A stretch of DNA of 64,000 nt, taken from NCBI GenBank assembly GCA_001662655.1, contig KV460243.1; one strand, written 5' to 3'. This stretch comes from Pseudogymnoascus verrucosus (Eukaryota). The translations under genes and the position numbers were made by a program. The notes under the pieces are model-generated. The model ran no database searches and had not been told where the DNA came from. It saw only the letters and a list, made by a program, of their open reading frames with translations. Of the stretch, positions 1 through 64,000 are shown in pieces. Each line of letters opens with the position of its first letter. Positions within the stretch are counted from its first letter, which is position 1.

Positions 1-328
1 TGCCGTGTAACAGTTGAATCCTTAGTGACAGCGGGATTGGAGTATCCGCAAGCGGGGTAAATGCAGCCTGCTAACAATCGGATCTGCCATTGGCAAGGCG
101 AAGGCTGAGGCGCTTTTGCGATGCGATTTGGTGCAACCATCAGCCCCTTCCGGCCCCGCGGAGAACCATCTATTCGATACACCAAGAGTGAGGCTCCGAA
201 GTGTCTACTATCCATTGGGTAAATGCACAATATGGGCCCGCATAAGTGATTACGAAATCCCCCTAGAGATGAGCGTGATTCTCAAGACGTAATAATTTCT
301 GCACGCACGATTACTATAAAGACCCGCC

Positions 329-3300
329 ATGGATCCCGCTAGCGGTGTTTCCATTCCTGGAAACACCTTTCAATTCCTCACCCTAGCGTATACCGTATCC
401 TCTCGACTAACAACGTACTGCAAGGCTAGCAGCGAGACTCCTCCGATATTCCATGAGCTGTCCGTTCAGATTCCTCTAGTCGCTGATATATGCCAAAAAC
501 TCCAAGACGATTCTTCGATCACCCCAGAACGACTATCTCATGTTCTAAAGGGGTGCAGTCGTATCCTTGAGACCCTGAACCAGATATTGTCAAAGGTCAT
601 CCCTGAAACGGGCGACTCCGTAAGGTCCAAAGTCCGAAAGGGAATAAAAAGCGTTACCATTGAGAATAAAGCCAAAGAATGCAAGACTGAGCTAGAGAGT
701 TACAAAGCGACATTAACGCTTTATCTTAGTGCCCAAAGACCATTCTTAGCTCACGCAGCTCTTGAACTTCCAACCTATCACTATCTGCCGTCGTTGGGAC
801 AAGCGAAATTCATCGGGCGGAAACAGCTTCTCAAGGCCATCGACCGTGTATTAAAAGCGGGAGGTCGAGACACCTGTGTTGCAGTCCTGCTGGGAATGGG
901 CGGACAGGGCAAAACTAGCCTAGCCATCGAATATTGCAGAGGAGAGAAATCCCGGGAACACTTCAAGACGATTCTGTGGATAAACAGCGTCTCGCACCTC
1001 TCCATCCAACGGAGCTTCGCAGAGATTGCAAAGAACATTGTAGCTTTGTCTGGCGAGCAGCGAGTCTTCCCTTCATCTAAAGCTCAGATTACCTTTATAC
1101 ACGGTATTGTCGAGAGCAGAAGCGCTCCGTGGCTCTTCGTATTTGATAACTACGATTGGCCTCAGAAGGTCAAACGCGTGCTCGATTACGCGCCACACTC
1201 AGCGAAAGGAGCAGTGATAATGACGACTCGACATGCGGATGTTGCTCAGTTAGGAACGCTTATTCCTGTATCCGGGATGAACGAAGTCGATGCGGTCGAA
1301 CTTCTCTTGGAACGCACTGGTCATGCACGCACTATCGGCAACTTAGAACAGGCAAAGGCTGTAGTGAAGATGCTTGGATATTTGCCTCTAGCCATTGATC
1401 AGAGCGCAGCTTATATTCGTTCTCGAAAGATCTCTCCCGAGCAATTTCTTGATCACTATAAAACTAGGAAAGAAAAATTATTGAAGTACCTTCCGTCTGT
1501 GTGGGACTATCAACGATCCTCGGGGGACGACGAAGATGAGCCTCCGCCTCTTAGTGTTTTTACAACATGGGAAATGTCCTTTACCCAAGCTGAGGAACAC
1601 AGCCCTATTGGCGATAATATTGGACACTTCCTTACCATACTTGGATTTTTCTCTCCACTGCAGATTCGGATGGAGATGTTCCAGGCCTACTATGAAGGGA
1701 TTCAACCCACGGGTGCTAACGCTTCGTCTTGGCTAGAGCCATTCTCGGATGGATCAAGCTGGGATAAATATGAATACCAGGACGCTGTTGTATTCGTATC
1801 CGAATTATCTCTTGTGACACACAGCGAAACATCCACTGATCCCGATGACCAACTACAAGATGCCCCCGGCTTCTGTACCATTGCACTGCACCCGCTAGTG
1901 CGGGACTGGGTGCAACTCAGGGTTCCGACTAGCGAGAGAAGGAAATATACCATCGAGGCCATAATTATCCTCGAACATTACATAATCTCCGCGGGCGATG
2001 ATTATCGAAACTGGCCTTTGAAAATACGGCTTCAAGCTCTTTCTCATGTCGACGCAACCCTGGAACTTCAGTCGAAGTACGCGACCGACTGGGCCAATAC
2101 TGATTACAACGAACTCCGTAAGGCCTTGTGTGTGATATGCTCCTTCTATGCCGACAACGGCAGGTATGAGGAGTCTGAAAGGATATGCAAAGAGATCCTA
2201 CACGCCGATACCAAAGGCCCGGACACGAAATCTCAAGCCGAATCAGCAGAGCTCCAGCTAACAGACATCTTCCTACTCCAAGGACGCTACGACGAAGTAG
2301 AAGAAATCATCGCCAGGCTCCTCGGGTCCTCGAAAAATAAAAGTGATAAGAAAACCAAAGTCCACATGGAGAAGAACCTCGCAAAAGCCTTTTCGAAACA
2401 GGGACGATATGACGAGGCCGCTGCTCTATACCACGATGTTCTAGAGCAGCAAGCATCTTTTCTCCCCATAAACGACCTAGATGTGCTCCACACAAAGGAG
2501 AACCTTGCATACGTATATCGCAACCAGGGCCTGCATCTCAAAGCCATCGATCTCTACGAAGCTATCCTAGAGGCTTATCGCCTTGCTGGCCTCGAGGACC
2601 ATCTGGATGCATTGAACTCTATGGTTAATCTCGCTAGTACATATCGTGCTCAGGCACAATACAGCCTCGCGACACCTCTGTACGAAAAAGCTAGCAAAGA
2701 GATCTCGGCCAAGCTCCATGCGGACCACCCGACGGCACTCTCCACCAAATCTTTCATGGCCATCAACCTTAGAGAGTTGCAGCGACACGAAGAAGCCGAA
2801 CACGCTTTCCGTGATGTTGTCGAACGATCTGCTAGGGTTCTAGGGTTGCTTCATCCTGACACACTCAAAGCTACGATGAATTTCGCTATCCTATGCGATA
2901 GGACGGGTAAACCGTTTGAAGCCGAGGAGCTGTATCGAACTACACTCATAGGTAGAGAACAGAAGTTGGGTACGGATAACCCATATACACTACGCACTGT
3001 GGAACGACTTGTCAGTTTGCTGTGGTCACAAAACCGCCTTGAGGAGGCTCTGGAGATTACTGCGAAGGCACTCAAAGCTCAGCAGAGAGGTTCGTTGGAG
3101 GAAGAAATGAAGACCCTAAACCTCGATAAACTAGACAAAATTGACACAACCTGGCCCTACCGACCCGTCGAAATACTCTTTGAAAGCGCCGTAGCAAGAG
3201 ACAATGCAAAACTAGCAGCAGCCCACCGCGACCGCATCGAGACGCAGAAATCCCTGGCTCGCGTTTACGAGTCACATGGAAAATTAGAGGAAGCCGGAGA

Positions 3301-3493
3301 ACTGCAAAGGCTTGCGGAGGCGGGGGAGGAGGTGTTGAGGCTGCAATTGTGGCAGACGGCGAGCCAGTGGAGGGGGTCGAGGGAGACGCTTGTGGAGACG
3401 GGGGTGGAGCCGTCGCCTTTGATGCTGGAATCACTTCCGGAAACGACTGGGCGGACATCGAGTGAGGGAACGAGTGAGAGGGGTCGGTCTTAG
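329..3493 (+). CDS. Fungal NLR-like STAND protein: N-terminal helical (SesA/HeLo-like) domain, NB-ARC NTPase, C-terminal TPR repeats
   Basis: Single 1054-aa ORF. P-loop GMGGQGKT, Walker B WLFVFDNYD, IMTTR sensor, GYLPLAI (GxP) motif, HPLVRDW. TPR-type repeats such as NLAYVYRNQG, NLASTYRAQAQY, LGLLHPDTL, LGTDNPYTL. Confidence 0.85.
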   Translation: MDPASGVSIPGNTFQFLTLAYTVSSRLTTYCKASSETPPIFHELSVQIPLVADICQKLQDDSSITPERLSHVLKGCSRILETLNQILSKVIPETGDSVRSKVRKGIKSVTIENKAKECKTELESYKATLTLYLSAQRPFLAHAALELPTYHYLPSLGQAKFIGRKQLLKAIDRVLKAGGRDTCVAVLLGMGGQGKTSLAIEYCRGEKSREHFKTILWINSVSHLSIQRSFAEIAKNIVALSGEQRVFPSSKAQITFIHGIVESRSAPWLFVFDNYDWPQKVKRVLDYAPHSAKGAVIMTTRHADVAQLGTLIPVSGMNEVDAVELLLERTGHARTIGNLEQAKAVVKMLGYLPLAIDQSAAYIRSRKISPEQFLDHYKTRKEKLLKYLPSVWDYQRSSGDDEDEPPPLSVFTTWEMSFTQAEEHSPIGDNIGHFLTILGFFSPLQIRMEMFQAYYEGIQPTGANASSWLEPFSDGSSWDKYEYQDAVVFVSELSLVTHSETSTDPDDQLQDAPGFCTIALHPLVRDWVQLRVPTSERRKYTIEAIIILEHYIISAGDDYRNWPLKIRLQALSHVDATLELQSKYATDWANTDYNELRKALCVICSFYADNGRYEESERICKEILHADTKGPDTKSQAESAELQLTDIFLLQGRYDEVEEIIARLLGSSKNKSDKKTKVHMEKNLAKAFSKQGRYDEAAALYHDVLEQQASFLPINDLDVLHTKENLAYVYRNQGLHLKAIDLYEAILEAYRLAGLEDHLDALNSMVNLASTYRAQAQYSLATPLYEKASKEISAKLHADHPTALSTKSFMAINLRELQRHEEAEHAFRDVVERSARVLGLLHPDTLKATMNFAILCDRTGKPFEAEELYRTTLIGREQKLGTDNPYTLRTVERLVSLLWSQNRLEEALEITAKALKAQQRGSLEEEMKTLNLDKLDKIDTTWPYRPVEILFESAVARDNAKLAAAHRDRIETQKSLARVYESHGKLEEAGELQRLAEAGEEVLRLQLWQTASQWRGSRETLVETGVEPSPLMLESLPETTGRTSSEGTSERGRS

Positions 3494-4014
3494 AATGCAA
3501 GTGGGTGAAAGCTATTATCATCGTGGCTCAGCTACTTTCACCGACCCCTAGTTTCTGAACACTATACCGAAACGCCTTCAATAATCAGACGCAGGTACAG
3601 ATCTAGGGACAAGATACGCCGTAGCCACGCAGCTCGAATTGGGTTTCACGTTCATCCATTCTATGACCTTGTATATTAGAAATAGAGTATTAATTGAGAC
3701 AAGACCCTCGTTATTTATGGGGGTTTGTCTTTGAATATCGCGAGTAGTGGAGTATAATTTACAAATGCAATTAGTATGTTCTGCGAAATAATACATTTAT
3801 ATAATATTATACATTTCCTAATCAAGGCCGCAGTGTCCTAGCAGTATGATAGGGACAAGCCTTTCCTAACTCTCCCTCTTCATCATCACTCTCCTTCCGA
3901 ACATCCTCAAGTTCATGGACTCTCATCATGCAACGCATGACCCTCCCCGCTCCGCTACACTGCATAACCACCTCACGGGTACTAACTTCGTAGAACTAAA
4001 AATCTATAGCTCAC

Positions 4015-4464
4015 ATGCGGGCGGCCCGTTCCATTATTTCGCAGCTTTACTCCGATATATATTTTCCAATAATAGTCTCTAATTGGAGAATGTATGGTCT
4101 TTACCCCTCTTCAGCACCAGGTGCTACTTCATACTACGGCGTCCTAAAAATCACCGACATCCAACACGCAGATGGCAGCCCCATCAAAGTCCAAAAGACA
4201 CTCAACATCGCTTTCAAGGCACCCGTGGCAATTATTGGGAACCAAGATTTCAATCTGACGCTTGATCCTTGGGTAGAGATCACTCCCACAACCACCAACA
4301 ACGAGATAGACCCGTCGACGTTTGACGTAGCGGCAAAACTGCCGTTCCCTAAGCCTTATACGATTAATGATCGGTTCGCCATTGATATTAGCTTCGGTGG
4401 TGATATAACGGAGGACACCAAGCGCTATATTGAGTCAATTGTGATCACTCAGGATTCCGAATAA
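4015..4464 (+). CDS. Small hypothetical protein (beta-rich composition); true start uncertain (possibly ATG 4090)
   Basis: 149-aa ORF with protein-like composition from about MYGLYP onward; no family recognised. Confidence 0.4.
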   Translation: MRAARSIISQLYSDIYFPIIVSNWRMYGLYPSSAPGATSYYGVLKITDIQHADGSPIKVQKTLNIAFKAPVAIIGNQDFNLTLDPWVEITPTTTNNEIDPSTFDVAAKLPFPKPYTINDRFAIDISFGGDITEDTKRYIESIVITQDSE

Positions 4465-6332
4465 GTCTGCTGCGCCCGATCCATGGTTGAGGTTCATAAT
4501 GAGGCATGGCCGCCCAGACTGAAAACATGGTTCCTGATCTGTTGGCACTACTCATAGCACCTACCCATAAAGGGCCGTCAATCAGGCACGGGGATACCAG
4601 GCTATCTTATATAGTCTAGCTACTCCCATGGGGTCAGAATCAGACTTACACTCCACACGAGCCCGTAGTTGCCCTCGTGAGAATGGTGTACCTGGGAGTG
4701 TTTCGGAATACAAACTGCCTATTTCCGTCCCAGCCAGTGCCCAAGAAGAGAATCAGCCGCGTCGACACGTAACATGTGTAACATGTGGAAGAGGCGGCTG
4801 AGTTGGTGCTGGGCTGATGGTTTGTTAGTTAATGGTGGTGAAAGACAGCCATACGCTCTTGGGGGCTACTTTGTTTCAGCAATATGTCCTCCGACCCTAT
4901 CTTAAGTCAACAATTCGATCATCTTGGTAGATTCCAGACATCAATAGAGACGTTGACTTCCAAAGTGCAAGGCTGTAATGATCTACAAACATCAACTCCA
5001 AATGAAGCCCGGTTGGGCCCGTGTTAAGTCCCAGCAACCACCGGCCAACACGCAACGGCCAGTGCTGATCTCCTCCTGTAATCGCAACAATAGGGCTGAA
5101 ACTGGATGCAGGTCATTGACGCCCGGGATATTGCTTGTTGGGATCCTGTCAGGATCTCGATCCTTGTGCCCTGTAAGTTAAGTTTGTTGCCAAGCAGAGA
5201 TTGTGCCTGTAAGTCATCGTGCCAAGACAGAGATTGTGGCGTTCATTGGCAATATATGGTGCATGGATAGATGTGCATATTTCCCTGTTTATATGTGTTA
5301 GCTGGTATAAGTTGGCTATATCGATAGTTTGGCTGGGGATTGGATGATAAACTTGCATATGCTAATCTTGTAATCTTGTAATCTTACTTTCTCCTCACAC
5401 TCATACACGGCTGAAAATACTACTTTGTTATCGATTTATTTGAGAATTGAGGGTGAATTGATGATGATTTGCTGGTGGTTACTTTGGCTATCGTGTCCTT
5501 CAGAGCTGACACCCGTATTAAGTGGATTTTGCATTATTCCGAACCACATTTTCTCCCGTTCGTATACCCGAATAAAGGAGGACCAGGACCCTTTCCAGGT
5601 GATTCGGTCCAAGGTTCAGGCCAAGGTTCGGTCTATCATTCGTTGATCGTCGCTCCTTGACACATTTGACGTCCAGATGTGGCTGGTTTTAATCGGAGTA
5701 CTGGGTTAGTACCTGCCATGGCATAGAATCAAGCACTAAAAGCCAAGTTACTATTTGTATAATTGTTCTGGACGCTCATAGCTTGCACATAATTTTCCGA
5801 TTTAGGAGCTCGTAGCGGGACGATTTCTAGTATTTTTTACTAGTAATTCCTAGTAATTCCTGCTATTTCCTGCTATTTTACTAGTAATTACATAGTTATT
5901 GCATAGTGTTTTCGGTGTTTTCAGTATTTTCCGCAATAAAACCAAGTTTCGTGCGATACGAAAATAAAAATAAAAATACACATCACAATAATCAATCGTA
6001 ATAATGACAAGAATAGCTACAGTTTATGAAATATGAACAAATCTGAAGAAATGTAAAAATATGAAAATATGAAATTAAGTACTACCTTGGTGTGACATAC
6101 ATACAAACTATACTTACTGCCGCCGTTTGTTTCTGATCTGCAGCCACCCAAAATATACCCTGTTGTACCTGTTTTGTTCGACCTTGGCCTTGAACTTTTG
6201 TCTTTGGTCTGTTGTATCTCTGTGTGGAGGTGTGACTTGTTTCCGATTCTATATTTCTCTTTTCCCCCCCCCCCCTTCAATAACTTCATTCTTTCCCTTC
6301 TTCCCCTTCACTCTCCTCATTATTTGACTCAG

Positions 6333-9300
6333 ATGCCTTCAGAAGACCCCGATAACGACGACGGAGACGGCATGTCTTACCGCGCCACAGCCAACAAAAC
6401 ACCGCCCCAGCTGCAATTTCAACCATCTCCACCACCAGCACAACCCAAGTCCGGCGCCGCGCCCATGGATGATATGCTATTTATGGATCCGCCAACAGCG
6501 TCGCATCGCGACGAAAACCCGGAGCCAACGGCAGCATCGCCCATCGCCACGCCTCTCACTCTCACCAGAAGTGGCTTCCTCAATAATCCCAATACCACCG
6601 TCCCGAGCCTCTTCAGCAGATCCACGCACCGCAGCTACGACCCCATTGACGGCAGCAGCGACCGCGACGCCGACGGCTTCAGCGCCAATACGAGCCCGCT
6701 CCTGACAACCAGCGAAGGTAGCAAGGGGGACGACTTAGCCGGCTTCAGGCGGAGATTGGACACCGACACCACTACCAGCCCGGCGCGCTTCGAGACGGAC
6801 GATAACGACGACGCGGTCACGGCGAGCACGGCGTTACTACACGAACCTGTCGTTCGGAGGGCGAGCACACGAGGTGTCCGGGTTCGACATCCTACACCAG
6901 GACTACAGACGCTACAGGGGGCTTATACAGCGAACGTGGTGCAGTTAGAGCGGTCGGCGGAGAAACTCAGCATGACGTCCAGCATTGAAGACTCGATCCG
7001 CAATGCGTACGAGGAGGTGAAGAAGTCGGATAGCAGGATGAACTCGCTCCGACAATCCTCGCTGATGAACCTCGTCACCGACATCCCGTACGAGGGCGTA
7101 TCAACATCGACACAACTCACGAGCGCGGTGGAGGTCGCGAGCCCGTTAAACTTTGCGAGCCCGACGTTTCCGACAAGGGATACGAATTCTTTGCATTCCA
7201 CCACCTCGACGTCGATCCTGGATGTGAATAATGCCGCGAGATCGGGAGGTTACTCGCCGGGAGGTGCGGTTATACTTGGTGCGAGGCCCAGGGCGGACTC
7301 GAAGACCTCGAAGACATCAAAGTATGGGACACGGCCGGAGCCGGAGATGGAGGGGCGACCGCTGAGCGAGTTCGTGCCTTCAAGAAACAACTCGTACCTG
7401 TCGTCGCGGAACGTCTCGAGGGCACCATCGATCGCGGAGAAGGAGGAGGAGGAGGCAGCAGTCAGGAGGCCGCTGGCTATCAGGAATCTGTCGGCGGATG
7501 ATATTGATGTTGATGAGGAGAAGACGGATATAGGACTGAATAAACTCGTTCCAGACGATTCACAGTCGGAGATGGACCAGGCACAGGAGCTATTTGACGA
7601 CTTTGATGGCCAACACTATGCGAATATGGCTGCACCACCTGCAAATGCACCACCGCCGCCTCCAGCAGCGGAACCAAGGCCGGATATCCAAAAACGAAGG
7701 GATTCATCAGCAAATACGCTGTCGATGGCACGCCCTAAATCATATGCCGATCCGCTCACAGGACAGCAGATGGTATTCTACCCCGCGCCCGTCCCATCAA
7801 TGCTCATGCTCCCCCAAAAGCTCTCCAACCGCCCCTCCCCAGCGAAGAGAGAAAAACGCCGCACCCAAGCTCTCAGCACCCTCCCACCACTAGCCCTCCA
7901 ATCCGCACCCTGGCTCCAAGACGTCGTCGAAGGCCAACAAACCGAACAGTCCCAGCAAATCCCCGACGAAGTCCTCGACGCCGAATACCTCGCGCAGCAC
8001 CACAAGCAAAAAGTTGGCGGTCGCCGCTCCACACAAGACCTCCTCCACATGCCCGAACAACTCCGAGCAAACGAGTTCTTCGAGCAGCCACAGCCCCACC
8101 AACTCGTCGAGATCAAGGAACAATCCGCCGTCGCGACACTAGACAACATCCTCGACGCCTCTGCCTACGCCCCCGTCTCCGCCTTCACCGACCACGCCTA
8201 CGCAGGCCGCCTGGGAGCCGAAGTCTACGGCGCCCACGACCCCCGCGCCACCCGCACCAAGAGCCAACTCCTCGCCCCCCCCGAAGCCCCCAAGAAGCGC
8301 GTATCCTCCTTCTTCGGCCTCGGTCTCGGCGGCGGCGATAAGAGCGACCGAGCCCGCAGCTCAACAGTAACCAGCATGCTCGGCCTCGACAAAACACCCT
8401 CCTACACCGCCGTAGCAGACGACTCGCACTCCCCCCGCCTCCCCCCCTCCCCCTCCAACGGCCTCGACAACACCGGCGACGGCGACGAATTCGACGCCGA
8501 CGGCCCCCCTTCACCCCGCGAGCGCGACCACGACGACACTTACATCGGGGCCCCCACCACTCTCCTCGCCGAGCTGCAGCTGCGCAAACAACACGCCAAG
8601 ACGCGCACGCAGAACCTAACTCAGGCAGCGGGCTCGCGCTCTACGCTGCTTGAGCTGGATGCCGTGGCGCTGGTGGAATCGAAAGCGAGACAGCAGAAAC
8701 GCGTCACACTTGCGTGGCAGGAACAGCATCCGGAGGAGGAGGAGGAGGATGATGATGTGCCGCTTGGTGTGCTGTTCCCGGGACAGTCGCTGCAGCAGCT
8801 AGATCGTGCGTCGAGACCAATGGGACTCATGGAGCGCAGAGAGCTAGAAGACAATGAACCACTCAGCCAGCGCCGTGACCGCCTCCTTGGTCGCGGCGGA
8901 CTACAGCGCGAACCACTTCGTCGTCACACCCCCGAGCCCGGTCACACCCCCGAGCCGGCGGAGGACTCGAATCCCCTCCCCAACGCTCGGCCGGTGAGCG
9001 GAGCCTTCTCGCTTGAACTACTAAACCAGTTCGGCGACCCCTCGCCCCCAGACGCTGCCCCAGAGGAAGAAGAAGAAGAAACCCTCGGCCAACGCCGTCG
9101 CCGTCTCCTCGCCGAGCGCGAAGCCGCCGCGAAACCAGCACCAAAACAGCGCCGCAGCATGGCCGACATCCTCTCTGCGCACCCTGCCGCCAGTAGGGGC
9201 GAGTACCCTCATCTCGCTGAGCACCTCCAACAACAGCAACAAAAACAACAACAACAGCGCAGCGCGGGGCATCGACAATCGATATTCCCCACCGCACCGC

Positions 9301-9545
9301 AATTATACCCCGAGATGGGAATGAACTACCAAAGCCAAGTCGGTGGCGGGATGGGAAGCGGAATGACGGGGCGCGAGATGGTGGAGCAGATGAAAGCTAT
9401 CCGTGCCAGACAGGCGCAGCAGGGGGGCTGGGGACAGCAGCAGATGTGGCAGGGGATGGCGGCGCAGGGGATGGGGCCGCAGCAGGGGGGTGGGGTGGAT
9501 ATGGTGGAGAGGTGGAGGAGGAGTGTTATGCTTCCTGGGGCGTAG
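6333..9545 (+). CDS. Large, low-complexity hypothetical fungal protein
   Basis: Long open frame; first ATG (MPSEDPD) at 6333 after a pyrimidine-rich leader. Conserved-looking blocks (YPAPVPSMLMLPQKLS, SAVATLDNILDASAYAPVSAFTDH, PTTLLAELQLRK, DDDVPLG) sit within disordered sequence. Confidence 0.75.
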   Translation: MPSEDPDNDDGDGMSYRATANKTPPQLQFQPSPPPAQPKSGAAPMDDMLFMDPPTASHRDENPEPTAASPIATPLTLTRSGFLNNPNTTVPSLFSRSTHRSYDPIDGSSDRDADGFSANTSPLLTTSEGSKGDDLAGFRRRLDTDTTTSPARFETDDNDDAVTASTALLHEPVVRRASTRGVRVRHPTPGLQTLQGAYTANVVQLERSAEKLSMTSSIEDSIRNAYEEVKKSDSRMNSLRQSSLMNLVTDIPYEGVSTSTQLTSAVEVASPLNFASPTFPTRDTNSLHSTTSTSILDVNNAARSGGYSPGGAVILGARPRADSKTSKTSKYGTRPEPEMEGRPLSEFVPSRNNSYLSSRNVSRAPSIAEKEEEEAAVRRPLAIRNLSADDIDVDEEKTDIGLNKLVPDDSQSEMDQAQELFDDFDGQHYANMAAPPANAPPPPPAAEPRPDIQKRRDSSANTLSMARPKSYADPLTGQQMVFYPAPVPSMLMLPQKLSNRPSPAKREKRRTQALSTLPPLALQSAPWLQDVVEGQQTEQSQQIPDEVLDAEYLAQHHKQKVGGRRSTQDLLHMPEQLRANEFFEQPQPHQLVEIKEQSAVATLDNILDASAYAPVSAFTDHAYAGRLGAEVYGAHDPRATRTKSQLLAPPEAPKKRVSSFFGLGLGGGDKSDRARSSTVTSMLGLDKTPSYTAVADDSHSPRLPPSPSNGLDNTGDGDEFDADGPPSPRERDHDDTYIGAPTTLLAELQLRKQHAKTRTQNLTQAAGSRSTLLELDAVALVESKARQQKRVTLAWQEQHPEEEEEDDDVPLGVLFPGQSLQQLDRASRPMGLMERRELEDNEPLSQRRDRLLGRGGLQREPLRRHTPEPGHTPEPAEDSNPLPNARPVSGAFSLELLNQFGDPSPPDAAPEEEEEETLGQRRRRLLAEREAAAKPAPKQRRSMADILSAHPAASRGEYPHLAEHLQQQQQKQQQQRSAGHRQSIFPTAPQLYPEMGMNYQSQVGGGMGSGMTGREMVEQMKAIRARQAQQGGWGQQQMWQGMAAQGMGPQQGGGVDMVERWRRSVMLPGA

Positions 9546-10010
9546 GTGGTGGGATGGTGTGTGTGATATATGTGTGATGTGGTGTTTTTTTTGGCTTGGG
9601 AAGGGGGATAATATAGATGGGTTGGTGCATTGCGTGGATGGGTGGGATGTGGATTGGGTTGGGGGGGATATGTAATGTTTGTAATAGAGTAATAATTATG
9701 GGAATACTTGTACCAGAACTGACCGAACTTTGGGTCACGGTGTGTATGGTGGATATGAGGAGTTCGTTTTGGTGTGATTGTACAATTATTGATTAGCTAT
9801 GGGGTATATCTAGTCCCACCCATCCCCAGGAGTCTCTTGTTGCTCCTGCTCATGATTATTTCGTGCAACGCCTGTTTCCCATCCTCCTTAGGACAACACA
9901 ATTATACGTAAGTAAAGGGGTATCCAAGGTCTCTCCGTCTATGCGGCGCCGGTTCTCGGTCTTGCGTACTTCAACAATCCATCCCTCCCAGTTTGTGTTT
10001 GGTCATTTCA

Positions 10011-11231
10011 TCAAACCTCTTCGCTGCCGCCGCCACCTCCCAGCTCGGGATGCCGCACCACCGAGCCACCAGACATGAAGCTGCCATTAGACAGGGACAC
10101 CCAGCTCTCGCTCGGGGATAATGAAGCACTTGGCGACCTCCGTCCGCGGGGTGTGCTGGCCCGCGAGATCTGTATTCCCAATCCTCCATACGCCATCTTA
10201 TCATCTCCCCCATCAAATCTCGCAATCGGTTCTCTTCTCACAGACCCCTCCTGACTAACCACCGACTCATCAGCCCCTTCATCATCATCATTCTCATCCT
10301 CCTCCTCCATCTCACTCTCACTCTCCTCCACAGGTCCACCCCCTAACGGCCTAACCCCCCTCAAAACCTCAGCAAATAAACCCATCAACCCCCTAAACTC
10401 CTCCTCCCCCACTGCCCTCCCAGAAAACCTCGCCTCCTCATACCCCCCCACAAACTCCTTCCACGGCACCCCCGCATCAAGCACCTTAAGCTCCAACAAC
10501 ACAACCATATACTCCCTTAGCCCCGCACTCGCCCGCCTCGGTAGCAGCGCTAGACTCCCCGCCGTCGCACCAGATAGGGCTACAGCCTTCGCTTCAATAA
10601 GATGCGGGAGCTCCGCTATCACGGGCGCGTAGTGCAGGTTCGGCAGATCGGGAGATGTAGGTGGTGACCAGCCCGCGTGTGCGATAGGTCCCCACACCGG
10701 ATCGGCCGTAGGCATTAGCGCTGCATCTGCAGCTTCGGCTTCTCGTCGTCGCCGTCGCCGTCGTCGGAGCAGGCGGTGTGTGTGTTGTGCCAGACCCCGG
10801 GACGTGGGTTCGATAGTCGCAGAGGGGAGGGGACATGCGAGTCCGATATCAACAGCTGCTGTATTCGTAGCCGGTGTGTGAGGTCTCGCATTCGACGCAA
10901 CGAGTGCAGATCTCCGGAGCGCATCGCGGATTAAACAGTGTACCTTTGGAGGCAAATCGGCAGGTGTGAGAGGGAGGTAAGGTTTCGGTATCGACGCAAG
11001 AATAGTGCGTGTTGTGTAGAGTCGAGAGGCGTAGAAGAGGAGTGCAAAGAGGGCGGTGAGGAAATAGACAGAGGCGATTACGAAGACATTGTATAGTTGC
11101 CTGTTTGTGAGGGCTTGGCGGATGGCGTCGGCGGGGGGGATGATCAGGAGGACGAGGAGGATGAGCGCGAGGAGGGCGTAGAGTGTTGTGTAGAAGATGA
11201 CGAAGAGGCCGGGGGTGCGGGCGCGGGCCAT
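10011..11231 (-). CDS. DLT1: DLT1-like (defect at low temperature) membrane protein
   Basis: ATG at 11231 (MARART). Two N-terminal TM helices followed by SRLYTTRTILASIPKPYLPLTPADLP; C-terminal YEEARFSG..EEEFRGLMGLF block and acidic tail, as in fungal Dlt1 proteins. Confidence 0.6.
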   Translation of the reverse strand: MARARTPGLFVIFYTTLYALLALILLVLLIIPPADAIRQALTNRQLYNVFVIASVYFLTALFALLFYASRLYTTRTILASIPKPYLPLTPADLPPKVHCLIRDALRRSALVASNARPHTPATNTAAVDIGLACPLPSATIEPTSRGLAQHTHRLLRRRRRRRREAEAADAALMPTADPVWGPIAHAGWSPPTSPDLPNLHYAPVIAELPHLIEAKAVALSGATAGSLALLPRRASAGLREYMVVLLELKVLDAGVPWKEFVGGYEEARFSGRAVGEEEFRGLMGLFAEVLRGVRPLGGGPVEESESEMEEEDENDDDEGADESVVSQEGSVRREPIARFDGGDDKMAYGGLGIQISRASTPRGRRSPSASLSPSESWVSLSNGSFMSGGSVVRHPELGGGGGSEEV

Positions 11232-11748
11232 GGTGTGGGTGGGTGGTGGTGCATTATTGGGGGGGTGTGGGAGGTGGGAGCATCGCAGGGCCGGTTGGGG
11301 GGTGGTTGCGGTCGAGGGTGAGGCTGGATGGGAGATTGGAGATGATGCTCGAGAGGGGAGGATAGGCGGTGGCGGCGGGCGGGTATGAGTCGTCTTTCGG
11401 ATATAGGGATGTGAAGTTATAAACTCTAGGAGCGAGTATCCTATATCCAAGATAATAGAAATGTGCAGGTTGGTATTTCCATAGGGTGAGTTTGAAAAGG
11501 ATTGGGCGGTGGTCTTGCATGTGTTGTTGTCGACCTTCGCAATTTGGTCCAGACCAAATATTGGATGGATGACTAAGCTGACGTCGACATCAATGCGAAT
11601 AACGAACAAACATTTGGATAAAGGAGTATCATAAATTTATGGTCGTATTTCTGATGAAGTATTCCACATATTTATTATATTTTCAGCAGAATACTTTTAT
11701 ACCTTCAGATATAAATGCCTACATTACTATCGCCAAGATTTGTCCTTC

Positions 11749-13989
11749 TTAAAGCTCATCAACCCTCTCCAGACTCCCCATAACCTTCTGGGTGCCATCC
11801 CCTCTCGTCTCATCCTTCACGTTCCCCACGACGAAGAAATCCTTCACAATCGCTGTCCCATCTATCACGGACTCATACTGTTCGGGCGTACACGTACCTG
11901 GAGCCCTAACGTAGCACTTCGGCTCCGGGACCTCTGGGACCTCGTTTTTGACATGGAACGTCGAAGACGGGCCCTCTGTCGTCAGGTCATCCGACACAGG
12001 CAAGAGGCCGGTCGCAATATCGCGGTTGAACATGGCACGCATGAAAATCTCATAAGAGACTTCAGGTTGGTACCATGGCACTATCGTTTCCAATTAGCCT
12101 CACATCCAACCATATTCTTCCCTGGGGCAAACATACCTTCGTGCCCAGCCTGGAACACCCGTGAAAAGGAGTAATTCCCATACTGCCTCACAAACCCCCC
12201 CTCTCCCTCACTAGTAAGAATCGGCGCGTACCCAGCACTCTTGAACCCTTCGGCGCCTTCGTGCTCGATCAACACAGACACTGCCTCCCCGCCGAGCCAG
12301 TTACAGGCATAGTCGCGGTCGCCGTACATCATGTGCACCTTGACCCCGCTGTCGAGGAGGTAGGCGACGGCTTGCATGGAGCCGGCACGGTTGATGTCGC
12401 CAGTGGAGTCGAAAGCATCGCCGACGGCGGGGGATGATGTGGTGAAGTTTACGGGTACGCCGAGGGCGGAGAGAACCCATTCTTGGGCGAGGTAGCCGTG
12501 CATGTCTGGGTCGTGTTAGTGGGGTGCAATAAAAGGGGGTAAAGATCTTATAAAGGTGAACAAGAGGCGCTCACATGGTTCGGGGGTTGGATCAGCTTTT
12601 GGGTGTGCAATGTCGTACCAACCCCACTTCAAGGTATGTAAGTTTAAATCCATATGAAGGGGGGAGGGAAGGAAGTAGGAGGGGAACGAACAGTGAGAAT
12701 CTTTTCGAACGTATCCATCGATGCGCAGTCGACCTTGTGGATGTCGTCAAAGCACTTAATGACCGAGGGCACATTTCCTCTCCAGTCTGGGTCTTCTGCT
12801 TCAGCTAGCTTCTGACATGCTGCCAGCTTCTCTCTGCATCCACCAGGCCTCTCATATTCGTCCACAGTTTTTTCATACTGTTCTTTGCTGATGTGTTGAA
12901 TTCCGTAGGTCTGTAATCTCATTAATATATGACCCAAAAATATGCAGTGGAGAACATACGTTATTATACGCCATTTGATTGTAGCTGGGGAACTGGACGA
13001 GGTTGTCGAGCAGGCCGTTGATTATTCCCAGGGTGTCAAGGTGTATGTGATGCGTTCCCGCCTCGTCAATCGTGCCATTATTGATCTTTTCATTCTGCTG
13101 CTGGAAGAACTTAAAGAACCCCGGCCCATAATGGCCCCCATAGCTCTCGGTCCATAGGCTCACTCTGTCATCATTCGGCTTGTACCCTGGGAACTCGGCG
13201 AACCAAGTCTGAGCGAAGTGCCACAGTGCGTGCGCAGCATGCACAGTCGTGTTAGCGGTCTTACCCAGCGATTGGCTACCCGCCGTGCCGACGTAGAAGG
13301 TGTTGTTCTGCTCAGGAACGCCGTCGGTGAAGTCCGTTGGGATCATCTTCTTAAGTTCGCCCTCCTGAAGGAGGTCTACAGTGATATTGGTGAGGACGTC
13401 GTAAGAGAAACCAACTTGAGCCGGCTGGTCAAGATAGAGCATGTTCACCTCGTTGTTCCATGACCATGGGTTTAAGTAGGTAGAGTTGGAGTCTGCGCCG
13501 ATAAAGCAAGGGCCGTTTTCTTGCAGGCCGCCCATTAGGGACGAGCCACCCGGGCCGCCATTGAGCCAGATGGCGAGCGGGGCATTTTGAGGGTCTTTTC
13601 TGGACTCGAAAAACCAAAAGAAGCTGGTAGCTACCGTTAACTGGATGTCTACATCTTTGAAATCCGTATTCCATGGGATTCTCACGTGTTGATGGGGTAG
13701 TCCTGGTTTTCACCACTTATATCGGAGAGCAGACCGGGCGGAAGATGCACGTATCCGCTGTAGCTCTTGACACCGGGTGTGGTCTCGCAAATTCCAGGCT
13801 GAAGTTTTGTCAGCTATAATTTTAGAATGTCATATAGGGTTTCTTTAAAATACGTGCCTCCTTGTACGAAATTGTGACTCCCTCATGGTACTTGGATTTC
13901 AGCGTTGTAACATCCTTCACCGGCGGCGGGAACTGGCCTAGAACCACTACCGGAGCCAAAGCAAGGGCGGCACCGATTAACGAAAGCAT
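11749..13989 (-). CDS. Secreted serine carboxypeptidase (peptidase S10), multi-exon
   Basis: Signal peptide [22 protein letters not shown]. Motifs [29 protein letters not shown], catalytic [18 protein letters not shown] and AGHEVPWYQP across spliced exons. Ends RVDEL. Confidence 0.9.
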
Positions 13990-14616
13990 TATAATATCAA
14001 CAAATAACCCGCAACTACTGTGTGCGTGAACAAAAACGATGCGCGCACCAACGGAGGAATATTATATGCATCTTATGTGTAACAAGACTATGGAATGGAG
14101 TACAAGCGTGCCACTTATCCGGCACTATGCGATTCGTTCGCCGGTGCCTAGGTGACATATCGCTAGTTACATGCGAAGCTATGATGCTTCTGGCAGGTGC
14201 ACTTGTGTTGCTTACGTTGACGCCAAAATACGCGTTTTTCGGCTGGGAAGACGCGAATCCTACCCATGAAGTTAAGGTACTCCATCCCCCCAAAAAAACC
14301 CAGTATCGTCCATCCCGTCTCAATTGAGCAGTGATAGTCGTAGTATTGGATATCCGCTCAAAACCTGCCCCGTCCCCAGAATCCCCCGTGTAGTACGAAG
14401 AGTACATTAATATGGTGCTTGCCACGAGTCCAGTGGGCTCTATGTGCATTTTCCCAAACATCGTTCACACCGGACATAACTCTTGACTGTTCGAGACAAT
14501 TAACGGCCATGCTACCGCTATTACAACAGCTGAGAGGCAGTGGACTGTCGGGGATGTGGCTCCTTAAATGGATCGAATGTATGTGTTAACATGTCTTGCT
14601 TCCTTAAATCTTCAAC

Positions 14617-14922
14617 ATATATGGAAAGAACGATTTCTAAGCAGACTCAGTCGCGGCTTCCTGGGGACCTTCAAGTCTGATATATGGAAATAACGATTAC
14701 CAAGCAAGCTCAGCCGCACCTTCCTCGTAGCCTTGAAGCTATATATATGGCAAGAACGACTACCAACCAAGGTCAGTCGTAGCTTCCTTAGAGATTCTCA
14801 GCGATATATATATATATATGGAAGGAACGATTACCAAGCAAACTCAATCGCAGCTTCCTCGGATATTTCAAGGCATATATATGGCAAGAACGATTTCTAA
14901 GCAAACTCAATCGTGACTTCCT
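14617..14922 (+). repeat. Tandem array A: 5 copies of a ~63-bp unit with a ~46-bp palindromic core ATATATGG(A/C)AAGAACGATTnCCAAGCAAnCTCA(A/G)TCGCAGCTTCCT
   Basis: Cores start at 14617, 14680, 14743, 14814 and 14877 (period 63, 63, 71 with AT expansion, 63). The ~17-nt linkers are more variable. Confidence 0.9.
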
Positions 14923-15053
14923 CAGCTTCCTCAGAAATCTGTGAAGGTGTTCTTGCATTTCCTGTATTTTGCTCACATGCGTTCCAAATCACTTTTCTTT
15001 CTCAATTGTCTCTTTAAACCTTCCCACAGTTTCCATGGTCATCTCCCTTGGCC

Positions 15054-17594
15054 TCAAACTCTATCCCCCACAGAAGGTCCATGTAATGTAGCCTCCCTAG
15101 GCAGTCTATTCTCACCCTCCTTATATTCGGCCCCTACCTCTCCTCGCGCCAAATCATTCACCCACCTCCCTGCCCCCTCTATCCCTCCCTCTCGAAACCT
15201 CGTCGCCAGATAAAACCATGCAAGCGCATTTCCCACTGTCCCAACCTCGTCGCTCACGGTCCGCGCTGCCACCTCACTCATCCGATCATGCAACTCGTGA
15301 TCAGTCCACAACCTCAATAGGCACCCTGCCGCGTCCTTCCAGTCCCCAGGCTCGACGAGGAACCCGTTGCGCTCGTGCTGGACCTGGAGTTGGATACCAC
15401 CTACCCGACTTACAATCACCGGCCGCCCTTTCTTGAGAGCCTCGGAGACTTTCACCTCGAAGCCTTCGCGGATGGAGAGCTGCATGACAATGTGTGCGTT
15501 GGTCATGAGCGCATTGAGGAGCTGGTCATATGGCTCGAGGCGTTGGACTGAGATGGAGCTTGCGAGGTGCGGACAGTGCGCTTCAATGTAAGACATGGTC
15601 TGGTCGTGGACGAGAGTGCCGTCGGGGTCGTCGATGGAGCCGTTGCCGACGCTGTGCGGAGTATTGTCAACCATGATCTGGAAAAGAAAGGGGCTTCGCG
15701 GCAGAGAGGGGCAAAGACAGGACTAACATGACAAGTTGAGGGGCATTCTTGACTGATTTCTCGCCAACTTTTTTGGCGAGAAGGGCGCGGAACTCTACAT
15801 AAGCCTTTAAGACGACCGGGATGCCTTTGGATGGGTCGAAGCGTGCTATTTGCACAAAGTATTGACCTAGAAAGTGGTGTCAGCTTGCTTTCACTAATCT
15901 TGGAAGGAGCAAAGCTTACGATCCGGAAAGCCTAATTCGGTCCTGAGATGTGGGTCAGTAGGGAAACATGTGTATAGTTGGGAGGTCTCACATCCGGATA
16001 CCGTGTGCCCTTTGATTATACAGGTGCATATAATACTGTGTATCCCAATCCGCCAATGGCTTGTTAAGCCCGTCCAACCTATATAAGCATCAGCAAGTAA
16101 ATTCGACCTACGGGGAGCGGAGGAAACCTCACCAGTCAGTAGTAGCGGGAAGATACGCAACCTTCTCAGCGGGCACACTCTGCGGAATAAATTCCGGTAC
16201 GGGGTGGCTTATGAACATATCTGCCTGCGTAATTTTAGACCACAAATGGTCCCAGATATCCTGCTGAGGCGTCCCGGGCGTGTCGCAAAGGTCGCTGCGA
16301 ATCTGGATATGGCTTCTGTATAGAACTGGCCGGTCAGGGGTGAGAAGCTTGATGAGGGGAATTAAGCTGGGCATTTGTGGGTCATCGATCTGGTAGTGTT
16401 AGGCAGGATATAAAATGTGTCATGGATTGGACATACAATGATAATATCAGCGCCGCCTTCCGAGGGCGGCCGCAGCGGCCCATTTTTGCAGAGCCAGTAC
16501 CTCTCGGCATGTTCGGTGATCCAGCCGTCCACCGAAGCTTTCTCTTCTTCTGAAATCCGGACACCAGGTTCCGCGACTCCTTGGAGGATATTATGGATAG
16601 TCTTCGTGACACGGAAGACGCCCGGTTTCGGTTTCGGAACGTACCTAGGGTTTCTCAGACCGGAACACCAGGTATACAACGGGCCAATGGGGCTGTACTC
16701 ACCACCGTAGATCAACGTCGACCGTTCGCGCAAAGCGCACAAGTGCGTGTCTCATCAGCGCCACGCCGCCGCCTTGCGGTGTACTACTGAAGAATGCGAT
16801 TTTCGTCTTTTTCTCCTTTAGTTTTGCCGCATAATGCAACATCGCGTCCCAAGTAACCGCCTGGCACGTCTTCTGATAGTCCTCAAGCATATGCATATGG
16901 GCGCGGAATCCTGCATCAATCTGCACAATCCCGCGATACCCAACTTGAAGCAGGGGCGAGAGATTCGGACCGAAGGCCCTGATGTTGTCAATTTTGGTGC
17001 AAATAGGGACATCAGATGGGGACGTACGTAATCGACTTCCTCGCCATCGAATCTGCCTGCTCATCAACGCCCCTATCCTTCCAAAACGTAAAACCCTCCA
17101 TATCTTTCTCTGAGCCCTCCTGATCGGGCCACAGCGAAAGTGGCACTAGATCCAGCTCCGACCACAGCCTTGAGCACAGCGACGGGCTGACGCGCTCGAG
17201 ATCTACGGGCAGGCCACCGCCGATGTACTTGCATAGGGATTTCTTCTGGTATTTGCGTAGGGATTCGACAACGAAATCGGCGATGGGATCAGTGCTGTCG
17301 CGTGGGGTCGGTAAGGGGACGTTGTGCACGGTGAAGTCGTGAAGGTAAACGCTGTCATGGACGGCGATGGCGACGACAGCAACGTTCGGTTCGTCATCGG
17401 TGAAGGCGGCGGAAACGCCAACGAAGAGGGGCTATGGTATTTGATTTAGCTTGCTGCACGGTTGGAGGGTATTGGAAGGCAACTAATCAGCAACATACCG
17501 TAAGCGTGATGGCGCCATGCTGCTTCTCGGCAACTTGCAGCCGGTACTTGGATGGCCGTTTCTCAAACTCTCTATTCGCGGCAAAGGCTACCAT
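15054..17594 (-). CDS. ccg-9: Trehalose synthase/trehalose phosphorylase (GT4, CCG-9 type), multi-exon
   Basis: IAFFSSTPQGGGVALMRHALVR, FRVTKTIHNILQGV, IDDPQMP, YRSHIQIRSDL, QIARFDPSKGIP, GNGSIDDPDG, QLSIREGFEVKVSEAL. Start at MVAFAANR assumed. Confidence 0.85.
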
Positions 17595-19894
17595 GGCCTT
17601 GAGAACCGGCTGCAGTTTCATTGCCGCATGCTTCCAGACCTGTGATGGTGTGCTAGGACGACTTGGTCGATTCGATCCAGTTGGCGCCAGGACACGTTTT
17701 AAGAGCCCACCTACTTCACCCTCACTTGGTGCGGAACGCTTCGACATTGTTGCTTGGATCGCTAGCTTTCAAGATAATGACTGGTAGTTCATCAAAGTTG
17801 AAGATATTAGGCACGGAGATGACGGGATTTTCCTGCCCAATGGGTAATGGTCTGAGTCCGCCAAGGTGAGATCTCGGGTACTTGTGTCTATGTGTACGTG
17901 ACCAAGAGCTATGCAGACATAAATTTGAGAAGCCTAGCAAGGTACCACTTAATCATTGAATTGTAGAGTAAGTTGAGAAAGGTCTTTAGATAATAAATAA
18001 CCTCATAAGATATTTCCTACTTACGTAGTTGGAAAACGACTGATGACGACGTTTTCGGACTAGACTAACAATAAGGTCGTGTGGGGTTGACAAGGCTGGC
18101 AGGTGGTTGACCCACTTAATTAAGGAATCCGGGGTATACAGAGCGCGCGCGCTTGGAAAAGTCAATTCCAACGCAAACAGTTTTCATGCATGTCAAGTAT
18201 GTAAATCTTGGTTCTAGATTATCAGATACTTATAGTTGTAGTTTATATGTAATATAATAATGATTGATCCACCACCCCCATCGTTAACCGGCCCCTAACC
18301 TCCAACTTTGTCGACGATCGCCTCATGGCTCTGAAACAACATGTATTCGGATGGAATAGCGATATTGTGCTAGATTCGTCTAGCTTTTTAATAATTGTAT
18401 TGACGCCTACCGTATCCTCGAGAAACTGCCAAGTTATGGTCTTAAAGCCTTTGTGTGACTACGTTGGGTTGCTAATCGCAACGTATAATGCTATCATTTT
18501 AGGCTGATGCCGCCACAGTTACATCCTTGAGCTCACACTCACACAATATGCTTTTATTCCCGTCTTCGGGATGATAAAGTGAAACCCCCTAAATCTATCA
18601 CTTCGGTGAGGGTAACACTACATTTTAAGTCCTAGTAATATCCTGCTCACGCAGCAAAGGGCAAATTTTCTGCAAATAAGAGGGTCTACCACTTTTTCAA
18701 AGGTAGAGAAGAACACACGGCGTTATCCGTTCTCTACTTCAAAGGCAGTTTTACCAGTAAGAACCGATGCACTTATGCCATAACTAGGGAGAAACTCGAG
18801 AAGCATCTCTATGAGTGCCAAGTCTGTGCCTAAGGTTGTAAGTAAGACATTATCTCAAGAGCCTTTGACAAGGCCATGAGACGTATAACTGAAGTTAATG
18901 CCCGAAAATGTAGTTTTTCCCCGATCGAAGTGGGCTATTTCCTAGTGACAACACATGATTTACATGGGTTGTGTTGACAAACCTGTAATTACTTGATGAG
19001 GCTGGGCACCAACTTCCGATGTGATGTGCAATCCTTGGCACATGTGTGGCAATGTACAGAATATCATCAGCACCACGAGGCTCACCAATTGCAAAGGAGG
19101 TTTAAATTAAAGAGGTGCACGACATATATGCAGTAACAGCGACTTAATCGCCCGTAATGTTATTGGTCTTTGGGAATTATGCGGCATTGGTTTTGATATT
19201 ACCATCCAACGCTCCATCACACATGTAGCCAATTGTAATTCTGGGGCGAATTGCAGACTGAAATTCAGCCAGAGAGGTGAGGTCACAATAATAATTATTT
19301 GCTGGTATGATTCTACAGCAGAAATACAGGCTATACTGGCCTACCATCAGCAGTCATGGGTGGCCTTGGTTTCACTTGTGGATCCACGTTCCCCAGAAGC
19401 TGTTACGGCTTTCACGAAGAGCCTCTCTTATTTTCCAACATCCACACCCTCATGCAAATCGCGCTAGCACAATATATGGCTGCAAAGAGACTCCAAGAGA
19501 GTAATGAAGATGATAGGTTCGGGATTAGAATAATGGGCTCTAGGGAAGCCTTGCGAGGGCTAACTGAGCTCATGCTACTCTCGTACTGGTTATCACTCAC
19601 CGATTGAAGCTTTTTGGGCACTGAGTCAGAGCCTCTGACATTTCGGCAATAGTGCTTTCACTTTGACGCCCGAGGATATGAGATATTACAGTACATGGAC
19701 ATCTAAATCTAGGGGGGCCGGGTTGTAGTCATATCCGCAATATGTGCCGACTTGATGAGGTGGCCTGCCCTGCCTGTCTCATGGTTAAGGACCCATCAGC
19801 TTTGAGAATTACAATATCGGAGAACTCAATTGCAGTTTGGCACTTCCTCTATTACATCTTTGATATCACAGTTAATTAAAAGTATTCCTCGAAG

Positions 19895-21360
19895 ATGCCC
19901 GACTTGAGCATCGAATTGGAAAATGGCCATGTGAGAAAGGTAGAGGAAAGCGCAAAATTACGATGGGCCCCTTTTTCAGCAAAACAACCATCTTTCCCAC
20001 GAGGTACAGATTCGAAATCCTTCATTGTTATTATAACGAATACTAATTTTAAGGCCATCTACATATTGATCGGGTTTTGCGGCGACGCATGGTTGATGTT
20101 ATTGCTCTGAACAGCTTTGCAGATTCCAGTCCGTCGACAAAAGAAGGGTTGAACGCATACGTTAACAACCTGTTGGCACAGTTTGAAGAAACACAGCCAA
20201 TATTCCATAGCTTGATTCCGTCATCGTTTAAACCCGGAAACGAAAATCGAGAAAATGACTGGTTTATTCAGAGCTTTCTCGTTATATGGGAGGCTGCCTG
20301 CCAACGTGGAAAGCTAAGCTTGGTTAGTCTGGCAGAAGCACTTCAAAGAGGGGACTGCCTGGAACCTTTTGAAAAATCACAAGCGAAAATGGACAAACTT
20401 TCGCTGCGATTTGTATTTTTCTTGCTTGGCTGCTCTACGACGTTATATATATTTCAATCCCGGCCCCTATCTCTGGGTTTCTTTCAGGTCTGCGGGTGCA
20501 ATCCGAAGACAAACTACTATCACTCTTCGTATCTAAAGACACAAGTCTCAGAGGAAGGGGCTCAACGTCCACTGAGAGATTTTCTACAGGGGTTCGGAAG
20601 ATTCCCTCTTCGAGCCTCTAAGATGCCCAGAGAGAACATCGAGCTACATGCGAGGGTGGCCATAAATCCCATCGATTTCAATGCAAAGGTTTTACAAAGC
20701 ACTTGCGGGATAAGTGTTGTGTGGACGTAATTTTGAGCGCCCATCTAGATTATGATGAACGGTCCAAAAGTCTGTTCTTGTTTATGTTTCCAAGCTTTTG
20801 CCTTGCAAATATTCCAAAAACCGGGGTCAATGACCATGTTAATATTGTTCAGCGGTATGCCACGCCTTCAAGCTCTTATACTCAATAGCTAATGAATTAG
20901 ATGCTGGACTGAGAATCCTTCTCCAAGTATACTTGCCTCGCAGGAGATGGCAAATTTCATGAAGGAAGCTCTCCTAACAACCCATTTAATCTTCTCGCAA
21001 TTCAAAAAGGCGAGAAAATTATTTCGGGTTGCCAACGCCTCCACTGATCCCTTATTGGCAATACTCTGCTGTCATGAATGGCCGGCTACATTTCAGGATT
21101 GGAACCACCGGCCTCGTCGAGTTTATGACTTGCATGATGATTTCCCCATATTCGAAAAAAGATTGAGAATACTCAACAACCAGATTGCTCTATCACAGCC
21201 AAAAGGATTAAAAGAACTTTAGAAAGATGACAGGGACAAACTCCAGTGGTATACGTTCTAGGCCGTTGTGATGATCGGGGGTTCTAGTCTTATGCTTTCG
21301 ATATGTCAGACTGGTCTCGCTACTGTGCAGGTTTGGGCAATCTTCTAGGTCAACACCTAG
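19895..21360 (+). pseudogene. Decayed fungal hypothetical membrane-protein gene (C-terminal QWYTFWAV-type TM family)
   Basis: Introns 20004-20053 and 20855-20900 join the ORF pieces in frame. One frameshift near 20725-20730 (WT*/..LSAHLDYD..LFMFPSFC). In-frame TAGs at 21220, 21259 and 21346 interrupt L*KDDRDKLQWYTF*AVVMIGG..LSICQ..VQVWAIF*VNT. Confidence 0.65.
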
Positions 21361-21402
21361 CAATATATATCAAATAGGATGTTGAGAGTTCAGTGCTTCT
21401 TT
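21313..21402 (+). repeat. 90-bp direct repeat, copy 1 (3' end of the pseudogene)
   Basis: Ungapped match to 23173-23262; 72/90 identical by hand count. Confidence 0.85.
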
Positions 21403-21506
21403 ACTCATCAGGGTGCCCTCACACAAGCAACCATGACACTAGAAGTCGAGGCGTATAGATTGGAATCACATCTAAAGTTTTATCATTTTCATGCTTCCAT
21501 ACATTC

Positions 21507-23019
21507 TTATAGATGTTTGTGTATCCATTCATCCTCCGCTAATTCCTTTGCGGAGCTACGCTTGCCTGGCTCCCATTGCAGCATTTTTCGCATGAAGCGT
21601 AAAAAGGCCTCTCTTTCCTCTTCACCCTCGAGAGTAGTTTCCCGTTCCTCAAGCGGAACCTGGCCCGTTAATAAATTTTTATTGCGGAAGGCACCTAAAA
21701 TAGCCATATACGGTTAGTATACGATACTATAATTTATTAGACATACGATGACAAGACTGTTGACTTGCCTTCGCTTGAAAAGAATTTATCTCGTAGCTCC
21801 CCTTGGGCAAGAAGACTCGATGGCGGGGGGCCAAGGAGATTTATCATCTCGGCGAGATGGGCTCGACTTCGGTACTTCTGAAACTCTAGATCATAGCCGG
21901 TGAACAAGGAACCGCCTTCGTAAATATCCCAAATCTATTCCAACAATTAGTAATTTTCGTCGCGTGGTAACCAGGCCGTGTGTCTTACCATGCATCCCAC
22001 ATTCCATATATCCACACTATACGTCCATGGAGCCTCTAGAATCACTTCTGGTGCTCGATAAATATTAGGTTGGACGAATTCCGAGTGGTGTTGGGCACCG
22101 AGCATGGCTGAACCAAAATCGCATAGGACCGGGGCATCCATATTATTTGGCATTCTGAGATCGCGGGACATGTATATCATTCTCCCGTCTATGTCTACCT
22201 CCTTCCTCGGAACAGGGTCTTGGAGCTCCTCCTCTTCAAAATCGCTAAAGACCGAATCGTCGTCTATGCCGAGCATGATATTATCGGCCTTTATATCTAT
22301 CAAAAATGTGTAAGTAAATAATGAAAGTAGGTAGTGAGGGAGGGACGGGTGGTTGCAAATCAAGCCACGAACCGGTATGTATGATCCGGCACTCCGTATG
22401 TAGATAGTCCAATGCTAAAAACAGTCGCAGAAGAACGAAGGCTATGACTTCCGAAGGCAGCCTCTCTACCGGGTTGCAGCGTAAGAACGTCAAAATGCTC
22501 TCAAATAACGGGGGGTGAACGAGACACTGGTGTTTATCCCCAGGCCCATCGACATAAAATGTGTCCAGTAACGTTCTGACGGCGTCACGACCACGATGAC
22601 CTTTCGGAGATTCTGCCATGCGCCTGTACATCTTGACCTCGTGATCCGCTTGCTGGTCCATAGACGAAGCCTGGATGGAGATTTTAAGCATAACATAACG
22701 ACGATAACTATGATTATAGTTCGTGAGCATATCGGACCCGGGTGATTATCTTGACAGATGAAGAGAGAGCTCACTTCATGTCCCGTGCAAGCCATGCAGT
22801 TGAGGTAGACCCAAACCCCAATTTCCCTACAACTTGATAGCGCTCTTTGATCACTTCTCCTATACAGGTAGGATAATACTGGGACGCAACATAGTCCGGA
22901 AGGGTCTCTTCTTCAATTTTGTGGTATTCCGGTACCAGGAGGAAGTTTGGGTTGGAGAAATTCAGTGGCTTCCATCGTCGTCCGAGCCTGGGCAAAGACC
23001 GCAGAAGCGACGACAACAT
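21507..23019 (-). CDS. SRPK-like (CMGC) protein kinase, multi-exon
   Basis: [84 protein letters not shown]. Confidence 0.85.
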
Positions 23020-23172
23020 AGTCCGAGAAAGGCTGTATCACATGAAATAAATAGCAGGTTAATCTGATCTAGACTTGTTGCTGTCTATGTTAATGTAGTT
23101 ACTAAGAGTGGCGCGAAGGATGGTATAGAACAGAAGTCAGGTGATCTGAAGAAAGAATCGCACCATAAGAAG

Positions 23173-23262
23173 GGTCTCGCAGCTGTGCAGGTTTGGGCCG
23201 TCTTTCAAGTCAACGCCTAGTGATATATCTCAGATTGGATGTTTAGAGTCTAGTATTTCTTT
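23173..23262 (+). repeat. 90-bp direct repeat, copy 2
   Basis: Matches 21313-21402; lies between the kinase start and the GH27 3' end. Confidence 0.85.
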
Positions 23263-23544
23263 TTCTTGAGTTGGCAAGACGTCTCAGTATAGGCAATCAC
23301 GACATTGAGAAGGAGACGTGAGATTGAAAAATCAAATTAACTATTTTCCCGTTTAATTTCTGTAATTTAGGTGTATTATAACAGTCTTTATGTTCCTTAG
23401 CCGATACAATCACGCCACTATTATAGCAGCCTATGTAAACAGCAGAGGGGACATTAAATGATGACTTAGAAACCAAGGTTGATACTTTTCTCATATGGAG
23501 AATATAAACTTTGCCCGATCTGTACAGTCCACTGATAAGACTCG

Positions 23545-25023
23545 TCAACTCCTATCATAGGTGCTATGATTACTGTGCCTGTAAAACACTTTGAAGATGG
23601 CAATATCATGTGCGCCTAAACTGGCGCTCACAGAGGTTCCGCTTCCTGTATTTCCACTGTAGAGCTCCGTCCAGGAAAAGGTCCCCTCACCAAGTCCGGG
23701 CACATCAGAAAAGTTGACGGAAAGAGTCTGGTCGCCATCAGGAGCCACCAGTCCAACAACAACACCGTCAGAGAGCGGTCCAGCCCAGTACGGATACAGT
23801 TGGCCAGAAACAGGAGAGGCGGCCCCTTCTGGGCGGAAAGTAGTTGCAGCCCTTCCGAGAGGATCTTGGTTGACGGCTAATAGGCCCTGCAATTTACTCA
23901 TTAGTACCTAGTTATAAAAATGGAAATATCCAATTCGGGCCTGAATATCAGGAAATAAATCGGCCTACATACTTTGTTTGTAAACAAGCTAATGGTCTCT
24001 TCTGACAGTTTTCTGATATTTGTCCCTATGAAAATGGGCGACTTAGAAATAGCCCATATACCGAAGTGAGCTCGCTCCTCTGCGGCCGTGAGTTTGCCAT
24101 TCCCAATTATCTATCAGTGAATTTAGTAATAGAGCCGCATAAAGACTGCAAAGTAAGGGGTTGGGTTTAGCTACCATCATGTCTAGGTCGTTGAATCCGT
24201 GAGGAGCGGAGTAAGAAGCAATTGGTGCAGCCTGACTAGCGATTCTCACAACGTCCTCCCAACCGCCCCAGTTGTCGACGCTCATCCGCCAGCTATTCCC
24301 AACATCCGCCCCCCAGGTCCAGACACTATCGCGCCCCCAATTGCATAGGGAATAGAAAATCGGCCGTCCTGAGCTCTGTAGTGCGTCACGCATTGTAACA
24401 TACCATGTTTGCGTGTTGCCAGCAGGGTCGGTGCATGTTTGCATTTCCCCTGCGTTGCAAGGCGTATAGCAATTATCATGCTTCCAATAGTCGACACCCC
24501 AGCTAGCTAGCAATTTAGCGTCTTGTTCTTCGTGCCCTTGACTCCCGGGATACCCAGCACAGGTTTTGGTACCAGCATCACCGTATAGCCCGAATTTCAG
24601 ACCCATAGCGTGGATCTGGTCTGTTAATGACTTCATGCCCTGAGGAAATTTACTAGGATCTGGGACAAGGTTGCCGGAGTCGTCGCGGGAACTGGTGGAC
24701 CAGCAGTCGTCAATGTTGACATAGGTGTAGCCAGCATCTTTAAGACCAAGATCAATAAAAGCTTGTGCTGTATCGAGGGCTACCGCTGCGGTAGCAGCAT
24801 TGCAGCCACCTTGGTTCTAAACAAGTTAGAATACTGCTTCAAGTTGACGGCTATTTAGAATGCAGTGAATAAAAGAGAATATTTTTAATACCCAGCTGTT
24901 CCAGCCAAGAGCGGGGGTCTTTCCAAGACCATTGTCAAGTCGGGGCTTGAGACCATTAGACTTTTCAAATGCAAGTCCAGAAACTACATCCGTAGCCGCT
25001 AAAACTAATAACGTAGACCACAT
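23545..25023 (-). CDS. Secreted alpha-galactosidase, glycoside hydrolase family 27, multi-exon
   Basis: Signal peptide, LDNGLGKTPALGWNSW, YVNIDDCW, KFGLYGDAGTKTCAGYPGS, WGVDYWKHDNC, FYSLCNWG, SWRMSVD, FNDLDMM, AVNQDPLG. Confidence 0.92.
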
Positions 25024-25517
25024 GGTAGCAATTGATTCGGTGGTTGGATTTGACTAGATATAGTTTTGATAACTTGAAAATGCAATAATCACAGTGGTTG
25101 CAAGTGTGTCACCGACATTCAAATACACACCTACAGACACTGATACTTATACATATATAAGTAAACTTAATCTATTAGGTGGAAATTTAATCAACCGGCA
25201 CTTGGTTGTTTTAGCCGGCAGTACATATCGATTTCCCACCGCAGATCCGCCTTCGCGTAGTGGTGGTTACAGATCTTCCGACTTTCTTCCTCCAAGGTAT
25301 TTTGTTTAATACCCCGCAATCAAATCACAGCGGTTAATTGTCTAATGTTTTTTCCGTTATTGGTTGCTTTAACGTCCCCGCCCTTTACCCCTCGATTTGT
25401 CTCTGCTTGATAAGGTAGGCGCAGGTAATCCAATGTTCTCGACATCTATTTGGCGGTTCGTATTCAAAGACAGTTATGTTATAGCCCCGATGCAGAATTA
25501 TATGCCTTTATGCGTAG

Positions 25518-25695
25518 TTATAGATGATTGTATGTCCGCTCATCCTCCACTGGGTCCTCTGCTGAGCTACGCTTTCGTAGACCTGTAGCATTTCTTGCAT
25601 GAGTTGTAAAAATGCCTCTCATATTTTATCCCTCGCGAGTAGTTTCTTTTTCTCAAGCGGAACTCTGCCGATTAATAAATTTTCGGTTCAAGGAC
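25518..25695 (-). pseudogene. Degenerate remnant of the last exon of the SRPK-like kinase at 21507-21690
   Basis: Aligns by eye with 21507-21690 (ttatagatg..tcatcctcc..gagctacgctt..gagtagtttc..ctcaagcggaac..ttaataaattt), with indels. Confidence 0.75.
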
Positions 25696-25983
25696 GTTGA
25701 CGTTGTAGCCTGATGGGAAGGGGAGGGGACGGTGCATGACAGTTAGTGAGAGTCTGTGAATAACTAAATAGAGCCTAGTGCCTTTTTGACTTTTCATAGC
25801 AACTGTGAATCAAATACATACCCTCCATCACCTAGACCAGTATTTATCATGTTGCAGCCTATCGTGCACATATCTCAAAAAAGCAACCGAGACAAATAAG
25901 AAGGTTTAGAATTATGAATATATTACATTATTAATTACTACTTATCGACCGTTTCCCTCTATACCATAAGTCATATAAACTCA

Positions 25984-27525
25984 TCAAGACGACGCCGCCG
26001 CAGATCGCCGCGGAGCGCTCTTCCTCTTCTTCGCCGCCGACGACGTACTCCCACTCCCAGTAGCCTTTACCGCACGCTTAGCATTACCATTAACAGACCC
26101 ATTGCCGTTCAACAGCAGCAGTTCCGCAGCCCTATTACGTTCCTCCTCCTCCTTGCGCTCTTTCCGTGCCTTCTTGCGCTCCAAATCTTCCAGCTCGGAC
26201 TCCTCGACCTCGGATCTGTCGTCCTTCACAATATTGTGCACAAGGAAGCGGTAGGCGCTGCGCAGGAGGCAGTACAGCCAGAAGATGTTGATAGACTGGA
26301 GCATGAGCAGCAGCCCTAATGTGATGACGAAGGAGAGCGTGCACTTGTATTGCTGCGTCTCCCAGTTAAGCTCGTAGGGTCCGACGGTCTTGAACTCGGT
26401 GAAGAGGGAGTAGATGAAGCGTAGGTTCTGGTAGTGACGGAAGTAGATCCAGGAGATGATGCTGGTACCGAAATATAGTTCCACCACGGGGCAGTCGATG
26501 TAGTGGAGTGATTTGGACAACTGCAGACATCTCATTAGCACAGCCCTTGAAAGTCCCCACAAAGCGCAAGGGAGAAATAAGAAGTCGCTTCAACTTACAG
26601 CAAGGAAAAAATCGCTAATATCATGAGTAATGTAAACGGCAAGACCAATATGCATGAAGTGAAATCGGTAGCTCAAGAAAATAAGAGTCAGGGTGATGAT
26701 GTGGTGGGCCACAAGCTCATAAAAGTCCTTGCGAGGCTTCTCCAAGCCCAGCAACATGACAATAGCCTGCTGCGACCAATACGCCGCCTGGAACAAGTAG
26801 TAGAACTTGAAAATAGCCACGTGGGTCTTGTGCGGGAAGAACTCGTACATGCCGTGCGTCTTGAAGTACCACATCGGCGTCCCGCTCATGACGTATAGTC
26901 CAGCGGATCCGATAATCGAGAAGTAGATGGCTGTGTACACCTGTTCCATGAAACGGTACTGCTTTCCGCGCGAGTTGATACCACAGAAGCGGGCGAGCGG
27001 TCGCAATAGTTCTTGCATAATGAACTCGCGGGTGAAAGACAAAACAACGGTGTAGAAAGACACAAATGCGAAATCCCAAAGACCCTTGCCGTATAGTGTT
27101 GGTGCGCTAGGGTCGGCGCCCTCGAGAGGCTCCTGTGCGTAGGAGAGGAAGATGAAGCGGTGGATGATGTTGGACTCGGTCGGGTTGTAGGCATATCCGG
27201 AGAGGAAGGCGAGCATCATAATTAGAGGAATAATCCACGAGTGCTTTGTGACAACGTGCTTGCAGCGACCCAGGAAAGAAGGGGGGTTCCTGCGTTCTAG
27301 GAACCCCGGCTCTTTGCTCTGGCTGTCCGCATCGCCGTTGGGTGTCGATGTCGGCAAGAGGTCGGAGGACGAGACGCTCTTGAGACCAGCCTTTCGTGAG
27401 CTTGTCTTCTTGTCTTTATCTCCCCCGCTTGTCTTCTTGCGCCGCGGAGGGGTCTTACTGTCCTTCGCTGGGGACACCTGCTCCAGTGAAGCCAGGAGGG
27501 GCGTGGAGAATTCGGACGGAGCCAT
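25984..27525 (-). CDS. LAC1: Ceramide synthase, Lag1/Lac1 (LagA-type) TLC-domain protein; one intron near 26522-26597
   Basis: RFMEQVY, FYYLFQAAYWSQQ, LEKPRKDFYELVAHHIIT, HDISDFFLA-SK (Lag1p motif HH/DxxD), WIYFRHY, LNWETQQYKC. Confidence 0.85.
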
Positions 27526-27798
27526 TGTCGCCGACTGAAGATTATATAATAGCAAGGCCGTCGAGGTCTGAGACTATGAAGCCTTATAGGCTGTATGATC
27601 CGGACAGATTGTCGAGGACGGTCAGGGTTAGACCCTTTCGAATGACCCGCAACTCTGCGTGTTGACTGCTTCGTGGGCCACAGCGGCAAGGACGGATTAG
27701 ACGCAATAGAACAGAGAAAGGGACACGATAACAGCCATAGACTGTGTATAAAAAGCACTGCCGGGTTTTTTCTTGAATTTGCTGACAAGTCTTCGAAG

Positions 27799-27834
27799 AT
27801 GTCAGAAATGTCAGAAATGTCAGAAATGTCAGAA
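27799..27834 (+). repeat. (ATGTCAGAA)x4 microsatellite upstream of the Lac1-type gene
   Basis: gatgtcagaaatgtcagaaatgtcagaaatgtcagaa read directly. Confidence 0.85.
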
Positions 27835-28762
27835 TTCGAAATTATTAACATGAGGGTCCACCTCGGAAGTCGCGGGCCCCCGGTATTCCGGGGTTTATCA
27901 TTACTCCCCAAGGTACCTCAGCCTCTTAGGCTAACACACTAGATCAAATTTGGTAATGCGGGTCATGCCCCTGAGATTTGGCTGAGATTTGGTTAATGGG
28001 ACGATTATTATGTCAGCAATTGCCGATGAGATGAGATGAGATGGGATGAGACAAAACACAACAAGCGTTACAGCGGTATTACAACAAAATACAAAGCAAC
28101 TAGCCGTTCGATAAATACTAAATAGGGTCCTCTTCACCATCTGTCAATAAAAGTCGAAAAAAAGCAAAGCATTAAGATGGTATCAAAATTATAACGCCTG
28201 CTCCCTCTCTGTTATCTCGAGTTCAGCTTCATCGAATCGAGATGACTCCAACTAACACCCAGCGCATCTATTCCTCCAGACCATATATACAGTTTATCAT
28301 ATTGCAAACCCCCGTCACCATTGAGCCTAGTCCTAGTAACCTGACGCCATATACATCCAGGACCTGCCACTATTGAGAATAAAGAGTCCCCCCATCCTCG
28401 CTACGCCGCCGTATCTTAACTTGATTATTAAAAAGTGATATCCCCTGTTCTCTATCTTCCACCCAACCTCAAAATGAATAACCGACCCCATTTCTCGACG
28501 TCCCCTGGACGCAGATCCCTCAACACGCCGCCAGGTGTGCCCTATTACTGCTTTTTCAGTCGACTGAAGACTGACAGGCAACACATAGTGCTAGCCAGTG
28601 TATCCTATCGACAGCAGTATCGGACGGAGTAACATGACACGCCAATCACCCTCAGGCGTTCCAAGCTGACCCAAAAGTTGGTATCCACCAATTCAGGTCT
28701 CTGCGTCTGATCTCCCCAGATCTCTTGGCGCAGTATGAGATGGCCATCATCAAGGATGTCCA

Positions 28763-30369
28763 TCAGTCGATCTGCTTCTCGCATCCAATCCTGTTTAGCA
28801 GCTCCTTGGGGTCACTATGCCTGGGCAACGTGATCCCGCTAGAGCTACCGGCCCGCTTAACGCTGTTGCGGCGCTCCCATCCCTTCAAGTTGATCGCCTC
28901 GACGCCAACTTCCTCCTCGAGTGGGTGGCCTGCCTCAATCTCGAGCTCATCGTCCTCAACTTCTTCTTCGCCCTCGTCGTCGCTTCGGATATCCTCCGCA
29001 CTGTGGCCCTGGAGCACGCGCACGGCGACGCGGACAATGAAGGCGGACCAGATTAACATCATGACCTGCAAGATGAGGAGGCAGTACAGGAAGCCGAGCA
29101 TGATATTGTCGTTGAAGCAGACAATGCCCGTGGGGTCGCGGAAGGGCTCGAGAAGGTGAGACCAGTCGTCAGGTACGGCGAGGGGGCCCTGGAGATTGTC
29201 CGCGGATCCACTGTAGCAGGCCGACGTGATTAACCTGGGCAAGTCGGAGTAAACGCTCCAGCAGGTCATGAGGAAGAACACGTGGCGCGTGATGAGCCAC
29301 ACGGTTACGAAGACCGCGAATAAGATATCGGGGATCAAGGTGTATCCGAGGTATTTGAAGCACTTAGCGAGCTGTGTTGTGGTTGTCAGTATAGGTACAC
29401 GGCGTGTAATTACGTATGACTTACGGGGAAAATCAAATCAACGACATCCATGATCACCAGAATCAAGTTCCCAACGCGAGTCTGATGGTACGCATATGAA
29501 GCGCAGATAAGGACGATGGTGACAAGGTGGTGGGTCAACATTTGCCAATGATCCTTTCGGCGATCCTCAATGTTGATAACGAGAACCTGTTGGATCCAGA
29601 AAGACCACTGCCCAAGCATATATCCCTTCATAAGCCCATCGAGCTCTCTCTGGGGCCAGTCGGTCCACAGCTCGTCCATGTTGAGGAAATAAGATGACTT
29701 CCAGTAAATGTACTATAAAGGGTCAGTCGCAACGCAACACGCAACGCGCAAGGAGACTGAGGGAACATACCATTCCCAAGGGCCAGAACACAGAGTAGTA
29801 TATCAACATCCACCCCTGCTCGGCGAATCTGGTAACTTCCTTCTTCTTAGATAATCCCCACATCCTGGCTAACGGCGCAAGGACGTAGTCCATAACTCCT
29901 GCGCGAAGACCGCTGAAGAGCACAATGCAGAACGTCATGAAGAACAAGTCGTCGTGGCCGGCAGCATATTTGCCAGTGTTCGAGTTGTAGTGTGAGAGCG
30001 TGAAGAATTTCGAGGTATATGGCCGGGCTTTCGACATGGACATGTGGGTGAGGAAAAGGAGGGCGATGAGGTTGAAAGCGAAGCCTGTTCAGTACACATC
30101 ATTGTCAGTAAAAGTCGGTGTCGCAGCGCAGGAGGTACATGGGAGACATGAGGGGGAATGTAGACTGAATCTCGCGACATACCTGTCTGGTTATCCAGCA
30201 GCCAGCCCGCCAAAATCTGCAGCGGCCCATCGGCTTTCTTCTTCGCCTTCCGGGCGATATTCACGCTTGAACCGTGCGGCAGCATCTGTTCTGTTGTAGG
30301 CGCCCCAGGGTTCTGCATCTTGTCCTCTGTGGGCTCCATCTGCGTCGCATCGGTCTTCGGTTCGCTCAT
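28763..30369 (-). CDS. Ceramide synthase, BarA/Bar1 type (glucosylceramide branch), multi-exon
   Basis: KFFTLSHYN..TGKY, RFAEQGW, LWTDWPQRELDG, INIEDRRKDHWQMLTHH, RVGNLILVIMDVVDL, AKCFKYLG, EDIRSDDE, ELLNRIGCEK. Confidence 0.85.
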
Positions 30370-31420
30370 GGTGATATTCGAGGCAGATTGAGCCTCGAGG
30401 TATCGGGGGTCGACGAGGTCAACAATGGTAGTCGAGGAGGTAGAATTCGGAACTATTGCCAAGCTTCCTGTCGTAGGTTGATGCCGAGAAAGGGGTTGTT
30501 GGCGGTCGTGGGCGGGGGGCTTTCAACGATCAATTTGGAGCCGGAAACCCGATTTTTCCCGTAGATAAAAACGAATGTGTCAATTGAAAAGAAATATCGA
30601 CTCGATACTAAAGTTCAACTGAAGAGGGAGGTGAACATAGGCAGATGGCGTCTTCTGAGATGTGTTGAGCCGGATCTAAAACACATAAAATGAAGATGGA
30701 ACCTTTGGCGGTGAATGGGGATACATATTTCCGTGCAGGGGTCCGAATTGCGGATGGGGACTTGAAGATCCCCAATTACAGGGCACGGATTTGTACGCAG
30801 TAACGTAAATATCCCCGAGTAAGTCGTGTGACTTGACATGGGATGAAATAAAATATGTTAATAAAAATTAAATTACATTTAAGATGAGTTTAAGCTATTT
30901 TGTGAGGTTGAATTATTATATTATTATTTTTTGGCCTGTAACGCGTTGGTAGGTTTCTATTTTAAGCACATCAATTTGTAACGCACTGGATCAAATGTGA
31001 ATTTTAAAATGAAGCTGAAAAATAATATTTCACGGCAAAAAAGAATACTGTAATTTATATTTACGTTTATTTGTAGGGGATTACCAGATAAGATCCATTT
31101 ACATCCTCTGAACACCCAGCCGGTATCCTACTGTATTGACCTGGATGCCACCAACAGCGATGGCATGCGCCTTTGGAACCCTGATATCACTAAGACGTAG
31201 CTGAATATTGAAGAGGCGTAGATTATGACTCTAAAATGCTGCGACGACTCTTCTCGCACAAACCGCTGCTGTGATTTCTATGCAATGCATTTCACAGATC
31301 GCTTCATCCCTCCAGCCCACCCATAATGCAGTCCAAAGCACCTATGTGATCCATCGAACCCCGCTGTCCAAATCCCCCAACCCCCCACAAACCCTCTCCA
31401 TCCCATCACAAACCCACACC

Positions 31421-32005
31421 CTACTTCGCGTACCTCTTCGTCCACTCCTTGGCCTGCTTATTGAACTCATTGCGATTATTCTTATACACCTCCGCTATCC
31501 CCGTCTCGACTGCATCATCCGGCACCGGTTCCGACAGCAGCTGTAGCGCCGCCTCCAGCACGCCCACAATCTTAGTAGACGGCTTCCACTGGTCACCCTT
31601 CAGCATGCCGAGGCACATCGAGCCGTGCTCATCGTTCGAGACGTTCGGGTGGTAGATCTTGGTCTTGAAGTTGATCTTCGGGGGCTTGAAGGGGTATTCG
31701 GTCGGGAGCACGAGGAGGAGCTTGAATAGGCCACCCTGAATGTGGTGGTTAGCTCTTGGGCAGTGCGTGGTTGGGTGAGAGGGGGAGACGTACGGCATAG
31801 GGAGATTCCGGAGGTCCTTCGATTATGACATTCCAATGATGAATATCGGAGTCTTCGCCGAGGGTGACCTGGATTCCTGGCAGGGGAGGGTTTGTAGCTT
31901 CGTTGAGCTCCTGTATAACACGGTGATCAGCGATGAAAGGTAAGTGGTAGGCTGCAATCAGCTGTTGGATACCTTTGCGATTCTCTTTCCACCTGCGCCT
32001 GCCAT
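31421..32005 (-). CDS. Ubiquitin-conjugating enzyme E2 (Ubc4-related), 3 exons
   Basis: MAGAGGKRIAK/EL..HWNVIIEGPPESPYA/GGLF..YPFKPPK..TKIYHPNV..catalytic MCLGML..WKP. Confidence 0.9.
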
Positions 32006-32765
32006 GATGACGCTGATGTAACGTGCGGTTTAAATTGGAAGATCTTGTGGTTGTAGAAATATTGCAAGGGTTGAAGTAGACAAGAGGGCACTGCTCGCTA
32101 TTTATTACAGGTAAAGAGAGTGTCGTTATTCTAAAAATGTCTTTGTATGGTCTTCTTGAGAGGGGGGTTGTTCTTCTGCGAGGCGTTTTTGTTATGTCAT
32201 CGACCCCACGTCAGGCTACCACCAGGCCCCCCCTGTCGACTTTAGCCTTTCCGCCCGCTAAATACGTCAAGAAAGTTAAGGAAGCCAAGTTCATAAATAG
32301 ATCAGAAATATATCGTAAATAGAACATTCTTTTTATTTTAGAAACACACGAAGCATACGAAACACAAAGAAACAGGATACGAGCTGTGTACCCCGGGGAT
32401 ATATAGCCTCAGTTCCCTGACCTGCATGTATTATGGTATGTGTATATTATCTTAACCAAATGTGAGACTTCGCGTTTCAAAAACTGCCTGACCGTATACA
32501 AGCTTCGTGTTGACGGCTGCCAGAACCAAATGCCCCCCGGATATGTCGCGCAGCAAGATGGATTTAGGTCTTCATAAAAGTCGCTATTAATTGATTGTAC
32601 ACACATTTCGCGCGCTCCATTATCCATGAAAACCCACTGGAATACCCATTTTTGAAACCCTTTTACAATATGACCTGACACTCTCCGGGCCTACATGACA
32701 CCTGCCTGCAGAAAATCACCAAAATCACCAAATTAAGACGCCTCAGAAACATGCATACTGCCCAT

Positions 32766-33343
32766 CTATTCTCGTTGTAATACGACCACCAGCCCCATGA
32801 TCCCCAGCATCGCCGTCTTCAGCCACGGATGCTCGCTCAGCATGATCGTCACGTATCCAACAAATGGGATATATCCTACAACGGAACCAATAATGTCTTT
32901 GCGTTCCAAGAAGTCCTGATCCCGCGCATATAGCTCCGTGTCATCGGCCATGTTGTTGTCGCCCTTCGTTAACAGCTTTGCGCCCTCCCTATAGAACAGT
33001 CAGTTTATGTCTCCGACATCGCCAGTGTCGCGTAGAGATATGCTCACCCCTCCCCAAACTTCCTCACAACACGATGCACAATCGGAATATCCTTCCCCCT
33101 GACATTATAAACCACGATCTCGCCAACCTTCGTCTCCTGGAAGAAGTTCCTGTTCCAGAGAAAGAGCAGGTCCCCACGCTGGAATGCCGGCTCCATGGAT
33201 CCAGAGAGTACGACAACGATCGGCGACGGCGAGTCCGCAATCACAGAGAGTCCCTTCCACATCATGAACGCGGTCGAGAGAATGAGACCAAAGTTGAGAA
33301 CCTGCGACATGGCCTGCCGCGGGTTTTGTAGTGCGGAAAACAT
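32766..33343 (-). CDS. SEC11: Signal peptidase complex catalytic subunit SEC11, 2 exons
   Basis: [57 protein letters not shown]. Confidence 0.95.
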
Positions 33344-33752
33344 GTTGGCGTGTGTTGAGTTGGGATTCGGTATCGGCGCGGATAGGTACAGAAAAGTCGC
33401 GTGGCTCAGGACGCGTCGATTTGGATGAATATAACTGTAAAATTAATCCGCTGAATCGCGTATAGCCTCTCAAGAGGCCACCGTCGGAATTGAGTGACTT
33501 GTTCGTCTTCTGGCTGTCGCTTTGCTGGTCTGGGTATCGCGAGGCTGACACTGTGTTCTTGGAGCTTGGAGATGTGGACAGAAATCACGGAACGAGACTT
33601 TATCCGAGTGCGACCTCAGCCTGGTCGACAGGTCGCTTGAAAGGAACCCCCGAAGATTCCCCGTCGGCCCTCATTTTTCTAGTTTCTCACTTTCTTCCCC
33701 TTCGATATATCCTCATGTGAATTACATTTATTTGGTTTCTGCAAATTTCGAT

Positions 33753-35057
33753 ATGAGAGAACTCAATGCACCACCGGGGAAGTCAGATGCGGTATCATAC
33801 ACATGTACCTGTGGAGAGCCGGGGGTTGTTCTTCTCTTCTACCGTTACTATGCCAATTCGCCCATGCTCCCAGAGCAGTACCTGCCAGAAACTATTGATC
33901 CTGAAAAGCTCGCAGAGTTCCACCGCAAACAAGGGAGGCTTTGCAATCTAAGCGGCAAGGTACGAGTCTCGAAAGAGGGTTTCAACATTACTGTGGCAGG
34001 CAGTGAAGAAGGCATTCAGAAGTACATCACAGCTTGCTGTTCACATTGGAGCTTTTCGGGGTTAGTGCTGGACTTCGATGCCTCCGTCGGCACAGAATCA
34101 AACGATGAAGTGGAAAGAAGGAGAGATGAGTTCTTCAAACCAACCCCCGGGTGCCGCTGTGTCTTTCAGGGGATCTTAAATGTCAGGGTTACGGCGGAGA
34201 TCACGCCACTGGGAGTAACCAACTATTCACCATCAACGTGGGAAGCAGTGCAGGCACTTGAGCCAGCCGAATTCCACCAGAAGTGCCTGGATGAGAAGGT
34301 TAAGCTCGTTGATGTGAGGAACTACTACGAATCCAGGATTGGCTATTTCGTGTCTCCCACGAGCGGGGAGGCAGTGAAACCGCCCATCCGTCGGTTCAGC
34401 CAGTGGCCACAGTGGGTGAAGGAGCATGGGGATAAGATCACGGGGAACGACGAGGAGAAGGATAAACCGCAAGTGTTGACGTACTGCACTGGCGGAATCA
34501 GGTGTGAAAAGGGCGTCAGATGGATGGAAGAGTACATGTCCAAAGATGAGCTACGCGACCAGGGACAAATTTACACACTCAAAGGCGGCATTGCGGCGTA
34601 TCTCACTTGGATGGAAGCCGAGATAGGTACAGGCAAGAAAGCGGCCGAGGACTCACTGTTCAAGGGCCGGAACTATGTCTTTGACGCCCGGGGCTCGACA
34701 GGATTACCTGGAACCGAACCAGTGTCGAATTGTCATAGCTGTGGTGTCTCTTCGGACCATCTGAGTAAGTGTGTATCGCCTGGGTGCCATTTAGTGCTTG
34801 TAGTTTGCCCGGCTTGCGAGTTAGGCAACGTGAGGTGCTGCGACGACTGTTTGAAGCTGTGTCACGAGGAGCAGTCGGGCGAAGCTGCGGGACAAAGACG
34901 CCCGAAGCCTCTGTGCGAGTGTGAACAGGCTCGGGAGAGAGAGCTTTGGGCTGGCGAGAGAGTGAAGGAGCCTAAGAAGCAGGGCTGGCGGAAGAAAAAG
35001 AGGATGCAAGATGGAAACGGGAAGAAGTTGGATATCAGGATCAAGGTGGCAGAGTAA
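33753..35057 (+). CDS. Rhodanese-domain protein of the TSTD2/TrhO(YceA) family
   Basis: VLLFYRY, GKVRVSKEGFNITVAG, DVRNYYESRIGYF, YCTGGIRCEK, LKGGIAAY, FKGRNYVFDAR, Cys-rich C-terminus. ATG at 33753. Confidence 0.85.
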   Translation: MRELNAPPGKSDAVSYTCTCGEPGVVLLFYRYYANSPMLPEQYLPETIDPEKLAEFHRKQGRLCNLSGKVRVSKEGFNITVAGSEEGIQKYITACCSHWSFSGLVLDFDASVGTESNDEVERRRDEFFKPTPGCRCVFQGILNVRVTAEITPLGVTNYSPSTWEAVQALEPAEFHQKCLDEKVKLVDVRNYYESRIGYFVSPTSGEAVKPPIRRFSQWPQWVKEHGDKITGNDEEKDKPQVLTYCTGGIRCEKGVRWMEEYMSKDELRDQGQIYTLKGGIAAYLTWMEAEIGTGKKAAEDSLFKGRNYVFDARGSTGLPGTEPVSNCHSCGVSSDHLSKCVSPGCHLVLVVCPACELGNVRCCDDCLKLCHEEQSGEAAGQRRPKPLCECEQARERELWAGERVKEPKKQGWRKKKRMQDGNGKKLDIRIKVAE

Positions 35058-35829
35058 GTGCAACTTTACGCATTAGGCTGGATATACTCCAAGCGGGCAC
35101 CCGACGAGCACCAGACGCTGCACGGACAAATCACGGCGTCATAGCGGACCAAAACCGAAGCACATGAAGCCTGAAGGGAGGCGATAAAGTTTTATGGGAT
35201 ATGATTTGCTGAGCCGTCAGCACCATATCGGCCTTATATAGGTAACCCTGAGGGATATCCTGGGCCGAGTATAGCAAACAAGTTTTCGTGGGGTCGAGTT
35301 CTCGGACTTGCATGGGAATTTGTGAAGCGTCCCGCTTGGAAACGCTTCCGCATGCTCTGGTAGGACCGATATTTGTTATCCAGGCACCAACCGCGGACGT
35401 CGGATCATCGCATGCAACTTGTCAGCGCCAACGAATTGCAACGCACCACGACAAAAAATCCCAAAAATGAGGCGCTCAACTATTACCCCCTTCGAATAAT
35501 AGCCAAGACGTTCCACCATGTTCCCCTACGCTCAATTGGGCTGGCCGGACTATCACGTGAACGCTAAGCCTCACCCATGCACCCATGTTCCAACATATAT
35601 ATCGAGTCGATTTCCCCGCGCGCGCCTGTCTCTTCTTTCCTCGTCACCACACCTTTAGGGTCGCAAAGAAACAAGAATCTCCGGACGTTCATTACGAATA
35701 GCTAGAGATCTCTTCCTGGGCCCAGTCAATCTTTTGTGCGTCACGTCAAGCCATCATCCCCTCACGCTCATTTCGTCACTCCTTACAATACCCCACACCA
35801 TCCCGAAAGCCATTCCACAGCCCGACATC

Positions 35830-36833
35830 ATGTTCAAACGTTCGCACCGCTCGCGCGATCGCGTCGAAAAGGTTTCACGGCTAAAGAAGAACTTGAAGGA
35901 TGCATCGAAGTCGTCGAAGTTGCAGAGGTCGTTCGAGGAGGATAACCCTTTACTTGGGGCTGCGTGAGTATACCCAGTTGTCATAAATGCGGGGCGCAAG
36001 GCTGACGTTTCATTATGTAGCCCCCTCATCTCTCCGGTCATCACCTTGATGGTTGGAAAGGAAGGACGACTGTTTGCGGCGCACGAGGACGTCCTCTGCC
36101 TATCGCCGTTTTTCGCGGCGGTATGTCGGGGGAAGTTCCTCGATGCGCAGAGTAAGAGGATTGAACTTCCCGACGAGGAACCTGAGATCTTCTCATGTAT
36201 TCTCGAGTATCTTTACGTACGTTATACCGCCGGCCCTTATGAAATGTCAGTATTCTAACAACTCATCTAGAAGGGCGACTACTACCCACGCGCGTTGCAA
36301 AACAAGCGTCGAAGCACCTGGGAGCTCGAGGATGCAGTGAGCTCACCCAACCCCGAAAACGGAGGTGGTCGCGGAAACGCCGAGGCCACAACCTTTGTCT
36401 CCAGCGTGGGAGAGTATCTCCTCCGAGATACCGTCATCTACTGCCTCGCGGACAAGTACGGCCTCGAGGAGCTCAAGCGCCTTGCCCTTCGCAAGCAGGG
36501 TCTGCAGAGCGGAATCGAGGTCGGAACCATCCTGCGTAGCGCCCGGTACGCCTATGACAACACGCCGGACACGGACTCGCGTCTCCGCGCCCATTACCTT
36601 GCCCTGATTATCCGATGTCGCAAGACATTTAAGAGGAGCGGCACCATGCAGACAGAAATGGAGAGTGGTGGAAAACTTTTCTTTGATCTATTCGTCGCAC
36701 TCTGCAACCACGTGGATGATATTGTGGATATCGGGTATGCTCCCAATTTTCTATTACTCGACTCACTGACAAGCACAGGCAGCCTGATACTGACTTCTGC
36801 CGCAGGAATTCCCGGTCGCCCAAGACCATCTAA
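35830..36833 (+). CDS. BTB/POZ-domain protein, 4 exons
   Basis: SPVITLMVGKEGRLFAAHEDVLCLSPFF, LPDEEPEIFSCILEYLY/KGDY, YCLADKYGLEELKRLALRKQGL, ARYAYDNTPDTDSRLR. Introns have GT..CTRAC..AG signals. Confidence 0.85.
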
Positions 36834-37871
36834 GAAGCGCGGTATGCAGAGTACGCAGCGGTAGATGCACAGCTTTCGCGGTCGAAATTGCATCACGAGG
36901 ACCGACACAACGATATTTTTTTTACTCTTCGCATCTCCATCAGACTGGGTACCAATTCGGAGATTTTTGCGTCTTCCCCAAGCACAAACAAACTCCACTT
37001 CCCCCGCGAGGTTTGGCCGCCTTATCATGATGAAAAAAACGAAAAAACCATCCCCGAAAAAAAAAATATCACCATAATCGTTGATTTTCCCCTCATTTCT
37101 TAATACCCCCTTTGCTCTGTTGGACACGGAAAGGATTTTTGCGTTTGCTTTACACCCGCCCTGGGCCGGATTGCTACTGCGCTTGAGGCGTTGGCGGCGG
37201 ACGGTTTGCGAGGGGGCGGGTTAACGATCCACTACTACTTAGGCTGGCACGACCTCTTCGTGCCGCTTTTTCTTGCGTTACTGTTGGGATGCATGGGCTG
37301 CTTTGGGAGGGCTGTGCGCTGGTCTTGATGATGAGTGCGGGATGCGTCCCTAGTGGATGTGTCGAGCTTGACCCCTCTGTCAGGGTCTAGTTAATGGGAG
37401 AATCGGCCACCTCAAATGGCGTATTTATTGAGTGTGAATGTGTGATTTTGTGATATTTGATATTTGATGTCAAGATGGAGCACGCCAAGTAATCCTGATG
37501 ATGCCCCCTTAACGGTTGAGTATCCTTCTCTCTCACCCTAAAGATACATGCTATGATACTCCACACAAAATCAACTGCTGTTAGCCTTGAAATATCAGAT
37601 ATTTGCAAAGAGGCATTGTGCATATCCACCCCCCTCGTATCTAAAATTGCTCTTACTTAAGACCCCACACGAAATAAGTTTTGGCGATATCACATATAGG
37701 CTCCAAATCAAACTGGTCCGGCGGTACATATATCCGTAGTTCATATGTCAAAACACCACAACCTCATCCCATCCCATCATCCTCGACGTCTGTCCCATGA
37801 ACTACCCCGCGACAAATGCCGAACAATTGAAGCATTCATCCGGGACGGTCCACGAGCCTTTTAATCGCAGC

Positions 37872-37878
37872 ATCTATG
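37872..37878 (+). promoter_or_regulatory. Candidate XlnR/Xyr1 site (GGCTAAA) upstream of the xylanase; TATAAA at 38401
   Basis: Exact match to the known GGCTAA(A) consensus ~620 bp upstream of a GH11 gene; the motif is short and could be chance. Confidence 0.4.
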
Positions 37879-38488
37879 GATAATGCTTCCAGGCTAAACT
37901 GACGGCACTCATGTTTCTGTCATGGGATGGTACCTGCCTGCCACTATAAGCTTTCATGCACTATGCAATCAGCCGGCGGTAGAAATGGCGGGGATCCGAT
38001 TTTAGAGCGGAGAATTTCAAAGTCCATCAAAGCTTCCATGGTCGCCGAATAATAGAGTTGACGATCGAATTGAAGCATATAGCGATGATCCTGCTGATCC
38101 CATGATAATTCTATCATGGTTAATGATCACATCGAACTCGCGGCATTCTAAGATGACTGATGATCCCGCTGAACTCAAGCCGCTAGACGCATAACAAGCA
38201 TTGAATGCAACGTCGGCTCACACCGTTCATGGGACTACGGTCCTATTCTCCTAATTTGAAATAAGCCACCATTACCCCACCATATAAACGACTCTACATC
38301 GACTTGGCGGAAAACTGCCTAAATGATGATCGAATCTACCGGGACCCGTTGACAGGCCTGACAGTAAGATGCCTTCATCCGGAACCCGTTTGTAGGCGTG
38401 TATAAAGGCACGACACTTCCACCCAGGTCCATGAACAAGACCAGCCACCAGAACTCTTAAAACGGATCACTTCTACAAATCCAGCAAA

Positions 38489-39424
<936 letters not shown>

Positions 39425-39933
39425 ATTGTCAAGCAAAACATCTATTCAAGTATTTAGTTAGGGGTGGTTGCACTTGCGGCCACCTCTTTTATATAGTCAA
39501 GTCCTTTTATATAGTCAAGTTGTCATCTATATCAATTGATTTATACCTAATGGAAATCGTCCTTTCACATAAGGATGGTAGATGTGGGTATATCAGAAAC
39601 CATGCTGCGTTGCAATGAAAATGTTATTAAGTACGCGGTATTACACAAGACGTGTGTGCTTCACCTCATTATCGCGGCATTCCAAAACAAATATCCCATT
39701 CCAAAACAAATATCCCATCCCAAAACAAACCGCCTAGCAATCATAAATCTCGCAGCGCACGCTAGAAACCAGGGGTATCAAACCAAAGCACGTCACTCGC
39801 CCCCTTCATGTACTGTACTATTTCCTCCATCTCATCGCCGTACACACCCCACCCCGCAGAACTTATTAGTCTCGTCAATGCCAAAGTCGTGCTTTGGTGC
39901 GAGAAGGTTCTTTGCGCGAGGTGGGACTGTGGC

Positions 39934-40898
39934 TTAGCCAAAAACAAGTCCATTAAGCATATGCCCTTCCCTCCAGCCCTGCGCGATCAGGGTATCATTC
40001 TCACGCAGGATCTTGCCTAGATAAGCGATCTTGACGTATTTTTGCGGTGGTAGCTGTGGAGCTGTTAGTATTTCTTCGTTGCGCTGTTACCCGTCATGGG
40101 AGTAGGGGACTGGAGAACCAGCAACAGGGCAAACGTACATCACTTCCTTCCGCAACCATGCGCGCTAGAGTCTTCACACTATCCCCACGGCCAATGCGAA
40201 CCCGCACATCAACCCCACCACGCTCACTCAGCCTTGTCGTGACCTTAACCGTCTCCCGCTCCGCCACCACCACCTTCCCCTTCCCATCTTCCTCATCCTC
40301 CACCTCCGCCCCCTCAGCCTCCACCCCCTCCTCCGCCACATTAACCGGATCACAAACCACCCACTCCGGAATCCCATAATACGCCCCTAGCGCATCATAA
40401 ACCCCATCCGCCAAATCCCCCGTCGGCAGCGTCGCCCCCGCTGCATCAATAATACTCTGCGCCGTCGCGTAACCCCCTCCTCCCACCCCCCCATTCTCAG
40501 CCTCCGCATGCAGTTCCCCCACCGCTGCTCGGATGGCGCCCCAGATCTCCGGCCGCCCGGTCACGCGCGTGTCGAAGAAGGCGATGCGCTCGCGGTCGAG
40601 CTTGGCGCGCGTCCAGGGCTTGGACTTCCTGGCTGTCCATGCGTGGGTGCGGAGGGGGACGTTGAAGCGCTCGTTTAGGGCGCGGTGGTGGGAGGTGCTT
40701 GTGTGGGTTGAAGGGCGGGGTAGGGCTGTGTTGGAGGCGGTGGCGGTGTTTATGGCTGCGCGGGAGGAGTTTGGCTGTGGGGAGGGGGAGGCGGGGTATG
40801 TGCCCGCGGCACGAGAGGCGCAGCAGCCCTGGCGATGGTTAGCTAGTTTGAACATGTATGGAAGGCTGGGAAATGGGGGATATATGGTGCCGTACCAT
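39934..40898 (-). CDS. Ubiquitin-domain protein (UBTD/DC-UbP-like) with N-terminal MGCC lipidation motif, 3 exons
   Basis: ATG alone forms exon 1 (40896-40898); intron 40829-40895 then gives MGCCASR. ERIAFFDTRVTGRPEIW, IIDAAGATLPTGDL..GVYD..G..Y.IPEW, IAYLGKIL.E..L..QGW. Confidence 0.85.
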
Positions 40899-41822
40899 GG
40901 TTTGTTTGTGGGCGTGGAAAGTTGATATTGGGGGCGGCTCGATGTTGACTTCGTTATGGCGCCTTTGTGAGGATAAGCATGAAACGAACACGGCGAACAA
41001 TAAGGGTATTCACAGCCGTAGATTAGAGCTCCATATGCATTAGGTCAACCTCCACCGCGGAGAAAGGTGTTGAACAAGATGAAAGCGCACACGATCCGTA
41101 CGTGAACAGACCACTCTGATTAGATAAAGGGCATACTGCGGTCAACAAGGCTGATGGCACCTATTGAGGCCCTGGATATAAGAATATTTCAGGCTAGGGT
41201 CGAACGACAGGAAATAACCCACGGATATCGTGAGTACGTGAAGTTATTGAAGTTGATGGGAGTAAAGAAGAGAGTTTGGACGTTGGACGTCGGACATTTG
41301 AGGTCGTGACTGATTGGATCAGGCTTGGCCCTTGACACATAAATGACGCCCTTGTCACCAAGTAGCTTACCATTCAGATAAGATGGCGGAATTGGAAGGC
41401 GGTCAACGCGAAAGTCGGGCAGAATTCTGATCAAAGTAGCGTAGTCACAAAAGATATCTCGGCGGACCGGGCAGTAGTGTAGTCACGTTACTCTGTTTTC
41501 CGTCTCTATCATATTGTCGATTGTGTATAGAATTACAAGTCTGTCTTACGAATACTGGATGCCAACTATTGAGGGTCTTAGAATCTGAGGATATAATCTA
41601 CGGCCAGCCAGGGTTCGGTTTATAGACCCTCCGCCTTAGCACTGCTTACCTCGTGATTGGCACGTGATCGGGTTCTGATACCTTGCTGGTCCAGCCTTGT
41701 TGCATGTTAGTTATATTCCAACAATACTCATACTCTGTGGCTCCTGCTCCTTTAAATCTGCAACACTATACACGATATAATTACTGTGTATACTCTGGTG
41801 GGTTTGGACAAAGAGTGACAAT

Positions 41823-42885
41823 ATGGCTAACAGGCGACTGCTAGAATGGATTAACCAAAAAACCGCCAAACTGCGACCTGTGAACGACATACTGCCTGTC
41901 CAACCCAAACCTTCAGCCCCGGGGGAGTCTCCTCTCATATTCGCAGCAGCTGCCGTTGACAAAAGCCCCTTCTTCCAGAAACTTCCCATTGAGATACGGC
42001 ACATGATATTAATGCATGCATTCGCTGGATACACAATACACATTACGGTTAACTGTCTGCTAGACCCAGAGCAACCATCCAAACGCGCGCCAAGTCGGAA
42101 GCTGCTGATGGAACAACTGCGGTGCCATGTGTGCTCTGTGCCAGACTCTATGAGAACATTGCGAGACGGGTTGCGGCCCTCTAGCTAATTCTGCTCGGGT
42201 TATCAAAGCGGGCTTCGACAGCGATGTTATGGACAGTGGTGCACATGTCCGGTTCAAGTCCTTGAACCTGGATGCTGGAATATTGGGATAATGGGCTGGT
42301 TGTTGTCTTGTCGACAGGCGTGAGTTCAATACTTCAATTTTTTTATAAACTCCCCCATCCACCAACAATGCACATCACATGTGATCGAATGATAGTAGCA
42401 CTAACTGTCGTCTTGATTTTGTTGTCTCTAGCTACGACGAGTGCATCGATGTTTCATATGCACGAAATACGATACAGATAGACAGTGCCTTTGTTGGGCA
42501 TCTACCAGAGGTAATTCTCCCACAGAGACTCAGTAGCATCACGTCTTTGGAAGTGCATGAAGTATACTACACTTTCAGGATGGTGAAAAAAAGCATCTCG
42601 GAAATCCAGGAGACTTTATTATATCATTCTCTAAAAGACATATTTCACGCACTTCCGCACCTCAGGAAACTCTATCTCTCGATTGAGGGTCATGTGTATG
42701 ATGAACTCGGGGCGGTACATAAGACCATAGTGGAAGTACTGGAGCAAAACTTTATGATTCCCATGGACAATTTATTGAGGAAGTCTGACCTACGATTGCA
42801 AGAGTGCAACATGCGCATTCATGTGAGCCACCATGATTGCCTTTTCGCAGGCGATGTTCGCTCGCTGGAGTTTTCGCATTTCTAA
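41823..42885 (+). pseudogene. Fungal hypothetical protein (SPFF.KLP.EIR..I / L..CRQ.Y.E type), probably frameshifted
   Basis: F-box-like start SPFFQKLPIEIRHMILMHAF. The later GIMGW..CRQA motif is in another frame with stops between. GTGAGT intron at ~42320. Confidence 0.45.
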
Positions 42886-43813
42886 GGATATTGGAGTCGC
42901 CATGAACATGAACAAAACATACGCGTGGATGACAAAAGCCCGGGCGGCGCCTGCGATGAATCCTTGACTTTGCGTGATTCAGGGTGTCCTTCATACACCC
43001 TACAAGTGGTCCCTCAGTTTCGAGCATAATAAAGCTTCACGGTTACGGATCGGACCGCAGATATTATGGAGTTATGGATAGCTCCGATATTGGCACCACT
43101 TGTACCTCTATAGCTTGAAGCTTCCTTGGAGATTATTGGGCCATGAGAGAGGAATATTGGTTTTGGATGAGCTCTGAGGAGACCTATTTGAGCACTGTGG
43201 CGTTGCGGATCTAATTCAATAGTCGCAGAATATGCCGACGATTGCACACCGCAGCTCTCAGCGTGTCTTATAATACTGTAACTGCCCCAGTCATTCTGGC
43301 GCATTAACGCCATCCGCCATTAGCTTTATAGGCAAGCGCCATAAAAGTCTTCCCATGCTGCCCAAAGAGCATAATAGATAGTGATCCCGGCGATCGCGAC
43401 TCCCTTGCAGGTGAGACACAGCTGAACTTTGCTTGGCGAGGGCTACGGGAGTGAGAAGCATCGTCCTATCGGTCACAAACCAGCCTGAATTGCTCAATAT
43501 GGGGTCCTGCTACCCTTTACCAACAAATCACGATGTCTGATAATAGAAGCGCTATTAAGCGTGTCATGAGACAGTGGTTCCCTGATTTAAGCTTATGGAT
43601 CGTCCCGATTGCGTATAAAGGTACCACCGCAGTTACCCACATATGCAGCACTCCAACCTGGCGTGCTGCATTTCGACTACTTGCAATTGCCCAAAATCAC
43701 CACCTCGATCCACAGTCGTCAACTGTCATAAACCTACCTTGAATATCCTCAATCACGTACGCAAGCTCCACAACCCCCTTGCTATTATATTCTAACGACC
43801 ATACCGCAGAAAC

Positions 43814-44044
43814 ATGAAACTCTACCTCGCCACGGTTTTCTTCATCATCCCCGTTATTATTGCGGCACCACTCCCGAGCCCTCAAGCGGGCGAGGCTCCA
43901 CCGAAAATACCACTGATCGCGGGCACGTTCGACATCGTTAACGGGTTGCCTGTGGCCCTCGGGTTGCCTGAGATCGGCGGACAGGTTATACATGGCTTCA
44001 CGAGTATTGTGGGCGGCATTTTTCGCCCGAAAAGGGACAACTGA
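43814..44044 (+). CDS. Small secreted peptide precursor 1 (76 aa)
   Basis: Signal peptide MKLYLATVFFIIPVIIA, pro-segment APLPSPQ; 5'-UTR intron 43757-43809 (GTACGC..CTAAC..CAG). Confidence 0.7.
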   Translation: MKLYLATVFFIIPVIIAAPLPSPQAGEAPPKIPLIAGTFDIVNGLPVALGLPEIGGQVIHGFTSIVGGIFRPKRDN

Positions 44045-44445
44045 AAAGTAGAAGTTTAACCGCTAGAGAGGGCTATGAATTTATTGTGGTTATGCTGAGA
44101 ATGTAGTTGCGGTTGGCTAGGTTTCAATAGATCTCATGTAGTTTGTCGAGCAATTAGGGGTTCTAAATGATGCAGCGATCTTTCAACAATATACCACGAT
44201 GTCTCACTAGAGACACTGTACTCAGCGTATCGTTGGGACTATAATTTCTTTTTTAATTTCTGGGACATTCGGGCTTCGGATATAAGCACGACAAATCACC
44301 CCCTCTAGTTAGGATCTTGTAACCGCCTAAACCACCACAATTCAAAACCTAAAAGTCCTCAATAGCCTCTCATATATCCCAAACCATCCGAGTAAGTTCC
44401 ACTGCAGGCAAGATAGGTTTTAGCTAACAATGACAGCAAAGCAAT

Positions 44446-44607
44446 ATGCAACTCCGCCTCGTCACGATTTTCTTCGTTGTGCCCGCTGTACTCGCAGCAG
44501 CACTGCCAGCCCCTCAGGGGACCCAACCACCAAATGACGACTCAAATCAAATTCTTGGATTGCTAGGCATCGTTCTCGGGACAGATCATCTTCCCGGCGG
44601 TCAATAG
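44446..44607 (+). CDS. Small secreted peptide precursor 2 (53 aa, not in ORF track)
   Basis: MQLRLVTIFFVVPAVLAAALPAPQGTQPPNDDSNQILGLLGIVLGTDHLPGGQ*; 5'-UTR intron 44392-44436 (GTAAGT..GCTAAC..CAG). Confidence 0.65.
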   Translation: MQLRLVTIFFVVPAVLAAALPAPQGTQPPNDDSNQILGLLGIVLGTDHLPGGQ

Positions 44608-45873
44608 TTGTGGCTGCCCATATTTAATACTCATAGAAAGTACCGTCGAATAATAAAATATTGATTAGTTAAAGACGATTTACACTCTGCTCGACCTTGC
44701 TATAATCTGTATGCCCTAGCTGCCGTTATGGCCGGGTTGCGTCCAACGAATAACTTCTGTCTTAGAATACGTCTACCTGTGCCTAAGACAAAGATTGTTG
44801 TCTCACTATGTCACAATATCTTAGCTTTTATATTGGCTTTATTTTAACCAAAGATTCTTAGCCATTCTCACAGCGCCGGTTCCAAGTCCTCAACGAGGCG
44901 TGGATCTCAACGGGCTTTTTAGAGACATCGCGAATTCAGACATATTACGTGGGAGTATTGGTGAGGGCATACAGTTAGGCCGTCGAGCTAGATGAATTCT
45001 CTTTATTCGTATTATCGCTGTAAGGTTGTGGGGTTAAACTTTAAATTTTGAAGTTCACGAGTGGTATTATGGATATATACTTTGCTTGCTCCATGGGGAC
45101 AGGTCTGAATTATGGTATATGCAGTATCACAGGCAGTATCACAGACAGTCGGGTGACTTTTTTTATAGCCAGCACTACATACAACTAGGGGGCTTTCACT
45201 ACGCTTTAAATATTGATACAACCCTTTTGGCCTCAACCATTTAACGCCAGAGGATGAGGTTATGCAAGACATAAACTGTGTAAAAAGTAGGTAACATGAT
45301 ATCGGAACCTCGGGAGGCAGGATAAGAGCCCTATAGGTCTGTCGACTGAGTCGAGCGCGACTGGGGAGACAAAGAGCCCAAATGGGTCTCACGCCTCGTG
45401 GCCAGGTTGACGCGGCAGGTTAGACGGATTGGCGGCTTCATCGCTATTGGTAATTTAATAATATACTCCAGCATAACAAAAAAGATTGCTCAAGCAACAA
45501 ATGTAATTTATAAGGACGTCATTTACAAATAATCGCTATTATATAATAAGCCCATCCAAGGCAATTTCACATAATTGAAGTATTTGGCTTGGCGTATGGA
45601 ATTGACCAGATGGTTTTCACGAGGATGGAAGCCATTTGATTCGCGGAAGATATTTCGTTGTGGACGAGCCCGCCCAAGATCTTATTTGCTGGGATATCGC
45701 ATCAATGGGTTAATGTAGACCGAAGCAAGTCTTGGCGATTTCCGACGGCTTGGGCCTCCATGGTACATAGGTCTATTCGGAAAATGATTATTAACAAGGA
45801 GGCCTTTCTTACCAGGGCCCTTTCTTTCCAGTTCAGTAATTAACTGCATACCATACAAGAGTCACTCTATCCA

Positions 45874-47157
45874 ATGGCACCGACAAGATATGCCCAGGTT
45901 GGCACTGGCAGCCGTGCCAGCTTCTTCTACACTGCTATCGCTCGGGATTTCCAGAGTGAAGCGACACTGGTTGCCTTTTGCGACACAAACCAAACCCGCA
46001 TGGATTATGCCAGTGATAACATTGAGAAAATTACAGGACAGAAGGTTCCAACCTACAAGGCAGCCGACTTTGATCGCATGATCGAAGAAACCAAACCGGA
46101 TCAAGTTATCGTCACAACCATCGACCGCACCCACCATGCATATATCATTCGGGCAATGGAACTTGGCTGTGATGTTATCAGTGAGAAGCCCATGACGACC
46201 GACGAAACGCACTGTCAGGAAATCCTCGATGCTGTGAAGCGTACTGGCCAGAAATTGCGGGTGACTTTCAACTATCGCTACGCACCACACAACACCAAGA
46301 TCCGCGAATTACTCGCTGATAACACTATCGGCCAGGTGTTTTCGGTTCACTTCGAATGGCTACTGAACACCCAGCATGGTGCCGATTACTTCCGTCGCTG
46401 GCATCGGGATAAGCGTAACAGCGGAGGCCTGCTCGTTCACAAGTCGACGCATCACTTTGATCTGGTAAATTTCTGGCTGGCGAGTCAACCAAAAACGGTT
46501 TTCGCCTTGGGGGAGCTGAACTTTTACGGAAAAGAGAACGCAGAGAAGCGCGGCGAGGAGAAGTTTTACTCCAGGGCCCATGGTAGCGAAGCTGCTAAGG
46601 ATGATCCTTTTGCGCTGCACATGGAGGATCACCCGGAACTAAAGTCGCTGTACTTGGATGCAGAAAAGGAAGATGGGTACTATCGTGATCAAAGTGTATT
46701 TGGGGACGGCATTAATATCGAAGACACCATGGGCGTGATTGTGAAATACCAATCTGGTGCTATGCTCACCTACAACCTGGTTGCATATTCCCCACTGGAG
46801 GGGTTTAGAGTTTGCTTCAACGGTAGCAAGGGCCGCCTCGAGGTGAACGTGATAGAGAAATCATACGTAAATGGAGGTGGTGATCGGGACTTGGAAGGTG
46901 CCGTGGATGAAATCGAGATTACGGTGCATCCCTTGTTCGGAGAGTCGTACAAGGTGCCTATTGACCAGGGACAAGGGGGGCATGGTGGTGGCGATCCTGT
47001 CCTACTCAACGATCTCTTTGGTCAACCTGCGCCTGACAGATTTAACCGCGCTGCATCGCATATCGATGGAGCCATGTCCATTCTCACAGGAATAGCCGCC
47101 AACCAGTCGATTCGTACAGGGCAGGCGGTGCAGGTTGACGGATTAGTTAAATTTTAG
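45874..47157 (+). CDS. Gfo/Idh/MocA-family NAD-dependent oxidoreductase (bacterial YteT-like), intronless
   Basis: Rossmann VGTGSR, ISEKPM, VTFNYRY, HGADYFRRWHR, SGGLLVHKSTHHFDLVN, GGHGGGD. Confidence 0.85.
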   Translation: MAPTRYAQVGTGSRASFFYTAIARDFQSEATLVAFCDTNQTRMDYASDNIEKITGQKVPTYKAADFDRMIEETKPDQVIVTTIDRTHHAYIIRAMELGCDVISEKPMTTDETHCQEILDAVKRTGQKLRVTFNYRYAPHNTKIRELLADNTIGQVFSVHFEWLLNTQHGADYFRRWHRDKRNSGGLLVHKSTHHFDLVNFWLASQPKTVFALGELNFYGKENAEKRGEEKFYSRAHGSEAAKDDPFALHMEDHPELKSLYLDAEKEDGYYRDQSVFGDGINIEDTMGVIVKYQSGAMLTYNLVAYSPLEGFRVCFNGSKGRLEVNVIEKSYVNGGGDRDLEGAVDEIEITVHPLFGESYKVPIDQGQGGHGGGDPVLLNDLFGQPAPDRFNRAASHIDGAMSILTGIAANQSIRTGQAVQVDGLVKF

Positions 47158-47587
47158 AGCATGCTGTAAATAAAATATAACTCTGTGAAAATAAAGTTGT
47201 CCTCTGTTTTAATTTCTTCACGCTAATGGGTCCTGTTGTATGTTGTACGACCCAAGTCCTTGGGTTAAGTGCGCGGCCTCCTGGCTCAACTCCAGCCTGG
47301 AGAATAGAAGTTTCAAAGCAGGCTAGTGTGTGGGGTAAAATGGGAATAACTCTCGGATGATTAGTGAATGCGGGGGAGTTGAATGCGGGGGAGATCATTA
47401 ATCTCGGTGAATAATACACCGCTGCCACTTGCCGTAGAGTCACGCCGCAAGGTTCATATGAAGCATTATTGAATTGTTACGTACTACTACCATACTGGGA
47501 CTACAATAACTTAAAGGTGTAAATCATATTCCCATCGTAACATTCAGACCCCAACAAAATTACATCACAAGTAAATATCCAAGCGAA

Positions 47588-50197
47588 ATGTCAGTCGGAA
47601 AGCTCCAGTGGCTGAAGCCGGGAAGAGGCGGAGAAGCACTATCTCATGGCGTCTCCTTTGGAATGCCTTGGGCGAAAGGTCAATATCAATCAGGGCAGAC
47701 TTTTGTAATTGAGGATGATCATCAAGTGTATCCGTTAGACTGTCGAGAAGTTGCATTTTGGCCTGACGGTTCCCTCAAGTGGACAGCACATTCCGTCAGT
47801 GGAAACATTGGATACAGTGAGACTTATACCATCAAGGGAGTCGACAGGCCCGAGGAAAAGCCTTTCTTATCTGGTGACAAAATAACAACGAGGCTGGGAC
47901 TAGAGCTAAAACTCTCAACTGTGGGAAGTTCCAGCTTGTTCGACAGCTTGTCTTGGGAAGGCCGCTGTGTATGTTCAGGCGCAACTATTGTCGCATCGAT
48001 CAACAAGAAAAACTATTCGACCATTGTTAGAGATGTGCAAGTGGAAAATGAGACCTTTTCAAGGATCCTTGTCAAGATTTCTGGCGTTATAGTCTGCGAT
48101 GGTGTAGAACACCTTCCGTTTGATGTGAGAGTCTACCTCTACCATGACAGTTCCACTATAAGTATTGGCCACTCCTTCATTCACGACCTGGATGCCGAAG
48201 AACCCTTGACATCGTTGGGGCTTCAGTTTCATGTTCCCTTGGGAGAGACTGAGCTTTACAACAAACATGTTCGCCTTGGGGTTTCAGATGGGGGCGTTTT
48301 AGGTGAAGAAGTTCAGGGTCTGTCAGGTTTGAGATTTGGACCAACCACTCAAAATAGAATCGATCAAACGGCAGGAAAGCCACTCAATCTGCTTGAGCAA
48401 GAATGGGAGAAGACCGATCTTACAAGAGGTCTCGCGTGCATTCCATCATGGGATTCTTATTCTCTCTCTCAATTATCATCAGACGGGTTTACCCTCAAGA
48501 AACGGACTAAACCCAGCTGCAGTTGGGTCAAAGTTACTGGAGGCGGCCGAGCCGATGGGACTGCCTACGTGGGCTCAGCCAGACACGGTGGCCTGGCTGT
48601 CGGCATGGCCAATTTCTGGGAACGATACCCTACCCAGTTAGACCTGGGCGACTTGACCAAGGATACCGGGACAATTACTGTGTGGCTGTATTCGCCTTTG
48701 GCTGAGCCCTTGGATACTGCGCCTTATCATGATGGACTCGGGTTGGACTCCTATACCAAACAGTTGGAAGGACTTGATGTGACATACGAAGACTATGAGC
48801 CGGGTTTTGCCACGGCAAACGGAATTGGGAGATCGAACCAGTTTTTTATCAAACCATACTCATCTACACCTTCCAATCAAGAGTTAAGCTCTTTCTCATC
48901 GCTAGTGAGAGATGCCCCTCGGTTGATTCCCAACCTAGAATATATGCACTCAAGTGGCGTTTTCCATGGGTGCTGGACCCCCGATTATCGAACCTTGGGC
49001 TACTCACCGTCAAATGAGGAGTTGGATATCGAAAAAAATCTGGACACACTGTTTGAATTTTACCATAAACAAGTTGAGCAACAAAGATGGTATGGATTCT
49101 GGGATCATGGCGATGTTCAGCATACTTATAATCACTACCGGCATGCATGGAGATATGATGTTGGGGGGTTTGCATGGGATAACTCAGAGCTATCAACCGA
49201 TCTATGGCTGTGGCTCTACTTTCTTCACACTGGTAGAGCAGACGTTTTCAAAATGGCCCAAGATATGACGCAGCATACTTCCGAGGTAGATGTCTACCAC
49301 GCCGGAAAATTCAAAGGGTTTGGAACTAGACACGGCGTCCAACACTGGAGCGATAGTTCAAAGCAGCTTCGCATATCACATGTGTTGTTCAAACGCATCT
49401 ATTTCTTTCTAACAGGCGATGAGCGTACCGGTGATCTCATCGAGGAGCTACAAAGTTGCCAACATGCTATTTTAACACTAGACTCACATCGCAAGGTGCA
49501 GCTCAAAGGGGATACACCAGACGGGTTTGCTATGGCAAACATCGGCCTTGATTGTGGACCCTTGGCTGCTTCCTGGCTGACCGCTTGGGAGAGGCGCACA
49601 AAGGGTTGGATCCACGCCAAGGAGCTTCTGGTTACCTTGTTGGATGGCATCTCCGGTCTTTCACACGGCATAGGGAACAATGCCATTCTACTGAATCCTG
49701 AGACTGGCGAGGTCCGCGAATGCCCTCCTCCGACCCCGGAGTACTCCATCTCGCACTTATCTATGTTATTTGGGTTTCCGGAGATATTCAATGAGTTACT
49801 AGACTATGCCAGCCACGACCATGCCTCTACTGTGGCTAACTTCAAGCTCAAAGCATTGCTGCCTTATGCCAGAGCATATAATGGGGGTCATGAGGTCCAG
49901 CGACAGGAGTTTGGCTTTGAATTCCCGTCTCATGCGACGTGGAGACAGAGTCACTCTACGCTGACAGCCATAGCCGCAGTGGAACAGAAAAGCGAGAAGC
50001 TCGGAAGGGAGGCATGGGAGCAGTTCTTTGGGACGGACGGATACGATCGGACACACGACTGGGGTATCGTGAAGACCTCACCGCCTGAGTATCCCGCAAA
50101 GGGTGAGGAGGCTCCTTGGGTCACCACAAACATGTCTGCTCGCTATGGCGTCAGCGCAATCTTCAATTTGGCAAACATTAGAGAGTATCTGAAATGA
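47588..50197 (+). CDS. YetA/PcRGLX-like exo-rhamnogalacturonan lyase (PL26-like), intronless, no signal peptide
   Basis: GVSFGMPW..G, AFWPDGSLKWTAH, WYGFWDHGDVQH, WRYDVGGFAWDNSEL, HTSEVD, GTRHGVQHWSDSSKQLRIS, SHLSMLFG, WVTTN: motifs recalled from the YetA/PcRGLX family. Confidence 0.75.
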   Translation: MSVGKLQWLKPGRGGEALSHGVSFGMPWAKGQYQSGQTFVIEDDHQVYPLDCREVAFWPDGSLKWTAHSVSGNIGYSETYTIKGVDRPEEKPFLSGDKITTRLGLELKLSTVGSSSLFDSLSWEGRCVCSGATIVASINKKNYSTIVRDVQVENETFSRILVKISGVIVCDGVEHLPFDVRVYLYHDSSTISIGHSFIHDLDAEEPLTSLGLQFHVPLGETELYNKHVRLGVSDGGVLGEEVQGLSGLRFGPTTQNRIDQTAGKPLNLLEQEWEKTDLTRGLACIPSWDSYSLSQLSSDGFTLKKRTKPSCSWVKVTGGGRADGTAYVGSARHGGLAVGMANFWERYPTQLDLGDLTKDTGTITVWLYSPLAEPLDTAPYHDGLGLDSYTKQLEGLDVTYEDYEPGFATANGIGRSNQFFIKPYSSTPSNQELSSFSSLVRDAPRLIPNLEYMHSSGVFHGCWTPDYRTLGYSPSNEELDIEKNLDTLFEFYHKQVEQQRWYGFWDHGDVQHTYNHYRHAWRYDVGGFAWDNSELSTDLWLWLYFLHTGRADVFKMAQDMTQHTSEVDVYHAGKFKGFGTRHGVQHWSDSSKQLRISHVLFKRIYFFLTGDERTGDLIEELQSCQHAILTLDSHRKVQLKGDTPDGFAMANIGLDCGPLAASWLTAWERRTKGWIHAKELLVTLLDGISGLSHGIGNNAILLNPETGEVRECPPPTPEYSISHLSMLFGFPEIFNELLDYASHDHASTVANFKLKALLPYARAYNGGHEVQRQEFGFEFPSHATWRQSHSTLTAIAAVEQKSEKLGREAWEQFFGTDGYDRTHDWGIVKTSPPEYPAKGEEAPWVTTNMSARYGVSAIFNLANIREYLK

Positions 50198-50375
50198 GCT
50201 AAATATGGATTTTAATGGTACTCCAATATTGATAGACGAATTATTTCTAATAAAATTTATGTCTATCAAGGTAGTCTATGTTTTGTCTAACAGTGAATCT
50301 GTAACAGAATGCGTACAACGTGCGAGAATATGCTCATGCCACCAAACTTATGTCTACCTTGAGTCCCAGGTATTA

Positions 50376-51068
50376 TTAGGCAGCGATGAATCTCTGAAGC
50401 CAACGATCAAGTTCCGCAGTCCACGTCAATTCCGGGTCGTCAATTGCCATGCCAATGCCGTGGGGGCCATTTGGCAACACAAAAAGCTCAAACGACCTCT
50501 GATACCGCGCCATGGCAGTTGCAAAAAGCAGCGAGTTCTGCACAGGAACCGCGCCGTCGTTGGCCGTATGAAAGATGAATGTAGGCGGCGTCGTTTTAGA
50601 GACACGGTTCTGCGCGGACATATCCTGCACCAGTTCGAGAGAAGCTTTGTCGCCGAGCAGATTTTGTCGCGAGCCGGGGTGGGTAGTCGGATCTTCCATA
50701 GAAATCACCGGATACGATAAAACCGCGAAGTCGAGCTCTACCTCAGGCGTCGTGGCGGTTATGGCAGCTAGGTGGCCGCCAGCTGACCATCCCCAAATCC
50801 CAAGCTTGCTGACGCGGCCCTCGGCGCGGATCTTCTTCACAGCGTTCAGAGCTTCTTCCATAGGGGCTGGATAGATGGGAGCGGGAATATCGCCATCGGC
50901 ACAAGTATATGTGAGGACCCAGGCGTCAAATCCACGCTCATTCAACCATTTGGCTGGCAAGGAACCTTCCTTCTCATATGATACGTAGGCGTAGCCGCCC
51001 CCTGGGGCTATTAAAACCCCGGTATTGTTCGGGTTGGGAGCTGGAAAAAACTGCAAGCTCATCGTCAT
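50376..51068 (-). CDS. Alpha/beta-hydrolase carbohydrate esterase (acetylesterase/BD-FAE-like), intronless, cytosolic
   Basis: PGGGY oxyanion loop, GWSAGGHLA nucleophile, LSYPVIS, PPTFIFHTANDGAV (Asp), GPHGIG (His). Confidence 0.8.
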   Translation of the reverse strand: MTMSLQFFPAPNPNNTGVLIAPGGGYAYVSYEKEGSLPAKWLNERGFDAWVLTYTCADGDIPAPIYPAPMEEALNAVKKIRAEGRVSKLGIWGWSAGGHLAAITATTPEVELDFAVLSYPVISMEDPTTHPGSRQNLLGDKASLELVQDMSAQNRVSKTTPPTFIFHTANDGAVPVQNSLLFATAMARYQRSFELFVLPNGPHGIGMAIDDPELTWTAELDRWLQRFIAA

Positions 51069-51564
51069 TGAGTGTTCATTGTCGGCGAGATGAGTGAGTG
51101 TTTGTTTAAATTGCCGCTAGAACTGTTGATGGGGTTGACAGGCTACTTATGGATTTGGTGACTTCTTAGTGTGGCATAACAATGGGGCCTCCTGACTAGC
51201 TAGTCCCGCAGGTATGGAGCACCGTCGGCGCAAACAACAAACCCCGGTACATGGATGGCATTGGCTTTTGGTGGCTGGTGGCGCATGACCGACAGTCCGG
51301 ACTCGAGATCCTCACGAAATCTTCACGAAATCTGCATCGACCGACATTGCTATTAAACGGTTGGTATAAGCGACGAGAATTAAATTGAGTGAACTAGTAG
51401 AGAGCGCGACAGAAAATATGTGGCTATGGACGAAACTCAGGGACAGGACCCTGAAAAGGGGAATTAAGCAACCTGTTAACGACCTAGCTAGGGAAAACGC
51501 CACGCATCCAGACCCTGCCCTGACCGTCCATTGTAGCACATATCTTCCAGCCCATAACGCCCCC

Positions 51565-53205
51565 TTATTCTTCCCGGGAAACAGTTTGGTTCGCAAGATC
51601 AACCTTGGTCTTGGGGAAGTCCCGCGCACTGACGCCGTTCATGAAGAGAATATCGATCTCAGCGAAGGTCCTGTCCTTCGTCTCAGGCAGGCGGAAGTAA
51701 CCCCAAATAATGCCAATGCACATGATGCCACCGTAGAAGAAACCAGACTTGGCACCCCAGTTCCACCACGCCTTCTGAGTCGTACGGGGCATAAGCTGGC
51801 CATAGATGATGACGTTGACGTTGTAGGTAGCTCTTGCGAGGGAAACACTCTTGGATCGCAGGTAACTTGACGGGATTTCGGTGACGACGGTATAGATGAC
51901 AGGGCCACAGGTGAAGAAGAAAACGAAGTATTGGAGCAGAAGAAGGGCCCCGATCACGTTGCCGTACGTTACAGGGTTGTTGGTCGGGATACCCAAGAAG
52001 CCGATGAGGAAAGTAGTCGCAGTTACGAAGCTGATACCCGACAGGATCAATGTTCGGCGACCAAATCTTGGAGTAAGAAACCATGCAACAACAACTCCTA
52101 CAATAGCTAAGGAGTATTGGCCGAGTCCGAATTTGAACGCCTGAGAGGTAGGGAGACCGGCTTGTTGGAGGAAGTATACGACGTATGACAGCAGCGGAAC
52201 GCATAGCTCTTGAATGACATAGGTAAAAACCGTAATCTCAGTTCGTCGACGGTTGACACCCTTGAATAGATCCTTATAAGCACTGGACGTGTTCATCTCG
52301 TTCTCGATCTTGATGGTGTAGACAATCATAGATAGGGTATTCGCGATTTCCTCGTCGTCGACATCTTTCTTTCGGAGTTTGCGCAATGCCACTTCGGCAT
52401 CGGCAACTCGGTTCTGTCGTACGAGCCACCAAGGAGATTCGGGGGCACACAGAATACCAATGGCCAGAGGAATCGGAAGGACCCATTGAAGCGCAAAGGG
52501 AATTCGATATGCCCACTGTCCTTCCATCTTGAGGAAGGCAGTGAGTACTCCGGTGCCGAGCAGATAGCCGATACTCCAGCACATAGAGACGAGACTGGTG
52601 AGGTAAGGGCGTAGCACATTAGGGCAGACCTCGGAGGCGTATGTCGTGGTAATCACCTGGAAGACTCCCCAGGGGATACCGAGGAGGACACCGGCGCCGA
52701 GGTACATGTAGATGCTGCTGGCAAAAAATTGGATGAACACAAAGCAGCACATGAAGAACAGGCAACCCAGCATCACCTTGCGGTAACCGAATCTGTCTGC
52801 GAGATAACTGTTCATCGCCAGGCCAATAATCTGGCCAGCGCTAACACCGCCATTTACCCCAGCTTGTATATCAGCCGGAACTTGATAATCACCACTGGCA
52901 GTGAGGTTGCCATATCTCTTTTGAAATGCTGGGAAGGCGAAGAACGCGGTGATGAAGGCTTTATCGAAGCCCTCCATGATCAACGCTGACGAAAATAGAG
53001 CCGAGAAAAAACACGCCGTGGGATATTTGCGAATGGCCTCCCTCAGCGACATCTTATGCTCCTCACTCGTGGCTTGCTGAGCGCCCTTGAGGACGTCATC
53101 TGGGGTAACATATTCCTCTTCGTCTTTGGTTGCCATGTGTACAACAGAGGTAGGGTCGTTCTTGTCTTCCTGGTGGGCAGTCTTCTCGTCCTCGTGGGAA
53201 GTCAT
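51565..53205 (-). CDS. MFS sugar porter (maltose/alpha-glucoside permease-like), intronless
   Basis: IMEGFD, LADRFGYR, TYASEVCP..LR.YLT, WAYRIPFALQW, PESPWWLVR, NRRRTEI, FGRR, EIPS..LR.K, NWGAK, LPETKDRTFAEID. Confidence 0.9.
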   Translation of the reverse strand: MTSHEDEKTAHQEDKNDPTSVVHMATKDEEEYVTPDDVLKGAQQATSEEHKMSLREAIRKYPTACFFSALFSSALIMEGFDKAFITAFFAFPAFQKRYGNLTASGDYQVPADIQAGVNGGVSAGQIIGLAMNSYLADRFGYRKVMLGCLFFMCCFVFIQFFASSIYMYLGAGVLLGIPWGVFQVITTTYASEVCPNVLRPYLTSLVSMCWSIGYLLGTGVLTAFLKMEGQWAYRIPFALQWVLPIPLAIGILCAPESPWWLVRQNRVADAEVALRKLRKKDVDDEEIANTLSMIVYTIKIENEMNTSSAYKDLFKGVNRRRTEITVFTYVIQELCVPLLSYVVYFLQQAGLPTSQAFKFGLGQYSLAIVGVVVAWFLTPRFGRRTLILSGISFVTATTFLIGFLGIPTNNPVTYGNVIGALLLLQYFVFFFTCGPVIYTVVTEIPSSYLRSKSVSLARATYNVNVIIYGQLMPRTTQKAWWNWGAKSGFFYGGIMCIGIIWGYFRLPETKDRTFAEIDILFMNGVSARDFPKTKVDLANQTVSREE

Positions 53206-54700
53206 GGTGGCGATTTACTCGACTGGCGCAATTGGCGCCGGTGGTTTGTAGCTGCGAGAGTTGAAGGTGTATCCAAAAACCTTTTCCGGATGACATGGGA
53301 CTTTATATCTATCCGGTCAAATGCCCAGCCATATCGCCCCAATTTGCGTGATATTGCCCTGCTGTCGCATGTTTGGCTTGAGTTGGTTGATCCACGGCAG
53401 GTCAGGGTACTGGTTGGACGGGACTTGAATTCTGGGGAAGTGGCTGACTTTCGGTGTAGCAATACCCCGATGGACCAAGTTAGATTAATGCCCCATGCGG
53501 GGAAGGACCAATTAACCCCGCAATTTCCATAACCTTGTCATGGGGACCGCGGCTCGCGGGACTAGGAACACGGAAAAGAGGAGAGGAAAATAGCGATAAT
53601 AGGACGATAATAGGATCATACTCGAGTACCGCGAGAACCTCGGGCGTAGTACGTGGCGCGGAATAACTTGGCTATGAGTCTGTGCACATAATAAATTCCA
53701 ACGAACAAGCCCCAGCCCTATCGACATTCAGCATATTGTTGGTGTCTCGGGTTTTAGATTGTATTGTTCACCGAGATGTTTCTATTGAAATAAGGGCTTG
53801 AAATAAATCTCAAAGGACGCTCTAACTGCTCAAAGTACGATATTAAGTCATCTGTCATATTATAGTCTTCTTCGAGTCAGTCCCCACCCATTAGCATCGG
53901 CTATACCGTCTCCTACCCCCTACAACCTTGATCCAATCGCTGTATTATAGCCACATGCTACTCCACCCTGCTTCGCTATTCTTCATCACCCCCACTATTT
54001 TTACAGCTCCGTTCCCCAGCCCTTAACCTGGGGATCTGCGGGGAAGCTGCAGATTCCACGTGTGTTTGCATTCACTGACTCGGGGAACTGATCAGCGAAG
54101 TCACAGTAATGTAGTCCGACTATTTACCCATGCGGCTTATTTCAATATCTTACGGCGCTTAGGGGTTGGTAGGGGTCATGGGACAATGGATATGCTCGCA
54201 TGACTGAGGCCTGCCAGTGGTTGTTACGGGTGGCAAGGTTGCCTATTTATTTCAGCGCTGTTTGGGTAGCAGCTGTGGAGTTCAGCTATAGGAAAATAGT
54301 CGAAATTAAAGTCAAACATCCTCTCGCATTTTTTATTCGTCCAGTTATAGCTAGATATAGGCTTCGGACTTGACGAGTAAAGTTGCAAAGAGGATTATTC
54401 TCATGCATTGCAATTTTCCTGCAGAGGGAAATTAAGTTAAGCGCCATTTTGTCCAGGAGATATGCAAGCTGTGGACGGACCTACCAGCATTATTTTCTGT
54501 TGACATGCACTACCTCCCATAGTGTTTTAGACTCGCGCTTCGATCTCAGGAATATAATACTTTGCCTTGGTGGGCTGGCTGACGCTGTACTTCATGCTCC
54601 GAGGTGGGACTTCCAGTAAACGCTATCGCCACCTGTAAGACCCCCTTTCCAGAATTGGCCGAATCGTCATTTCGCTGGCCACAGTCGTCGAGTATGGCTT

Positions 54701-56140
54701 TCATTCCACCTCATCATTCATCCAGGGATCATGCAGGAGTCCCGCCGCACTCTCTCTATCCTCTGGTGCCCACTGCAGCATCTTCCGCATGAATTGGAGG
54801 AATAGCCCCTTTCTCCGACCCTTGAGATTCTCTTCGCTGCTCTCGAGCGACGAGGCTGAAATATCAGGGGGGTCAAGCAGTTGTCCTACATGGATGTTAG
54901 TTACGTACACTTTCACTACAGGCCAAACTCGGGTAAATGGAGCGCGAACCTTGCTTGTCGAAATACCTCCAGCTTTCTTCGCTACGCTGGAGGAATTCTA
55001 CTGGTGGTGTACCCATGTATTCTACCATCTCGGCAAGATGATAGCGATTTGAGTATTTGCCGCTTGGATCGCGCCCATCAAACATGTGTTTGTCCTGGAA
55101 CAGGTCCCAGATCTGTTAGGGGTTAGCGCGTGTTTCCCATGATGATGGAGTTAGTGATATACCATCACCCCAACGTTCCAAATATCTACAGGGTAGCCCC
55201 AATCCATCTCCAGGATGACCTCAGGAGCACGATATACCCCTAGCTGTATATCTTCATTATTAACTTCATCCCCAAATCTTGCTACTCCAAAGTCGCAGAG
55301 AACGGGTGGGCCATATGACTTCGGGAGACCGAGCTTCCGGGAAGCGTAGATGGTGCGATCAAGTCTAATGGCCTTTGCGCTTGGAGAATTGGCTTCAGCG
55401 GCTTCAAATGCAGTGAGTATAGATTCATCTTCAATACCCGACAAGATGTTGCTTGCTTTGATGTCTACATGTCTGTCAGAAATCCATTGTCACAAGGCAC
55501 GAGAATGACCCACCTGTGTGAATCAGATGACAAGAACTGTGAACATAGTCCAAAGCTACAAACAGATGCAGCAGCATAGCGCGAAGTAGCGGCTCTGTAA
55601 ACCTGTGCCGAGGATTTCGATGCTGAAGCTCAAACATGCTCTGCCACAAAGGGCGATGCACGAGGCATTGATGGTACCCCTGAGGGCCTTGAACGCCAAA
55701 AGAGTCTAGCATTGTCCGAACATATTTCCTACCTGGGTGGGAGCTATCAAGCTGCTCGAACTTCTTGTAGATGCTAATCTCACGATTCTCGTCATCTGCT
55801 ATTTCACCTGTGTAGACCTTCAGAGTAGCATATGAGATTTTCCTGGGGAGGTTAGAGGGCCCAAGACTCAGAGTGATCAATGTACTTGCTGTAAATCTCG
55901 TGATAGCCACACAGTAGAGTTGTTACCAAACCCTAGTTTTCCTAGAACCTGGTACCTGGAGTTGAAGACATGGCCAATGTTGACTGGATAATAGTCGGCA
56001 GCATTGTAATTTGGCAGTCTCTCTTCCTCAATCTTCTTTATGGGCCTGATTGTGGAAGACAGGCGGGCAATTCGCGGTGTGTTATATGGCAGGTGGGGTA
56101 ATAACGGATATACCCTCCTGATACCAGCGAATATGGGCAT
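54701..56140 (-). CDS. Second SRPK-like protein kinase, multi-exon
   Basis: [89 protein letters not shown]. Confidence 0.85.
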
Positions 56141-56690
56141 CAGGCCAGCTTACACGTTTGTCTGAAATCGTGGCCAATAAAGATACAGCAGTTAGCGGTT
56201 ACCATTTGATGTTTAGACCAAGGAATTCTAAGAGAATTGCGATGATAAATAAGTTCATCTGTTACAAATCTCAAGCTTCCGACAAGGCGCAGAGTTGATG
56301 GTAGGATGTTGTTCAGGGGAACAGGGACGCGTTGGACATTCCGGGGTACGGGGAACCACAGGCAAAATTGTATGTGATTCTACAGTGACCGTACTCACTC
56401 ACTTCAGCCCTAGAGCAGGAGAATTCACGCAGCACAGTATATACAGTACGTAGAATAAATAGACAAATTAAAATATTATTTGTAGGCCTCAGGGAATATC
56501 CTGTATTCCGGAATATCTTCAACAAATACAATGGCGTTGGGAGTCTCGCTAGATTTCGTAATTTGGGCCATCAATATATTATTAACAAAGTTTTATATTA
56601 TTTATTAGATGAGTGTTGAACGAAACAACTTTGCATACGCATCCCTCTGAGGATAACCCCCTGTGAGCAGATCTAGTCGCGACGCAAATA

Positions 56691-58255
56691 TTACAGCTCC
56701 CCGTGACCAATAGGAGGACCTCCTCTATCATTGACATTGATTCGTTGGACATCTAGAAATATTTCCTTGCTAGGGAATATATTTCCATTCGCGAGTTCTT
56801 TGAGAACCACGTCGAACTTCACTCCAGCTGAGTACACAATTCCAACCTTGATTTAAGTTAGCAGTTTGTGCGAGAAAACCCAATAAAGACTTACTATTAT
56901 CGCAGAAATGATGAATAACGCTCCCAGCATAATAAGAATGAGGTAGGGGATATCCGTCTTCGACTTGTCATCAATGGCCTCAGATTTGTCGATCACTACT
57001 CCTCTATTATTGGCCAGTTGAACACGAGACTTCGGATCTTTCGAAGAATAGATCGATTCAATGTAATTCTCAACTTTGCCACAAGCAATACTGATATTGA
57101 GGTAGTTCGGATCCTTCGGATTGTTCTTCTTTTGTATGCGCCGAACGTATCTCTTGAAGACCCCACAGACTCTCCTCAGATCTTGTGACGAGTCCATCAG
57201 CAATTGTGCTGCATCACCCTTCGTGATCTTCACATTGGTCTCAAAGACCCGCGGATTCTGGAAAACAAGCTCGAGTGTAGCAATAGCCATTGTCTGTGGA
57301 ATACCCACGAAGTTGAAAACGCCCTGTTCCTTTATCGCCTCCATGTAGGTGAGGCAACCCTCCGCGTGTTGCAGAGCATTTAGAACCATCTCCGAGCTGC
57401 AATTAACAGCTACTTCGCGGTATCTGGGGTCAAAGAGGTCTTCAAAGTTCTCCACGTGCTTTGACCAAATTTCCCTGGGCCAGAATCGCCTTTTGTCATC
57501 AAAGTCCTCGCGGACGTCACGAATAACGTTTGTCTTCTGGAGGAACTGAGACATTGCCTCCGAGAGCTCAGGCTGATTCTTCAACGCAGGGCTTGCGAAG
57601 CCGTCCTGCAAGAAGAATCTCGTAAGCCCGTCCCCAACGAGCCCTGCGACATAATGACAGTATAGCTCGTATTCCTCGACCGTGTTGACGCTATTAGCGT
57701 TGTTCTCTGCCAATCTGGCATAATCGGCCATGCCATTCCCCATCTGGTTTGTGATGTCTTTTATGATATCCCTGTATTTCGGGTCAATGAGCCTGAGCTC
57801 CGTGATCACGTCGTCGAAATGCACCAATAGCTCTCGATCCTTCTCATTGGGGCCACTCTTGTTGAAATTCCAGCCATCTTTATCGAGGACCGTTTCAAAG
57901 TTGCGCAGCAATGGCTCCTTCTCCTCGAGAGATATTGTCATATCATCCTCAATAGTATCCAGGCCCCGCAGCACCAAATAGAACAAGGCCACTGGAACGA
58001 CCAAGTCAGGGTGGAGTTCTTGGACGACCATGACGAAACTCCGACTTGTCAGCTTGAGCCATTTGAAACAATCTTTGAGCGTCGCTGACTCCTTGGAGGG
58101 ATCTCGAGTGTAAGCTGGTTTATGTAGCAACTTCCTGTAGATATTTTAGCTGTTGTGCCTGCCTATAGATCGCCTTGGGGTATCTACCACTGTATGATGG
58201 GTCTTAACTGGGTAGGATGCACCGAAAAGTACAGAAACTGGCTTAATATTCCCAT
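56691..58255 (-). CDS. ERG9: Squalene synthase, 3 exons
   Basis: MGIL..HPTQLRPIIQW/K, TSRSF, LRGLDTIEDD, YCHYVAGLVG, FLQKTNVIRDVRED, FWPREIW, IPQTMAIATL, C-terminal TM; spliced end GHGEL*. Confidence 0.92.
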
Positions 58256-58809
58256 ATCGACAATTTCAAACTTAGTCCCAATGAGAGATGGTTCTTGAGA
58301 GACCACTGTAAGCCGCGATGACGATGATAATGGTGATTTTAGGGAAGGCGCGATTAACGTAACTTCCTAAGAAGGAAATATCGAATTGGAGTGCATGAAG
58401 GAGAGAATGTCTCGCGGCTGGGGATATCAAGGCTATGCCCCATTTTCTTAATCCGCATCTAATCCTCACGGGTTTGCATTCCCCGTGATAAGTCCGCGAT
58501 AATAATGATGATCACGGATTTATCACGGAGAGTATGCGGGGAATATGCGGGGTTAACCTCTTAAAATATCTTACACTAGTTACTTACTAAAGCACCCTAA
58601 AATAGTGAGTGCCACAACTCTAAATAAGCTATGCACGCCAAATGTCAAAAATTCAGTAATACGGCCGAATATCCCAACGAAAACCTCATGAATGCCTACA
58701 CTGTAGTATCACAGTACCTTGTATTCAGCCCCGTCATGACATACTCAAAGCGTGTTTGTCTACCATGTAGCTTTCCTGGCGTGTCAGTTTACCCATAATT
58801 GGTTATAAC

Positions 58810-59051
58810 AGGAAGCTACGATTGAACGCTTGCTTAATAATCGTTCTTTCCATATATAGGAACTAAAACTCTTAGGGAAACTGCGACCAAGGCTTGCTTG
58901 ATAATCATACCTTCCGTATATATATAACTTAACAGTAAGGGAAGCTGCGATTAAGGCTCTGCTTGATAATCATACCTTCCATATATATAACTTTGTAAAC
59001 CCCAAGGAAACCGCAAATGAGGCTTGCTTGGCCATCGTTCTTTCCATATAT
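58810..59051 (-). repeat. Tandem array B: 4 copies of the same unit as 14617-14922, in reverse orientation
   Basis: Units begin on + at 58810, 58875, 58939 and 59005. Reverse complement of the first: ATATATGGAAAGAACGATTATTAAGCAAGCGTTCAATCGTAGCTTCCT. Confidence 0.9.
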
Positions 59052-59189
59052 ACGACCTTATGATCTTAGTATATTCTTTCAATCAACATTATATGCGTAC
59101 TGTAGCTCCGTCTTGTTTCCATCTACAGATTCTAATATGCCAACATCATATTACCTGTTGTAGCACTAGTCATTAAAGAGCCTCCTCCA

Positions 59190-60993
59190 TCACAGCGTCA
59201 GCTGATAATTCTCCGTGACCCATCCTTCCTCATCATCCTGAGCTACACCAGGTTGTATCTCACCCTCCCCACCATTCCACAGCTTCCTCGTCAGCGTCAC
59301 AGTGATATGCTGCTGATCCTCACTAATCTGCACAAAAGTATTTCCAATTCTCACCTGTCCCGGCAGCTCATCCGCCTCCACAGGTTCCCGGACCGCCACC
59401 GCTTTTTTCTTCTTCCCACTACTCGAACGCGTCGAGGTGCCGAGATACGATCTCGGCTCGTTTCCCACATCACCGTCCACGTCATCATATATTTTTACAG
59501 CGCCGCTCCCTAAAATACCTACCTCCTCCATCTTTACTACCTGCGACGCGATCTTATGCGCCAACGCACTATCCCAGAACCCCTCGCGATGCCGCCACGA
59601 ATCTAGTGCATTTAGTGCGGCATGTCGAGTCGGCGAGTCGCGGCATTTGATAGCCACGAAGTATAGCGGGAGTACGACTCCCCAATCCGTCAGGAAAGTC
59701 GGCATGCGCTCTTTCGTGATAATCTTCCGTCCCGGTGTCTCCGGACTGGACGTAGGAGTAGAGAAATCGGAAATCAGAGACTCAGCAAGCGCGACGATGT
59801 CTTTGAAACCCGCGAGGTGTTGGTCAAACAGAATATTAGAGTTTGGAGCGAGGCAGGCGGCAAGATGGATAGAAGATGCGATGAGGTGCGCGCGGAGCAT
59901 CATGGCTCCGCGTCTGTCTTTTGGGGATAACTCGGCTTGTGAATTCGCGAGTTTGAAGAGGGCGTTTAGATATACATGGTGCAAGTCGGTGAGCTCGGCC
60001 TGCCGCGCTACTAGTTGCTGATCGTTCTGAGCTCGCTCTTGGGGAGTCTGTTCCACGCAGGAGGCGATGAAGTGGAAGTTTTTGCTCATGAGGATGTCAC
60101 ATTGGTCTTTTGCTTCGGAGATGCTCGTAAATGGGGGCAGGCTGGAGCCTCCTGGTGTGGTTCTATCGGCCTCATCGAGGACTAGACGTGGACGTGGTGT
60201 CGGTTCGCCGAAATGTGCGGCTTGGAGGTCAAGCTTTTGAAAGGCTTTTAGTATTTCATCCTCTAGTTCGTCGTTATTCCCTGAACTTGCGGCCTTTCCA
60301 CCTTCCAAGATCTGTAGTCCGCTTCGGAGATGCGTCAGGCTCTCCTCATAGCGTCCTCGTAGAAGCTCGATATGTATGAACACCAAGCACGTGACCAGCG
60401 TAGTTAGTCTTGCATTCTCTGCACCTGCACACATCCCCTCGCTCAAATAATGAATAGCAAGATTGTAATGTCGCGCTGCAAACCGGTGCCTCACATCCCC
60501 TGCGCGATCTTTGGAAATAGGCATACCATACGTCTCCTCCGCCTCCTGGAGCGAACTCAACGCCACCGCGGCATGTCGCAGCGCTTTCTCCGACTGGCTC
60601 AGCTGCAGGATGGTGAACTCCCAGAGATCCGAGTCGAAGAGCCACGCTAAATCGCGCACAGTGCGCGAAGCAAAGAAATCAAACGACCGGCGCTCGAGAA
60701 TGGTAGCATCGACGAGAGGCAGGACGCGACGCCGCTCGATTGAAGTTTCTTGGACGACCGGCGGCGACTCCGGTGCGAACCACTCGCAGGTCCGTCCCGT
60801 TGACGCGCATTTCCCGCACGCGGGATGTCTCTCATCGCATTTAACTTTGCGGATCCTGTATCCATTTATTAGAATTAGAGTTTACGGGGAGACGTAGTGG
60901 GGCTAGCGATGGTACCCACCTACAGGTGCGACAGCCCGACTTTGATCGCAGGATCCTTGCACGTGGCCTCTTCTTCGTATCGGCCGCGGACAT
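59190..60993 (-). CDS. Zn(II)2Cys6 transcription factor, 2 exons
   Basis: Spliced N-terminus MSAADTKKRPRARILRSKSGCRTCR/IRKVKCDERHPACGKCASTGRTC; ERRSFDFF, LRHAAVALSSLQE, HYNLAI, HLRSG, LPLYFVAIKCRD..R..REGFWDS. Confidence 0.9.
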
Positions 60994-62503
60994 CAGAGGC
61001 GCGCGGCTGGGTTAAGGTGTACTCTTGGCTGTCATCCGTACTCGACGGCGACGGAATAATTTGCGGGTGGTTCTGTATTGTATTATGTCCACGAGATGCA
61101 AGCTGGAAAGGGGTCGTGGCGCAGTGGCAGAACGCAGGGGGTGGGGGAACCCAGTCAAGCGAAAGCAAGGCTGATTTTACAACAAGTCGAACGAATTGAA
61201 TAAACTGAAAGCGCACAAATATGTTGTTTGCCTTGGTGTAGGAACAATATTTTCTTCTTATACAATGGCGGTTCAGGGTATCGAATAGGGGATATATTGT
61301 CCCTGGACTGTCAGCATCGTTGAGTACGCACCGAGGTGACGTTCACGGCTATTTTTAGACGATGAAGAATTGGCGTCCAACGGTGGCTGTACGCACCCCC
61401 TTAGCCGAGCAACAAAATGGTACGTACCGCTATTCCCACACCCTCGCCTATAAAATGAAAACGAAGGAAATTGTATAGGATTAAGTAAGATATTATTTAC
61501 TTCTTTGCTCATTTATTATCCACTGTATACACTTTATTCTACCTAACTTTACCTCTGGAGCTAAATCTTAAATTTGGAGTATTATGAATTGAGTGAATCA
61601 AAGAGATTTATGCCAAGTATCAGTAGCGCTTGATGGCAAAGGATATAAATCCAAATGTTCTCTTCTCCCATCCGCTTTGTACTGCAGGCTTACTATATCA
61701 TAGACGAAAGCAAAAGTACATGATACGCAACAGTGACGCGGCATGTGATTTGAATAAATATGCCCAATTATGGCTATGTTTCCGACATGCTTCTCCAACA
61801 TGCAGTCAGACGTGAGGTTTCTCATCGTGGCTTACTACTCGTCCTGTCAGATAATGCGTCACCTGTGTTATGGGTGTACGCCTGGCTTACAGTCGGCTTA
61901 GTTGGATGTCTATGGTATAACGGAAGTCTGATAATCCTACTTAAAATCTAGACCTCGTTGATATATTATCGAACACAGTACGTCTCCGTCCGGAGATATA
62001 ATAGATGCCAAGTATGAGCTGAGCTACCCTGGCGACCCTGGCGATCCTACCGGTTAAATTGTCTGTCGCTATCAACAACCAGGATGCGACAACAAACAAA
62101 GACAAGAAATCGCAAACGAGGCTCTTGAATCATTAGTAAAGTACAGTGAACTTATCCTGTGCATGTGATAAACTATTCAGTACGCAAGGAATCCGATATT
62201 TGTGCCACAGCATACTCTTGACCAGCGAGTGTTTACCGATTATACGTCGCTACCGGGTTGTGCCTGCCTCGTTGTAGCCTTGTCGTGGAACAAACGTGTG
62301 TTCTCGATCAAGACTCTTGACTTGCACAACACCCGAGGGTAAAACCCCAGTTTCGACTCTTTTACACAATCAACATAGACAAAGTCAGCAAGTTGCTGTC
62401 TACTGTTATTACGAGCGTCAGAAAAATACCCAAGAGACAGCCCCGAGAACGCTGCAATTTCGAGCTCTGAGTTGACTGGAAAGAGCGAACTAAATCTGCA
62501 ATC

Positions 62504-64000
62504 ATGGACAACAAAGAAGAAGGCGCTGTTTCGGGCGCTGAGGTAGTCAACCAGGTTGAAGCCAACGAGCCACTTCGCATTGAAATCTCCTCGACCACCA
62601 AGGAAGAGGGCACCCAAGAAGAAGCCGACGATATCACCCCCACCGCCACACGCAAAACCGCAAGCACCGCGCCCTCACTCATCACAGTCCCCTCCCTGAT
62701 CAACGGCATCGAAGAAACCAGCACCTCCATCTTCCCTGTGATAAGTCCCTACACCAACACTCCCTGCTGGAATGCAACCGCCGCGACCCCCTCGGACGCC
62801 TTGCGTGCTGTCGAAGCAGCTTCAGCTGCCTTCCCAGCCTGGTCGGCTACCAAGCCCACCGTGCGTCGCGACATTCTGCTCCGCACGGCTGATATTCTTG
62901 AGAGTCGTCTCGAGGAGATTTCGGAAATCATGCGCACGGAGATGGGTGCTGATGTGGGGACATCGCAGTTCTTCATTGCGCCGTTTGGTATCCGTATGCT
63001 GCGCGATCTCGCAGGACGCATCACGTCAATCTGTGGCAGTGTGCCAGTTGTTGAAGAGGAGGGCCAGAGCGCCATTGTTCATAAGGAACCGATGGGTGTT
63101 ATTCTTGGGATTGTGCCTTGGTATGTCCTCGCATTTAAATACTGCTATTAAGAAGTAATTGCTGATCAAACAGGAATGCACCGTATGTCTTTGGGATCCG
63201 TGCCGCAGCTGGAGCACTTGCGGGGGGTAATACCACCATCCTCAAGTCCTCTGATCTTACCCCTCGCTGTTACTGGGCTATCGGCCGTGCATTTACCGAC
63301 GCAGGCCTGCCACCGGGATGCCTCAATATCCTTAGTTGTCGACCAGAAGATGCCCCCAGCGTCGTAAACACTATGATTGAGCACCCAGCAGTCCGCAAGA
63401 TAAACTTCACAGGCAGCACAGCTACTGGCCGCAAAATTGCGAGAACTTGCGGAGAGAACCTCAAGCCCTGCCTGATGGAGCTTGGAGGCAAGAATAGCGC
63501 GATCGTATGTGAAGATGCGAATATTGAGGTGGCCGTGAGAGAAGTACTGGCAGGGACTCTCATCAATGTATGACCCTAATAACATCCATATATTTAATTT
63601 ACTAACAATGGAGTAGTCTGGACAGATCTGCATGTCAACTGATCGAATTCTAGTCCACTCCACCATCGCGCCAACGTTTATCAGCGCAATTAAAGGTGCC
63701 CTCAATGCAAGCGCTAACCAGTCCTTCGAGCCACCAACACTTGTATCCACTGCGTCAAAGATTCGCGTTCAAGGGCTGATCACGGACGCTCTTGCCTCAG
63801 GAGCCCATCTTATCCATGGCTCCGTCGACAACGATAGCTCCCCATCCACCAGCGCCACGTCGGTTCGCATGGCGCCAATCTTCATCGGTGACGTCGATGA
63901 AAAGTCAGCTCTTTGGCAAGACGAGGCCTTTGCATCCCTCGCCGCCATCAGGGTTGTTGATTCCGATGCCGAGGCTGTTAGGATCGCGAACCAGGGCGGC
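62504..64000 (+). CDS. Aldehyde dehydrogenase (vanillin/salicylaldehyde dehydrogenase-like), runs off the window end
   Basis: EPMGVILGIVPW/NAPY, LKSSDLTP, INFTGSTATG, MELGGKN, N/SGQICMSTDRI; two introns seen. Confidence 0.9.

Follow-up and report, generated by a model that had tools for sequence, protein, structure and literature searches.

Two Short Repeat Arrays in the 64-kb Window

The window (the whole 64,000-nucleotide stretch of DNA analyzed here, from the cold-adapted soil fungus Pseudogymnoascus verrucosus) contains a short tandem array, array A, located about 125–130 bp past the stop codon of a glycosyltransferase group 1 open reading frame (ORF) and upstream of a serine carboxypeptidase S10 gene, where the initial annotation had placed it. 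Its five units were recovered as described (TRF score 226), with start-to-start spacings of 63, 63, 71, and 63 bp (Table 1). A second array mentioned there, array B, is also present with four units of the same family, and a Zn2Cys6 transcription-factor ORF ends about 140 bp from it. By eye, several short inverted and direct repeats occupy positions 58340–58560, in the interval separating array B from the squalene synthase gene. A protein encoded in the window shares 94–99% identity with named Pseudogymnoascus proteins, which places the genome in that genus.

Table 1. Positions of the array units and flanking genes in the window.
Feature	Position	Strand	Family-model score (bits)	Remark
Array A, unit 1	14617–14679	+	58.7	AT-rich lead, conserved core, variable linker
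Array A, unit 2	14680–14742	+	56.2	
Array A, unit 3	14743–14813	+	52.4	Expanded (AT)n run after it (spacing 71)
Array A, unit 4	14814–14876	+	68.9	Top family-model score in the window
Array A, unit 5	14877–14922	+		Core only; similarity stops ~4 bases into the linker
Array B, four units	58810–59051	-		Faces array A at a distance of 44 kb
Glycosyltransferase group 1, last open frame	15054–15722	-		Flanking gene, context; outside the element
Serine carboxypeptidase S10 frame	12873–13709	-		Flanking gene, start codon near 13990 (by eye); outside the element

One contig assembled from public runs covers array A at the orthologous place. The contigs from these runs (X2, X3) that pile up on array A represent related repeats and do not reflect copy number. 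An X2 contig from a more distant relative joins position 14268 to 15097 with unknown sequence in between, and it was left out of the empty-site count.

Other features of the window include a SesA/NB-ARC/TPR gene (320–3493, +), that is, a fungal NLR-type receptor, and an intronless Gfo/Idh/MocA oxidoreductase gene (45844–47157, +) beside genes for a PcRGLX-like lyase and a sugar transporter. The best matches of the oxidoreductase outside Pseudogymnoascus are in Eurotiales fungi (72–84%) and Paenibacillus (72–78%), which points to a bacterial origin. Three related 82-bp stretches (43812–43893, 44444–44525, and 53953–54034; 68–72% alike) resemble the starts of small secreted-peptide genes, and a partly duplicated non-coding sequence occurs at 21308–21679, 23168–23262, and 25502–25683, the copies being 1.9 and 4.0 kb apart.

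A Dispersed Repeat Family

Searched at the DNA level, the 30.2-Mb Pseudogymnoascus genome yielded 36 arrays with 170 unit hits (2 to 10 per array); a further search with another query brought in a 37th, adjoining an assembly gap. The smallest array has two units. The family thus amounts to about 37 arrays and about 11 kb of the genome, a lower bound obtained by DNA and pattern searches of a draft assembly of 151 contigs. All 78 genome matches to the exact two-arm pattern fell inside known arrays, and 143 of the 148 matches to a 22-base motif (≤3 mismatches) were found at the 36 arrays; the other five are unplaced, and some may belong to the 37th array. Reversed controls returned no match. Pattern and BLAST searches of viral contigs, prokaryote genomes, plasmids, and phages were also negative. 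Scanning metagenomes with the exact pattern recovered two loci only, a result that, given the exactness of the pattern, says little about a wider distribution.

Among the 164 units parsed as full, no two are identical. Unit identity averages 76.1% within arrays (355 pairs) versus 74.4% between arrays (13,011 pairs), and the nearest neighbor of a unit resides in its own array in 20 of 164 cases, compared to 4.4 expected, a weak sign at most of concerted evolution within arrays. Judged from their sequences, the units are old and star-like in relationship. Linkers are homologous to one another as well, at about 66% likeness over all pairs; a CRISPR-like repeat-spacer array was rejected on this ground, the spacers not being unique. 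One array (L057:4755–4892; contig C14, ~181.5 kb) is the sole one with an inverted unit: a single unit, about 13 bp away from a run of six, meets that run head to head, and a short tandem repeat of 10 bases comes after the array.

The mean unit spacing across the family is 64.0 bp (116 spacings of 59–67 bp, with 11 longer spacings left out). Since only 25 of the 116 spacings are exactly 63 bp, the equation of the period with six helical turns did not hold. A period of 63 bp would also equal 21 codons, a few arrays lie inside open frames of 131–189 codons, and several common changes would be synonymous or conservative in one frame, features that a remnant of a 21-codon protein repeat would display. 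That origin is scarcely credible: spacings of 61–67 bp break the frame, stop codons arise in some units, and conservation of 95–98% would be required at fourfold-degenerate third positions of the right block. The non-triplet length variation already contradicts it.

The statement that the repeat corresponds to no named fungal element agrees with our searches, as neither Rfam nor the literature searched provided a match. No earlier description was found in that literature, although supplements, repeat databases, and most subscription papers could hold one. In the accessible text of a comparative paper on Pseudogymnoascus (PMC4438637), repeats are mentioned only in terms of RepeatMasker masking.

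Evaluation of the Proposed Hairpin

The initial annotation interpreted the core as a hairpin whose stems covary. We evaluated this idea with an alignment of 120 units. Of these, 115 come from the present genome, for the most part non-terminal units of good score, and 5 come from relatives. The covariation score was 0.098 versus 0.097 for shuffled data, with 190 of 500 shuffles as high, and the variation preserved pairing no better than chance, 82.7% of the cells being paired compared to 82.6% after shuffling. RNAalifold assigned no consensus pair to the same alignment. In a set of 163 units, each proposed pair was as frequent as independence predicts; one outer pair is broken by an uncompensated A-to-C change in 27 of them, and another stem pair is broken in about a quarter. 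What had been taken for a double compensatory change in unit 3 turned out to be two one-sided changes against the family majority. The top mutual-information pairs within the linker are probable shift artefacts and were not used.

The hairpin itself fared no better. Complementarity extends to 8 of 13 arm positions, a value that 67% of 1500 shuffles equal or exceed, and array A as a whole folds no better than its shuffles (z of -1.29 on the + strand and -1.42 on the - strand). Mean z values for the individual cores were -0.56 (+) and -1.08 (-). Rfam produced no match in the window at the gathering score, and at E values up to 5 it gave six chance-level matches in 12 array loci, none of them on an array; ARAGORN detected no tRNA in 34 array loci. 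A likeness to ribozymes (twister, HDV-like, hairpin, and hammerhead) or to 5.8S rRNA was dropped for want of Rfam support. Likenesses to Gcr1, HSF, and AflR sites were likewise dropped, with no GCR1_C match in a search whose controls were silent. A sigma-70 scan, which is not pertinent to a fungus, had no match.

The lack of covariation over many genomic copies is one of the outcomes that the initial annotation had itself named as speaking against structured-RNA modules, and the arrays show no strand preference either: among the 23 of 36 arrays with a 3' gene end within 600 bp, 12 are in sense and 11 in antisense orientation. A structured RNA or single-stranded DNA module (a small RNA precursor, aptamer, ribozyme, or enzyme-read hairpin) could nevertheless be too invariant for covariation to appear. 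The most conserved blocks can pair together, variants of four inner pairs are mostly G-U compatible on the + strand, and invariant columns offer little covariation power. Against this stand the shuffled-level covariation, the broken pairs, the chance-level complementarity and weak core folds, the Rfam results, and the conservation of unpaired columns, which equals that of paired ones. Taken together, we regard such a module as distinctly unlikely.

Column-Specific Constraint on the Core

The core is more conserved than the linker, as was originally noticed. Changes per unit on the tree were 0.006–0.03 for the best core columns, 0.049 for the outer arms, 0.075 for the unpaired internal loop, 0.078 for the inner arms, and 0.259 for the linker, and some core columns, paired or not, change about 10 times more slowly than the linker. 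The overall core-to-linker contrast of 2.8-fold decreases to 1.4–2.1-fold once linker gaps are allowed. The unit has two conserved blocks of about 28 and 15 bp, separated by 11–16 bp between the inner arms. From one base to the next, near-invariant columns give way to variable ones, for example, a column with 1 change beside columns with 17 and 23. Core columns that have the same base differ strongly in rate (p from 1e-6 to 1e-12), the rates of partner columns are uncorrelated (rho -0.08), and core CpG positions are 87–99% conserved.

A neutral minisatellite family, in which mutation bias and gene conversion between copies produce an apparent conservation, would explain the slightly greater likeness of units within arrays. 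It would also fit one comparison with an orthologous array, where the cores kept 74 of 86 positions (86%) and were no better preserved than the flanks (219/269, 81%, and 217/252, 86%) or third codon positions (465/543, 86%), with the caveat that the orthology of units in this comparison is blurred by shuffling. The alternation of rates from one base to the next is unlike the product of conversion tracts. The heterogeneity within each base class and the conserved CpG sites also stand against neutrality, which is very improbable in our judgment.

The initial annotation had alternatively proposed phased palindromic protein-binding sites in DNA. The constraint on individual columns fits the protein-binding part of that proposal; the unit is not significantly palindromic and the array is not strictly phased.

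Genomic Placement, Turnover, and Flanks

Arrays are enriched behind genes and depleted in front of them. A 3' gene end lies within 400 bp of 20 of 35 arrays, compared to 28.5% for matched random positions, and only 2 of 35 are near a 5' gene end, compared to 41%; one contig-end array was left out of these counts, and gene ends refer to long open frames and not to annotation. The open frames closest to 34 of the arrays, 134 in all, are ordinary genes with no relation to one another or lack a Pfam match, and none of them encodes a transposase, reverse transcriptase, or recombinase. Neither a binding protein nor a partner enzyme for the arrays came to light.

A neighboring array within 60 kb was found for 18 of 36 arrays versus 4.2 under the null (P 5e-5, or 0.003 given per-contig counts), where the 60-kb cut-off was picked after seeing the data and the null used mostly interpolated contig sizes. 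Arrays often occur in pairs 21–60 kb apart. The members of a pair do not clearly resemble each other in sequence more than randomly paired arrays do (percentiles 0.12–0.94).

Two metagenome contigs, from two relatives, disclosed turnover. On L065, the array orthologous to that at C22:251 kb has five units compared to three here, with shuffled unit halves. On L066, an array follows a gene at a distance of about 200 bp; the orthologue of that gene in the present genome (88% identical; C6:386 kb) has no array, and the DNA directly after the stop codon is unrelated. Since this empty site is known from a single short contig that breaks off within the array, a rearrangement is possible.

In 15 of 36 arrays, 30–180 bp of nearby flank is common to another array. 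End points of these captured flanks differ, the shared sequences are not the same between groups, and no fixed ends are apparent. One array pair shares flank on both sides, and one shared flank occurs beside arrays only (2 of 2 matches, one being itself). Arrays end in the linker in about 30 of 37 cases on each side; thus, whole cores are kept.

These observations bear on a further explanation, that the units stem from a decayed non-autonomous transposon of the Helitron/Helentron, MITE, or Crypton type, in which they formed internal or subterminal repeats, with the constraint recording past transposase binding. This explanation would accommodate the scattered copies, the presence or absence of arrays between relatives, the groups of arrays with flank in common, and the local clustering. 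In contrast, the shared flanks lack fixed ends and differ between groups, no target-site duplication was detected at array ends (5.1 versus 4.9 bases), the inverted-end signal is marginal at most (5.2 versus 4.85, sd 0.15), no transposase occurs in the flanking frames, and identical units are absent. Helitron_like_N, GCR1_C, and NDC10_II had no match in the genome, which counts for little as the controls in these weak searches were silent too. We consider a decayed transposon fairly unlikely. A MITE or similar non-autonomous transposon in the strict sense was rejected, given that fixed ends, terminal inverted repeats, and target-site duplications were not found.

The genome contains 19 matches to DUF3435 (Starship captain-type), most with internal stops, on contigs C6, C15, C18, C20, C24–27, C44, C46, C52, and C61; none is next to an array.

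Discussion

The arrays behave as a dispersed satellite: head-to-tail, non-coding clusters at many gene-rich loci, with a copy-number change and a gain or loss observed in one case each. Short euchromatic satellite arrays have been described for the 1.688 and Rsp-like satellites of Drosophila (PMC7403614) and for Cast1–9 of Tribolium (PMC11610590). As far as the available sections of these two papers extend, the resemblance includes small tandem groups among genes, syntenic gain and loss, copy change by unequal exchange, and junctions common to clusters with variable lengths of unrelated flank; there, the spread of the satellites is attributed to circular DNA or interlocus conversion. Unlike the insect satellites described in those sections, the present family, at about 37 arrays and 11 kb a small one, occupies a compact fungal genome with no large block in the assembly, displays little within-array homogenization, and is constrained base by base in its core. 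The likeness noted here is one of behavior.

The architecture is reminiscent of STB of the yeast 2-micron plasmid, described in the part of PMC6344848 available as five imperfect direct repeats of 62–63 bp, 65–98% alike, whose cores are conserved and whose flanks diverge; proteins bind them, and function takes at least two copies. The likeness to STB as portrayed there is architectural only. STB is one plasmid locus served by plasmid-encoded Rep proteins, whereas the arrays are chromosomal and dispersed between ordinary genes, and the majority sequence of the unit does not contain the TGCA motif of STB. An STB-type partition locus was accordingly discarded as an identification, the arrays not being plasmid-borne and having no plasmid match. 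Bacterial REP/REPIN/BIME elements are also short extragenic repeats under sequence selection and sometimes tandem (PMC3116915, in the portion accessible). According to the same portion, REPs are true palindromes in inverted doublets that need a Y1 (RAYT) transposase; unlike them, the units here stand head to tail and are palindromic at chance level. Y1_Tnp had no match in a genome search that detected 6 of 14 controls. With neither a palindromic unit nor a Y1 transposase, this class was set aside.

Our preferred interpretation, which we hold to be somewhat probable on the evidence of sequence, is that of a slowly spreading, genus-level family of dispersed, satellite-like short arrays that serve as multi-site protein-binding DNA under selection on the letters of the core. 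A predicted protein would read both core blocks in double-stranded DNA and would need several sites in a row, and selection, most likely for this binding, would keep the core letters. Unequal exchange could add and remove units within arrays. New arrays may be seeded by repair-type copying, either reintegration of circular DNA or template switching, which would drag variable lengths of flank along and often place the new array within 60 kb of its source. Copies near promoters would be removed by selection, such that arrays survive mainly behind genes. Candidate roles comprise a service to the host (termination, a chromatin boundary, or chromosome organization) or the repeat's own benefit.

A more specific version of this protein-binding interpretation is conceivable, and we offer it tentatively as an unlikely but defined possibility: the arrays, stationed behind genes and often paired, might act as STB- or iteron-like loading platforms for a putative fungal DNA-binding protein. 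They might thereby organize domains of the host chromosome, or they might form a self-perpetuating partnership of repeat and enzyme, analogous to REP/RAYT but in a eukaryote.

Most descriptions of dispersed short satellite arrays come from large animal and plant genomes, in which a function has been argued and not demonstrated. If no protein binds, the family would still be a useful marker of the genus and an example of a repeat that spreads without transposon hallmarks. Here, the compact genome with about 37 countable loci, the per-base conservation profile, the natural variants, and the placement rule make both the binder and the effects on neighboring genes directly testable.
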